A stretch of DNA of 62,469 nucleotides, the filler included, from Choristocarpus tenellus KU-1152 (lineage: Eukaryota > Protista > Phaeophyceae), in the NCBI GenBank assembly GCA_964200185.2. It is 12 parts of 12 records of this genome, joined end to end, with 100 filler letters (N's around TTAATTAATTAA, not from the genome) between each part and the next. Parts side by side here need not be neighbours in the genome. Positions count along the whole stretch, not along the records: positions 47,189 to 54,066 come from CAXNAD020007156.1; 11 more parts are not named here. One strand, 5' to 3'. Positions within the stretch are counted from its first letter, which is position 1. Each line of letters opens with the position of its first letter. Shown here piece by piece: positions 1-62,469 of the stretch. A program made the position numbers and the translations under genes. The notes beneath the pieces were generated by a model, which had not been told where the DNA came from, ran no database searches, and saw only the letters and a list, made by a program, of their open reading frames with translations.

Positions 1-2628
1 CCCCAGATACGTTGACCCATCAAGAACACTATTACTGAGAAGGTCATCATCAGGGTCTACAGTGGGCAATGCCAAAGCCTTAAATTGAAGAGTGATAACA
101 CCTAATATTGAAGAACCGACATCTGCGGGACATTGGTTGGTTTGACTTGGTAGAATAAGGTCATAAGGGAATTCCGCAGGGCAGTGTGGGTATATAAAAA
201 ATGATATAAAGATGCATGGGATGTCACTAACCGTGTCTAAAGTTAATATGGAAGGGTAAAATTAATTTTCCTTCAACCCTAAACATGTTTTGTGAAGATT
301 ACTTGAGACACAAAAAAAGATGGACGCAGTGCGACCAGGCACTGTTGGACCATGTCAAAGTAGGAATAGAATGACAACTATGGCCTGCACCTAAAGGAAA
401 AATCGAGCGTGAAGCATATTTATTCTGGATATGCCGAGGAATAAACTATCCTTGAGATGCGCGGGGTACTGAGTACTTATTGCAAGCTTGGAGAGTAGTC
501 GACTGGACGTACAGGGCGCAGGTCTGTGGGGGATAAGCAGTGGATACAGCTGAGACATCAGTGAATAAAGTAGGAGCTGGTAAAGCAGTTAGTGGGGTTA
601 TTTTGCGTTTGGAGACCTCACAATCGGGCAGTTGAACGCCATTCAAATTTGCCTTGACTTGGTCTGGAAATATTCCAAACTAGAACTGGTATCTAAGATA
701 AACCATAAGTAGACCATGCATGCATGATCAATGTTGGTTTATCATGTTGTGAATCATGAAGATGAAATTGACATGCAAAGAAGTTGTATAAGAAATGCGT
801 GCAGATTGTTTCACACTAGCCATATCCTTGATGTGTTACAGGCGAATAGCGCGAGTATTTCCCCCCGCGCTTTAACCGGCGCGAGCAGTGTACGCGTGTG
901 GGGAACCCCAAAAGGGGGAACTCCGATTTGCTAAAAAGTTTAAGAATAAAATCTGTAACTCGGGAAAGTCGCAAGGGTTCCAGATGGAAAGGTCGCAAAG
1001 GCTCTCAGTATATATTCCAATGTCTGTAAACCAAAGAAGCCCCAACGATAAATGATGATAAGAGATCCTAAAAACGGCTCCAAACAGCTCAGTTCTTCTG
1101 AACTAGAGACCCTACTTAAACACTCTCAATCTGATTTCGAAGAACATACATTTGTCTTGTGGTAATTGATTCATTGAGAGTACCCCTGTTCTGCTGAGCT
1201 GACGTTCGTTAATCTGTGAATTGGAGCTACCTACCCTGTGGAGGTAAGTTTCTGGAGCATGCCTTTAACAGATGTCTGTAAGATCCCGAATAAGTTCTAC
1301 GTTAGGCAGACGCTTTGGCTTGGCTGCCTCTGGTAATTTCGCTTCGATCAAGTTGATACGCAATTCTGAGGTAGATGAAGCGTGTGGAGCTGGAGAGAAT
1401 ATCTGTGATATCACAGAATAGGATGTTCTATTAAGTTTGTGGCCTTTCAGATTTATTGTTATTAATTGGGGTCATTGTTTGTTGCATCCCCTGTTACACC
1501 ACCCAGAAATCGACAAAAATTCACAATGATTTGAAGAGGAGAGGTTTTCTCCTGCCCTCTAGGAGAATCTTGTCAAAGCATGTAACACTGGTAACAAGTG
1601 TTCGCCTAGCTCGTTTTATTTTCATTCTTTCACCATGAAAATTCGAAAACGGTTCTCAGTGGTGTGCGAAGGGGTGTTTCGTCTCCTGGATGGAACTATA
1701 TGCCAAACGGGTTGATGTGGCATACATACACAGGAGATGTGTGTGGCAATGTAGTAAGAGTGTCCCCAGATTATAATTGGAGTACTATCCCACTTCAGAA
1801 TTGCTACACCATCGTTGTCATCGTGGAATGGGCACTATCGGAGAGTTGAGAGACCCTTACCCCCAAATCCCCTCTCCTATTTCTGAGTATTTGAGCAAGT
1901 AATTCAAGAAGCTCTACTTCTATACGAAAGTGCCCCAAACTTTCTATGTGGAAGGTGTTGAGATTTTTTATCAATGGGGGGTACGACGGTCCAACCACAA
2001 TCTGAAACAAGGTGCAGAAAATTTAAATAAAATGGTTTCTCACATTTTTCTTTTGATAAAATTTTCAGCTTTCAAATATTCTAAATTCCACATCCGAAAT
2101 TTCATGTAGTGTTCTGTCTGGAACTCATTACATCATGTTTTTGTGTAGGTTGGTTGGTATGGACAAAAATATACCATCAATTATATGTTACATTTATGAC
2201 AACTGTTACTTTTTAGGGATTGTTCTTACATTTGAATTTTATTATTTGTTTTTCCTGTGACATATCTGTAAAATGTCCCACAGTATATTATTATAGGTTA
2301 TAACTTACTTTTTTTCTATTTTTCATATATTAGTTAGGGATGATATACCAACCATTACTGTGATGAACGACACTCCACTATTTCTGATACATAATATAAT
2401 AATTATATAATATATATATATAATAATACTATTCCAGTATGACTAATTGTACTTCCTCCACTCCACACCTTCGTTCTCATGCGTTGGATTCAGCTTTCAC
2501 ACCCTTCGCCGTTCCGCCTCTTCCCTAAGACCTTTTGCTGTACCGATGAAGTTTTTCCACCTTATTATTGGTCCGGCGTTCTTGTGGTATAGGACAGAGA
2601 GTACTTCTAGGTGCATAATCTGTTGTGA

Positions 2629-2807
2629 GACTCAAAGTATCTGGGAGGGGGAGGAGGTCTACACCAGGGTGTTCATTTGGCTCAAAATCAGGAAAAATGC
2701 ATTTACATTATCCATCCGACGCATACAACCAAATCACTCAAAAATGGCGGCATGAGAAAATTGACCCCAAATGGGCAGCCGCCATCCCCCCTCAGATACT
2801 TTGGGTC
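2629..2807. mobile_element. MITE family 2 (~170-180 bp), full copy
   Basis: TIRs GACTCAAAGTATCTG...CAGATACTTTGGGTC; 3-bp TSD TGA/TGA; subterminal CCCCAAATGG motif. Confidence 0.9.
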
Positions 2808-2963
2808 TGATTCCCACTTGGAATTGCACCATCGAATCCAGGTTTTCGAGAAAAGAGGTTTGGGATCGAAGGGGCTTAAACTCGCTGAATCAATCCATGT
2901 CTTAGGCATGTTTTAACCACTCACTGATTGCGTAGGAATGGAGAACACAATGCTTCGAATTCT

Positions 2964-3130
2964 GACCTAAAGTATCTGGGAGGGGGGGGGGGTCTACACA
3001 AGGGTCAAAATCTGGAAAAGTGCATTTATAGTAACCATCCGACGTATGCAACCAAATCACTCAAAAATGGCCGCATGAAAAAAATAACCCCAAATGGACA
3101 GTCGCCACCCCCTCACAGATACTTTGAGCC
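2964..3130. mobile_element. MITE family 2, full copy
   Basis: GACCTAAAGTATCTG...CAGATACTTTGAGCC; TSD TCT/TCT; colinear with 2629-2807. Confidence 0.9.
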
Positions 3131-4498
3131 TCTGTCTGCAGAAATATATATGCGTGTTTCTGTTTCAGTTTGATTGCCTTGAGTTGGGCCACGACAAGCC
3201 ACGCTACTCTAAAACCAAGTCAAAATGATGGAATGCATAATACACTACAATGTTCATCATACCTCGACCTAGTGTTGTTGGTCTCGAGTGTAGGAGGACC
3301 GCAGTATGATGATTGTATCAATTTGACTCTGAATCGGATTGGTGGTCTAGGTATCAAGAAATGAAGAATTGGGAATAAAATATTATTATATCGTTAGACG
3401 CAGACAGATAGTCAATACTCCACTTGGACGGATAACAAGAAGAGGATGTGAGGAAAACAACGAAATAAACAGACTAAAAATCGAGAATGTGTTTCCAGAC
3501 AAATTCTTACAAAAAGATGGGGAAGATATCAGGTAATCGACCAGGCCTGTATAGAGAGGGAACCAAGCGAGAAAGAAAGTCCTTGACACTCCCGATTTAT
3601 GCAACACACAATCGGTACCCACGGGTTGTATCTCTTCACTCGAGTTCTTTCCTTCCTCTCCCTGATCCCCCTCACTCAGTGACAACATTTTTTGGGTTGA
3701 ACCTTTATTTCAAGGTGCTTTCAATTTTTCTACTTTCGCACGTGCCTGTTTGGGTCTCTCCATCTTGAAAGTGTTGTGAAGCCCACCCGCATATATTTAA
3801 TGCGACACAGTAGTTTAAGATCAAAGTGTGCAGCCTAATACAATAGAAATCCTGTCGAAAGATCATCAAGACTAATGATGCATATCAAAATCTGTGTTTG
3901 GCCACTCATGCCAAGAACCTACCCCAAGCAGGATCAGTGCAGTGGACTGACTGGACAGTGGGATGGACTGTGATGTTTCAAACACGAAGGAGACAGCCTA
4001 TATACGTAGGGAATATATCTGCCAGAAGATATTCTACACTCTCCTCTATTGTGGGAATGAACAGTGGCTGCAGGATGCCTAGACAACAACTGGTCTAATA
4101 TCTTTGTCTTGTGATATACGGATTTTTGCCCGAAATAGGAAATAATCTGGGACAGTAATTATAAAATGTGGGGACCAAATCTCGATGAAGTGTTAAGTAG
4201 CACTTGGTGTTTGGAAGATAATTGAACTTTTTGACCTAGAACTCTTTCATTTTATCACGGACATGTTCCGTCAAAATAATTTCTGTACACAAAATAAAAA
4301 CGATGGTTCTTCATTCGTGCCCCTAACTGAGGTTATACTATTATTGTAATACTCCAGAGTACGTAGTAACAAATTCACTGTAGTACATCCTACCACTCAC
4401 TACACATTCCATACTTTAGAGACACCCCATACTTTACACTTCAAACGTATTTCTTCTGGCATATACGTACTTTGTGTATGTTGTATTATTATTCAAGT

Positions 4499-4676
4499 GA
4501 CTGAAAGTATCTTAGAGGGTACGAGTTTTGCCCTGTTTGTCCATTTGGGGGTTGGCTTCCTGTGTTCATTTTTATGATATTTTCCCACTCCAAAATGTTT
4601 CGGAGTAGGTCANNNNNNNNNNTTGGATTTTGGTCCCCAAATGGACGCTGCTCTACCCTCTAAGATACTTTGGCTC
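4499..4676. mobile_element. MITE family 1 (~260 bp), copy containing a 10-N gap
   Basis: GACTGAAAGTATCTTAGAGGGTA...TACCCTCTAAGATACTTTGGCTC; TSD AGT/AGT. Confidence 0.88.
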
Positions 4677-5608
4677 AGTGCTAAAAGGAAGACGGGTGAG
4701 AACTAATGGAAGAATCCGAATAAAACTCTGTCAAGCCTCTCCTACCCCATTGACCTGGATTTTTGTATTTCACTGTACACTGAGCTGTGAGTAACGTGTT
4801 GTAACTACATGTTCTTTCGCCTGTTGTTATTGCATGCATGCACCAGTTTGGCACCACTGAAGACAGTAATTGCATTACAGGCCTCCCAGACTGATTAATT
4901 CAGCCATAGAAGTTGTACGCCAGTTGGGTGATATATAAAAGGGCAATTATGGCAACGCAAAAATAGTAAATTTGCCTGAGTTATGGAAAAATCCAGTGCT
5001 GTGTACACCTAAAAATATGTGTCGAGTGTTGATAGCTGCACAATTTATTATAATGTATGCATGCCTGAGTAACTCCTGGCATCCTCCCCATGCTTCCAGA
5101 CCGCCTTCATAGTGGTAGTCTAGGAGGACTAGCAGGAGCTATAGCTGTGTGTGTATAAAAACGTAGCTTAATTGTTTTCAGATATAGCACGATAACAAGT
5201 TGTTGCACACCGAAGGAGTTGATTTCTCACTACTGGTTGTTGCAGTGCTGTTACTGTAAAAACGTAAATCAGAAGCATCGTGTTGTGATCGTGATATTCT
5301 TCTCATTTTTCGACTTCAAGACAAATCTGCAGAATGTTAATGGGCGAAACACATGTATGCGCTTATGCATCCCTTGTTATGTTGTGGTGCACTAGTAGTG
5401 CTGCAACCTGCGTTAGCCTAATCTATGTCATAGGCGATGTATCTAATGGCGGTTTTATAAACGCCATTGTAACCTTGAAGTCCTTGGTCTTATATACTGT
5501 ACTTCTTAACTATTTAAAGATTATTTACTCATTAGGGTCAACGTATCTGGGGGAGGGGGGTGCCGGCGTCCGTTTTTCACCCTTTTTTCGATTTTCACTT
5601 TTTTGGTG

Positions 5609-5708
5609 NNNNNNNNNNNNNNNNNNNNNNNNNNNNNNNNNNNNNNNNNNNNTTAATTAATTAANNNNNNNNNNNNNNNNNNNNNNNNNNNNNNNNNNNN
5701 NNNNNNNN
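5609..5708. other. Artificial contig-joining spacer (first of 11)
   Basis: 44 N + TTAATTAATTAA (stops in all six frames) + 44 N. Identical spacers at 14778-14877, 19438-19537, 22201-22300, 26527-26626, 29677-29776, 37662-37761, 43108-43207, 47089-47188, 54067-54166 and 59499-59598. Adjacency across them is not biological. Confidence 0.98.
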
Positions 5709-6181
5709 ATCCTCAATTTTGAGAATCCCCTGTTACATACACCACAATAAGAAAAATAGTAATAATAATGAAAGGGGGATCTTTACTTAGTGGGACAGGG
5801 GATGTGCTGGAGGCGCATATCTGGGTAACAACAGCAGGTTGAACCAGCACTAGAAGTAGTATCGATGTCAAGGCATCCCATTATGAGCTTTAAAGGTCGT
5901 ACATAAATGCATTGTATGGAGGTGTGAGTAGACTAATAATCATGTAGAAAGGTCAATATTCTTGTGATTTTGAATCAGGTACTTTTAGACTGGTACAGAC
6001 CCATCCTTTTTCTGAGGGAAAAATGTTTTTGAAACGGTTCCCTGTCAAAAAATATTTTTCTGCTTCGGTTGAATTGTTGTAACGTTTTAATAAGAAAAAT
6101 ACCTCACAACTCCAGAATTCTAATATTACCTATTGACCTATTGAACCCTGAAATGGTAAGGTAGAGGGGTGATCTGTAGCG

Positions 6182-9100
6182 ATGGTGTTGACCCAGGAGG
6201 AGATGGATGGATGCAGGGATGCATTTTTAGCATTTGACAAGGATCGAAGTGGGACAATAGATGTATGGGAGTTACGGCAGGTTTGTCGGAGATCGGTCTT
6301 GAAGGGGAGTTATTGCAATTCGGGATAATCACAAATACTGATAATCCAGAATCGAGGTGTACCACAGTAGAAAACCTTCTCTGTCCATGCTCTTTCTGCG
6401 AGAAGGAAATGTTACTGGGTACGACAATCAGGTTATTCTATACAATGGGTGCGTGTTACCGTTCCATATTTCGAGCGCTTGTTGTACGATGAACCTACTA
6501 CCGCATGCAAGGTCGTGCTGTACTTCGAACGATCGAGCAGTTGTACAAACAGACATCCATTTTCACTCAAACTCACTGACAAATATCCTCTCACCTAAGA
6601 CATTCCTAACACTCACATCGAAGGTGCTAGAAGCCATGGGTCAGAAACCAACGGAGGAGGAGCTCTTCCAGATGATTAGTGAGGTTGATGACAACATGTC
6701 TGGGTCGATCGATTTCCCGGAGTTCCTCAAGGTGGGAAGAGGGGGCGAGCTGTTGACTGCAGCTCTTAAATACATCCAGAGAGTAGGCAGAGCAGCATTC
6801 GTTATATTATGCTCTCAACAAAATGCCTAATCAGATCATTTCAACTATCATCGCCATGCATCTCTAAATTATTGATAAGGGCACGACCTTAGAATCAGGA
6901 AGATATTCCAAAGAAAATAATACAGTAGAACGCAATGGGAGACATGTAGGTGCGAAGATTGACAACTCCCCCTTACCTAGAGTAAAATTCCAAAAGAACT
7001 GTGAAGGCACCTCTCCACTGTAGAAAATCCTTAGAGGAATGCGTCATTCTTACACAGAAACTATGAAACAGACCACGCATCAACCTTTTTTCTTTTGAGA
7101 TATCTGAGTTGGCTATGTACTACTATGGAGAAACAGTTGCTGCGAAACAAAGTGGACATGTTAGATCGTATGGTTGCCTTTTTACTCCTTTGTCACTCCC
7201 ATCTCTCCTCAGCAATATCCAACCACACCAAATGGCAGGTAATCGAGAACCAAAAGACAAGGGCAGAGCACTTTGATGATGAAACTGATATGGTTGATGC
7301 CTTTGTTGCATGTGGAGGACGTATGGACAAGTCCGGCCATGTGAAGAGGCAAGTCAATGAACAAGATGCCGGTTACTACAAAATACTAAACCCACCATGT
7401 TGGAATCCTAATTAATGATGCTAAGAAAACAGCTCTACTGTGGTGTTGCACGTAATCATGTACTCGGATTACTTTTCAGTACACTTCAAAATATGAGATA
7501 CTGAGCCAAAGTAAACGAGAGGTACCCAAGTTTCGGCCGTTTTGTATTGTAAACCATTTTTCCAACCTTCGTGATTCACCCATATTTCTATGGATAAAGT
7601 GCTAAGTTCGACTTGAGAGCATTGATTCTCTATTTTTCGAGACTTTTCGACAGTAGCCAGAAAATATCCTCTTCACATTTTTTTTAGTTAAATTTTGGAC
7701 ATATTTGTCATTATCTTTAAAATGCAACTCTGGGTACCTCTCGTTTACTTCAATTCACTGCCTATACTGTTATTGGCGTAGAAACCCACCACAATCCAAT
7801 TCCCGATATCAAAATATCTATATGAAGAAATGTACAAATTAAAGCAGACCTACCTGATGACTCCAGTGTAAAATTCCTTGCCACTTTCACCTCCTTGAGG
7901 CACACCAATAAAAGCCTGTTCTTTTGATCCTGTGTACGGCCAATCTAGACACAGGCAGCTCCACTTGTGAATATCCTTTTCCCACAATCCACTCTAAGTG
8001 TACGTATATACTCCAGTGTATATATGAAACCATGATTTAGCACCTTGGAAAACATATAGGTAGCATAATCAATACTATAGCGTAGTGCATTATTCCCAAA
8101 TAGAGTTTGTCCCTACAACATCTTCAGAGCAAATGGGTTGATACAACCGGTAGTCACCAATTTGAAGTAAAACACAGTCAAACCTCAAGAGTCACACCCA
8201 CAGCTGTGCTCTTTGCAGAGAAACATTAGAATAGATCCATGACCATTCACATCCTAACCCTATACACAACTTGTTTGCTGTTTAGTAACAGTCCAGGAGT
8301 GAAAGTATCTTAGAGGGTACGAGTTTTTCCCTGTATGTCCATTTGGGGCTTGGCTTCCCATGCAGTACTTGTATGACGTCTTCCTACTCAAAGATGTTTC
8401 GGAGTTGGTAAATGTGTACGTCATGAAAAGGTGCGTCCGTAACAAGGATATTGACACTTCCTAACAAACAGAATAGTCAAAACTACATCAAAATCGCAAC
8501 ATTGGATTTTGTTCCCTAAATGGACGTGACTCTACCCTCTAAGATACTCTGGCTCTCCCAGGCATTGATCGATTCACCACCCCCGCCGCAAATGATATTG
8601 AATGTTGTTGTAGAGCAAATGGCACCAACCGTCATCCTGGGCAAGCAGACATTATAAAGCAAATTATCTCAAGTGTTGTCGTGACCCCGAATGTTCTAGA
8701 ACAAATGATTTCCGAACAATGACTGTTCTGAACAAATTGTCTCGAGAATTGGTGCGACCAACACGTGTTGTGGACGGAATGATCCTGGAAATTATTCTGA
8801 CAACAGTCAACACAACCTAGATTTGACCGAGCATTCAGCATTGAGGCTTAAGTTGTCTGAGGTGTGCTATGTATACGTACAACATGACATGTATATTTCC
8901 CTTGAGAAGTAAGGAACTACTACGGATGAAGAGGAGCACAGAGGGACATAGACAAGACTTAGATCTAATTGATCCATGATCAGACTTGCAGCTGCTAAGT
9001 TGGTGAATGTTTGCATGGTCCCAGTCAACAACTGTCTACTTCACCAGTCCAACCCTCCTCTCCAAATTCAATTTTTTGCTCACTTATCTGTCACAGGGAT

Positions 9101-9226
9101 GCCCTGGTGAAGATAATAAGGCAAGACTTCGGACTAACTATTGATATTGAGGACCTCATCAACAGAATCGACTCCGACAGGTCTGGGGAGATCGAATTCA
9201 GGGAGTTCAAAGCATTGCTGTCATAG
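6182..9226 (+). CDS. LC4: Calmodulin-like EF-hand protein, outer-arm dynein 18-kDa light chain (LC4)-like; 4 exons, 148 aa, complete
   Basis: Exons 6182-6280, 6624-6731, 7239-7348 and 9097-9226 splice in frame: [33 protein letters not shown]|[36 protein letters not shown]|VIENQK...[11 protein letters not shown]...|...[19 protein letters not shown]. It has EF-hand loops, and the DAFVAxGG segment and F(K/R)ALLS C-terminus resemble Chlamydomonas LC4. Intron 3 has a GC donor. Confidence 0.88.
7503..7756. mobile_element. MITE family 3 (single copy, in LC4 intron 3)
   Basis: 26-bp imperfect TIR GAGCCAAAGTAAACGAGAGGTACCCA / TGGGTACCTCTCGTTTACTTCAATTC; TSD ACT/ACT. Confidence 0.85.
8297..8555. mobile_element. 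MITE family 1, full copy (LC4 intron 3)
   Basis: GAGTGAAAGTATCTTAGAGGGTAC...TACCCTCTAAGATACTCTGGCTC; TSD not clean. Confidence 0.9.
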
Positions 9227-11826
9227 GGTCCTCCAGATACAATGATGGCATCAGCTCGCATCAACTGGCAAATTGTGTTCAAGTTTAATTTCTACTCAGA
9301 CTGGAGTTTGCTCCAAAACAGACCATGATGCAAAGATGGTAAATATAGAAGCTCTAGACTGCTTTTGATCCTTTACGGATGGCTAATACACATGCCAGTA
9401 CAAGTCCCACAAAACAAATTGCTGAATAATGACTACCATGTCAACCATAATTTCTAAGAGTCAGAAAGAAGATCTTTCGAAAACCCGGGGGCAAAGAGTC
9501 CGATCAACAGGGTGCAGTCAATAATCTTCCATTGAATATTTTTCTTCCTATTTCTCGATTTGGTCCCTAAGAACCTGGGTGCTTGGGTAAAGGAAAGAAC
9601 AATGTCATGATGTCAACGTTGAACAAAAGACTTAGCAGCACTGCAGTCCCCATCTCCTGCCAACGCAAGAAGCACTCCCTTCCAATCCAAGAAGACAAGA
9701 CAAACTTCAACTGACAAAAAGAGGAGATGAAACGGACAGAAGGTACGCATGCGGTTACACACACACAAGTACCAGTACATCTTTATGAAGTATTGCTTCC
9801 AATCTTGAGGATTTATCAAGATAAATTTGACCTTATTTTGCTCCATGAAAAACACACCGTTGCTGCAAGTTCAGAGAGGCCTTTCGTTGGGATCGATTGC
9901 ATCTTCGTTTTGTTTTGTCATGAGCACCATTTGCGGATCAAGGCTTGGTGAGACCCTGGACCACCTTCACTGCTCATGTCTACACTAAGGTCCACAGATG
10001 GGAATATCTATATCTATATATATAAATATATATATTCTCACTGTTACAAATTACACCGAATCGAATCATGCCAAACAATAACGGGCATCGAAATCGATTC
10101 AGCCTTACCATTGGTTATGTTTGAATTTCTCAAAACTAACCCGACCAATTTGAGGCAGTTCAAATAGCTTTGAGAAAATTAGAATCCAATCCACCAATGA
10201 GGGGGCCGAATCCATTATAATCCATTTTAAATTACCTTCCGATTTGGTATGATTGTAGTCGTATCATTATTTTTGTTCAGTGGTCTGAATATTTTGGGGC
10301 TTAGGTGGGGTGTGATCTGCCGTTGGAAACCTGAACTTTTCCAGGTGCGGAAAGAAGGCTTCACATTGATTGAGAGCCTGGACTAAATTCGAGGGCAGTT
10401 AGCCCCCAAAAAGGATTTTTACCTCCCTTCCTCTGGAGCAACATAAAAACAACCAAGAGGGAACAAGACCAGATAGGGTGGACCAGCTTTTAGATGTTTC
10501 AATTTCAGCACTTTCCATGCTCAAGGACAAAATTTCAAGGACATTCCTACACTCAACAGCTATGTACTGTTTTAGGACCATCCATCAATTCCACCTTCAC
10601 TCATGGAATCTCCCAATCACTCTACAGGTCACTCGGACAAAATAATAGAATCAAAATAATAGAATCAAGAAGGAGGAACAAACTCTCTCTTAACTAGTTT
10701 ACAGATCTGGTGTGAACAGTTCAGCATTGGTATCTTCCAGTCAGGGGTGTTGTTTGCGTAAACCGCATCATTAGAGGTATTTCGTAGCATTGCAGCAGAT
10801 TGCAGAGGGAGAGCAAAAACCTCATGATGATAATGTTGTACAAGTTGCGAAGTATCACTCCTACACCAGTTACTGAAACTTACTGGAACTTACATAACAT
10901 ATATATTTACATAAAGAGGTTTAATGTGGTCGATGTACAGAACCTTCTTCTTAACATTCTTCACTGGAATCAGCGTTACCTCATCAGTGAACTGTGAAGG
11001 CCTGTCATGTGGTTTATCTATGATATATGTTGCTAAGTTTACCAGCCCAAAATCTTTCTCAAATGAGAAACTCACCCTAATCCTCACACTAGTATGTTCA
11101 ACATCACATGGATGGGGGTCTCCTAGGAAGTGCTACAGCCTACAGTCTCCCCTGTCCTGATGGTATGTAGCATTGCTAGTCCACCATCATTATCTCTAAG
11201 CTGATTCTACCCAAAGATACCTTGACAAGTGAAACTATACACTTGAGGCCTTTTCGCCCATAAATCACAAATATTTTCAAAGGATCTGTTGAACCACAGG
11301 CATTTCTGTTGTCAAGTTCCCAACACACCAACTATACACACTCAGGTATCAGTCAAGGGAAAGACACATCTTAAGCCCCCCTCCCATTCAGCTATATTTG
11401 ATAAGTCAACATCCACTTACCACATACCTTACCACTCAAAACACTGAGAAGCCTCATATAATCCCAATTTCTATACCTATACAAGAGACATGCCCACCAC
11501 CCCTCACAATCAACCACAATCACTGGCTTGTATTCCATGCAGATCCACTTGAACCCCTTGTTTTGTCCATGAGGCACATGTTCTTATCCTTGTAGGCTCT
11601 ACGCAGTTCTTCACAATGCCCCCTTTGCAATAGTTGCTTCAGGACGAAAAAATCACAAAAAATGGAGAAGAACAGGTGAGTGTGGCAGGTTTGGGGTTGC
11701 CATGCATAGGGGTGGAGGAGTTGGGAAGTCAGGTGATCACTCAGTGTCTGTGGACAAAAATCTGTTGGGGATGAGAGAAAAAAAGGAATATAAGTCAAGA
11801 AAGTGGCATTAAGCCCTCATGACATA

Positions 11827-12089
11827 GAGTCTAATTATCTTAGAGGGAAGAGCCGTGTCCATTTGGGAGCCAAAATCCAATGTTGCAATTTTGATGTAAT
11901 TTTGTCTATCATGTTTGTTAGGAGATGTCAATATCCTTGTTCCAGACACACCTGTTCATAAGGTACACATTTTACCTACTCCAAAACATTTTTTTCGGAG
12001 TAGGTAAAATGTCATTAAAAACACGAGGGAAGTCAAGCCCCAATTGGACAAACAGGGAAAAACTCGTACCCTCTAAGATACTTCCACTC
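11827..12089. mobile_element. MITE family 1, full copy (opposite orientation)
   Basis: TIRs as in the other copies; TSD ATA/GTA (1 mismatch). Confidence 0.9.
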
Positions 12090-14877
12090 GTACCATTTCA
12101 TGCTGCAAACATCCTGCGAGTCTGACAGAGTTGCATCAACCTTCCAGGACAAGCATACTATCCAAGGGTTTGAGTATTTCATAGAACTCCACTCCCATCC
12201 ACACTGTTCCATGACACAATACTGTAGATACTCCAGGTACCTGATCCAGTTGCGCCTCCCCCCACATGCTCCCAATGTTTTCATCCTCCCATCCGTCTTC
12301 CAGAAGAGAACGGCGCCTTGTTTGCGGTCCACCCATACACCCCTGCCCCACCATGACGTGCAAGCGCCGTTTCCCCAAGCGGTGCCGCAACACCTCCAGT
12401 ACTGTTAGCGAAATGCAAAACCAGAGAAACGTGTCGTACCACCACTGAAACTCATCGGGGTCAGAATCACCCCCAGGTGGTGGCAAGGGATGATTATGCT
12501 CTCTTACAAGACGAAGGATGTTTCTTCGCTGAACCAAAAAGCTGAGGAATGACAAGAACGCCGCGATGGAAAATGGGACTGCCATCTTTACCGAGACAAC
12601 CAGTGACCATCGACAGGACGCATCAGGGCTCTGGCAAATGAAAGCGGCAAGACAATGGGACGTAGTAGTCACGAAATATGTTAATAGTTAGCTGGGGTAA
12701 AAACGAGGGGATAATGCCGATTGGGTTAATTTTGCCAACTCTGGGCCAGCAGGAACAGCGTGAGCATGGTTCAGCTATTCGTGCCTTGCATTCTCCCATC
12801 TGGTACAACGCCTTACTGACTACTCTTGAAAGGTAACAACAACCTACGTTACCCAGGTCGAAATTTCCTCCACTTGAGAATTTTGGGGTAAATGACATAT
12901 ATATATACACCCATACACTCACGGACAGTCCAGCTGCGCCCAGAATGGATGCAAGACACATCGTTGTTCCAAGGATGAGAGGCGAAAATCCCAACCAAAC
13001 GGACTTAACGTCACTGTGATGGAAATTCATTGAGAAAAATTCACCAAAACAGACAAGAGAGATACCCGCCAACCCACTGAGGGCAGTTAGGAAGCTTAAG
13101 GCCGACATGGCCAGGCAAGGCGACTAGGTTTGACTTGACCTTTGGTTGTTGAAGGGGATGAAACTATATATAAAAATATTTTTCTTCTTCTTCTCACTGA
13201 GGCAGTGCTCTGGGTGCCCCAGAGCATGGTGGTCACCCCTCTCACCTTTCCCAACAACTTCCATGTCCCTCCTATGCAAACCACGTACAGCACTGGGAAA
13301 GTAGCTCCTCAGGTAACTCACCCACCACCTTGTATGGAATCATGTTAAGTCCAGGCTTTACTGTTGTCAAGACCCCCAAGTTTAGTGTGTTACAGGCGGT
13401 AGGGATGCTATCCAACCCCAACAGCAACTCGAATATAGATGTAGGATCGAGGACGACGGCAGTGGTCTCGAAGGGCACAGCAGAGAACCCAGCTTGCGAG
13501 CTGAGCAATGGAAGGGGTAGATCAGGTGAATTGAGGGAGAAAACCAGTATGGAAGAAAAAATGACTCTAGGTGAGTCCCTGACTAGTAGTTCCTCTGTCT
13601 TGCAGTCCATGTTTGGCAAGGTTCGTTCAGTTGACTAACGTCTCGATCTAGGTAAGTGCTTAGGTGGGTTTCCTGTATAGAGGTAGATTTTTCTATGGTC
13701 GATGGGGAAAGGGGTGCTGTAGGTTTCTGTTACTCCTTGTTCATCAGTAGTATCGATGTCTGTGAGGCACAGAGGCAATTTGTTTCAGAGGCAATTTGTG
13801 CCAAGACGTGGTTTTGCTTGCTACCTTGGCAAAGAGGCAGAGTATATTTCCACCATGGATACACACGCTAATGACTTCAATAAGTTTCGCAAATATCAAG
13901 GTGAGAGCAAAGTATGCATCTTGCCTTTGTAAGATTTGTGTTCTTGTCGCAAGAGAAGAACTGTTCAACAAGTCGATGCCTTCCTGGATGGGCTGACAGG
14001 CTACTGCTGCCCTTTTCACCAACCTTGCATATTCCAATCAATTGGCGAGGCATAGAATCTGAGTGCGTGGCCTTATAATGCTTCCACCGCCACTGGCAAT
14101 TTTGACTGCTTTAAGTGAAAGCCTTGCCAATTCAAGAAGTATTCGTGGATACTTGGCAACGTTCTTTACATCAGCTGCAATTTCGTACCTTGTGGAAAGG
14201 CGATTCATCTCGAAAACATCAACAACCTTGCTAAAGTCTCACTTGCGATGGGTTAACGTGTCGTAAAACCCTTACTCCACTCCTACAACCAACCAGGCAA
14301 GACCCCCAATATGAGATAGCTGAGGAGTTATTTGTTCGATAAACACCTTGACAAGTCCAAGCCTGCCCTCGCTGTACAGGAATCAAGGGAGAGCACAATG
14401 GTGTGGCAACAAGAGACCTTGGTCATCGGGTGGACAACGTGCTTGAGAGACTAGAGGTGACAAGAGCTGAAGCACACATTATCATTGGTATGAAGTCTGC
14501 AATGGTGTCAAGTGCAGTATTGTTGTGCTGGAAAGTGAGCTTCAGTTTCAGCATATCTTAAAAAGTCACAATCAGCAGCCCAAATCTAAAATTTTGCTAA
14601 GGACCTTATCAGACGCTTCTCAAGACCTATCTTAGAATCTCTTTTTTGTGTCACGCCATTCACCGTTGAGAGGCCAGTTCTCCATCATGCCACGTGTTCC
14701 CCCCCCCCCCCGCATTGCCCCCTTTCCACCATTTTTTTCTTTTGGCAAACTTGCTTTTGACAGTAGGGGGTGAAGGCNNNNNNNNNNNNNNNNNNNNNNN
14801 NNNNNNNNNNNNNNNNNNNNNTTAATTAATTAANNNNNNNNNNNNNNNNNNNNNNNNNNNNNNNNNNNNNNNNNNNN

Positions 14878-16020
14878 GCTGAATACAGCATGAGCACCAT
14901 AAACAGGTGGTTGGATGATATGGGGGCCATGCCGAATCGCCGCTGGATCAAACCCAGAGTGAAATTATCTTAGGGTACGAATTTTGCCTTGTGTGTCCAT
15001 TTGGGGCTTGTCTTACCATGTTTTTTTTTGTGACATTTTCCTACTCCAAAATATTTCGAGTAGATAAAAAAAAAGGTGTGTCCAGAATAAGGGTATTGAC
15101 GCTTCCTAACAAAGACGATAGCCAAAATTACATCAAAATCACAACATTGGGTTGTGGCCCCCAAATGGACGCGGCTCTACCCTCTAAGATACTTTGGCTC
15201 TCAAGCTTAAATCGTGGCAAAAGGTATGGAGAATGGACTTGGTTTTCGAACAAGTGGATGGGAATCGTGGTGTGTATGCCTCCATGGCGAACACGATCCA
15301 TGTGGATGAAACCTGATTTTACGCGATGGCTGATGAGAAAAGGGTTAGGGTATGTCCGCATGGGGATGATAGCGACCTTCCCGGGTCCCGTACTGCGCAG
15401 CTCAAGAGTCATGTCCCCAAAATCATGATCATTGCAGCAACACCTGCCCAAATTCGGCTCACAGCTTTGATGGAAAGCTTGGTGTTTAGCGTGTGTGTGC
15501 GCCAAAAACGGCAGACAGGACAAGCAAGAACCATAAAAAGGGGGATATGTATGAACAGGACTGCACTTTAGACCATTTGTGGTACATGAAGTGGTACACG
15601 GAGGAGTTACTGCCTGCACTCAAGACCAAGATGCTTTGATTGCAGGGGAAGCACATTGTTGTTCAGCAAGATGATGCCACCTCCCACATGGGCAAGGGCA
15701 ACTCATAAATCTTGTCAGGCACAGGGAAGACTGAGGGGTGGTCGATTAGGCTTGTGACGCAGCCATCTAACTCCCCCGACCTCAATATCATGGACCTGTA
15801 CTTCTTCAGGTCTTTGAAATGCTGGGTGATGGGGAAGCAGTTTGGGTCCGTGGAAGAGATGGTGAAGGTCATTAAGAAAACGTATGAGGAGTATGATGAA
15901 ACCACACACTTGAGAGGGCTTGGCAGCTCCTTTTTATGGTGTACAATGAAGTACTTTGATACAAAGGTGGGAATGACTTCAGTGTGGAGCACACAGGGGT
16001 AAGGAAGAGGCAGTTGTCTG
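14878..16020 (+). pseudogene. Decayed mariner-like (plant DD39D-type) transposase interrupted by a MITE
   Basis: WIKP-[MITE]-KLKSWQK...TIHVDET*FY...KSHVPKIMI...QQDDATSH...QPSNSPDLNIMDLYFF...GGNDF. There are 40 residues between the 2nd and 3rd catalytic Asp, with in-frame stops and frameshifts. Confidence 0.85.
14957..15200. mobile_element. MITE family 1, inserted in the mariner transposase
   Basis: TIRs present; TSD CCA/TCA; removing the element plus 3 bp restores the frame ATC AAA CCC AAG CTT (IKPKL). Confidence 0.9.
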
Positions 16021-16401
16021 GTGAGCTTGAAAATGTGTCAAGATATATATGGATGCTTTCTCTTTGGCTAATAAAATTGTGATGGATGGGGAGTAATAAT
16101 GATAACAAGAGCTGACCCTAACCAGAAATTCGTGAAGGATTCCAAATCTTCTTTCAGAAATGAATTTCACCAATATCTTCGCATGTTGTGGACAACGCAG
16201 CACAGACTTATGGCATGGAGGTAGTATCTTTCTTTGATTTGTCAATTGATTTTGTCAAACGTCCAATACACAACACGTGTCGTGTACCCTGCCAAAGTTC
16301 TCGTGTTTTGTATACGCTTTGATTTTAGTTACAATAAATGATTTTGAGCCAAATATCCTTTTCGAACTACTCACCTTGTCCTCACCATTCACAACCCGAC
16401 T

Positions 16402-16659
16402 GAGTCAAAGTATCTAGGAGGATATAGCCGCGTCCATTTGGGGGTCAAAATCCAATGTTGCAATTTTGATGTAATTTTGGCTATGGTGTTTGTTTGGAGA
16501 TGTTGGTATCCTTGTTTCGGATACACCTTTTCATAACGTATGCATTTTACCTGCTCCGAACATTTTGGAGCAGGTAAAATGTCATTAAAAACCCGTAGGA
16601 AGCCAAGCCCCAAATGGACAAACAGGGAAAAACTCATACCCTCTAAGATACTTTCACTC
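16402..16659. mobile_element. MITE family 1, full copy (a partial extra end follows at ~16678-16730)
   Basis: GAGTCAAAGTATC...GATACTTTCACTC; TSD ACT/ACT; perfect 15-bp internal hairpin stem. Confidence 0.92.
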
Positions 16660-16730
16660 ACTGTCATTAATAAATCTTGGGAAACCAAGCCCCAAACAGA
16701 CAAAAAAGGCAAACTTCGTACCCTCTAAGA

Positions 16731-18250
16731 AGAATTCTTCTTTCTTGCGGCCAACCCCAACACTTGACACCAAACATTCGGTTTCCCCACACTTGCCTGG
16801 AGCATTATTGCTCGAAGAGTCCTCAGTGGCGGGCAGTAGTGCGTACAGCTCGTTGTTGCCGCAGCTGGTGATACTTTCCACAGTAATGTGGGAAGGATTC
16901 GCCTCGGTCTCGATCTCTTCTTTCCCAGACTGCATTGTAGTCATGAATACCGAAGTACATGTTGTAGCATCATGGGCACGTCCACCACACTTGGTGCAAA
17001 TGTGCTTTGGGCAAGCTGTCTTCTTGTGTCCATTCTTACCACACCTCTCACAAGGAATCTTCTAAAAACTTTTATGGTTAGAATCAGAACCATTTTTCTT
17101 TCTTCCACCATGAAATTTACGTTCGACCCCGCGACCTTGGCCGTTACGATGAGACTGACTCTTCCCCTGTGATAAGCTGTTAATAACCAAAGCGCGCCTG
17201 TTCTTTTGCTTAGAATCCTTCCCCTGATGAGGGAAGCATATCTCTCTCTAGCAGTTTTATCTACGTCTGCTCGACATAGTGTCTTCTGCGATGCCATCAT
17301 GCGTATCTCGGTATCGCAATGGCTCAAAGTATCTGTGAGGGGGTGGCGGCTGTCCATTTGGGGGCAATTTTTTCATATCTCGATTTTTGGGTGATTTGGT
17401 TCCTTACGTTGGATGGAACATGAAAGTGCACTTTTCCTGGTTTTGGTTCAAATAGACACTCTGGTGTAGATCCCCCCCTCCCCCCCCAGATACTTTGGGT
17501 CAGTCTGATCCAAGAGCACTCAGGAACTGTAGGAGCAGCAGCTTGTCCGAGATGACCAGGTCCTTTGATAGCATCCTCCCCTGTAACTCTTCCAGGTGGT
17601 TTAAGGTCAGGATCGGATTCACCCCCTTCTCCACCTTTGATATAAAAATCTCACGGAACAAATGTTGGCTATTACCCACTGTATTAGGCATGAACCAATC
17701 ATCTATTGCTCGGGCTTTGGTGCGTATAGCATAGCGCCCTGGTGGTGGGTGCGACAAGAGCAACAGTAAGTGCATGGTAGGCCTCTTCGGCCATCCAGAT
17801 ATCATTCGCACTGAAGCCGTCCGAGAGAAGTTCCTCGTAGGAGCGTTCTTGGTTGACTGGTCTCTCACTTGTCAACACACCCAAGCAGTGAATATATCTG
17901 GAATGCACGATGAAACGCCTCCGCCAGTCCCGGTAGTCCGAGTCGTCCAATAGTTTCGGTGGTTGGGTCCTTGATCTCTTTGTCTTAGGGCGAGCAATAT
18001 ATGTACCTCACCCCAAGCTCTCCGAAGAACCAGGCCTCCGGCTCACCCCACTTCTGATGCTCACAGCATCCAAACTGTTTCCCCTCTCTGGGAAATTTTC
18101 CCTCAACATTGGTTCCATAGGACCCATTTCGACTGATACGTGTTTAGCTGGAGGCCGTGTGCTGGGCACAGCAGCCTGTACGACAGGATGATTTCCATCG
18201 CCAACTCTTTCAGACTGAACCATGAGATTGCCAAAGTTTCTTGACAAGAC
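16731..18250 (-). mobile_element. Decayed Ty1/Copia gag region
   Basis: LDDSDYRDWRRRF (Copia gag N-terminal motif), a UBN2-like helical region ending LLQFLSALGSD, and tandem zinc knuckles (CGKNGHKKTAC, CTKCGGRAHDATTC) at ~16960-17050; frameshifted. Confidence 0.75.
17321..17501. mobile_element. MITE family 2, inserted in Copia gag
   Basis: GGCTCAAAGTATCTG...CAGATACTTTGGGTC; TSD AAT/AGT; excision restores the gag frame (GSD-CDTEIR). Confidence 0.9.
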
Positions 18251-20212
18251 AGCTACCGCCGCAATAAGCTATCGGTATTCTTGGACAGATGAGCCCTCGG
18301 CAGGAACAGGCTTCCGCAATTCTTGAATAGATGAACCCTCGGCAGGAACAGGTAGAATCGCATCTCCTCGTGTAGACATGATAAAATGATGGTTTAGAAA
18401 CGTAAGGTTCAATATATTGCGTTGAAGTATCGCCCAAATCATCAAAGAGGACAAAGGTGATAAACCCAGCGAGATTGCTGATGTCTGTAGAGTGATCGAT
18501 TAAAGTTAAGTGGGGCATCCAGCACCCCATAAATCAGACATATTTCCTTTTTTATATGAGAATTTTTCTCATATAGCTAATCACCAGTAGTAAAGGGTTC
18601 CGATAACTCAACCACTAATTAATTGTTTTCTTCCTCCATACATATTTTACCGTAACTGTCCGATAGAGTTGGAAGAGTCTAATCGAACACAGGACTCGTT
18701 GTCCATATTGCAACTCTTTCCCTTCTCCGTGCACTGATTTAGTAACAAGCTATGGTGGTTCTCTGTGACCTCGGAACTGACCCTGCAAAGTCGTCATAGA
18801 TGCGTGCAATGACCCCAAGTCGACAACAAAAGCATCGTGCCCAGTAAGACGGTGAGTGCTGTCGTTAGACTCCAGTCAAGACGTACAATCCTCACGTAAC
18901 GAATTGTAGTAAGGAAGTCTTCGCTACAAGCTTTCCTTTAATATCTATGCGCCTACCTTGCTTGACGATGGAAGTCAAGAGACAAGTGGTACTTTATCAT
19001 CAGTACAAAACATCTAGAAATTCTGTATACTACAACAATAGTGAAGAGAGAGTATGCGAGCCATAGCTCGATTTTGTCGCCAATACCCATGCACCTCTGC
19101 TGCTGCTCTGTGACAGTAAAGGCAGCGGAGTTCGCGCCCATCACGAAGAAAGCTTATTTATTCAGCATCCCTGCAAGGATAAGCAGAAAAGATAAATGTG
19201 AAGATTCATGTTTCTCGGTGTAGTTCAGTTGAAGATTGCTCAGGACTTGCTGTATCTTTGGTGTGGTTGTTGAGGCAGTTTAGATGGATAGTGGTGGTTT
19301 GGGATTACTGCAATTTCTATAATAAGTTTTGCATAGAGACCCAAAGTATCTGGGGGCGGGGGGGGGGGGTTCTGTTAAAACATAGGCTACTCATTTGTTT
19401 CTTGTTGATATGATTCACATACTACCAGCTTGTACTGNNNNNNNNNNNNNNNNNNNNNNNNNNNNNNNNNNNNNNNNNNNNTTAATTAATTAANNNNNNN
19501 NNNNNNNNNNNNNNNNNNNNNNNNNNNNNNNNNNNNNCCCCCCCCCCCAGATTCTTTGGGTCTTGGTAATTTTGTACTTATCCGGAGGAAGAGTAGAACA
19601 ACAAGTACTTGTTGCACTCACTGACTCTTTGAGTGATAAAGTAAATGTCAGCATCGTTAGCAGATAAAATAAAACATGTCCTTGTGCCCCAACCAAAAAG
19701 AAGAAGAAGCAAATAAAGTTGCAATTGGTCGTTGGAGGGGAGGAGGTTTCTGTTTCTGCTTCCAAAAGTACTTTGGAGAATGTGTTATATCATACATACG
19801 TTTTCACACAGTTGAGTAGCAATGTAGATTGTTTGTGGACTGCCATCAATATATTCGGATCTGGGTTGACTGTCCCTCCTGAGAGCAAATCCTCCACAGA
19901 CACACATTTTTGTCGTAGTAGTCTGGAGTATATATTTGTGGAGGGAAGTCTGATCTGGCCACCTAGACCCTCTTGTCTCGTGCAACTCAGGCACAAAATG
20001 TTAACTTCAGATATGTTTGTAGAGATGAGAAAAAAATATGACATATAGAACCAGACAGACTCTTCTCTTCAACACATCACAACACAACACACACGCACGC
20101 ACGCACACACACACACACACACACACAAAACACAATGCGACACATCAACTATAATCCTCATGCAATTTCTAAATCTGTGTGTGATGATAACCACTTGCCC
20201 ACTCCTCCTCCC

Positions 20213-21776
20213 CTACAGCTCTGATAGCACACCTACCCCAGCTGGCGTAAAACTATCATACAAAGAGCTTGATGTCAAGGGTGTAGTTGCATCCCTTGCC
20301 CGCCTTGCTTCCTCTCGGACTCGAGCAACATCTCGTTCCAGCATAAGCACCACTGGCACCCTCACTTCCAACCATGGGCGAGGAAGGTCCAAGGCGGCCC
20401 AGTATCCAAGGGGTGGAGGCGCACTTCCGTACACGCAGAGTTGTCCAAACTGGTCCCCACACTGGCCGTTGTCTGCAACAATGACTCCAAGGGCACCAGC
20501 ACGCTGTGCATTCATCACCTTCCAGGACAAACATCAGGGATAGTTTCAAAAGTTGGATACAGGGGCCAAGTTTGACATCAGTATATCGATAATTGTGCTG
20601 TAGAAGGGTGTGGAAAGAGAGCTGAGGAAAACAAAGGTAGGTGAGTGTAGTGAAATGTATACCAAGTATGGAGAAGTAGATAGGAGGACGGGTTGATGTG
20701 CTATTCTTTGTAGGGTTAGGGTGCAACCTTGTCTAGCTGCCAAATGCAAAAATGAAGATGTTGCGACCTTGTCCTTTTCTAAGTGAAAAACACTACTTGG
20801 AGGACTCTAGAGCTTGCTTTACATAAGGAAGAAAGGTAGGGTTATGGTTATAGGAATGGGTTAGGAAGTACGGGCACGGGTTGGCTTTGATGCAGTGCAA
20901 GGGTAAGAGATGGTGAAGTTGTAGATAGGAAACGAAAAGAAGGGTTGCATGATACTGGTCGCACCTTGTGCACAATGGGTATGTTCCCTGCAGTAGTTGA
21001 TTCCGATCAGTAGGTTCATGCCGGTTCGGGCCCATTCATCGCAGAAATGGACATAGTGGAGCAGTGAGGGCGCCACAAAGAGAAAGTAGAAATTTATTTG
21101 AGACTAGAGGGAGGCGGAGAGGATGCAGAGCGATCACTGAGTCGAAGCATTTGGGGGGGTGGTGGTGGCTGTCCATTCAGGGGTCCATTTATCCATGTTA
21201 TGATTTTGTTTTGGTCTTGACATCATAAAACAGTCCACACAAATCCAAGCGCTAAGGACATATCCGAAGTGTAGAATAGTTCACACTTCATCAAACCAAC
21301 CCTTAACGACTATTAACACTCTAATGGACCATTTTTTCAACACCTAGTCAGGGCCTGAATGGACACCCTGGGCTAGAACCCCCCCCCCCCCCAAGATACT
21401 TTGACCCATTCGGGTGTGTCACATAGGGTTAGGGAGGGGCTTGGTTGGGTCCCTTCGCTATCCTCTCAGAGCTGGAGCAGCAAGATGTGAGGAATAAAAG
21501 AGGAAGTGCATTGGGCAGATTTCTGTTGGACAGGATTGCCAGGGGAACCATGTGATGGTATGATATCCCTATCCCAGTTGCCTTGCTATTTCCTACTGCT
21601 TTGTTGTTTCATTGTGGGAGGTGGTTGTCATCCATTCTTATTCTCTTTGTCTCTCTCTCTTGCCTCGCTGCACCATTACGATCCGGTTACGAGCAAAGCG
21701 TTGGTTCTCTAGCTCATGCGATGCATTGGCTGGTACAGCATCCACCACTTCTGCTGTCACTGAGAAGGACATGGGA
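20213..21776 (-). CDS. PA (protease-associated) domain protein, last three exons
   Basis: Exons 21776-21664, 20987-20965 (23 nt) and 20518-20213 splice to ...AVPANASHELENQRFARNRIVMVQRG|NIPIVHK|VMNAQRAGALGVIVADN...GVLSEL*, the typical PA signature (RG...K..NAQ.AGA.GVIV.DN). The 5' part is off the contig. Confidence 0.82.
21139..21407. mobile_element. MITE, longer family-2-related variant (in PA gene intron)
   Basis: GAGTCGAAGCATTTGGGGG...CCCCAAGATACTTTGACCC; TSD ACT/ATT. Confidence 0.75.
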
Positions 21777-22077
21777 CTGTGAATTGAGAACGTGCAGGCA
21801 TGCAAGGGCAAGGAGGAGGGTGGCCAAGTGATTTCACTGAGCAGCATAATCGTTAGCTTGTTGGGGGCTTGGGGGAAGGAGAATAGAAGTGAGGTGAGGG
21901 GTCTCAGGTTTGTATAGAAGGGTTACAGTCAGGTTGATGCTACACACAGGGGGACCTAGCAGTAGTATTAATAATGCCGACAGGAGGAATTTTCTAGGAA
22001 TTAGAACACGCATGTTGTGAGTTGAAAGAATTTGAACATTAGCATGTACTACTTTAAAAATAAACAAATATTAGTCT

Positions 22078-22200
22078 GGGTGAAAGTACTTAGAGGGTAT
22101 GAGTTTTGCCATGTTTGTCCATTTGGGGCTTGACTTCCCTTGGTTCTTTTTTATGACAATTTCCTACTCCGAAATATTTGGGAGCAAGTAAAATGTATAC
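22078..22200. mobile_element. MITE family 1, truncated by contig end
   Basis: GGGTGAAAGTACTTAGAGGGTATGAG... colinear with other copies; a second truncated copy lies at 47039-47088. Confidence 0.85.
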
Positions 22201-22300
22201 NNNNNNNNNNNNNNNNNNNNNNNNNNNNNNNNNNNNNNNNNNNNTTAATTAATTAANNNNNNNNNNNNNNNNNNNNNNNNNNNNNNNNNNNNNNNNNNNN

Positions 22301-22833
22301 GCAGCGGGCCGTTTGTGGAGGAAGGCAATTGCTGGGGGGGACTGGGTTGGGGGGGGTTGGGCAGCAGGCGCAGGAAGGGAGGTAGGAGGGGTGGATCGAA
22401 TGTTGTTGATGGAAAGGATGCCAATGGAGTTGGTAGTTCTTGCGTGGGGATGGGAGAAGATGGCTGGCAAGGTGCAGAAGGTTTGGTCTCAGGGATGGAA
22501 TTGGTTGGGGGAGGAGTTGGAGATAAGAGTAAGCAGGGTAAACACACGGAGGAGTTTTCATGGAGCATCTGGCCAAAGGAGCATATGGAGTTGGAGACTG
22601 TAAATCTGCCTTTCAGGGAATTGGGGGGGAACCGGGTGAAAAGAGAGGGGAGTAGGTCAGGCCAGGAAGATTCATTGATACGAACACTGAACAGAAGATT
22701 GAGACAGCTGGGGAGGCAATCATCGGGTGGGGGCAGCAGTGATAATAATGCTGGGCGCAGGGGGAATGGGACTGTAAGTGTGACCAAAGATGTTGAATTT
22801 TCTGTGAGACATGGGCATCAGGCAATGCTCTGA
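22301..22833 (+). CDS. Probable terminal exon of an unknown gene (Gly/Glu-rich, low complexity)
   Basis: Frame of >170 codons from near the contig start to TGA, with G-rich composition like other disordered exons here; no recognisable domain. Confidence 0.35.
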
Positions 22834-25053
22834 GGAGAAGGTAAGTCGGTCAGGTCTGAGAAGGAGGGGGGGAAGTGCCCAACTGAGGAGTTTGTCCCCT
22901 TCTCCTGGTGTATATTTTTATTTTTCACTGATTGAAGCAAACCAGTCTCTTGTCAGTGGGGTTTTTTGCAAGATCTTGCGTAGGATAGATTGTGTACAGA
23001 CTAGTGTAAGCTAAGATTATCACACCTGTTTGTAGTTGCAGTATTTTTTTGGCTTTGGTGCCTTGTGGAGTAGGATGGGACCGAGCACAGCAGCTGGTTG
23101 TTGTGGAGTGTTTAGTGTGTGGTGATTGCTCATGAGGAAAACAAAGCCCTTACTTCATTGCCTTTTCTGTTGTGATCAACTTGAACTTGGGTTTAGTAAC
23201 AACAAAGGTGATGCTCATCGTCATGTTGTGCACTGCTAGGACTGTGTTCGAAATGGGTCACTCTTCCTGCTCACTGGGAATGGAGTGAGTGTGTGTAAAG
23301 CCATTGTGGTTTTTAATTCCGAGTCATTTTTGTATTAAACCAGATGCGGTGGGTACCCAGGAGGTTTTCCTGAACGATTGGTATGTTATTGGTGAATGAC
23401 TAAGCATGGGGTTTTTTGTTCTCTTTTCTTCTTTTTTTGGTGCTATGCAAAAAAGAAAAATCAAGCATTTTACTTCACATACATGTCTGTGCATGTACTG
23501 ATGCAGTGATGACGAGGCAAGAATCGATCAAATTACTACTCTGCCAGAAGTTCAGATCACAACACAGCAACGTACGCCGCTGTTGATACAACAATGGTGC
23601 CATGAAAAAAAAGAGTCTGTTGGATGAGCAATTACTACTACTTCTTGAAGAACAGAATGGGCTGCAGTCAAGAGTACTTCTAATTGCGATGATATTGGTA
23701 AGTGTAAGTGTATACTTGTTTATATACTCCAGGGTGTATGTGGAAATATTACCCAAAGGTACTGGGGGCTACAGTCATTCCTCTCTCTTTGAAATGAAAG
23801 CAGTCTAATAATATATTGCACTGCCCCCCTCCCAAAAAAAGGTACTTTCAAGCTGGCGGGAACCTTTGTTGTTGCAGCATGCACACACAGCGTGTACCTC
23901 ACTTTGCCTCACTCACCCAGTGATGTTACGTATACCTTTCAATTGTTGAACATATGTATTGCACTGAGGTGCCTATGAGAAAGAGCATCAATTTTAGGCA
24001 CTGTAGTGCATTATGGTACCTTACCTCCAGTCATGAGTGTGTTATTATTTTCAACCCCATAATTGCAACTTAATTATTAAATTGTCGCATACTAGTAATC
24101 GGTGGGGGGGTGTTAACCTGTTGCTGAACTTGACCAATAGCAGAGTGCAATTCAAGCATACCTTTGCTTGGTACAGCTAAGGAACTCATACTTGAGTGAC
24201 CATTCTGATCTAGTTTTTGTGTTGTGTTGTGTTGTGTTGTGTTGTGTTGTGTTGTTGCCACACCAGATTTTAAAAAAAATGGATTTGGACATGTGTGCCT
24301 TTCTTAATCTTACCAGGTACTGTAATCATACCTTCAGAGCAAAATATTCTTTATCTTAATCAAACAAATCAGTGGAGTCTGAAACTGTAACAGTTGAAAC
24401 ATCTGGGGTGTAAAAAGGTACTAGATTGTACTAAATACAAGAGAGACTAAACTTCAACCCATGTGACCCCTATACTAACAGGTGGACACCTAGGTTGGGC
24501 GTAGAGTAAAATAAAACATGGGAGTTAACACAAAAATGATTTCTCAGTCAGGAGCAAGATATATAAAAAAAGACCTTGAAAACAACGCTGTAATAACTAA
24601 AGACGCAAAAACTAGAACTCATGATACAGGAGGGTATAGTAGGCAAGATATTGGAACACAAGGGTGTTTGCATTCCACTCTAGTAACAGCTTGGCCATTA
24701 CACCAAGCAGGAATGACTTTACCTTGCCACTGCTTCAGTATATGGCATACATACCCCCCATACTCTTAATGATCTCTGAAATACCCCCTTCCACTAAACA
24801 CCCACGTATATGCCCAACCACAACAGCAGCATATAGACTCAGCCACAAAAAAGTACTATATACAAACACAGTACCACAAGTTCACGCTCCCTGAGTTAGG
24901 TCACAGTCGCTCTACGTGCACCTGCAGCTGCCCCCATAGGCTTGCATTACCATCACGAAGCAAGAAGGCGCTCACAATGACCAATATAGCCTCCAATTCT
25001 CCCACACATTTCCATTAATATAGTGAAATATTTTAATCTGACCACCGCATGTG

Positions 25054-25275
25054 TCATGTGCAGCAAGACCTGGCAACATCTACCCCATAATTCTCTGTCT
25101 TCATGATGTCCCGAGACAATTGAAATGGTGCCTCCCTGCCAACTCGCTCTGTGCCACTGGAGACAAGCTCAGCTGCACCTTCTAATCGCTGCTTCTCAGC
25201 CTAAAGCAGGGGTCGAATGCACAGAGGAGACAGTCAAGACAGTGTGTGTTGGGGCGGTAAGGGGTGAAATGTGTA

Positions 25276-25306
<31 letters not shown>

Positions 25307-26115
25307 TTGTGTATTCCATCATCTGCATTGATCTTTAAATGATGCAGCATAGAGGTATGGCACTGTGTAAGAGTAGAGTAAGAGTGTTGAGGAAAACGTG
25401 ATCCCATTTCTCCATTGTTTCTTATCTCTTGATATAAATAGTGGTCAAATAGAAGTAAATACCAGTGTCCGTCAAACCTGCAGAGCATTGGTTACAAGGT
25501 CCTGCATAGCAGTTTCAATGTTGTTGCCACTCTTCGCAGAAGTTAGATACCATTCCGTGAAGCCCTTTCACACACATCAGGAGTTGGAGCACAGGATGGG
25601 GGGGGGAGGAGAGGGAGGGCGGTGGAAACAGGACTTGACTCAGACAGACGCATCAATACTGTGGAATAATGAAACAAGTGCATGGGTGCAATATGAATAG
25701 AATAACTTTCATCTGGGCACAGCAAAATGCCCTTGATAATGCACTAAATGTACACCAGTGGCATGCAACATATGTCGTCCCCTCCCTCAACTCCCCTGAA
25801 ATGCTGATACCCTGATCTCTGCCTGACCCACATGAACCTAACAGCTCATATATACTAGCGACTATCAGGGGAGGGTTGAGTTGTGAGGGGGGGGCGATGG
25901 AGGGGGGGCAGAATTTCGGTGAGGTGAATAAGGGTTTACAGGTCAGGGTGTACATGTTTGGGTGATAATTAACCCACCGTCTCACGACAGGTCTTCTCCA
26001 TCTTTGCACCAGCTAGGAAGCTATCCTGCACATCATCAAGCAGGTCGCTCTTGTTGGCCAACAAGTACACTGGCAGCTTGCATCCCTCGTTTTGACACCA
26101 AGAGTCAATCTCCAG
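25054..26115 (-). CDS. Rab-family GTPase, Rab32/38/29-like; last three exons
   Basis: Exons 26115-25978 (LPVYLLANKSDL, G4 box), 25564-25478 (GFTEWYLTSAK, G5 box) and 25200-25054 (ends SCCT*, prenylation motif). All are phase 0 with GT-AG boundaries. Confidence 0.85.
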
Positions 26116-27796
26116 CTGGTCGATAACAGTGACAGCACCATGCATGTAGGGGAATATCATGGATGAAGCTAAATACAATCACCTTCAACTACCTCACAAC
26201 CACCTCACAAACTCCTGTATATGCCATGATCCAGGCCTTCACTAGACCTCTCTAGAGTATTGACTGGGCAAGAGGAAAGAGTCAAAGACATGAGGTAAGG
26301 AACCGTGGAGAGACCTACCGTAATACTGGTTGGGGGCAATATTCTATCTCATTACCAGGCTCCGCTACAAGGGACAGTCGTTGGGAGAAGCAGAAGCAAC
26401 TAATAATAAATATAAAAATAAAAATTGTAAATTAAAAAAAACTTAACATCTGGTTACACGGCTGTGGAGCAAGGTACGGACGGAAGAGTACACATGGCCA
26501 ACTAACTGGAGCAAAAGCATCATCGCNNNNNNNNNNNNNNNNNNNNNNNNNNNNNNNNNNNNNNNNNNNNTTAATTAATTAANNNNNNNNNNNNNNNNNN
26601 NNNNNNNNNNNNNNNNNNNNNNNNNNCAAATCACCCAAAAATCGCGACATGGAAAAATTGACCCCAAATGGACAGAAACCACCCCCTCCCAGATACTTTG
26701 AGCCTCAGTCTTGAATATTGTATCCTAAATTTCTAATTTTCACTACTGTAAGTACTAACATATATTTTATATGATGAAAATTCTATATTACTCCATTTTT
26801 TATTTATAAAATCAAAATTGTAAACCTAATACAGACACATTGTTGGGTGTCTGATATGTTTTGTGATCCATATGTGTGTAAATGTCTCATTTTCACACTT
26901 ACGTAACACGTAGTGGACATGGTTCGGACATGCCAGAAACAAGTTGAACTCATGGGCATCCACGGTTCAAACATTTGAAGGAAAAACGTTGGACCGACAC
27001 GGTCATATACAAATCCCTGTGGACACAGACCAGGACATGTCAACCAACTATGGGACCGGTCCATACTTGGACATGGGCCGGTACAATACCTAGTGGACAT
27101 GGACCAGGACATGTTAAATAGTTGTGGGCTTGGTCCAGCGGTGGACGGGACTTTTTTGATCTACTGACTCAATGAAAAGCCCCGACAAATAAAAACACAT
27201 TTTCTTGAAAAAAATAATGTATTAAGTATACATAGAGTGCATAGATTCATACCTTGTATCATTAATAGAAGGACCACCGTTGAATATAAAGTGCTGGGAT
27301 GTTCCCTCGTAATTCTCTTACATATGTACTGCCAACAGAGTAAATTCTACATGGGATGACCAAATGACATGGGAAAAGAAAGAAAAAAATGTTACGTTCT
27401 ATCACGTACGAGTGCGCCCAACACTACACCTTCTCAGCAAGGGGAAAACATACAAGACACAGACAAACACCTAGGAGTAAAGTACCTGTTCTAATCCAAG
27501 TATTGGCATAAACACACACACACACACACACACACACATACCACTCGAGAAAAAAGGGGACCATTCTGGGATCTAGAAACACAAAACAGGACAGAAATCT
27601 CAGCCAAAGCAATGAAGCAAATATACATTAGGTGCACAGTAAACAAAACTCACAAAAAACGACAAACACGATCCAAGAGTGAATTAAACCATCTAAGTCA
27701 TCAAGAGTTCACACCTCACCGTAAAAAAAAAGATGTACCCTCCCACACCTCTCTCCCCACCTGCCCTCCCCCCAACCTAACTCACCCCCACCAACT

Positions 27797-28564
27797 TCAT
27801 GTTACTCTATCATTCTCACTATCTAGTGCAGGCCCTCTGATGCTTTGAAGATCCCAGTTGTTGGAAGCCTTCTTGTCCAGACAAGAGGGTTGCCCCCCCT
27901 TACCCCAGTCCTTCCTTTCCCCACCCCCACTATCAACGTTTGACACGGCACAGTTGTCCTTGCTTTCGGGTGATCTAGATCCTCCCCATCTCTGTGTAAC
28001 TGCTACACTGCCCCCAGGTGTAGGAGGAGCATATTCCGCAAAGACACCCCAACTCAGGCGCCGTGGTTGATCTTGCCCTTTCCCCACTGCCTGCGAAACT
28101 GGCACTGGTTCCCAGCTCCTTCTTCTGAAGGCTTTGTCCCCCTTCCTCTGCCCTAACCCTAGAGTTCCACACCGCAGTGCCCCCCCCTGCCACTGCGCCC
28201 TTGAATTCCCTAACACCGACCTTCCCTCGTGTGTTCTAGGGAACCCCTGCTCCAGAACACCTTGCCCACTTCTTTGCCATGACTCTCTCCTGTTGCCACC
28301 CCCCTCACCCTTCCCAAAACTTTCTCTATCTTGTGCAAGCCCCTGCAACAACCGCTGCCTATCCTCTCCCAGACTTGGACCCTCATCTTGCCCCTTCACC
28401 AACGAGAGCCCTCTCCCCCCAACAGACCCTGACCGGGCAGTCCCCACTTTATCCACACATGCTGAGTCATCACTGTTTCCATTGTCCTGATTGTTGCGTC
28501 CAACAGCCAGCTCTGTCTCTTCATGTATATTGGCAAGATCGCTCTGACCACTCATTCGGCGACG
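27797..28564 (-). CDS. Probable large exon of an unknown, largely disordered protein
   Basis: 256-codon open frame after a plausible acceptor (TTGTTCAG|CGT); Gly/Arg/Ser-rich with repeated RRxSW motifs; no known domain. Confidence 0.45.
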   Translation of the reverse strand, partial: RRRMSGQSDLANIHEETELAVGRNNQDNGNSDDSACVDKVGTARSGSVGGRGLSLVKGQDEGPSLGEDRQRLLQGLAQDRESFGKGEGGGNRRESWQRSGQGVLEQGFPRTHEGRSVLGNSRAQWQGGALRCGTLGLGQRKGDKAFRRRSWEPVPVSQAVGKGQDQPRRLSWGVFAEYAPPTPGGSVAVTQRWGGSRSPESKDNCAVSNVDSGGGERKDWGKGGQPSCLDKKASNNWDLQSIRGPALDSENDRVT

Positions 28565-28917
28565 CTGAACAATCCATAACACACAAAAGGTACAGCATTC
28601 AAAAAGGTACACCAGAATGAGGATAGGTTGAGCGCACCAAGGGTGTGAAAGGTGTGTCACATGTCAAGGACAGTAGGGTATATATATATATATATATATA
28701 TATCCAGTGTCATTTTGGTGTGCTTTTACACGAGAGGAATAATGTGCATGAGTCCACACCCCACATACGCCATCGTTCTCTCATAAAAAATCACCTTGTA
28801 TTACCACATATTGTTCCTCCCATTTAGAACATCCTCCTGTCAAACATGTTGAGGTATCTCACTAATCAACCAACCATAGGCACAAAAGTCGGGAACTTGG
28901 ACAACGCATGTTTTTAC

Positions 28918-28998
28918 CTCCTAGAGTACTATTTATCAATAGCAAATTACATGAGACTCCTAGAGTACTATATTTATCAATAGCAAATTACACGAGAT
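28918..28998. repeat. ~40-bp tandem duplication
   Basis: CTCCTAGAGTACTAT(AT)TTATCAATAGCAAATTACAYGAGA twice. Confidence 0.85.
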
Positions 28999-29969
28999 TT
29001 GCAATCCATACACTAGCACAGGAATGGGTGTGAATACATCATGAAAGAGAGAGGGAAATAGTAGAAGAATGCATACAATTAACAAATACTCCAGAGTAGT
29101 AGAAATGAAAGAGATAGAGACGAACATAAATGAGTACATTACAGCCAGTACACACAAGGCACCATCATCCCCCCAGGAAATTAACCAAGTACAGCAAACA
29201 CTAACTCTAAATCAAACTATGTGATCCTGGGAAGAGTGCTATCGATCAGCATCACACTCAAGATGCTCCCTCCAATAAAAGAAGAGACACAAACAATTAA
29301 TTTTGCAAGCATACGGGCTACCACTTCATTCCAACTGGTGTAGGATGCTAAAAAATCTTAAATAAAAAAAATAGTACATAATACGCTGTTACCTTTATCA
29401 CCAGCCAGAGCATCACACCAACAGCAGTGGTATGATGACACCATCTTTCGCCATACTATTCATTGCCCCCCCCCCCTCCCAACCCCCCAACCTAAACTTA
29501 GATCTCACTTTCCTCTACATCAGCGGACACATACCAGACAACCAACACAACTTGACACCAAGGACTACCAACACCTAAGCCGCATCATTCCCCTCCTCCA
29601 ACCAGTCCAACCACTCGCTACTCCATCCCAAGATGCGTTGCTGCTGTGAAAACCATTGTTCACTCCCCATTCAGGGNNNNNNNNNNNNNNNNNNNNNNNN
29701 NNNNNNNNNNNNNNNNNNNNTTAATTAATTAANNNNNNNNNNNNNNNNNNNNNNNNNNNNNNNNNNNNNNNNNNNNCGCTGTCTCTCCTCCCATATTAAA
29801 TAAAAACCGCCACAAAACGAATAACCTCAAACCAATCCCCCCCCCCCCCCCCCCCCCCCAACTCACTACATGCACCCAAAAAAGAGAAATGAATAAATAG
29901 AGCCAGTTCACTGTTCATTCAACACCGCACAGCACCACAAAAAAGAGGTGAAAAAACCCCCAATGTCTC

Positions 29970-29990
29970 TAACCCTAACCCTAACCCTAA
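29970..29990. repeat. Interstitial telomere-like (TAACCC)n; more short arrays at ~30921, 31126-31142, 32361-32377 and 32666-32692
   Basis: TAACCCTAACCCTAACCCTAA and scattered TTAGGG/CCCTAA units in both orientations. Confidence 0.75.
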
Positions 29991-30100
29991 CACGGCTTGA
30001 CACCAGTATATACTACACTATATCACAAATACTATTTGGTGCTATAAATCACAAAACAAACCTTCCAGTAGTCCCGTGCATCTGTCTCTGGAGACATAAC

Positions 30101-31432
30101 CTGGCTCAACTGCCATGCTAGTAGGTTGGCCGTCTCTTCCCATCTCCCAGCTAGTCCCCACAGCGAGACAGACTCTGTAATCTTGCCAACACTGTACGCC
30201 TGTATGAAAAGTATTAATTATATCTGTATAAAAAGTAATGATTGTATCTGTATAAAAAGTATAATTATATCTGTATAAAAAGTATAATTGTATCTGTATG
30301 AAAGGTATTAATTATATCTGTATAAAAAGTATAATTATATCTGTATGAAAAGTATAATTATATCTGTATGAAAAGTATTAATTATATCTGTATGAAAAGT
30401 AATAATTATTTATTTTCTTAGCAATGGCAAGAAGATGTGCTTCTATCCGTGACACTCTATATCCTATTGGATATTATATATATTTCGATGTATTGATTGG
30501 CTGTCCAAACCCTGGCTTCGATGCATTGATCGCTCCATTTTTGAAACAAAATCAAGGGCAATTAAAAAGAAAAAAGAAAAAACATACACCATTACAAAAA
30601 AAAAGTAGCTTAAGTCGCGAGTCACATCAACACCTCTTTCTGACACTTTCACTACAAAAGAGCTATCTGACAAGGAATTGATAGCAAGAAATCTCTTTTC
30701 GTCAATCTCTACAACAAGTGCAACTGTAAAATGCAACTGTTAAATGGAGGTGAGATCAACAGCCAATAGTGTACAACACACCAGTCCTCTTTAGTGTACC
30801 TGGGTATATGCAGCAAATAGCATGTGTATCACGCCTACTGCCATGCAAAATAAAAAAAAGACACACAAGTCACACCGTCGTTAGGAGTACTTGCTCTGCC
30901 CCTAACCTCTCAAACGGCTTTTAGGGTTAGGGACATGGGGGCTAAGGATTATAGAGTCAGGGACTCTAACCCTAATCCAAATACCAACACATTGTGAAGC
31001 ACACAAACAGAAACGGTTACAGTTACAGTTACACTTAGTGTAATGGCCCAAAGTCAACCCCTAACTCTAATGATTTACATTGCAGTCATACTACTGGGCA
31101 CAAAAATGATTGACAAAAGCAATTACCCTAACCCTAACCCTACACAGCTGCAGCCACATGGTCCTAAGGTTAGGGCCTCGTGATCAACCCCAACCCTGTA
31201 TTATCAGTGTTATTAAAAAACATATTGAAGAGGATAACAAGCCCTACTCAATGCTATGACAGTACAACAAAGATTTAGAAAGAAGCTCAAACAGCCTAGA
31301 AACAGTTCAAAATCCTGAGTTGGCAACCTCTCAGTGAATACTGTACCGTACTATACCCTGCCATACCTGTTCTGCAACAGACTGAGCAATGGCAGCGATT
31401 TCATCCGGAGTGAAGTACTCGTCCAGCAGTCC
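30101..31432 (-). CDS. Two internal exons of a probable Nup93/Nic96 nucleoporin
   Basis: Exons 31432-31367 (GLLDEYFTPDEIAAIAQSVAEQ) and 30199-30101 (AYSVGKITESVSLWGLAGRWEETANLLAWQLSQ), phase 0 with CAG/GT boundaries. They resemble by eye the Nup93 segment G.IDKF...VA..AE..G..E.A..LY.LA...KVL.L....LS. Confidence 0.55.
30200..30411. repeat. Minisatellite, 9 copies of a 23-24-bp unit, abutting an exon
   Basis: Unit CTGTATRAAAAGTAT(T)AATTATAT; on the minus strand each unit ends TTTYATACAG. Confidence 0.95.
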
Positions 31433-32855
31433 CTGGTGTCAAAAACCAAAAAAATACCAGCAAGAGCCGATGAACAAAACATCAATAATAAAAATAAATA
31501 AATAATAGTAATAATAAAATAATAATAATAATAACAATAATAGTAATAATAATAAACAAACGTACCAATACTGCATCTCAGGTCACGGTTAGGAGAGTAA
31601 AAAAAAAGAAAAAAAAAAGAAAAGTGTTTACAGGGTTTTTTTCAAGAGATTGCGCATGACCTATATATAGACCATATCAGGTGTTGTGATACAACACATC
31701 AGCAATAATTGTTCCCACGACTGGAATAATACCAACAAAAACAGTAACTGTGTTCATTCAACGTTGGTACACCCTTTGAGTCCCTTAGTGTCCTCTACAC
31801 GCAGCAAAATGAATACTTGGGTGCAGTCGTTGTCACTGATGTAAATGCATTAAGATACGGCGATGTAAGCATTGTTCACTGCATCAATGGTATACCTCAC
31901 AACACTTCAATCAACAGAAATAATTTAAATAAATATATTTATTTCTCATCTTACTCTGCCACTCAACCTCTCTGCAAAATGCCCCCAATTTATTACAATA
32001 GGGCCACACACACACACAAAATATCTTGCCATACACCACATCGTTTCCAGTACCACAAATATTTTTCAAAAAAGAAACGTCGGGTAGGAGAGATAAAAGC
32101 TGCAACCACAACAATGTCCTTGAGATTCGCGATCCCCAATTATAACTCTACATGGACCTTCACACTACCAGAAAAACAGGAATGTAGGAATCAAATCTCA
32201 TCTTCACACATCCTTGACCTTAACCCTCTCTTGCCATACAGATACTTGCTGTCTGTTTCAGGAACTACATGCAGGCATGACTTAATAAAAATAGTATGTT
32301 AGGGATAGTACAGGGGGAAGAGCAAACAATGTACCATTGAGGTTCAATACAGAAAACGAGTTAGGGTGAGGGTTAGGACAACAGCAATGGAGAAAAACAG
32401 GACGATATACCATTGAGCATAACAAAAATGAACAACATTACTCACCCTGATCGTACGATCTATAATACACACACACACACATATATATTACATACAAAGA
32501 ACCCTTCCCTCTGCCTCTTCCCCACTCAAGTACATTGACTTCCTTTATTTGATAATGCAACGACATGATCTACATAGAGACTTATTAAAATCAATTAATA
32601 TCGTTATCAAGGTTTTTCACTTCACCCATTCTCAATGAGGGAATGTTATACGCAAAATCAAGGAAACCCTAACCTTACCCTAACCCTAACCTATTAAATA
32701 AAATATTAGTTTGTAACTATATATTTAATCAACACTACTGAAAACAGGTCCATACTTCCAAATGGTCTTCTCACCCTTACGCTCCCTAACCCTAACAATC
32801 TATCAGGGGGTTCTTACAAAACTAACCTTGACCCTAAAATAATGCTATTAATAAT

Positions 32856-35800
32856 TGTTGAGCTGTCCTTGACGATGTGTTGTCCCACACAACTAGTTCT
32901 TACATCATCACTTATTAGCTTGCATCAGAGTTGAGAAGAGAGTGAGACATCATCACCAGATAGGGTTCACCAAACATAATAGCGAAAACAACTCAGTGAA
33001 ACCAAGAGACCCCACAGTTCTCTAGAACACTTCAGAAACATTATATATTATTCTGTAACAGTTCTCTAGAAGACCTTAGAAACATTATTTTTTATTCTAT
33101 AACAGTTCTCTAGAACACTTCAGAAACACTCCTGCTCTGAAATTCCGCAGGAACTTTGATTAAATACCCCATAGAAATATCCCAAATATCCCAGAATATC
33201 GTTTGTGTGTACATTCAATATGAGTTTGAATCATATGTTATTCTCACAAATGGACAAGCATAATCTTGACACACTCCCCTGCTCTAATCATGCAGTGAGA
33301 ATCAAATCAACTCAATCTGCACACTAGCCCTTGGCCACAGTGCATGATAGATCTAGAGTGGAATTCAAAAATGTTACTGCCCCAAGTCTTTGTAAACAAA
33401 TCACCAAAGGTCAAGCCCTTCCTACTTGTCCTCAACAAATAAGCTATCACTCTTTCTGCCCCCTTTCAATCTGTAACTGCGGGATTCACACACTTCATTG
33501 CTATGCCCCTTACAGCTGATGCTACATCTGGCCTGGTCATGATTGATGCCCACATCAAACTCCCAACCATTGCACGGTAACCATCTCCAATTGGTCCCTC
33601 CTCAACAGGCTCTTTAGAAGAAGTAGCAGGAAGGTTGCAGTCACTCATTATCCCAAACTTGGCTGCCAAGCCTATCAACATACACCTGTTGGTGTAAGGA
33701 AACTGATCGGGTCTACAATCAGTGTCGCTACATCCCATGAACTGTCCCTTCTCCCCAAGGTATTCCACAAGAAATTTCTTGTTTAATCCCTGAATTATAT
33801 CCAAGGCACACTTAGACCCCTTGCTGGCCATAAAAACGTATCACCGATATGAATGAGCATGACTAATACCACATCCCCATCCAACACTCACCTACACAAA
33901 GATCAGTCTCACGTTGTTCCAGTTCCAGCTCCAACAATGATGCCACAAGCAGGACATTCCAACTATGTGATAATTGGACGATCCCATACAATGATTTTTG
34001 TAGCTTCCCAACCGCCCCATCAAAAGCAGCTACCACCCCCTCTGGTAACTCTACATACAGGTCTTCCTCGAGGTCTACATTGGTGAAAGCCCTCACTGCG
34101 TTTGCCATGTTTAGGTCCCACCCCAAACATGCAGTCAGTGCAAGGATTACACGCAGGCTTGACATTTTAGCTATTGCTGCAAAAGTTTCATGCCAGTCGA
34201 TACCAGGCTGTTGTTGGAACCCTTGCACCACCAGTCTTGCTTTCCGGCGGTCCACCAATCCCACTGAATTCACATCCTTCAAAAAAATGAATTTCATCTT
34301 TAGGACATTCGCTCGAGTTGGATGAGCAACCTGCACCCATCTTCCATTAGATATTAATCCATCAATCTCGGCATACATAGCCTCGAGCCACTCCTTGAAC
34401 TCCCTAGACTCAAGTGCTTCCTTCACCGTCTTAGGGACAGGAGGCAACTCACTAGCCAGAGTATCCCTGGCTATCCCTGTCCCAATTCATTGCCAATCAT
34501 ATCCTCTACCTTCTGCCTTACCACGTAGGCCCTTCGACTAGTCGTTCTCCGCTGTGCCTGAGGAGTTGATGACGGTCCCACGTTATACTCACGGAGCTGA
34601 GACAGCATCCTCGGATCAGAGGGTCGTGACTGCCGTCCTCATTTATCAATTCCCAAGCCTCCCACTCCCTGCCGTGGGGGCAAGTACGTAAACCCGTCCT
34701 CATTTATCAATTCACAACCCCTTGATCCAGACCCCTATTGTACTTCTTCAGTTATACCCCAAATCCTCCTCACAAATTACTTCCACCACACCCTTCAAAG
34801 ATATTCCAGGTTTTTCCTCAGTGGAGTCCTCAGTAGAGTCCTCAGGTGTCATTTCCTCGCTAGCTGTCACAGGTAAAAATTCCCCCCCTTCCACAGCGAC
34901 AACCCTGAAGATTGATGTCGGGTGTCATCATGCAGGTTACTCTCCCACATAGACTCCCAACTGATGTCTCTTTTCATCACGAGTCTCTGTGATCGATGTA
35001 ACACTATCCCATACATAGTCTCTGTGATCGGGAGGGTATTGGTTACGGGGTGCAATGCCCATCACGAAACAAACTTCAGCATGGGGTGAACACTCAGTGG
35101 GTCGGTTGCCGATGTGAGCATAACCACGGCTACCTCAAACTGGAATTTGCGTAACATCAGCAGTACGTCAGTGCCACAATTCCCATGGAGTCACCCAGCC
35201 TTCATTCGCAGCCATCGGCGCCATGTTGGTGAGATCGTTGGCATGTGCCATCGCCTCCACCCACAAGGTTCCATTGTCTTCCAATCTCACACCATATCGC
35301 ACTACCAGTTACTTCCAGTTACTTCTTCCACATCAACGTAATTCTCCTTTCGACCACTTCGTTGTATTGAGGCGCACCAGGCACAGTATGCTCGTGTCAA
35401 ATACTGCACCTTTCCAGCATCGACTCAAATGCAGCCCCAGTAAATTCCGTCCAACAGTCCGTCCTTAGATCTTTGATCTCCACCTCAGCAGGCTTGACCA
35501 CGTAGATCAAAACTATCTCAAATGCGGATGATGTCGTTGTATCGTATCGCTCTTGTTTTGAAGTAATACCCAAAATTCATTCCAGTGCAGTCATCCACCA
35601 CGAACATCACATGATATTGCCCCTTTCCCTTTCTGGGTTGTTCCTTCAGTCTAGTCAAGTCCACATAAACAAGCTCCCCCCTAACAGAAGTGTGATTCTC
35701 CATCTACTTTGGAATTGGATGCCAATGACCCTTGCTGATGAGCAACCTCGGACAAAAAGGCCCCCACGTCCCAGTCGTCAAAATATTCTGAGCAGAAGCG

Positions 35801-37283
35801 TATTTCCTGACCATCCCCTGATGTACAGGGCCTCATCACACGCGCAGCTCATTTACATCCATCGACGCAGTTGTATTCCAAGTCAAGTGTAATATTGCTT
35901 TTCCCAGAAACAGGTGTGTTCCATCAATGGTATGGGTAATAGTAGAGTTTATCACACCTACTCTTTGGATACCAAATAAAAATAAATCTTCTCCTCCCCC
36001 AATGACGTAAAAGTGAGATTTCGTTCCCCATTATCCCTTAAGAGTTGAGATTCTAGTAGAGTCCACACGCCGGAAACTGTGACCGTCTCTCATGCAAGCC
36101 TTGGCAGAATACAAGTTCACACCAAGATCAGGCAGCACCAGTAACAGCACACTCCAATTTGATGTCCTTTTCCCGACAATGTCAAGTGTTCCACCACCTC
36201 CTGCTTCAACTGTTCCATCACAGGGTTCTCAATTAAAAATGTTATTCTTGATCGTCGTAAAGTTATGTGCGGCTCCACTATCACAAATACAAACCTCGAC
36301 CCATGATGGTCTCTTGAAGTGTTTTTACCTTACTGGCAAGGTATAACCTCGATTTGTTAAACTTCCCAATCTTGGCCTTCTAGCGTCAGATCCATCCGAT
36401 TTTAGTCCTCCCATATTACCACTACCATTTCTCCCCACCCCATTCTTCTCATCTAGGATGTTGGCAGATCCCAGACCCCTTGACAAACCAAACCTTCTTT
36501 GAGGACATTCAAAGCTTTGACGTCCTAATTCCACGCAAACAAAACAGGTAATAGCCCCTTCAGTCTCCTTCCGCTTGTTCAGTTGTGGGCGCTTGGATCG
36601 GAACTGAGGCCTGTCTCATTCCCAACAACCACGTTGCCCACCAGTATGTCTGGATTAACATCCTGCCACCAGTACGTCAGTTCTCACTCCAGTCGATTTT
36701 ATCCCCCTTTGCATATAGCGTAACCGGTGTTTCTTCAAGACTAACTTTACAGTTTCATTACAGTTTCATTCATCCCTCTGGCGACTCATCATCATATTAT
36801 TATGCCCTCCGACATTTTTTGGAGATTTGTCAGGGGGAAAACAAATGAAAAACTATACAAATGTCAGCATAAGCCCTAAAGAAATAAAATATCATAAATG
36901 TGAAAAACACGAATCTAATTGTTACTTCACCACTGTCAATACTGTACTACCGCCTTCCTGTGCTTCCAATCCACCTACTCTTGCGCCCCGGGGGGAGGAG
37001 CTAGTGAGGCCTCCCAAGAATCCAACAAACCCCTCCGTACCCATCTCCCTGTTGTTGACTCCAGCTTAAGACGCATGACACGTCTAGACAGTGCCACTTG
37101 CGTAGTCACCGAGACAATTTGGCGTAGCCGGGATTTGACTACTCCTTTTCTGCTAACATCAGAGTTGAGAAGAGAATGAGACATCATCACCAGATAGGGT
37201 TCACCAAACATAATAGCGAAATCAACTCAGCGAAACCAAGAGACCCCACAGTTCTCTAGAACACTTCAGAAACATTATATATT
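32856..37283 (-). mobile_element. Decayed near-full-length Ty1/Copia LTR retrotransposon
   Basis: Minus-strand order: zinc knuckle (CFVCVELGRQSFEC, ~36500-36550), protease (CDSGAAHNFT, ~36270), integrase (LVYVDL...VVDDCT, 35518-35703), RT (RKARLVVQGFQQQPGIDWHETFA...LQKSLYG, 33863-34447; YRAMVGSLMW...TRPD), RNase H tail (DLFTK), then PPT GAGCAGGGGAGTG at 33272-33284. The 3' LTR is 32856-33271 (TG...CA). A 5' LTR remnant at 37157-37283 is near-identical to 32923-33050. Confidence 0.9.
36795..37156 (-). mobile_element. 5'-truncated non-LTR (RLE-type LINE-like) 3' end with (ATA)n tail; related pieces at 37283-37415 and (inverted) 37603-37661
   Basis: C-terminal peptide RLRQIVSVTTQVALSRRV resembles the QRxSVAxQ end of restriction-like-endonuclease LINE ORFs. 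An AT-rich 3' UTR ends in an ATA repeat. Three homologous segments are visible. Confidence 0.55.
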
Positions 37284-37761
37284 ATTATTATTATTATTAT
37301 TCCCTCTTTGATTTTGGAGATATCCTAGGGGAAAAACTAATGAAAACTATTCACATATCTGAAAAATCCCAAAAGAAATAACACTTCTCACAAGATTGAA
37401 AAATGCTGATCTATTTCCCATTTCCTTTTTAGCGTGTATATTGTACATACTATGCATCAATAACAAATGTATGAGATAATAAAATAACAAACATGATAAA
37501 TAACTCCTTCCATACCATCAAAATAATGATAAGTTGTCTCAAGCTAAATACTCTTATTACCCAAAGTTTGGAAATAAATAACATAAATAATAGTAATAGA
37601 GAGCACTGTCTAGACGTGTCATGCACTTCAAACTAGAGTCACCAGGGAGATGGGCACGGAGNNNNNNNNNNNNNNNNNNNNNNNNNNNNNNNNNNNNNNN
37701 NNNNNTTAATTAATTAANNNNNNNNNNNNNNNNNNNNNNNNNNNNNNNNNNNNNNNNNNNN

Positions 37762-38330
37762 ACAGCACCTGTTCTCTGAACCTCGGGCATGTGTGTGTGT
37801 GACTTGAATAGTGTCCACACATACGTCTTTTGCATCCAGTTACGGCAGTGGTTGGGGAGTTTCTCCTCTACCCCTTTAGATGGGTGCAGTGGGAGGAGTA
37901 TTTGTGGGGAAGGCATCAAACGTCCAAACTCGAGGTGTTGAGTGGTTGCGCACGCATTGGCCCTTTGCCCACACTGGTTCCTATGACGTGCTAAAGCCAT
38001 TGCAGAATATTCTCTTTCGGGTCTGAGATCTGCATTCAGGTTTGCCAACTGGGTGGAAAGGCGTTGATTGAGGAGACGACGAGGTCTCTTGCTGTACCCG
38101 TCTCCGCATCCCTGTTATATTGTGCGATACCAAGGGTGTGAACTTCAGAAAGGGAGTGTACCACTCCAGTCTACCCAGCCCTGGGCTATGATCGGGGCCA
38201 GGTCTTCAGCAAGAAATCCTGTAGATACGATCATGTGGATTGATGGTGCGAGGAGATGTGTTAGATATTGAGGTCGAATTCCTTGATATATCGGACACCT
38301 TTCTGTCTTGACACATCATCTAGTAACAAC
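37762..38330 (-). mobile_element. Decayed LINE (RLE-type) ORF fragment
   Basis: Degenerate zinc-finger-like segment GVEEKLPNHCRNW...HTH...RTGA; stops and frameshifts. Confidence 0.35.
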
Positions 38331-38734
38331 TCTTGACGTCCCGAAAAAAAGCGCCTTTTTTCCTATTCGACGTTTTCATCCACAAAGTGAAAGTGTTGAT
38401 TCATCACCATCTTTGTCTTGTCTTGTGCATAGATTTATTGTTCAGGATTATCCCGCAAGTAATGTATGATTGGGTGAGTGTCCTCCAAGAACTCACTCAT
38501 GCGTTGGTAGTGGACTAATGTTGAGTGATAACAAATGACATGTTGTCCTAACATACGGTAATACGTCCATCCATACTCGATACACACAGTTGAGAACAAA
38601 CCAAAAAAACTTCACCATACAGACCTTGTGTCGAAGAACGTCAATCTATCCTCAACATAGACCGAGACCAACTACAGAACAGTAGCACTCTCTACTGTCA
38701 TCGTAGGTGTAGGTTCCAATTGGTTGCCTAGAGC

Positions 38735-41700
38735 ATGGCCCAAACGCGGAACGCGTTGGTGATTGCGGGGATAGCTCTGATTGGTCTTGGTGTCGTGACT
38801 ATCCCCAACTATAGTTTGCAACCAGTTGCTGAAGAGTCGAGAGGAATTGGACGCGAGGGAGGAGAAGGTTTTCCGAAGCTGGCATCAGGATTGCGGAGAC
38901 TTGGGGGTGGTGGAATACCTGGAGACGGCCATACGCCGTTTTTTTCTGACGATGAGGGGGGAGGTGTGGGAGACTGGATCGTGGACGGATCACCAAAAGA
39001 TGACTCGCATTTCGGGGATGGGACTGGCAGGCACCACTGGCACAAACCACTCCATCCAGTCAATTCTTGGGATGTGCTAGGAGTCGGTCTCGCTATGATA
39101 GGTCTTATGATAGCAGCGGCTGGGGGTATTGGCGGCGGGGGTATATTGGTGCCCCTATATATCTTGGTGCTGCAGTTTGACCCCAAGCACGCAATCCCGC
39201 TCTCCAACATAACCATCTTTGGTGGGGCAATCACCAATACCTTACTCAACCTAAGCAAGCGACACCCGGATGCTGATCGACCGCTTGTGGACTGGGATCT
39301 TATTCTCGTGATGGAGCCGCTGACCATTGGCGGTGCTCTGGTCGGAAGCTTCATCAACAAGGTGAATCGAAGATCCAGGTATCCCAGATGTTAGCTTGGT
39401 CACCTTGTCAAACCTTTGAATCCTTCTTATCTATTTGCTCTAACGGTTGTGATGCCCAGGTCCTACCAGACTACATCCTGGCCGTGATGTTGATAGTCTT
39501 GCTGGCTGCCACAGCTAACCGCACCTTGAGGAAGGGGTTCAAGGCCTACAACAAGGAGACCAAGATGTTACAGGTGAAAAGAAGTTGGTACGGTTTCCGA
39601 GGAGATTGCAACGAAAAGACTGACTATATTGCTGTTTTTGTCGGTTCACATTTAGTAGGGAAGGTTTCACACTCCGAGCCAGCAAGTTCCTCATCCTTTG
39701 CATGCCATTGTTAACTCTGTGGTGAGAGGATTGTTTTTTGAGGGATTCAATTTCATGGCTAACCCTCCTACTTATACTGCTCCTCGTCAATTACCCATGT
39801 TACATGCTTGAGAGGCTTGGAGTTTATTCTGTCTTTCAAGTAGGATAAGGTATTTCATTGCCTTCAATATTAGATGATGCAAATACGCCCCACCTAAGTA
39901 GTACCAAGGCCATGTCCGAGGTATTCAGATCCTTTCAATGGAGAATTGAACACCAGATACCACATTTTTATCTAGATCCATAAATCAAGTATCAAGAAAA
40001 TCTCATTTCCCCCCATACTCCCTGTGGCAAAACCAACCGAAAACCAGTTTCACTTCGATCACCGTTTATTTTTTATTTTTTATTTTTGCAACTGAGTGTC
40101 ATGATACTACTACCCTGTTTCTAATATGCCCACTTTGATTTTTGATGATATGATCTGCCACCCCGGTACACAATCCCTTTTTTAATTTTTTAATTGCCTT
40201 GTGCCACTAATGTTTGTTGCTAAGGGGTCTCGTCACCCTGCATGGCGATACTCTCCTGTTCCAGGCTGTAGGCTGCTCTTGATGTGTCAGTAACCCTAAC
40301 CCTTTATTCTCGTCCGTTCTCCAATGTGTGCTGTACGTGTGTATGTGTGCTTGAAACCTGTATGGAAAGGAGGAGGCCATGAACACGGGTAGCGAGCTCA
40401 CCACTGTCCATGAAAACCTTCAAGAGGAGGACTTGGCAGATGAAGGACAAGCTTTGCTGGCAGAATCACAAAAGGTGTGCAGTCCTTGTCATTCTGGAAG
40501 CTGAGGGCTCTGACTTCTTTTTTTTCTGTGCTTGACGGGGATGGTTGAAGAAAGAGTTTTTATTTGTGGGGGAAGGGGAGAGTTTACTTGCCCGTTTATT
40601 GGGCCATCTTTGGAGGATGAAATCAGTGCAACCTTGTCCTGGCTCGTTGTGTCTATGATGACGTCTTACCAGGATTGTTTTTGTGGTCTTGGTCTTGTTT
40701 GTTTTTTTCAGCTACCCTCAAACAGACAATAATACTGCTGTTGTTTTCTATTGTTTGTATTTGACTGTTCTGACTGGACATGATTGTGTTATTATTTTGG
40801 CGGATGTGCTTAATTGACTCCTTTTTTGTGTCATCTTCTTCAATCAAATTTCTGTAGTTCCAATTTATACGTTGTTCCTTGGGTCACCCGCTCACTCTAT
40901 CTAGTCAGTCAGAATGTTCTGCATATCTGTCCCTCAAAGACTGCAAAGGTTTCAAACTCGTATATGCAGGTTCCCACCCCCCAGTAGTTAATCACTTGTG
41001 AAGTGAAAATTATTGACTCAACCATTGGATTTTTTTGAAAAGGATTATGCAGTAAGGGAAGGGAAGCTCAGGTTGTGCTTGTCTCCTGCCTCAGGTCCCT
41101 CCATCTTCTGGTTCTTCTTGTTTGCTTTAAGATAGGAGATTGTTTCAAGAGCGTTCTCCTCTACTGTTTTGTCGCATGTTTTAATTATTTTTGCTCGCTT
41201 GTTGTATTGACTAGAAAAATATTTATCGCAAAGCATTTTCTTTGTATTGTACCAATAGAAAAATCAGTATTTAAAGAAAAAAATAACACAAAACAGAAAA
41301 GTGCCACTTTTTTTGTTTTTCTGCTTATTTTTTTATAACTCTTTTGTTCGAAAAAAAAAAAGTAACAGTATTGATCGCGTTACCCCTTACCTGTTGTGCG
41401 TGCTGTTGGTCTATGCGTCTAGAATGTTGTTGGCGATCCGGAGTTTGATGACAAGGCCTTTGAGCTGAAGCAAATATTGGATGAGGAGAGGTTTACCCCA
41501 CTGTTCAAGGTATGACCTAGTTTTGTCCAGGAAGCAAGGGGGGACAGGGGTAAAGGAGGCAAAGGAGAGGGCGAGGGGAGGAATAGATGCTACTTAAGTT
41601 CACTTTGGGGAAGTTGAGGCCTGGTACTCATGTTTGGGACTAGTCTTCCTCTTGACATTACTCCAGTGCTTACGATGTTTGCGGGCCAACTCTGAATATG

Positions 41701-43048
41701 AACAGTTTTGTGGTTGACATCGGTGCACTGTAGCTGAGAGAGATGAAATGCATTTAACACTTGGGGGACGAAGGGTCCAAGGGCAGGGGGGGTGGAAGAA
41801 AGAAGCATGCCTTAGAGGATTTAGTTGTTTTTTTTACTGACGTGGTGTTGTGGGACTGGTTGATCGCATCCCTTGTGAATCTGAACCTTTTTTCTTTATT
41901 GTCCAGAAGCCTCACATGCATCATGTCTTGTATGACTTTGGGGGAGGCTGTTACGGTGTCTTTCTTAGGACAGTTACAAGATGGTATCATTTGGACAGTT
42001 ACAAGATGGTATCATTTGGTTTGAGTGATGGGCATGTATGCTGGTAATATTATCAGCATGTTCTGGGAAGAGTCACATGTTAAATAAGTCAAAGAGGTTG
42101 AAATCACAGAAAGGGTTGGCGGGATGCAGTCAATTCTGTGTCCTGTGGTGGTGAACAGTCAGGGTTTTGACTGTTTGTCCTGATTTTTTGCCCCACCCTC
42201 AGTAGTGTTGGCACTTGTTTACCCCCTCTCTTATCTTTGCTTATGGCATCTCTTATGACAAGGTATTTGGGTGTGTATATGTTTTTTGTCTCAACAGAGA
42301 TACAGGGTGAATTTTCTGTTTGCTTTCAGAATATTCCACATCAAGATGCAGTGGGGGGATGTGTCTCTCTTCCCCCCCCCCCCCTCACCATGCAGGCGGG
42401 GTTAAATTTGTACATGTGTTGCTGTTTTTGGTGAGGATTTTATTGGGAAGATAANNNNNNNNNNGCTTTCAGAATATTCCACATCAAGATGCAGTGGGGG
42501 GATGTGTCTCTCTTCCCCCCCCCCCCTCACCATGCAGTCGTGTGTAAATTTGATCATGTGTTGCTGTTGTAGATGAGTATTTGATTGAGAAGATAAGGCT
42601 TATTGCACAGACTAGTCTGATTGAGATGATAAGGCTTATTGCACTGACTAGTCTGGTCAATGCAAGCATATGTCTTGGGTCAACGAGCAGATGTCTCTAT
42701 GCAGATATCACTGACTGCTCTTTCCCTCCCCCCTCCCATGTTGTATTGTGTGTTGATTATTACGCCTTGTTTAGATTGATTTGCAATACCCACATACTCA
42801 TTGCTTTTTGTGACATGAATGGTATGACTCACTCCCCTTTCCCATCCATGTTTCTAATTACCATGGTCAATATCTGTGTATGGGTGTTGTCAGGTGGGGA
42901 CCTTGACAGGTGTGTTTATCATTGTCCTTGCCGTGAACCTTCTCAAGGGGGGTGGGGCCTTCCCCAGCCCTCTGGGCATCAAGTGCGGTTCTTATGCATT
43001 CTGGGGATCTACTGTGTTCATATTTATATGGGTACTACTTGTGTCCTG
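38735..43048 (+). CDS. TauE/SafE-family (sulfite exporter-like) membrane protein, first five exons
   Basis: Exons 38735-39361, 39460-39573, 40370-40474, 41423-41509 and 42894-43048 splice in frame. Motifs: AAAGGIGGGGILVP, AIPLSNITIFGG, RHP...RPLVDWDLILVMEP, NLLKGGG...SPLGIKCGS. N-terminal hydrophobic segment; the 3' part is off the contig. Confidence 0.9.
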
Positions 43049-44813
43049 GTGAGCGCTGAAAGGGTAGAGGGGGGTGGGGGGGGGGGTTAACACTGATGTA
43101 CCTCCAGNNNNNNNNNNNNNNNNNNNNNNNNNNNNNNNNNNNNNNNNNNNNTTAATTAATTAANNNNNNNNNNNNNNNNNNNNNNNNNNNNNNNNNNNNN
43201 NNNNNNNTGTAAGTACACTTTTCCTGGTTTTCGTCCAAATGGACACCCTGGTGTAGCCCCCCCCCCTCCCTCCCAGATACTTTGGGTCTGACTACAAGCC
43301 ATAAAACACCACTCCCAGGAAAGCTCGTAATTACAATGTGTGTATACACTGCTGCTATGCCTCCAACCTAGCTTAGCCCTATACCAAAGGGTGAGGAGCT
43401 AGGGAAGCATCCCACTGAAATATCCCATTGAAATAATGAAGTAACGGTACGGTATTTGTGGTGTTTCCACGGTGCGGTACGATAGAGATTTACCGTGATC
43501 AGGTACTACGGTAAATCATTGTATGGCGTGTTCTTTTTGCCAAATACCGTACTCATTACCACCGTAGTCACAAATGTCACGAGCCTTGATCTGATCGAAA
43601 CCAGTTTTTTTTTGCAACGAAATCTGGTGTCCACCTCAACAAAGGCCCCACCGGTTCTACAGATGCAAGACATTCCCTGGTACCCCCCCCCTGTGCCATT
43701 TTTCTTGGTGTTGGTGGAGTACTGTGGATGCTAGCTAGTGAAACCTTTCCCAGCACAGACCACAAAGATCAGCTCTATGCCTTCCTTCCTGCTGTTGCTC
43801 TAGCACTGTGACACCTTAGTGGTGGAAGCCCTCCTTCTCTGTTACTACGGTATGCATTGCTACGTATTATCCTTCACTTTTGTCTGGGGATAATCCTGAC
43901 TTGTGGTCAGAGATACAACATACACACTGCGCTACTTCTCATGCAAACTACTGGCTGACTGTTACTGCACTGCAACTAAATTGTGCTGCATCCATTTGTG
44001 CCTTGCTTCTTGCATTTTAGGATCAGCCATAGGGCCACTCGTAACCCCACCTACACCCTCGAATCTTGTGCTGACCAACTCGGCATTGCTCGGCAATGAA
44101 GCCTTGCAACGCCATTCTTTGCCCGATATTTTTGTGGCATGCTGAAGATAAATTATTGTGATGGTATGATGGTAGTAAGTAATGTGGTTGAAGTTGCCTC
44201 ACGCCAAACCTTTTGTACAGATTTGTTCCAGATCATGTTCAAGACCACAATTGAAGTAGTAATATGCTCGTCACAATCACCTCTTCCTGATTCAAGTAAT
44301 AAAAAAAATGGTTCTCTAAACTTCCCACAGAAAAACCATGTACTTAGAAAGGTCCACAGCATGCGAATCGTGCGCAGGAATAATTTCGCGCGGTACCCCA
44401 GTGGTTGTTTTTGGCCCTTTCTGGACACTTGGTGGCATTGTATCAAGTACACTCCAACCTGCAAGGAGGATGTCATCAGTGTGAGGTCGTTTGTTAGCTC
44501 ACATATGAACTATTCTGTGTCAACGAAGGTTTTTGACACCTTCAAAACCACTCCAGGTGAAAACAGAACTTGTCCAAACCACCTACCTTCATAACCACTC
44601 CAAATGAAAAAGGAACCTGTCCTAACACCACTGTATCTCAGAAAAACTCAGGCACTGGCAACTCAGACACTGAGGAAATCTGAACATACACGCCGGCAGT
44701 GGGACTTCTATTCCTTGCATGCCGTGGCAACTTCAGCCCACATACCTTTCTTGACACAATGCATGATGTGGTGCAAGCGGTCCTTCCTAAATAATTTCTG
44801 AACAATGGCTGGA

Positions 44814-45018
44814 GAGTGAAACTATCTTAGAGGGTACGAAATTTTCCCTGTTTGTCCCTTTGAGGGGCTAGGCTTCCCATGGGTTTTATTATGACATTTT
44901 CCGACTCCAAAAAGTTTCGGAGTAGGTAAAATGTATACGTTATNNNNNNNNNNAAATCACAACATTGTATTTTGACCCCCAAATGGACGCGGCTCTACCC
45001 TCTAAGATACTTTGACTG
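44814..45018. mobile_element. MITE family 1, copy containing a 10-N gap
   Basis: TIRs present; flanks TGGA/TGGA (4-bp duplication, or 3 bp plus one extra base). Confidence 0.85.
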
Positions 45019-45835
45019 TGGAGTAACCCCAATCCCTATAAGGGAACGGAAAGCAGAATGGAACAGTCTTCCTCAATCCTGGAACTATGATGTTGAAGTT
45101 GCGCCTCACATTAGCGTTGCTATGTCCCCACAGCTTCTCAGTGGGGTTCAATTCACAATAGTAATTTGGGGGCATCAAACATTCCTCTCTGAGCCACTTG
45201 ATCAGAACCTCCACGGAGATTTGACTATCTAAAGGGCCGGTATTGAAGAAGAACATGAGTCCTGCTTAATGGCAAGTCCCTATTCTCACCCTTGCTACCG
45301 CTCTTTGTCATTCCTGTAGGGCACAACCCTCTTTCCTGCATCACTTGCTTCAGTCCATTCACTAGATTCATACATTCATCTTCAAGTATCCATGAACTGC
45401 TTACTGCGGGCCCTTCCCTGGACCAGAAATCAAGGCCTGTAAAGCTCCTGGCTTCATGAGAGGTATATCTGCAAGCAATGTGGCAGCGCCTTGTTCTCGT
45501 TCCTTGGACCTCCAATGTCGACATTTGCAAAGACCTGGAGGTGAGGAGGGCAGGACAATGTTCCCTCATGCAATTTCACCCCTGTACTGCATCAACAATT
45601 TCTTTCACTCCTCTTGTCCAATACTGCCAGGAGGATGCCTGCTCCCCTCCCTGTCACCTCCTCGAGTCTCCTCGGTGCTAGAGGGATCGGGGCAACATCG
45701 CCTGGAATGTGAACGGCAGGGATACACTCGTGGAGAGATGTTCACAACATCTGTTGTTAAGGCCCAGAGTGTCCCGGACGGTGATAGGTATTTAGGCCAG
45801 GTCGTCCATTCGGGGCTTGATGGGGTTGTGAGAAA
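45019..45835 (-). pseudogene. Decayed IS630/Tc1-like (DDE_3) transposase fragment
   Basis: GLKQVMQERGL and LMPPNYYCELNPTEKLWGHSNANVRRNF...GLRKTVP match the PKFHCELNPIE..WG motif; frameshifted; left boundary firm, right boundary approximate. Confidence 0.65.
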
Positions 45836-46093
45836 GATTCAAAGCATCTAAGAGGGTAGAGTCATGTCCGTTTGGGGTCAAAATCCAATTTGGTGATTTT
45901 GATGTCATTTTGGCTATCATGTCTGTTAGTAAGTGTCAATATCCTTGTTCTGGGCGCACCTTTTCATAACGTATACATTTTATCTACTCCGAAATATTTT
46001 GGAATACGAAAATGTCATTAAAAAAAACATGGGAAGTCAAGCCCCAAACGGACAAACAGGGCAAAAATCATACCCTCTAAGATGCTTTCACTC
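45836..46093. mobile_element. MITE family 1, full copy
   Basis: GATTCAAAGCATCT...AGATGCTTTCACTC; TSD AAA/AAA. Confidence 0.9.
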
Positions 46094-47385
46094 AAACATC
46101 CCATTTTTGATGCCCTTTATGAGGGAGATCCTCCTTTGGATTTGGTCCAGGTGAGGAATGGAAAAGGAAGGTATATCCAGATGAAGGAAATCGCCCTTAC
46201 ATCTGACACGTTCACTCAAATGACATAAGATCACTACAGAGTCACAAAGGCCCCGAATGGACGCCTTAACTCCCCACTAGGATGCTATAGACCTTAAGAC
46301 CCCAGAGTCTGCTGCCGCTTCCCGATACTGGACATCAATCTCTCAACGTCCAAGCATTAAATTTCTATTTGATTCAATATGGTTGATCCACACGTCCAAC
46401 CTCTCCTTCCTAGTGTCGACCTCTCCTTCACTTCATGCACTTCAGTCTGTGACTGGTCCACTTGATTGAGCGCAGGTCCCCTGGATGACATATGATGATC
46501 TTCAGGGCGTACCCTTCCCTCAATCCATCCTTTTGCACCGGTAGAATCACTATTGGGTGGTAGTGAATATGTCGTTGGGTGCTGTATGTGTCTTGCTCTA
46601 ATTGAAGAAACTAGTCAATCCTTGCAAAAACCTGGTAGGATTTGATCCGTTTCTCTAATATGTCACATCAGAAATCAAGTCAACAAATCGGATGAAAGGT
46701 TATGTGTGCTTGTTTTGATCACTAAACTGTGGAAATAGTTACCCACTTGTTACCCTTATTCCACACCTCCCTACCGTTCCAAACGTCACCCCAACAACCT
46801 TGTGCTACCAACAACACCAACATCAATCCATACTGCCATCAGGATATCCACTCCCAAAACACTCCACAATATTCCACTCCCTACCATACTAAATCTTTGA
46901 ACTAGAAGACATCTAGCCCGTCCTAGCTTGACCCCTCCCCCACACATCATCCCACTAAATTGTGAGCAAATCGAGAGGGTGGGTGGACGGGTGGGAAATA
47001 TTTTTTTTATTACCTTGAACATGCCTGGTTTTACCCTGGATCCAAAGTATCTTAGAGGGTAGAGCTGCGTCCATTTGGGGGTCAAAATNNNNNNNNNNNN
47101 NNNNNNNNNNNNNNNNNNNNNNNNNNNNNNNNTTAATTAATTAANNNNNNNNNNNNNNNNNNNNNNNNNNNNNNNNNNNNNNNNNNNNCACCCAAAAATC
47201 GCGACATGAAAAAATTGACCCCAAATGGACAGCCGCCACCCCCTCCCAGATACTTTGGGTCTGGAGTAGACCCCCTGTAAGATGCAATTGCTCCCTGGGA
47301 GATGGATGCACGCATGGTGCCGCAAGTCAAAGAGCCAGGACAAACACTCTCCAGTACGCCTATACATCCACCCACAAATACACAG

Positions 47386-50300
47386 GGCACGACACCTTGT
47401 GTCAAGCGGTAATGAGGGGGGATTGGTAGCCCTGTATGGGGGAGGTGGCTTGCTGACGTCAGACAAGAGTTTCGCCTGGGAAGCATCAACAGGGACCTTG
47501 TCCATCAAGCGCCTCCGTGCAACTGAGGTAGGTTCATATCGCAACCCTTTGTTGAACTCTTATGAACCGCAGACTTAGACTCAACCTTCTGTATCGATAT
47601 TGGGGGAAAGTAAGGCACCAAGGTGTAGAGACATGTCACTGCTGCAGGTTCCTCCTGGTGAATGTCACACCAGGGTATTTGGAGCTGAAGGTGAAAGAGT
47701 CAGGTATTTGAGAACATTTATTCCCATCTTCTCTCCCTGGACTGATCCTCTCACAGTAATTCCCAGGTGTAACCCCTTTCTCCGTTAAGATTACCCCCAC
47801 ATTCTCATCCTGACCCCAAGGTCCCCTTTGTATAGATATTTGGTTTGGACTGGAAAGCACAATGGGCTGCTTCACTTGCATTGCAAAAGACATTGGGCTC
47901 TATACCACTCTGGATCTCTACCCTTTTTTTCACCCCTGCAATGATGATTATGGTGCTATCTGCCTCTCACGAACTATGGACAACAATACCTTGTGAAATT
48001 TTTTAGGTTGCAGGAGGTCTGGACTTCAAGGGAAATCATGCCCGAAATGTGGCCCTTGTCAACGCCACCATTGACCGCCTTCCATTTCTCAAGGTCAGAA
48101 GCAGTTACACACATAACAATTATGGGGTAAAAGAGTATGGCGACATGGTTGCGGTGGGATAGAAACACCAAAAGAAAGAGTTCATTATTTTTGTGTTTCA
48201 CTGCTTGTGCCACTGGATTGTGACTCTGTCTTCTGGAATAACAGAGACAAAGCTGGAGGACAAAACCTGGGAAACAGGATAGCATGGGGGACAGGATTTA
48301 CCAGTTTTTTTCCCATGGTGTATATTGATGGTCTGCTCACGGATGTTCTTGAGGTTCTCACCAGGGCTTGGCCCAGAGATGAACGAATTGTCATGACTTG
48401 GCAAAGGCCGACATCTCATGATACTTATGCCAATATTCCCCTTGTACACTACAAAAATATAACATTGCACCTAAAGACTAATAGGCTGATGGTGGAAACA
48501 GCTGCCAATGCTGCTGTAAAGGCTGGAGGGAAAGGCAATGGCGGAGGTCCACTGGGTGTTGCCGTCCTAGATGGGAATGGAGAGTTATCTCGATCTGAAG
48601 ATCTCCACCTCCTGGAGGGGGGGATTGTGGGGCTTGGGTTTCTAGGTCCCCACGTCCAGGCAGGGGACATTGATTTTCAGGTAGTCACTGTGAGAGGAGC
48701 CGTAGGATAGTATAGTAGAAGTTTGTTGAAGTTGTTTCTATGCTGTTGTCATTTTATTTGGTGTAAGTTATATTGGCTTCAATATTCTTTTTTTTTGTTT
48801 CTTTGAATATAGTCATATTGTGTGCGGAGAGCAAGAGGAGAGGTGCACAAAGCACTTGCACATGAGAGAAAGAAAAAAATCTCCCTAGATTTTCAGTTTC
48901 AAATGATCACATCTTAACCTTTTTTTTTTCCTGATTCAGTCGCTATGTTTCATACAATACTAATCCTTTCCATAACTAACCCAGAGGACATAGACAATAC
49001 CCTTCTATGAGACTTTTCCCCTGTCGATTAAGTGCACGAAGGGAGATTAGAGTCACATAGTAATGATGAGGGATCACTGAGAGCTGTCAATTATCTGCTA
49101 CATAGAATGTACGGACAGCTTACTATTGCATATAGCGGAAAAATAGACTTCTCCTCACCTGTGACTAGATGAATGAAGCAATCTCCCTCTCCTCTCAGAA
49201 ACACCCGAAAGTCCTGTGCAGCCAAACCTCATCACTGCCTTGCTTGTTTGCCTGACTGTGTGGGACAGGGTCACGGAGTACGAAATCTTAGCCTGTCGGA
49301 GGTTTCTAGCCTCAGAGGTCTTAGGAGATTAGAAGTGGAGGAGCTCTACCTTCCCAGCCCCCTTCCTTTCTCCTCTGCATCCTCTCCTGTGATGGTACTT
49401 GGGGAGGGGGGCAGGATTGTTGCTGCTCCGGGTGAGCTCTCAGTAGAATCGGACCCAGGTGGGAGTACCATCTGGCTGAAGCGTGTCTCTGGTCACAACG
49501 TCACGGGCACACTCAATCTCATGGGGAATAGCCTGAGGAATGCTATGTTGGAGGACATTAATGTCAGGTCTGGAGGACATTTGGAGGAGGAATGGAAGAA
49601 TGAGAGTGTAGGGGACGGGTTCAACTGTGAATCTTTCCGGTGGCATTTTTCTTTTCTCTAGATAACTTTTTTCTTTGCATGGAAGGCATGTTTTTTTCCC
49701 TTCCTTATTTTCCTTTCCAATGCTAGAGATGACTAAAACCTTAGCCCTCAACGCCTTCTATTGTACTCTGGAGTACATTAGTTCCCTCTTTTTGCCGTCT
49801 ACCTGCTCTTCTAATATTGATGTGACAAAATTTTTACAATCCCCATTTTCCGCCCTTCATACATTCTTGATTCATTCTGAGGGAGGCAGAGGGGTTGTAC
49901 CCAAGTTGGAGGTTCGTGAGCTGACTCTCTCTGCCAGCAGGGATACCTCCCGGCCCAGGCAAAGCTCCTTGGCAGTTGTGGATGAAATGGGAAGGATATT
50001 GTCAACAGAGGGTCTGCGATGGGTAGGGGAGGGAGAGGGGGGTGAAGGGGGAAAGCTTGAGGGTCTGCGGAGGTTAGGAGGGGGATTAACACTGGAAGGG
50101 GACCTAGACATGGGAGGGAACCGTGTTCTCAACTTTGACATGGGAATTCCGGACTTTGACAAGCTTGAGGTGTGTTCATTGATATGAATGTCACCGTGGT
50201 GAGGGACTAGGGTGAAGGGACAATGAAGGTGTACATCGAATCATACTAGGGTCATGCAAGTGAAATGGAGATGATGATATTTGCATGTATTGCCCCTTCA

Positions 50301-52947
50301 ACGCCCTGGTAGACCTCATTTTGATAAGGACTCGAGGCTTCGGTTCAAATCTGAAGCGACCCTCTTCAAAATAGTTTCAGATGAGCTCATACCATGTCCC
50401 AAATACAGCTCCCTATGACCACCCCTCTACCCCACCAACATTGACCTTGCCCATTGTTGGTAGAGAGAAAAGCTCAATCAATATATGCCTTGAAGCCGGA
50501 CTTTAATTTCAATGGGTGTGAACCATGCTAACAAGGACTGCAACACATCCTAATTCAGGAGCTGACAGTTCTAGGTGACCTCCGGCTAGGTCGCCACCAG
50601 CAACATGGCACCACTGGTGCACCCCCTGCACTCCTTGCAGTGGGTTTGGGCGGAAAGGTCACCGTAGCTGATACTACCATGCTAGACCTCTCTGTTTCCA
50701 CATTGGTCTGTGCAAAGGGAATTACTACTGGAGGAGAACTGTCTGCCACTTCTGCAGTTGTCACAGGCGAAATGCATGCCAACTCTGTATCTGTGGGGGC
50801 CGGGGGAATAATCATGACCGGTCACAAGACCACACGACTGGGCGGGACAGTGGGGATAGAAGGAGGGATCAAGATGGGAGGAGGGTTGATAAGTGATGCT
50901 ATCCTGAGAGATGTGGAGGTTGAAGGTGCCCTACGAGGGGAACTGGAGGTCGAAGGAGGATTGTCTGTAGGAGGACTGGCAGTAGGTGGGGGGGAATCTG
51001 TCCATGAAATTAAGCAAGAACAGCGGTTAGTTGTGGCTGGACGACAAGGGGAGCTAAGGGCAGCTCCAGGTTTGAGATACAATGATTTAGAGGGCACGCT
51101 TGTGACAAGCAAGATCTCAGGCCATGAGGTAAAGTCTTGACATGGGGCAAAGTACCTTAGAGGGTGGAACCACATCCATTTGGGGGCCAAAATCCAATGT
51201 TGCAATTTTGATGTAATTTTGACTATCGTGTTTGTTTGGAGATGTTAATATCCTTCTTATGGACATACCTTTTCATAGCGTAGACATTTTCCCTACTCCA
51301 AAATGTCTTGGAGTAGGTAAAATGTAATTAAAAACCCATGGGAAGCCAAGCCTCAAATGGACAAACAGGGCAAAACTCGTACCCTCCAAGATACTTTCAC
51401 TCCATGCCGCCCTTTTTGTGCTCCTTGAAAATATTCCATGGTTACAATAATTTCTTGATTGATAACTCTTGATAGTACAGCTTTTAAACCCCCTTTCTCA
51501 GCAATATATCGACTTTCATTACCATACTATTAGACCAACAGCTTTCTCTCATGCTTTTCCTCTCCGTCTTCCCCCCGCCCCTGCCCCAAATACACGCCTG
51601 CAAAGGTGACAGGATCAGTGAAATTTTCAGGACATGCCCTGGTTGCCCCAGCTCTTAACTTTGAGGAGGGAGGGGGAATAGATGGCCTCAGGAAACTGTC
51701 AATCTCCGGCCCTCTATCGGTTGGTGGCAATCTTACCGTTGCCAATGACTTCTCTTCGCATGGCTCCCTGTCTGTATCGGAGGGTTTGTCAGTAGGTGCA
51801 GAATTGAAAGTAGAGGGTTCAATATCAGTAGAGAGTGTCCTCCTTGCAGCCTCGGATGTGACAGTGGAGGGATCTCTCTCTGCTGGTGGCACAGTGATGG
51901 GGAGGGGACCATATATGGACAGCTCAGATGAGCGACTCAAGAGGGATGTGAAACGTATTGATGCGGAGGAGGCAGTAAGAGCAGTAAGAAAGATGAGGTG
52001 GGTACCAGTTGGCCTGGTGATAAGTTGGTCAATAAGGAATGCAAAAGGAGGTACAATGTAGTTGATGCACTCAAGTAGTGTGTTGGTCTGTAGTACTTTC
52101 TACCCATAGATTTGTAGCTAACTTTATAAATGCAACCCCCCCTCCTCTCCACGTCCATCTCTCATGTTCGACCATCATCACAACCTTCAGGGGAGTTACA
52201 TATTCACTCCGTCAGGATGAGTTTCCCTCCTTCAACTTTCCTGCGGGCCAGCACATGGGATTCATAGCACAGGAGGTAGAGACTGCTATGCCAGGAATGG
52301 GACTGGTTTCTGAGGATACCCACGGCTTCAAGGTGGTGGCATACTCACGGATAATTCCACTACTCGTTGAAGCCTTGGGTACAGTGCTTAACTGCAGTCA
52401 CAATGATGAAGATGAAGGAATTGGCTCTGGGAGGGGCTTAGGCTGCTGCTGTTGTGGTGAAAAGCTAGAAAATAATTACAAACAAGAAGGAGATCTTGGA
52501 GGATATGGATATGCTGATTGGGCAAGGAAAGAGGAAGAGGAGGAACAGTATGTCCTTGAAGGTAGTGGTAGGGCCAACATGACCGCTCAGCACCAGAATC
52601 GCCATAGAAGTGGTGTTGGAATAGATGAGGAAGAGGGGGGACGAGACTCACAACAAGACCAGCGTGGCAGACACGGAGGCAATGAAGAGGACAGTCTCAG
52701 GGCATGGGCTGGAGCTGATAATAAAGTGATGGCAAGTTCGACGAAGGGAGATAGTACAAAGATGACCATGGGGGGGGGACATGATCGAAGTAAGGAAGTT
52801 GCTGCCTTACAAACCAGGGTAGCAGAACTGGCCACTGAGCTCGAGGAGCTTAGGAGTAACCTGGAAGCACTAGTATGGGGGTCTGGATCTCTGCCCACCA
52901 CATATTCTGAGGAGATATTAGAACACAGTGAGGAAGTTGTCATTTAG
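47386..52947 (+). CDS. Spliced phage tail-fibre/tailspike-like protein with C-terminal Peptidase S74 (intramolecular chaperone autocleavage) domain; at least 8 exons, 909 aa visible, 5' end off the contig
   Basis: Exons 47386-47527, 48007-48093, 48477-48680, 49269-49567, 49890-50169, 50559-51128, 51606-51997 and 52191-52947 join with consistent phases, GT-AG ends and no stops. It contains SDERLKRDV...VRKMRGVTY...MGFIAQEVE...LV...VAYSRIIPLLVEAL, a terminal coiled coil, and upstream Gly/Val-rich beta repeats. Confidence 0.88.
51144..51402. mobile_element. MITE family 1, in an intron of the S74 gene, 15 nt from the donor
   Basis: GGGGCAAAGTACCTTAGAGGGT...GATACTTTCACTC; TSD CAT/CAT. Confidence 0.92.
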
Positions 52948-54447
52948 AAAGGTAAATTTCATTATTCCTTTGGATAGATTGATTCGCACGAGCTCGGAAG
53001 AATGTGGAGGAAGCTGGAGGGCGTTCCTGTTGACATTGAGCTCATAGTCTATTAGCCACAGTACTGCATGAGAGCAGGGGGTGGAGGTGTTGAGGGGAGC
53101 TGTATAAGAAAGAGGCTTTTTTCTGTAGTTTCGAAGTAGTAGTAGCAGGGATCAGGGGAATGATAGCAAGTAGATGTACTGTAATGCAGGAGTATAGCGA
53201 GATGAAGTATATTTGAGCCACCTTCTTCTTCATGCACCTTCTTCTTCGGGTGGGAAATCACTTCAAGTGCCTGAATTTTCCCTCTGTTGGATAGGCATTG
53301 GTGTGGTCTGTATCGGAGTATATGCAAACAACTAATATGGAGTATGTAAAATATTACTATATTAGTAGCGACTTCTCTCCTAGGGGAGTCGATAAATAGG
53401 AATAGGGTCAACAGTCCAGCTCTTCAATCTTGGTTGAGCAAGGTGAGACTCCAAAGTAGAGTAAACACTGTGTATATGCTAAAAAAAGTTGGGGGTGCTT
53501 GAATAGATAGTAGTGAGGGCTGCTTCCTAATCTCTTCTATGTGTGTAAACTTTTCCTTTTCACTTTGCTTGGGAAATGTGCAAATATTTTCAGCCTTGAA
53601 GGGTGGCTCAATTCTCTACTGAATGCAGAATTTTCTTCTCCTCACCATTATTGGCGACATTTTAGATCCCAGTTAGCGAATGGGCTGGTGCACCAGTGAA
53701 CTTTGCAAGGGGTGTTATTTGCAAAGGTTTCATTGTGCAACTTCAGAGAAGATAACAGGATGTGCATGGTGTGGCTGGAGACAGCACTACTGTTTTTTTT
53801 GGCTTCACCAGATACTGATGACCCATGGTTGGTGGTGATATGGGGGCGCCTGTAACAGATATGTCCATCCTGTAATATTTCGTACTCTGGCAGACTATCC
53901 ATGGCTAAGAACATCTCCACAACTCACAATTGAATATTTTTACATCTATGTGCCATGATGTACTTACTCTGCACTCAACCTTTCTGTATTTGGGTATCAC
54001 CCTAAACAGGGATTTCTCAAAATTGAGGATGGTGCAGGACTATGAGGATGGTTGTTTGCGAAAACGNNNNNNNNNNNNNNNNNNNNNNNNNNNNNNNNNN
54101 NNNNNNNNNNTTAATTAATTAANNNNNNNNNNNNNNNNNNNNNNNNNNNNNNNNNNNNNNNNNNNNACCCCAAATGGACAGCCGCCACCCCCTCCCAGAT
54201 ACTTTGAGCCTCATACTTTGAAGCATCCCATAAAAATAACAAGGATCAGATAGATACACATGTATCACCAGACAAGTTTAAGGTGGTCTAGAAATGAGGG
54301 AAAAATTCCAGAGGTCGGTCGTCAGGCCCCGCTTGGTCCGCCTATCATCACGTACCGTACAATGTAAAGTTTCGAATGACTGGTACAGTAGAGTAATATA
54401 TTTATTGTTTTCAAGTAGATTTGAGGTAAAAGTTGCAAGTTCAATAC

Positions 54448-55289
54448 CAGGGGGTTTTCGCGAAGTGCCACCCCCAGCCATGTTTCCAGTGCCATCATCT
54501 CTCCAAAGAAAGCAGTATCATAGCTGTGGAAACAGTTGAGAGAAACCCGACGTATTGTGTGTAAGCGTAGTATTGGAGAACGGTTTGCAAGTCTGTGGAA
54601 CGACTACACTCGGAATACGAACGACGAATCTTCGATCAGGACACTTTTTTGTATCGTTTTTTCGTGAGCCCAAGACAGCATGTAAGACCATTTCATGCAG
54701 TGAGAGATAGATATGTGCTCTGGAGTGGGACCCTAGTTGCAGTTGTGATATCAAAAATTAGGCATACTCTATCACGGAATATCTATTCCCTACATCGACA
54801 CATTAGTTCCATCATTCTTTCCTTATTTTCTTGTATCTATTAATCTATCCCCACCGAATGCTAGTCAACAAGCGAGAAGCACTCCCCCAATCTTAGTCGA
54901 CCCTGAAAGATATCAAATAGAAATTACTTGCTCAGTTTGTTTAAGAACTTCGATTTTCTCCTTCAATCATGAACGAACCTCAAGAAATCAACCCCAAGCT
55001 CGATCCGCCGCAGGAGTCCAACGCCGAACTTACTCCAACCGAATTATTACCTAATCTTGAGGAGGTAGTCGAGACCTCTCCAGATGAATACATCGTCCTT
55101 CTTTGACTCGACGATCAGCCTCACTACCTTCACAGTAGTCCTGCGCAAGGCGACAAGCAAATGGCACACAGCAGAACCTCTTCCAGTGATGGTTGTTTGA
55201 TCTACAGCTGCCACCCTCTCCAAGATAGCCTCCCTCACAGAGATCCAATCCTCAATACGCTTTGGATGCTTCAGCTGAGCTGTCGACAT
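54448..55289 (-). CDS. First two exons of a conserved protist protein of unknown function
   Basis: Exon 55289-55051 (ATG...FIWRGLDYLLKI) and exon 54523-54448 (S-YDTAFFGEMMALETWLGVALRENPL) join at phase 2. The FxWxGxxYLLK...WLG..L..NP pattern is recalled from uncharacterised protist proteins. Confidence 0.6.
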
Positions 55290-55412
55290 TGTGTTGGAGG
55301 AAAAATTAACCTACCCACAAGGGATTTGGAGGGAAGAAATGCAGCCCCCTTATTAGGACCCATGCGCTGTTGTAGGTTGATCTTTTGATCTTTGAGTTGA
55401 CCATTTTACAAA

Positions 55413-58400
55413 ATGGTGGTGACACGTAAGATTCTACTATTACTAACCAATAGTTTTAAACTTGAAAAAATGAAAAAAGCGAAACGCTCATGCCACCACT
55501 ATGGAATAAATGGTGGACGACATGCTATGACCTCAATACCAGGTACCCAAGACAAGGGCAAACGGGGATCTACACTTGCCAAAATTCGAAGGAAGGTGGT
55601 GAGTACTTTAGCCAATATTGGTAAGTACCCGTTGTGGTGACTTCATGCCTTAGTCAATAAAGTGGCGCCCGATTTCCCCACTTCAGGACATTTCACCCGC
55701 AACTAAAGAGCTGCAAGAAACCTTCGCACTAAGAAGGATCCTTCTCAAGCACCATTCAAAGTCAGAGGTGAGATTTAGCTGCTACCAGGTTAACAGTGTT
55801 TGTACTGTCGATAATTGGCTATCGTTGTCAAGAGCAAAAGAAAAGTTTGCACTAGGTTTTCGGGGCCTACTTAACCCCAACTAACCGTCCCTCGTTTTTA
55901 CACAGGACGAATGCCATTTCGTAAAGAAGTACCTCAGCGAACGAACGACGATATGGAGAGAACCATTCTGGGCGCTAATCACCCCAGGGGAAAAGCTCGA
56001 AGTAGCTCAGGGGGCGAAACTACGCGTCGTTCAGGGAAAAGAGCCAGAGGACTTTGTATCATCAGATTCTACAGTGGAGTGTATGATCTACATGATGTTG
56101 AGGGGAAAGGCCTGCGTGCAGTGCTTTGATTGTCAGGCCCAGAAGGTCGAATTTGGGCCATGCGAGACGTTCGGTTACGTCCCTGTGCCCGAGGTATTGC
56201 AAGAAGAGGCCTCCCTGAACGTGAAGGCAGTCAAATCCAATCCGAGGAGCAAGGTTTACCGTGGTGAACGTGAGTACAGCGAGAGGCGACACACTGTCAC
56301 GAACGCTGGCAGGATACGAGTGAAAATCTCGGTTGGGAATCAGTACCTCACCATCAATGGAGCGGACGTTGCTCCTATCCTGAAAAGACAGGCTGATAAA
56401 CATCAGAGGTGAGTGCATCGTTGCTACGCGCTCTTAACACGAATATTATGCTCAGTACAAGTGGAACGAATATAATACAGATGGAATGACACTCTGCACA
56501 TCCTTCCATTGAGATGTCTCATCTATGCCCGATGTTCATGGAGGCGGACCTAGATTCCTAATTTATTTCCCAGTTATCACCATTAATTTCTTGGATAGGA
56601 ACTCCCTCCTAAAGGGGGTGGGCTTTGACCTCTTGGGCATGGGAGCCTACAACGAATCCAACAATGGCAAGAAACGAGATCCTCGGGAGCCACGGGAGCC
56701 TCTCATGAAGGAGGTACGTTACGGTGTGGGGTCAGTGCTGGTTGAAGAGGGCTCCGCTCCAACGATGGTCTTCATTATAGTGGAAGGGGAGTGTCGGATT
56801 GTCAAGGGCAAGACCCAACCCCCTCGCCCAACCTCTAGGAGAGAGCATGCTGTTACAGGGCCTGCTGTAAGGAGTGCCAGGTACAACCTCAACAGCAGTC
56901 AGGGCAAAAAGGTCAACATGCTATTGTCCAGTGGCTTTTCCACCCAGGTGCAATAAATTCTGGGACCCTACTGTTGACCTGATTGCACAATATGCTTTAA
57001 ATTTGATTCTCTTGTTGCGGTGTAATAGAAATAATATCAATGATAGGGTTGTTGTTCTGGTGTCGATATTTCTTGCCATTCAGAACTACTGCTGACCCTA
57101 TACACAAGAGGGAAGAGCTTAGGTGTCAACAAGACTCCAATTACAGTGCCGATATATTATTTACTTGGACGTAAGATTATTATTTAGGGCTCTAGACACA
57201 TTCTCTTGTGTTTTCTTCCATTTGGTGATACTGCTGGTAGATAATCTCATTACCGTATTGGGATTTGCAGATGCTCAAACCTTTCATTTCTTCGAACGAA
57301 AAATAGGACGGCAGCTGTATACAGCACATTAAATACTACATGCTTTGTGTTTCACTTGAAGAAGGGATTAATCACACTAAGGATTCCTACTAAGCACTTA
57401 CATTGTTATTATAACTCTCTCCACATACCAACGGCAATGGAGATACTCACAAGAGCACGACTTTCTGTAGTGTTGCATGACACACACACGACACATTGTT
57501 TGTGCAGTACTTTTCTATTTCTTAGCGGTTCTGGCTTAGGCAATCAACTATCAACTATCGCAGGTACTGTATGGCTACCCTGACAATGATTCAAAGCTGT
57601 CCACTATCCAGAAATACAATTTGTTACAGACAACACACACCCTAACACTATACATTTAGTTTGGCTTAACAGTGAATCACTGCTTACTACATGGTCGAGC
57701 CCTTGGGTTAATATACCACAAGCACCTTTGCATTTTATGATAGAAGATGTACACAGATACTATGTACCATCCCCAAGGAATACATCACTATCAGCATGAC
57801 ACAGATAACCTTCAAACTCATTGAATTGAAATATGACCCCTACATCCAACATCCTAATCAGTTCCCTCTGCGATAATGCAGTTAGATATATGTCAGCTGG
57901 GATCTCTTGGACCCAAGGCAATCATAGGAGACATCCCAGTGCTGCTTGGTGGTGTTCAACCAGCATCTATTGTTGCCAAGACCCCCTTGACCGTGTTGCA
58001 GTGCAAGGCCGAAAAGTTCAGGGATCAGATGGACTACAATATTTTGGCGAAAAAAAGTGAGTCCCTCTTTGTCTTTGCCCTTACACATACCCACCTTGGT
58101 GCTCCCTGGAAGTCAACCTGCGGGATGTGCTTTGGAGATGAAATTGCCTGAGCATATCCTCAACTGTGGCTTGGTCTGAGGATGTATACACATGTTATGA
58201 TGTCCTTGATAAGTTTCACTATCACTGGTGCTTTACACTGGGCAATGATTTGCTAGTTGTGCCTTTGGCCTGCAAGCATCTTGCTCCTGTGCAAATTATA
58301 ATTTCGATAAGTATGCAGGATGTGAGGAAGTCTTGTCTTCAGATGTTCTTCCATTCTCTAGAAAAGTCGAAGATGTCTCTTCCTTTCTTTGTCGGAAAAA

Positions 58401-59498
58401 TATGTGAATCATCACTCATGGGTTTACCCCCTTGCTGCTGACAGATGGGAGCAGGGAGATTGACTGTGCAATAAAAATTGTATTGCATGGAAACATTGTA
58501 TTCCCTCTGTCCTGCTACAGCACACAACAGGTTGACTGTGATGGTTATATATGAACTTGGTGGGAATGCAGTCAGGATAACTCTCTCAGTTGCTTGCCTC
58601 AAGGCAAACAGGTTATGCTATCCAGATACTGTGACTGGATCAGCCTCACGCTCGATATCAAAATAAAAAAACTGTGTGAAGTAGCCTCCAGTGCATACTG
58701 CCTTGGTGGAAATAACTTAGAAAAAAGAGGTGTCCAGTTGGGACTAGCCTGGGATACCCCGCTGGGTCAGCAAAGTCGAAGGTGGTATGATAGTCATAGT
58801 TAACTCTCAGAACCCCCCCTCCTATCCATGAGACCATTGTGCTATCACAAGAAACTCTTTGACCTTTCCTGTTCTCTTCAACAGTGTACTTAGAAGGAGC
58901 ATTGGCAAGGAAGACAAGGATGGAGGACCGGGGGACTGAGGTGGATCGTATCATGTCCTTCAAGGGAATCCCTCTTCTGGTTGACATGGACCAACCAAGG
59001 GGTGGGAATTCTATAAGAACTGGTAGCAAAGGCCTGGATGAGGTCAATGGGGGGAGTGGGGTCACAGGATGTGCTGGTGAGCATAACAGTCAAACAGTAG
59101 AAATACAACCTTTTGGCACAGGGGTAGGTTCTGTTTCAGAGCCTAATTTGGGACCAGCATCAATGGTACATTCCATTGACGCTGAGGGCAGGCAGGAGGG
59201 CACTGGCCCACTACTGCTTGAGCCTGCCATTGGAGAGAAGATGGACATTGGACAGGCCAGCGGACAAGGGCAAGATATGATGGTCGCCGCTAGTCAATTG
59301 CTGAACAACGGGCCATCACTGCCCTGTTTCTCAAGGTTGGAGCTCCATTCTGGGCTTGTGGCCTCAAGGGGGGATGTTTGTGGGACCAGTGTAGTAGAGG
59401 GCGTCTCCACTGCACATTGGAAGGGCTGTCAGGATGTGAGCCTGACCTCAGCCCATAGCATCAAATCTGCTCGTGCAGGAGTGGGAAAGTTAGGTGAT
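55413..59498 (+). CDS. Cyclic-nucleotide-binding (cNMP) domain protein, 5' six exons
   Basis: Exons ~55413-55598 (start codon uncertain), 55687-55767, 55906-56408, 56599-56911/56947, 57882-58056 and 58885-contig end are phase-consistent. Motifs: GSVLVEEGSAPTMVFIIVEGECRI and LGPKAIIGDIPVLLGGVQPASIVAKTPLTVL. Confidence 0.75.
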
Positions 59499-59618
59499 NN
59501 NNNNNNNNNNNNNNNNNNNNNNNNNNNNNNNNNNNNNNNNNNTTAATTAATTAANNNNNNNNNNNNNNNNNNNNNNNNNNNNNNNNNNNNNNNNNNNNCC
59601 CCCTAGATACTTTGGGTC

Positions 59619-60214
59619 AGGAGGCATAATGTGGCACCACAGTCAGAGCGGAAAAAATGCTACACCTGTGACAAGAAGGGACACTAGAGCAATAAATTTC
59701 CCACCAAGCACAAGGAGTGTGAGATCTGTGGGAAGATGGGGCATTTGGCAGCAACATGCCGTGAACGACATTGGGGTTCGGGAGACAGCGGTCATACTGC
59801 TGGTGGAGGTGCTGGCAATGATGGGGGCAACGATGGTCCCGATGGGAGGGAGAGTACTCAGAATTGTGCTTTGCATGGCACGAATGTTGGCACGAGATAC
59901 CAACATAAGGAGCGCTGGTCGTGACCAACAAGTCAACTTGTGATGTGGGGAAACCACCAGATGTAGAAGAATGGATTTTTGACACTGGTGCAAGTGGGCA
60001 CATGACAAATTCTTTCACTGGTGTACGAGGTTGGAAGAGGAATAACAGTGGAGACAAGGTGATTGTCGGAGATGGACAGGAACACGACATTGCTGGATGG
60101 GGCTGGATGGAGATGGTGCTGACATCAGCAGATGAGGAAGTGGAGTACAGTGTGACCATGAAAAAGGTTGCTGTGGTGCCCACAATAAACTACAACCTAT
60201 GTTCTGTTTGAACC
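59619..60214 (+). mobile_element. Decayed Copia gag-protease fragment
   Basis: Zinc knuckles CYTCDKKGH and CEICGKMGHLAATC; protease WIFDTGASGHMT...VPTINYNLCSV. Confidence 0.85.
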
Positions 60215-60472
60215 GAGTCAAAGTATCTTAGAGGGTAGGGCCACGTCCGTTTGGGGGCCAAAATCCAATGTTGCGATTTTGATGCAATTTTGACTATCGT
60301 GTTTGTTAGGAAGTGTCAATACCCTTGTTCCGGACATACATTTTCATAAGGTCTACATTTTACCTACTCCGAAACATTTCAGAGTAGGAAAATGTCATTA
60401 GAAAAACGTGGGAAGCCAAGCCCCAAACAGACAAATAGACCAAAACTCGTACCCTCTAAGATACTTTCGCTC
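60215..60472. mobile_element. MITE family 1, full copy
   Basis: GAGTCAAAGTATCTTAGAGGGTA...GATACTTTCGCTC; TSD ACC/ATC. Confidence 0.92.
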
Positions 60473-60749
60473 ATCTGGAAGACGTCAGGGTGACAGAGTA
60501 TTGTGAGGTCTCATTCGTTAATAGTTGAGGGAAATCATGACCTGGATGAGGTTAATGGATTCTGGGCTACTTGCATAGGGTTCTACCTCAACAAACCTCC
60601 ACTGGATTAATAGTCACATCAAAGGCTCGGTTAGACACCAACGAATTTCACTGATGCCTTGGCCATCCTCATGAACAGGTGACATGCAAGACTGCAACAA
60701 CCAATGGCATTGACCTCACTAGAACTTGGTAACCATGTGTTAGATGTTC

Positions 60750-62469
60750 ACAGGTCAAAGCTCACCGTGCTCCAGTGCCACGAAGTACAGAATCTTGGGC
60801 AACAAGGAAACTTGAGAGGCTTGGTGAGAAAATCTCCATGTTGCTCCTCAGATCCCACATGCACAACTTCTATAGTCTTATCCTTAACTCGCTGCCTGAG
60901 GAAAAGATGACGTACACCTATATGCTTTGTCTGATATTGGGCTGCCGAGCTTGGTTTGCTATATCCAGGTGTATAGATCTGATTCAAAGAATCTTAAAGG
61001 GTAGGGCCACGTCCGTTTGGGGCCCAAAATCCACTGTTGCGATTTTGATGTAAGTTTGGCTATTTTGTTTGTTTGGAAGTATCAATAACCTTGTTCGGAC
61101 ACACCTCTTCATAACGTGTACATTTTACCTACTCGAAATCGTTTCAGCGTAGATTAAATGACATAAAAAACCCATGGGAAGCCAAACCCCAAAACGGACA
61201 AACAGGGAAAAACTTGTACCCTCTAAGGTACTTTCACTCATCCCGCCACGCACCACACTGCCGCTGCAACAAATGCCGCCTTGCTACCGACGAGGAAGTG
61301 AACACACTGGACACTCTTGTGGTCAAAGCTTCTGTCCAAGACGCAACAGCGCCATGTTCGTGCATAGGAAGGACTTTGCTGACATGACCTACTGTGTATG
61401 TTCATCATGCATCAGCGAGGTCGCCATTACATGAGTGACCTCGAGGGCTGGTACTGTATCTGCCAATTCTTTGGGTTCAACTATATCCAGATAGGAGCTT
61501 CTATCCCCGACTCTCTAACTCGGCTCAAGGCACAGCTAGTAACCCTATCCAGGTTTACAAAGTCCAATATCTGTCTCAAGAAGAGTACTTCCTTAGCTGT
61601 ATCACTCAAAGCTACATACTCAGCTTCGGTTGTAGAAAAAGTAACATAGAAAAAGTAACATGGCGCTGTTGCGTCTTGGACAGAAGCTTTGACCACAAGA
61701 TTGTCCAGTGTGTTCACTTCCTCGTCGGTAGCAAGGCGGCATTCGTTGTAGCGGCAGTGGTGCACAGTGGGATCTACACCTGCATATAGCAAACCGAGCT
61801 TGGCAGCCCACTAACGGACAAAGAGTATAGATGTACGTCATCTTTTCCTCAGGCAGTTAGTTGGGGATAAGATTATTGAAGTTGGTGCATGTGGGATCTG
61901 AGGAGCAACATGTAGATTTTCTCACCAAGCCTCTCAATCACGGTAATTTCATGTATCATGTGAGAGCTGCAATGAATTTATCATGATTTTAATTTTCAGG
62001 ATTTGCAGTGTAGCTAGGGTAAACCTAGGACCAATGTTGCATTGTTATAGGACATTGTGAGTGCACAGCAGGAGAGGATATTTGCATAAGGAGATGCTTT
62101 GAAGTGCTGTACACAACAAATGTCATCAGTACACATGAAGAATTAATTATGTGCGTAGAAAGATAATGTGTGTAATACTGTAGATCAGTGACGGATCAGA
62201 AAAATTGGAAGATAGGGATATTGAAGAAATGTTTTAGGAAATGTTTCTATCAGTGATACACCGAATTGCGTGAGTGCGTGATTATGGAGAGTAGGCACTA
62301 GCTCCCCCTTATGGATAGATCTCACTCTTCACTATAACTTGATAAAGCACGTTCTACATCATTATCTTCTTGGTAAAACACCACGCTCTTTGGGAGTGTG
62401 CGAACATGTTGATCGTTTCTACATAGATCAATGGATGATCCAAGCCTACCCACTATCTCATCCACCAAC
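60750..62469. mobile_element. Rearranged Copia RNase H fragments in both orientations, with probable PPT and 3' LTR (~62079-62469)
   Basis: Minus strand: TKHIGVRHLFLRQRV...EQHGDFLTKPL (60810-60930) and STTEAEYVALS (~61610-61640). Plus strand: KSIDVRHLFLRQ...DFLTKPL (61820-61985), then purine tract AGCAGGAGAGGA and LTR-like sequence. Confidence 0.75.
60981..61239. mobile_element. MITE family 1, full copy
   Basis: TIRs present; flanks ATCT/ATCC; the empty paralogous site is at ~61770. Confidence 0.9.

What the first reader, a model, noticed from the sequence alone, without database searches (positions are those of the whole stretch)
47386..52947. Intron-containing eukaryotic gene encoding a phage tail-fibre-like protein with an intact S74 autocleaving chaperone
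Seen: eight phase-consistent GT-AG exons give 909 stop-free codons. They encode ~650 aa of Gly/Val/Leu-rich beta repeats, then SDERLK (51924-51941), MRGVTY, GFIAQEVE, AYSRIIPLLVEAL and a terminal coiled coil. One intron splits the chaperone domain itself. Established: these are the hallmark motifs of Peptidase S74 (PF13884), the Ser-Lys dyad chaperone that trimerises phage tailspikes and fibres and then cleaves itself off. The well-studied eukaryotic users (MYRF, Dictyostelium MrfA) pair it with an Ndt80-type DNA-binding domain, which is not visible here. Inference: a phage, giant-virus or bacterial fibre gene has been domesticated. It is fully intronised and intact amid decayed TEs, and probably makes a self-processing trimeric fibre (adhesin, cell-wall, flagellar-hair or viral-decoy role).
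Basis: partly seen in the sequence, partly recalled or inferred. Interest (0 to 1): 0.88.

Follow-up and report, generated by a model that had tools for sequence, protein, structure and literature searches.

The report
Phage-like self-cleaving fibre of flagellate stramenopiles
This is the back half of a real, conserved nuclear gene of algae and water moulds whose product appears to join a piece of the flagellar-hair proteins to a phage-tail-like fibre that cuts off its own folding helper, making it a testable candidate for an unidentified part of the hairs that define this group.

Summary
The eight-exon model is correct: all introns GT-AG, 909 codons, no stop, S74 chaperone split by intron 7 with the Ser-Lys motif intact. 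All seven intron positions recur in two orthologous loci and synonymous sites are near saturation, so this is an old host gene. RNA was not tested. The piece holds only the 3' half. Full-length homologues occur in oomycetes (Saprolegnia, Achlya, Thraustotheca, Aphanomyces), partial ones in ochrophytes (Rhizochromulina, Phaeothamnion). There is no Ndt80 domain. The missing N-terminus is a signal-like peptide plus an EGF-insert-EGF module whose best solved relatives are all six tubular-mastigoneme subunits (PDB 9UFE, E 4.5e-25 to 6e-14, against 3e-7 or worse for other EGF proteins). A tailspike-like domain follows, then a 72-residue repeat also found in a marine virus protein, then S74. Best reading: a secreted, self-processing trimeric fibre (about 0.9), probably part of the tripartite flagellar hair (about 0.5); a zoospore or gamete adhesive is the main rival. 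S74 fibres are known in phages, Bdellovibrio, eukaryotic viruses and (proposed) dinoflagellates; I found no description of this fusion, but could not read the 9UFE paper.

The parts
47386..47527 (+). First exon present (internal; begins in mid-codon); first half of the family's conserved fibre repeat
   Evidence: 68% and 64% identical to L003 and L004 over all 47 aa; 36-40% to oomycete proteins; 38.4 bits to a repeat HMM built without window sequence
48007..48093 (+). Exon 2; second half of repeat 1
   Evidence: (82% and 69%)
48477..48680 (+). Exon 3; repeat 2
   Evidence: many exon-sized homologues
49269..49567 (+). Exon 4; repeat 3
49890..50169 (+). Exon 5; degenerate repeat
   Evidence: (36-38% to L003 and L004 over all 93 aa); no hit to the repeat HMM
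50559..51128 (+). Exon 6; Gly/Val-rich beta spacer and start of last repeat
51606..51997 (+). Exon 7; end of shaft, conserved GxGxYxDS motif, start of S74
51924..51941 (+). SDERLK: predicted catalytic Ser and Lys and cleavage site of the S74 chaperone
   Evidence: SDxRxK kept in all 10 family proteins checked; dyad defined in PMC3742443 and PMC10769870
51998..52190 (+). Intron 7 (193 nt, phase 2) inside the S74 domain; donor at the same codon in L003 and L004, absent from L001 and L005
52191..52947 (+). Last exon: rest of S74, ~135-aa low-complexity insert, terminal coiled coil, stop TAG
   Evidence: 47-50% identical to four oomycete S74 domains over 62 aa
47189..47385 (+). 3' end of an upstream intron cut by the edge of the piece; the 5' exons (about 730 or more codons in homologues) are missing
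   Evidence: (no match of the family's N-terminal half anywhere in the piece)

Best explanation
The locus is the 3' half of a nuclear gene, probably of a brown alga or close relative, from a family shared by oomycetes and ochrophytes. The full protein is: signal peptide, mastigoneme (OCM/Mas)-type EGF-insert-EGF module, Gly-rich beta shaft, tailspike-like beta domain, 1-10 copies of a 72-residue fibre repeat, beta tip, S74 chaperone. Inferred mechanism: the chain enters the ER, three S74 domains nucleate a trimer, the shaft folds as an intertwined beta fibre, and the Ser-Lys dyad cuts the chaperone off. The most likely role is a minor structural part of the tripartite tubular flagellar hair: the OCM-like module docks on the OCM shaft and the fibre projects from it as a tip filament or as the adaptor that carries one. 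Shown: gene structure, conservation, architecture, homologies. Inferred from family knowledge: secretion, trimerisation, self-cleavage (about 0.9). Inferred by homology only: location in the hair (about 0.5).
For: Exon model and intron conservation. Purifying selection: codon-position identity 0.60/0.68/0.30, pS 0.75 against pN 0.38. Family members in Rhizochromulina, Phaeothamnion and four saprolegnian genera. The two closest orthologues carry the EGF module 6-7 kb upstream on the same strand. Hydrophobic N-termini and no clear transmembrane segment by a crude hydropathy scan. The N-module profile ranks the six 9UFE mastigoneme chains first, and the best match runs past the EGF into the OCM insert. 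Each 9UFE subunit is present as three chains, which fits a trimeric partner. Middle domain resembles phage tailspike and baseplate domains (Z 6.2-8.4) and the C-terminus resembles MYRF, K1F and T5 chaperones. PHROG tail-fibre matches extend upstream of S74. The repeat matches a marine virus protein (30% over 105 aa; 49.9 bits).
Against: No RNA, protein or localisation data for this gene. The OCM-type module also occurs in other stramenopile EGF proteins of unknown role, so it does not prove a hair location. The protein is not one of the six solved shaft subunits. A possible Phytophthora member (PPTG_14518: signal peptide, EGF, 'protein autoprocessing'; identity not verified) is in zoospores but not enriched in flagella (counts 6,5,5,5 against 1,3,9,5), whereas Mas1-3 are enriched 3-6-fold. 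One trimer would be roughly 50-100 nm (scaled from the 550 A Bd3182 model), probably shorter than many terminal filaments (own knowledge). Structural Z-scores for the middle domain are modest and the C-terminal model is poor overall (mean pLDDT 48).
Confidence: 0.52

Rival explanations
1. Same secreted self-cleaving trimeric fibre, but used off the flagellum: an adhesive or surface spine of zoospores, gametes or cysts, or a cell-wall fibre. It would work like Bdellovibrio MAT adhesins, with the OCM-like module as a general assembly or anchoring domain.
For: S74 fibres are adhesins in phages, Bdellovibrio and PLVs. Repeat number varies from 1 to 10, as in adhesins. The unverified Phytophthora candidate is not flagellum-enriched. 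The module is shared with other EGF proteins.
Against: The only structurally characterised close carriers of the N-module are mastigoneme subunits. The named hosts belong to flagellate lineages (own knowledge). The distal tip motif is nearly invariant from oomycetes to algae, unlike host-tracking adhesin tips.
Confidence: 0.33
2. A secreted decoy or defence fibre against viruses, or a receptor-like ligand, kept by host selection.
For: The shaft repeat and S74 resemble virion fibres; giant viruses and PLVs of protists use such fibres.
Against: No sign of family expansion at these loci or of a variable tip; neighbours are ordinary host genes; no viral match for the N-module or middle domain.
Confidence: 0.07
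3. A relic of an endogenous giant virus or polinton-like virus, recently intronised.
For: PLV and giant-virus fibres end in S74.
Against: Orthologues across oomycetes and ochrophytes, seven conserved introns, near-saturated synonymous sites, eukaryotic EGF N-terminus, no viral neighbours, no close viral homologue in three scans.
Confidence: 0.03
4. A MYRF/MrfA-type membrane-tethered transcription factor.
For: Shares the S74/ICA domain.
Against: Full-length homologues have EGF domains and no Ndt80 hit; no transmembrane segment after the chaperone.
Confidence: 0.01

Closest known systems
Tubular mastigoneme proteins OCM/Mas/Sig (PDB 9UFE; Phytophthora PnMas1-3)
   Same: Secreted, EGF-like domains with the CPxGxDP linker, an insert and a closing EGF; stramenopile hosts; profile E down to 4.5e-25.
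   Different: OCM/Mas have three to four EGFs and are not described with a beta fibre or S74; this family keeps only the last EGF pair and adds about 700-1,400 residues of phage-like fibre and a chaperone. Location on hairs is not shown.
Phage tail fibres and tailspikes with Peptidase S74 (K1F endosialidase, T5 L-fibre)
   Same: C-terminal SDxRxK chaperone with coiled coil, beta shaft, tailspike-like middle domain, a shared repeat.
   Different: Nuclear, intron-rich, signal peptide and disulphide EGF module instead of a virion-attachment domain.
Bdellovibrio MAT fibres (PMC10769870)
   Same: Cell-encoded, secreted, about 1,000-residue mosaic trimers with a constant N-terminal domain, in S74 and non-S74 forms; this family also has non-S74 paralogues (P0046, P0047).
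   Different: Bacterial, expanded to 21 copies with varied tips; no shared repeat with the Bdellovibrio-like S74 proteins fetched here.
TLP-12 glycofibril candidates of Amoebophrya and other alveolates (bioRxiv 10.1101/2025.09.30.679562)
   Same: Eukaryotic trimeric beta fibre with a C-terminal ICA domain proposed to fold it.
   Different: About 20,000-residue dodecapeptide-repeat proteins of alveolates; different repeat; no EGF/OCM module reported.
MYRF / MrfA
   Same: Eukaryotic ICA domain with Ser-Lys dyad.
   Different: Ndt80 DNA-binding domain and transmembrane anchor, both absent here.
PLV and giant-virus S74 fibres (PMC12220804, PMC13659346)
   Same: S74 at the end of modular fibres found in protist genomes or their viruses.
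   Different: Viral genes inside viral elements; no conserved host intron structure or OCM module reported.

Membership tests
Peptidase S74 / ICA (PF13884) | Profile match above the curated cut-off | tested here: met
   Exon 8 alone 25.1 bits (cut-off 22), exon 7 supplies profile 1-24; homologue P0040 58.7 bits. The joined protein was not searched.
Peptidase S74 / ICA (PF13884) | SDxxxK catalytic Ser and Lys | tested here: met
   SDERLK at 51924-51941; kept in 10 of 10 homologues
Peptidase S74 / ICA (PF13884) | C-terminal position followed by a coiled coil | tested here: met
   here split by a ~135-aa insert
Peptidase S74 / ICA (PF13884) | Trimer-dependent self-cleavage | not testable with these tools
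   needs expression and S-to-A / K-to-A controls
MYRF/MrfA | N-terminal Ndt80 DNA-binding domain | tested here: not met
   full-length homologues give only EGF and S74 hits; closest orthologues have EGF exons upstream
MYRF/MrfA | Transmembrane segment after the ICA domain | tested here: not met
   highest 19-residue hydropathy in exon 8 is 1.67 and lies inside the chaperone helix (crude scan)
OCM/Mas tubular mastigoneme proteins | Signal peptide, no transmembrane segment | tested here: met
   in homologues only, by crude hydropathy; this region is missing from the window
OCM/Mas tubular mastigoneme proteins | OCM-type EGF, CPxGxDP, insert, EGF module | tested here: met
   in homologues and upstream of the two closest orthologues
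OCM/Mas tubular mastigoneme proteins | [quoted passage not shown] | tested here: not met
   two EGFs followed by a long fibre and S74; definition from PMC12223298
OCM/Mas tubular mastigoneme proteins | Located in tubular hairs / enriched in flagella | tested here: inconclusive
   only an unverified Phytophthora candidate, present in both fractions and not enriched
OCM/Mas tubular mastigoneme proteins | Restricted to flagellate stramenopiles | tested here: inconclusive
   named hits are all from stramenopiles, but searches were capped and cannot show absence
Endogenous virus (PLV/NCLDV) fibre gene | Viral neighbours, no conserved introns, close viral homologues | tested here: not met

The most novel reading that the evidence does not exclude
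The tripartite flagellar hair, the defining structure of stramenopiles, is partly built from co-opted phage structural modules: this S74-chaperoned fibre forms or carries its terminal filaments, and the insert domain shared with OCM proteins is itself related to a phage tail/capsid domain (Bxb1 tail tip, Z 11.5).
Probability: 0.27. Interest if true: 0.92.

Novelty: new variant of a known kind. Interest (0 to 1): 0.72.

Why it matters
The shaft subunits of tubular mastigonemes are now solved, but I found no paper naming the proteins of the terminal filaments or explaining where the hair came from. This family gives a specific, conserved candidate with a built-in assay (self-cleavage at one serine) in organisms where knock-outs and flagellar proteomics are possible. 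It would also be an ancient use of the phage S74 chaperone in a eukaryotic secretory pathway for a structural fibre, apart from MYRF. If it is an adhesive instead, it is still an uncharacterised conserved surface fibre of oomycete and algal swimming cells.

Tried and rejected
Exon 6 alone found no homologue and only weak Atlas hits; exon 7 found no phage match; exon 8 found no solved structure. Pattern scans found no viral relative of the N-module or middle domain and no prokaryotic relative; these scans are insensitive. A 17-sequence S74 tree was unresolved and says nothing about the donor. 9UFE did not appear in the fold searches; it may not be in those libraries, so fold identity with the OCM insert is untested. 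Ten literature searches found no description of this family; the paper behind 9UFE and the subscription papers on PnMas and the Colpomenia flagellar proteome could not be read. Rejected: MYRF relative, recent viral relic, pseudogene, chance exon chain. Low-scoring unrelated hits (for example P0003, P0018, P0022) were ignored.
Full report
Observation. SDERLK lies at 51924-51941 (residue 634). Pfam PF13884 is matched in two complementary halves either side of intron 7, and exon 8 matches several PHROG tail-fibre families. The model has no start codon; exon 1 begins in mid-codon 197 nt from the edge of the piece. All searches were run exon by exon; the joined protein was not used as a query.

Is it a real gene? 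A profile of the internal repeat found 38 proteins, many of them exon-sized fragments. Two of the source contigs (L003, L004) contain all eight exons in order, with donors and acceptors at the same codon and phase (a few donors are GC). Between the window and these loci, identity by codon position is 0.60/0.68/0.30 and 0.53/0.68/0.31, with pS about 0.75 and pN about 0.4. This is long-term purifying selection on protein. Phaeothamnion lacks the first intron. A burst of intron gain is reported just before brown algae and Schizocladia diverged (10.1101/2024.02.19.579948), so the host is probably a brown alga or close relative; this is inference, as the tools did not name the species of L003 or L004.

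The family. Named homologues come from Rhizochromulina marina and Phaeothamnion confervicola and from Saprolegnia, Achlya, Thraustotheca and three Aphanomyces species, deposited as hypothetical, EGF-like or S74-containing proteins. All ten checked keep a GSGxYxDxSDxRxK motif. Exon 1 aligns at residue about 730 of full-length members, so at least that much is missing from the window. Nothing of the N-terminal half is in the piece, but L003 and L004 carry it 6-7 kb upstream on the same strand, and L001 and L002 carry it too. Neighbouring genes are ordinary host genes such as ISN1, a dynein heavy chain and a WD40 protein.

What the missing half is. Full-length members begin with a hydrophobic signal-like peptide, then EGF, a CPxGxDP linker, a ~125-residue insert and a second EGF. 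There is no Ndt80 domain. Against solved structures, this module ranks the six subunits of the tubular mastigoneme (PDB 9UFE) first, both as a single sequence and as a profile (E 4.5e-25 to 5.8e-14; next hit 3.3e-7), and the best alignment extends into the OCM insert. The predicted insert fold is closest to a domain of the mycobacteriophage Bxb1 tail tip (Z 11.5, rmsd 2.2, 103 residues) and capsid (Z 8.3). The same kind of module also occurs in other stramenopile EGF proteins.

The fibre. In a model of the Saprolegnia C-terminal part (only two regions are confident), residues about 625-711 resemble phage tailspike and baseplate domains (Z 6.2-8.4) and the end resembles the MYRF, K1F and T5 chaperones. 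PHROG tail-fibre profiles match up to about 150 residues upstream of S74. The 72-residue repeat occurs once in oomycetes, three to ten times in other members and at least four times in the window, and a repeat HMM built without window or virus sequence scores a marine virus protein at 49.9 bits. This supports common ancestry with virion fibres. It does not give the direction of transfer or the donor; the S74 tree was unresolved. Two relatives share the N-module and first shaft but end differently, without S74 (P0046, P0047).

How it most likely works. By the established S74 mechanism (PMC3742443; PMC10769870), three chains trimerise from the C-terminus in the secretory pathway, the beta shaft folds, and the Ser-Lys dyad releases the chaperone. 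I put this at about 0.9; it is inferred, not shown. The OCM-like module suggests the trimer docks on the tubular hair, which has a base, a shaft and one to three terminal filaments (PMC2108286). I put a hair location at about 0.5. Against it: the module is not unique to shaft subunits, one trimer is probably shorter than a terminal filament, and a possible Phytophthora member (PPTG_14518, 812 aa, identity unverified, and its 'autoprocessing' tag could come from another domain) is present in both zoospore fractions without the 3-6-fold flagellar enrichment of Mas1-3 (column order inferred from the Mas rows). A zoospore, gamete or cyst adhesive is the main rival (0.33).

Comparison with what is known. 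It is a member of the S74 family by profile and motif. It is not a MYRF relative. It works like phage tail fibres and Bdellovibrio MAT fibres but is neither. It is related to OCM/Mas proteins but fails their architecture, so it should not be filed as one. Eukaryotic S74 fibres have a precedent in dinoflagellate TLP-12 candidates and in PLV and giant-virus genes. Searches combining mastigoneme with S74 or tail-fibre terms found no description of this fusion, but most subscription papers, including the one behind 9UFE, are outside the library.

Verdict. Real, conserved and apparently undescribed as a family: a new variant of a known kind, interest 0.72. The strongest claims are the gene structure, the oomycete-to-algal conservation and the chimeric architecture. 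The location in flagellar hairs is a testable hypothesis.

Noticed in passing
window 47528 and 51129 (donors of introns 1 and 6): Introns 1 and 6 interrupt two copies of the repeat at the same residue and phase. Phaeothamnion has the first repeat without the intron, so independent insertion at the same proto-splice site seems more likely than exon duplication.
   Followed up: partly
window 47205-47260, 51175-51209 and 51350-51400: Short related non-coding stretches in the upstream intron and in intron 6 (16 nt at 94% direct; 35 nt at 71% inverted); possibly traces of a small dispersed repeat, near chance level.
   Followed up: partly
L007:8001-10874 and L008:1799-4459: Paralogues P0046 and P0047 have the OCM-type EGF module and the first beta shaft but a different Gly/Ser-rich C-terminus and no S74 hit; candidates for other hair filaments. 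P0047 may be incomplete.
   Followed up: partly
L015:1541-3868: 775-aa secreted protein with two tandem OCM-type EGF-insert-EGF modules; its only PDB hits at E below 1e-5 are the six 9UFE chains. An unnamed OCM paralogue.
   Followed up: partly
L009:1-21211: Contig with at least four long S74-ending genes in tandem, two followed by fibrinogen-C genes; resembles a Bdellovibrio-type MAT fibre cluster.
   Followed up: no
L014:3392-7702: 1,436-aa protein on an IMG/VR contig carrying the family's fibre repeat but with no PHROG match and no S74 hit seen.
   Followed up: partly
L002:10001-13297: Family member P0013 has a recent-looking tandem expansion of a 44-residue half-repeat in the shaft, showing that fibre length changes quickly.
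   Followed up: no
L001:45-362: The deposited Phaeothamnion model CAM9517815.1 is truncated: the second EGF region lies upstream of its annotated start.
   Followed up: yes
window 52948-54066: No clear coding sequence downstream of the stop; one 18-bp hairpin lies in intron 6 at 51284-51325.
   Followed up: no
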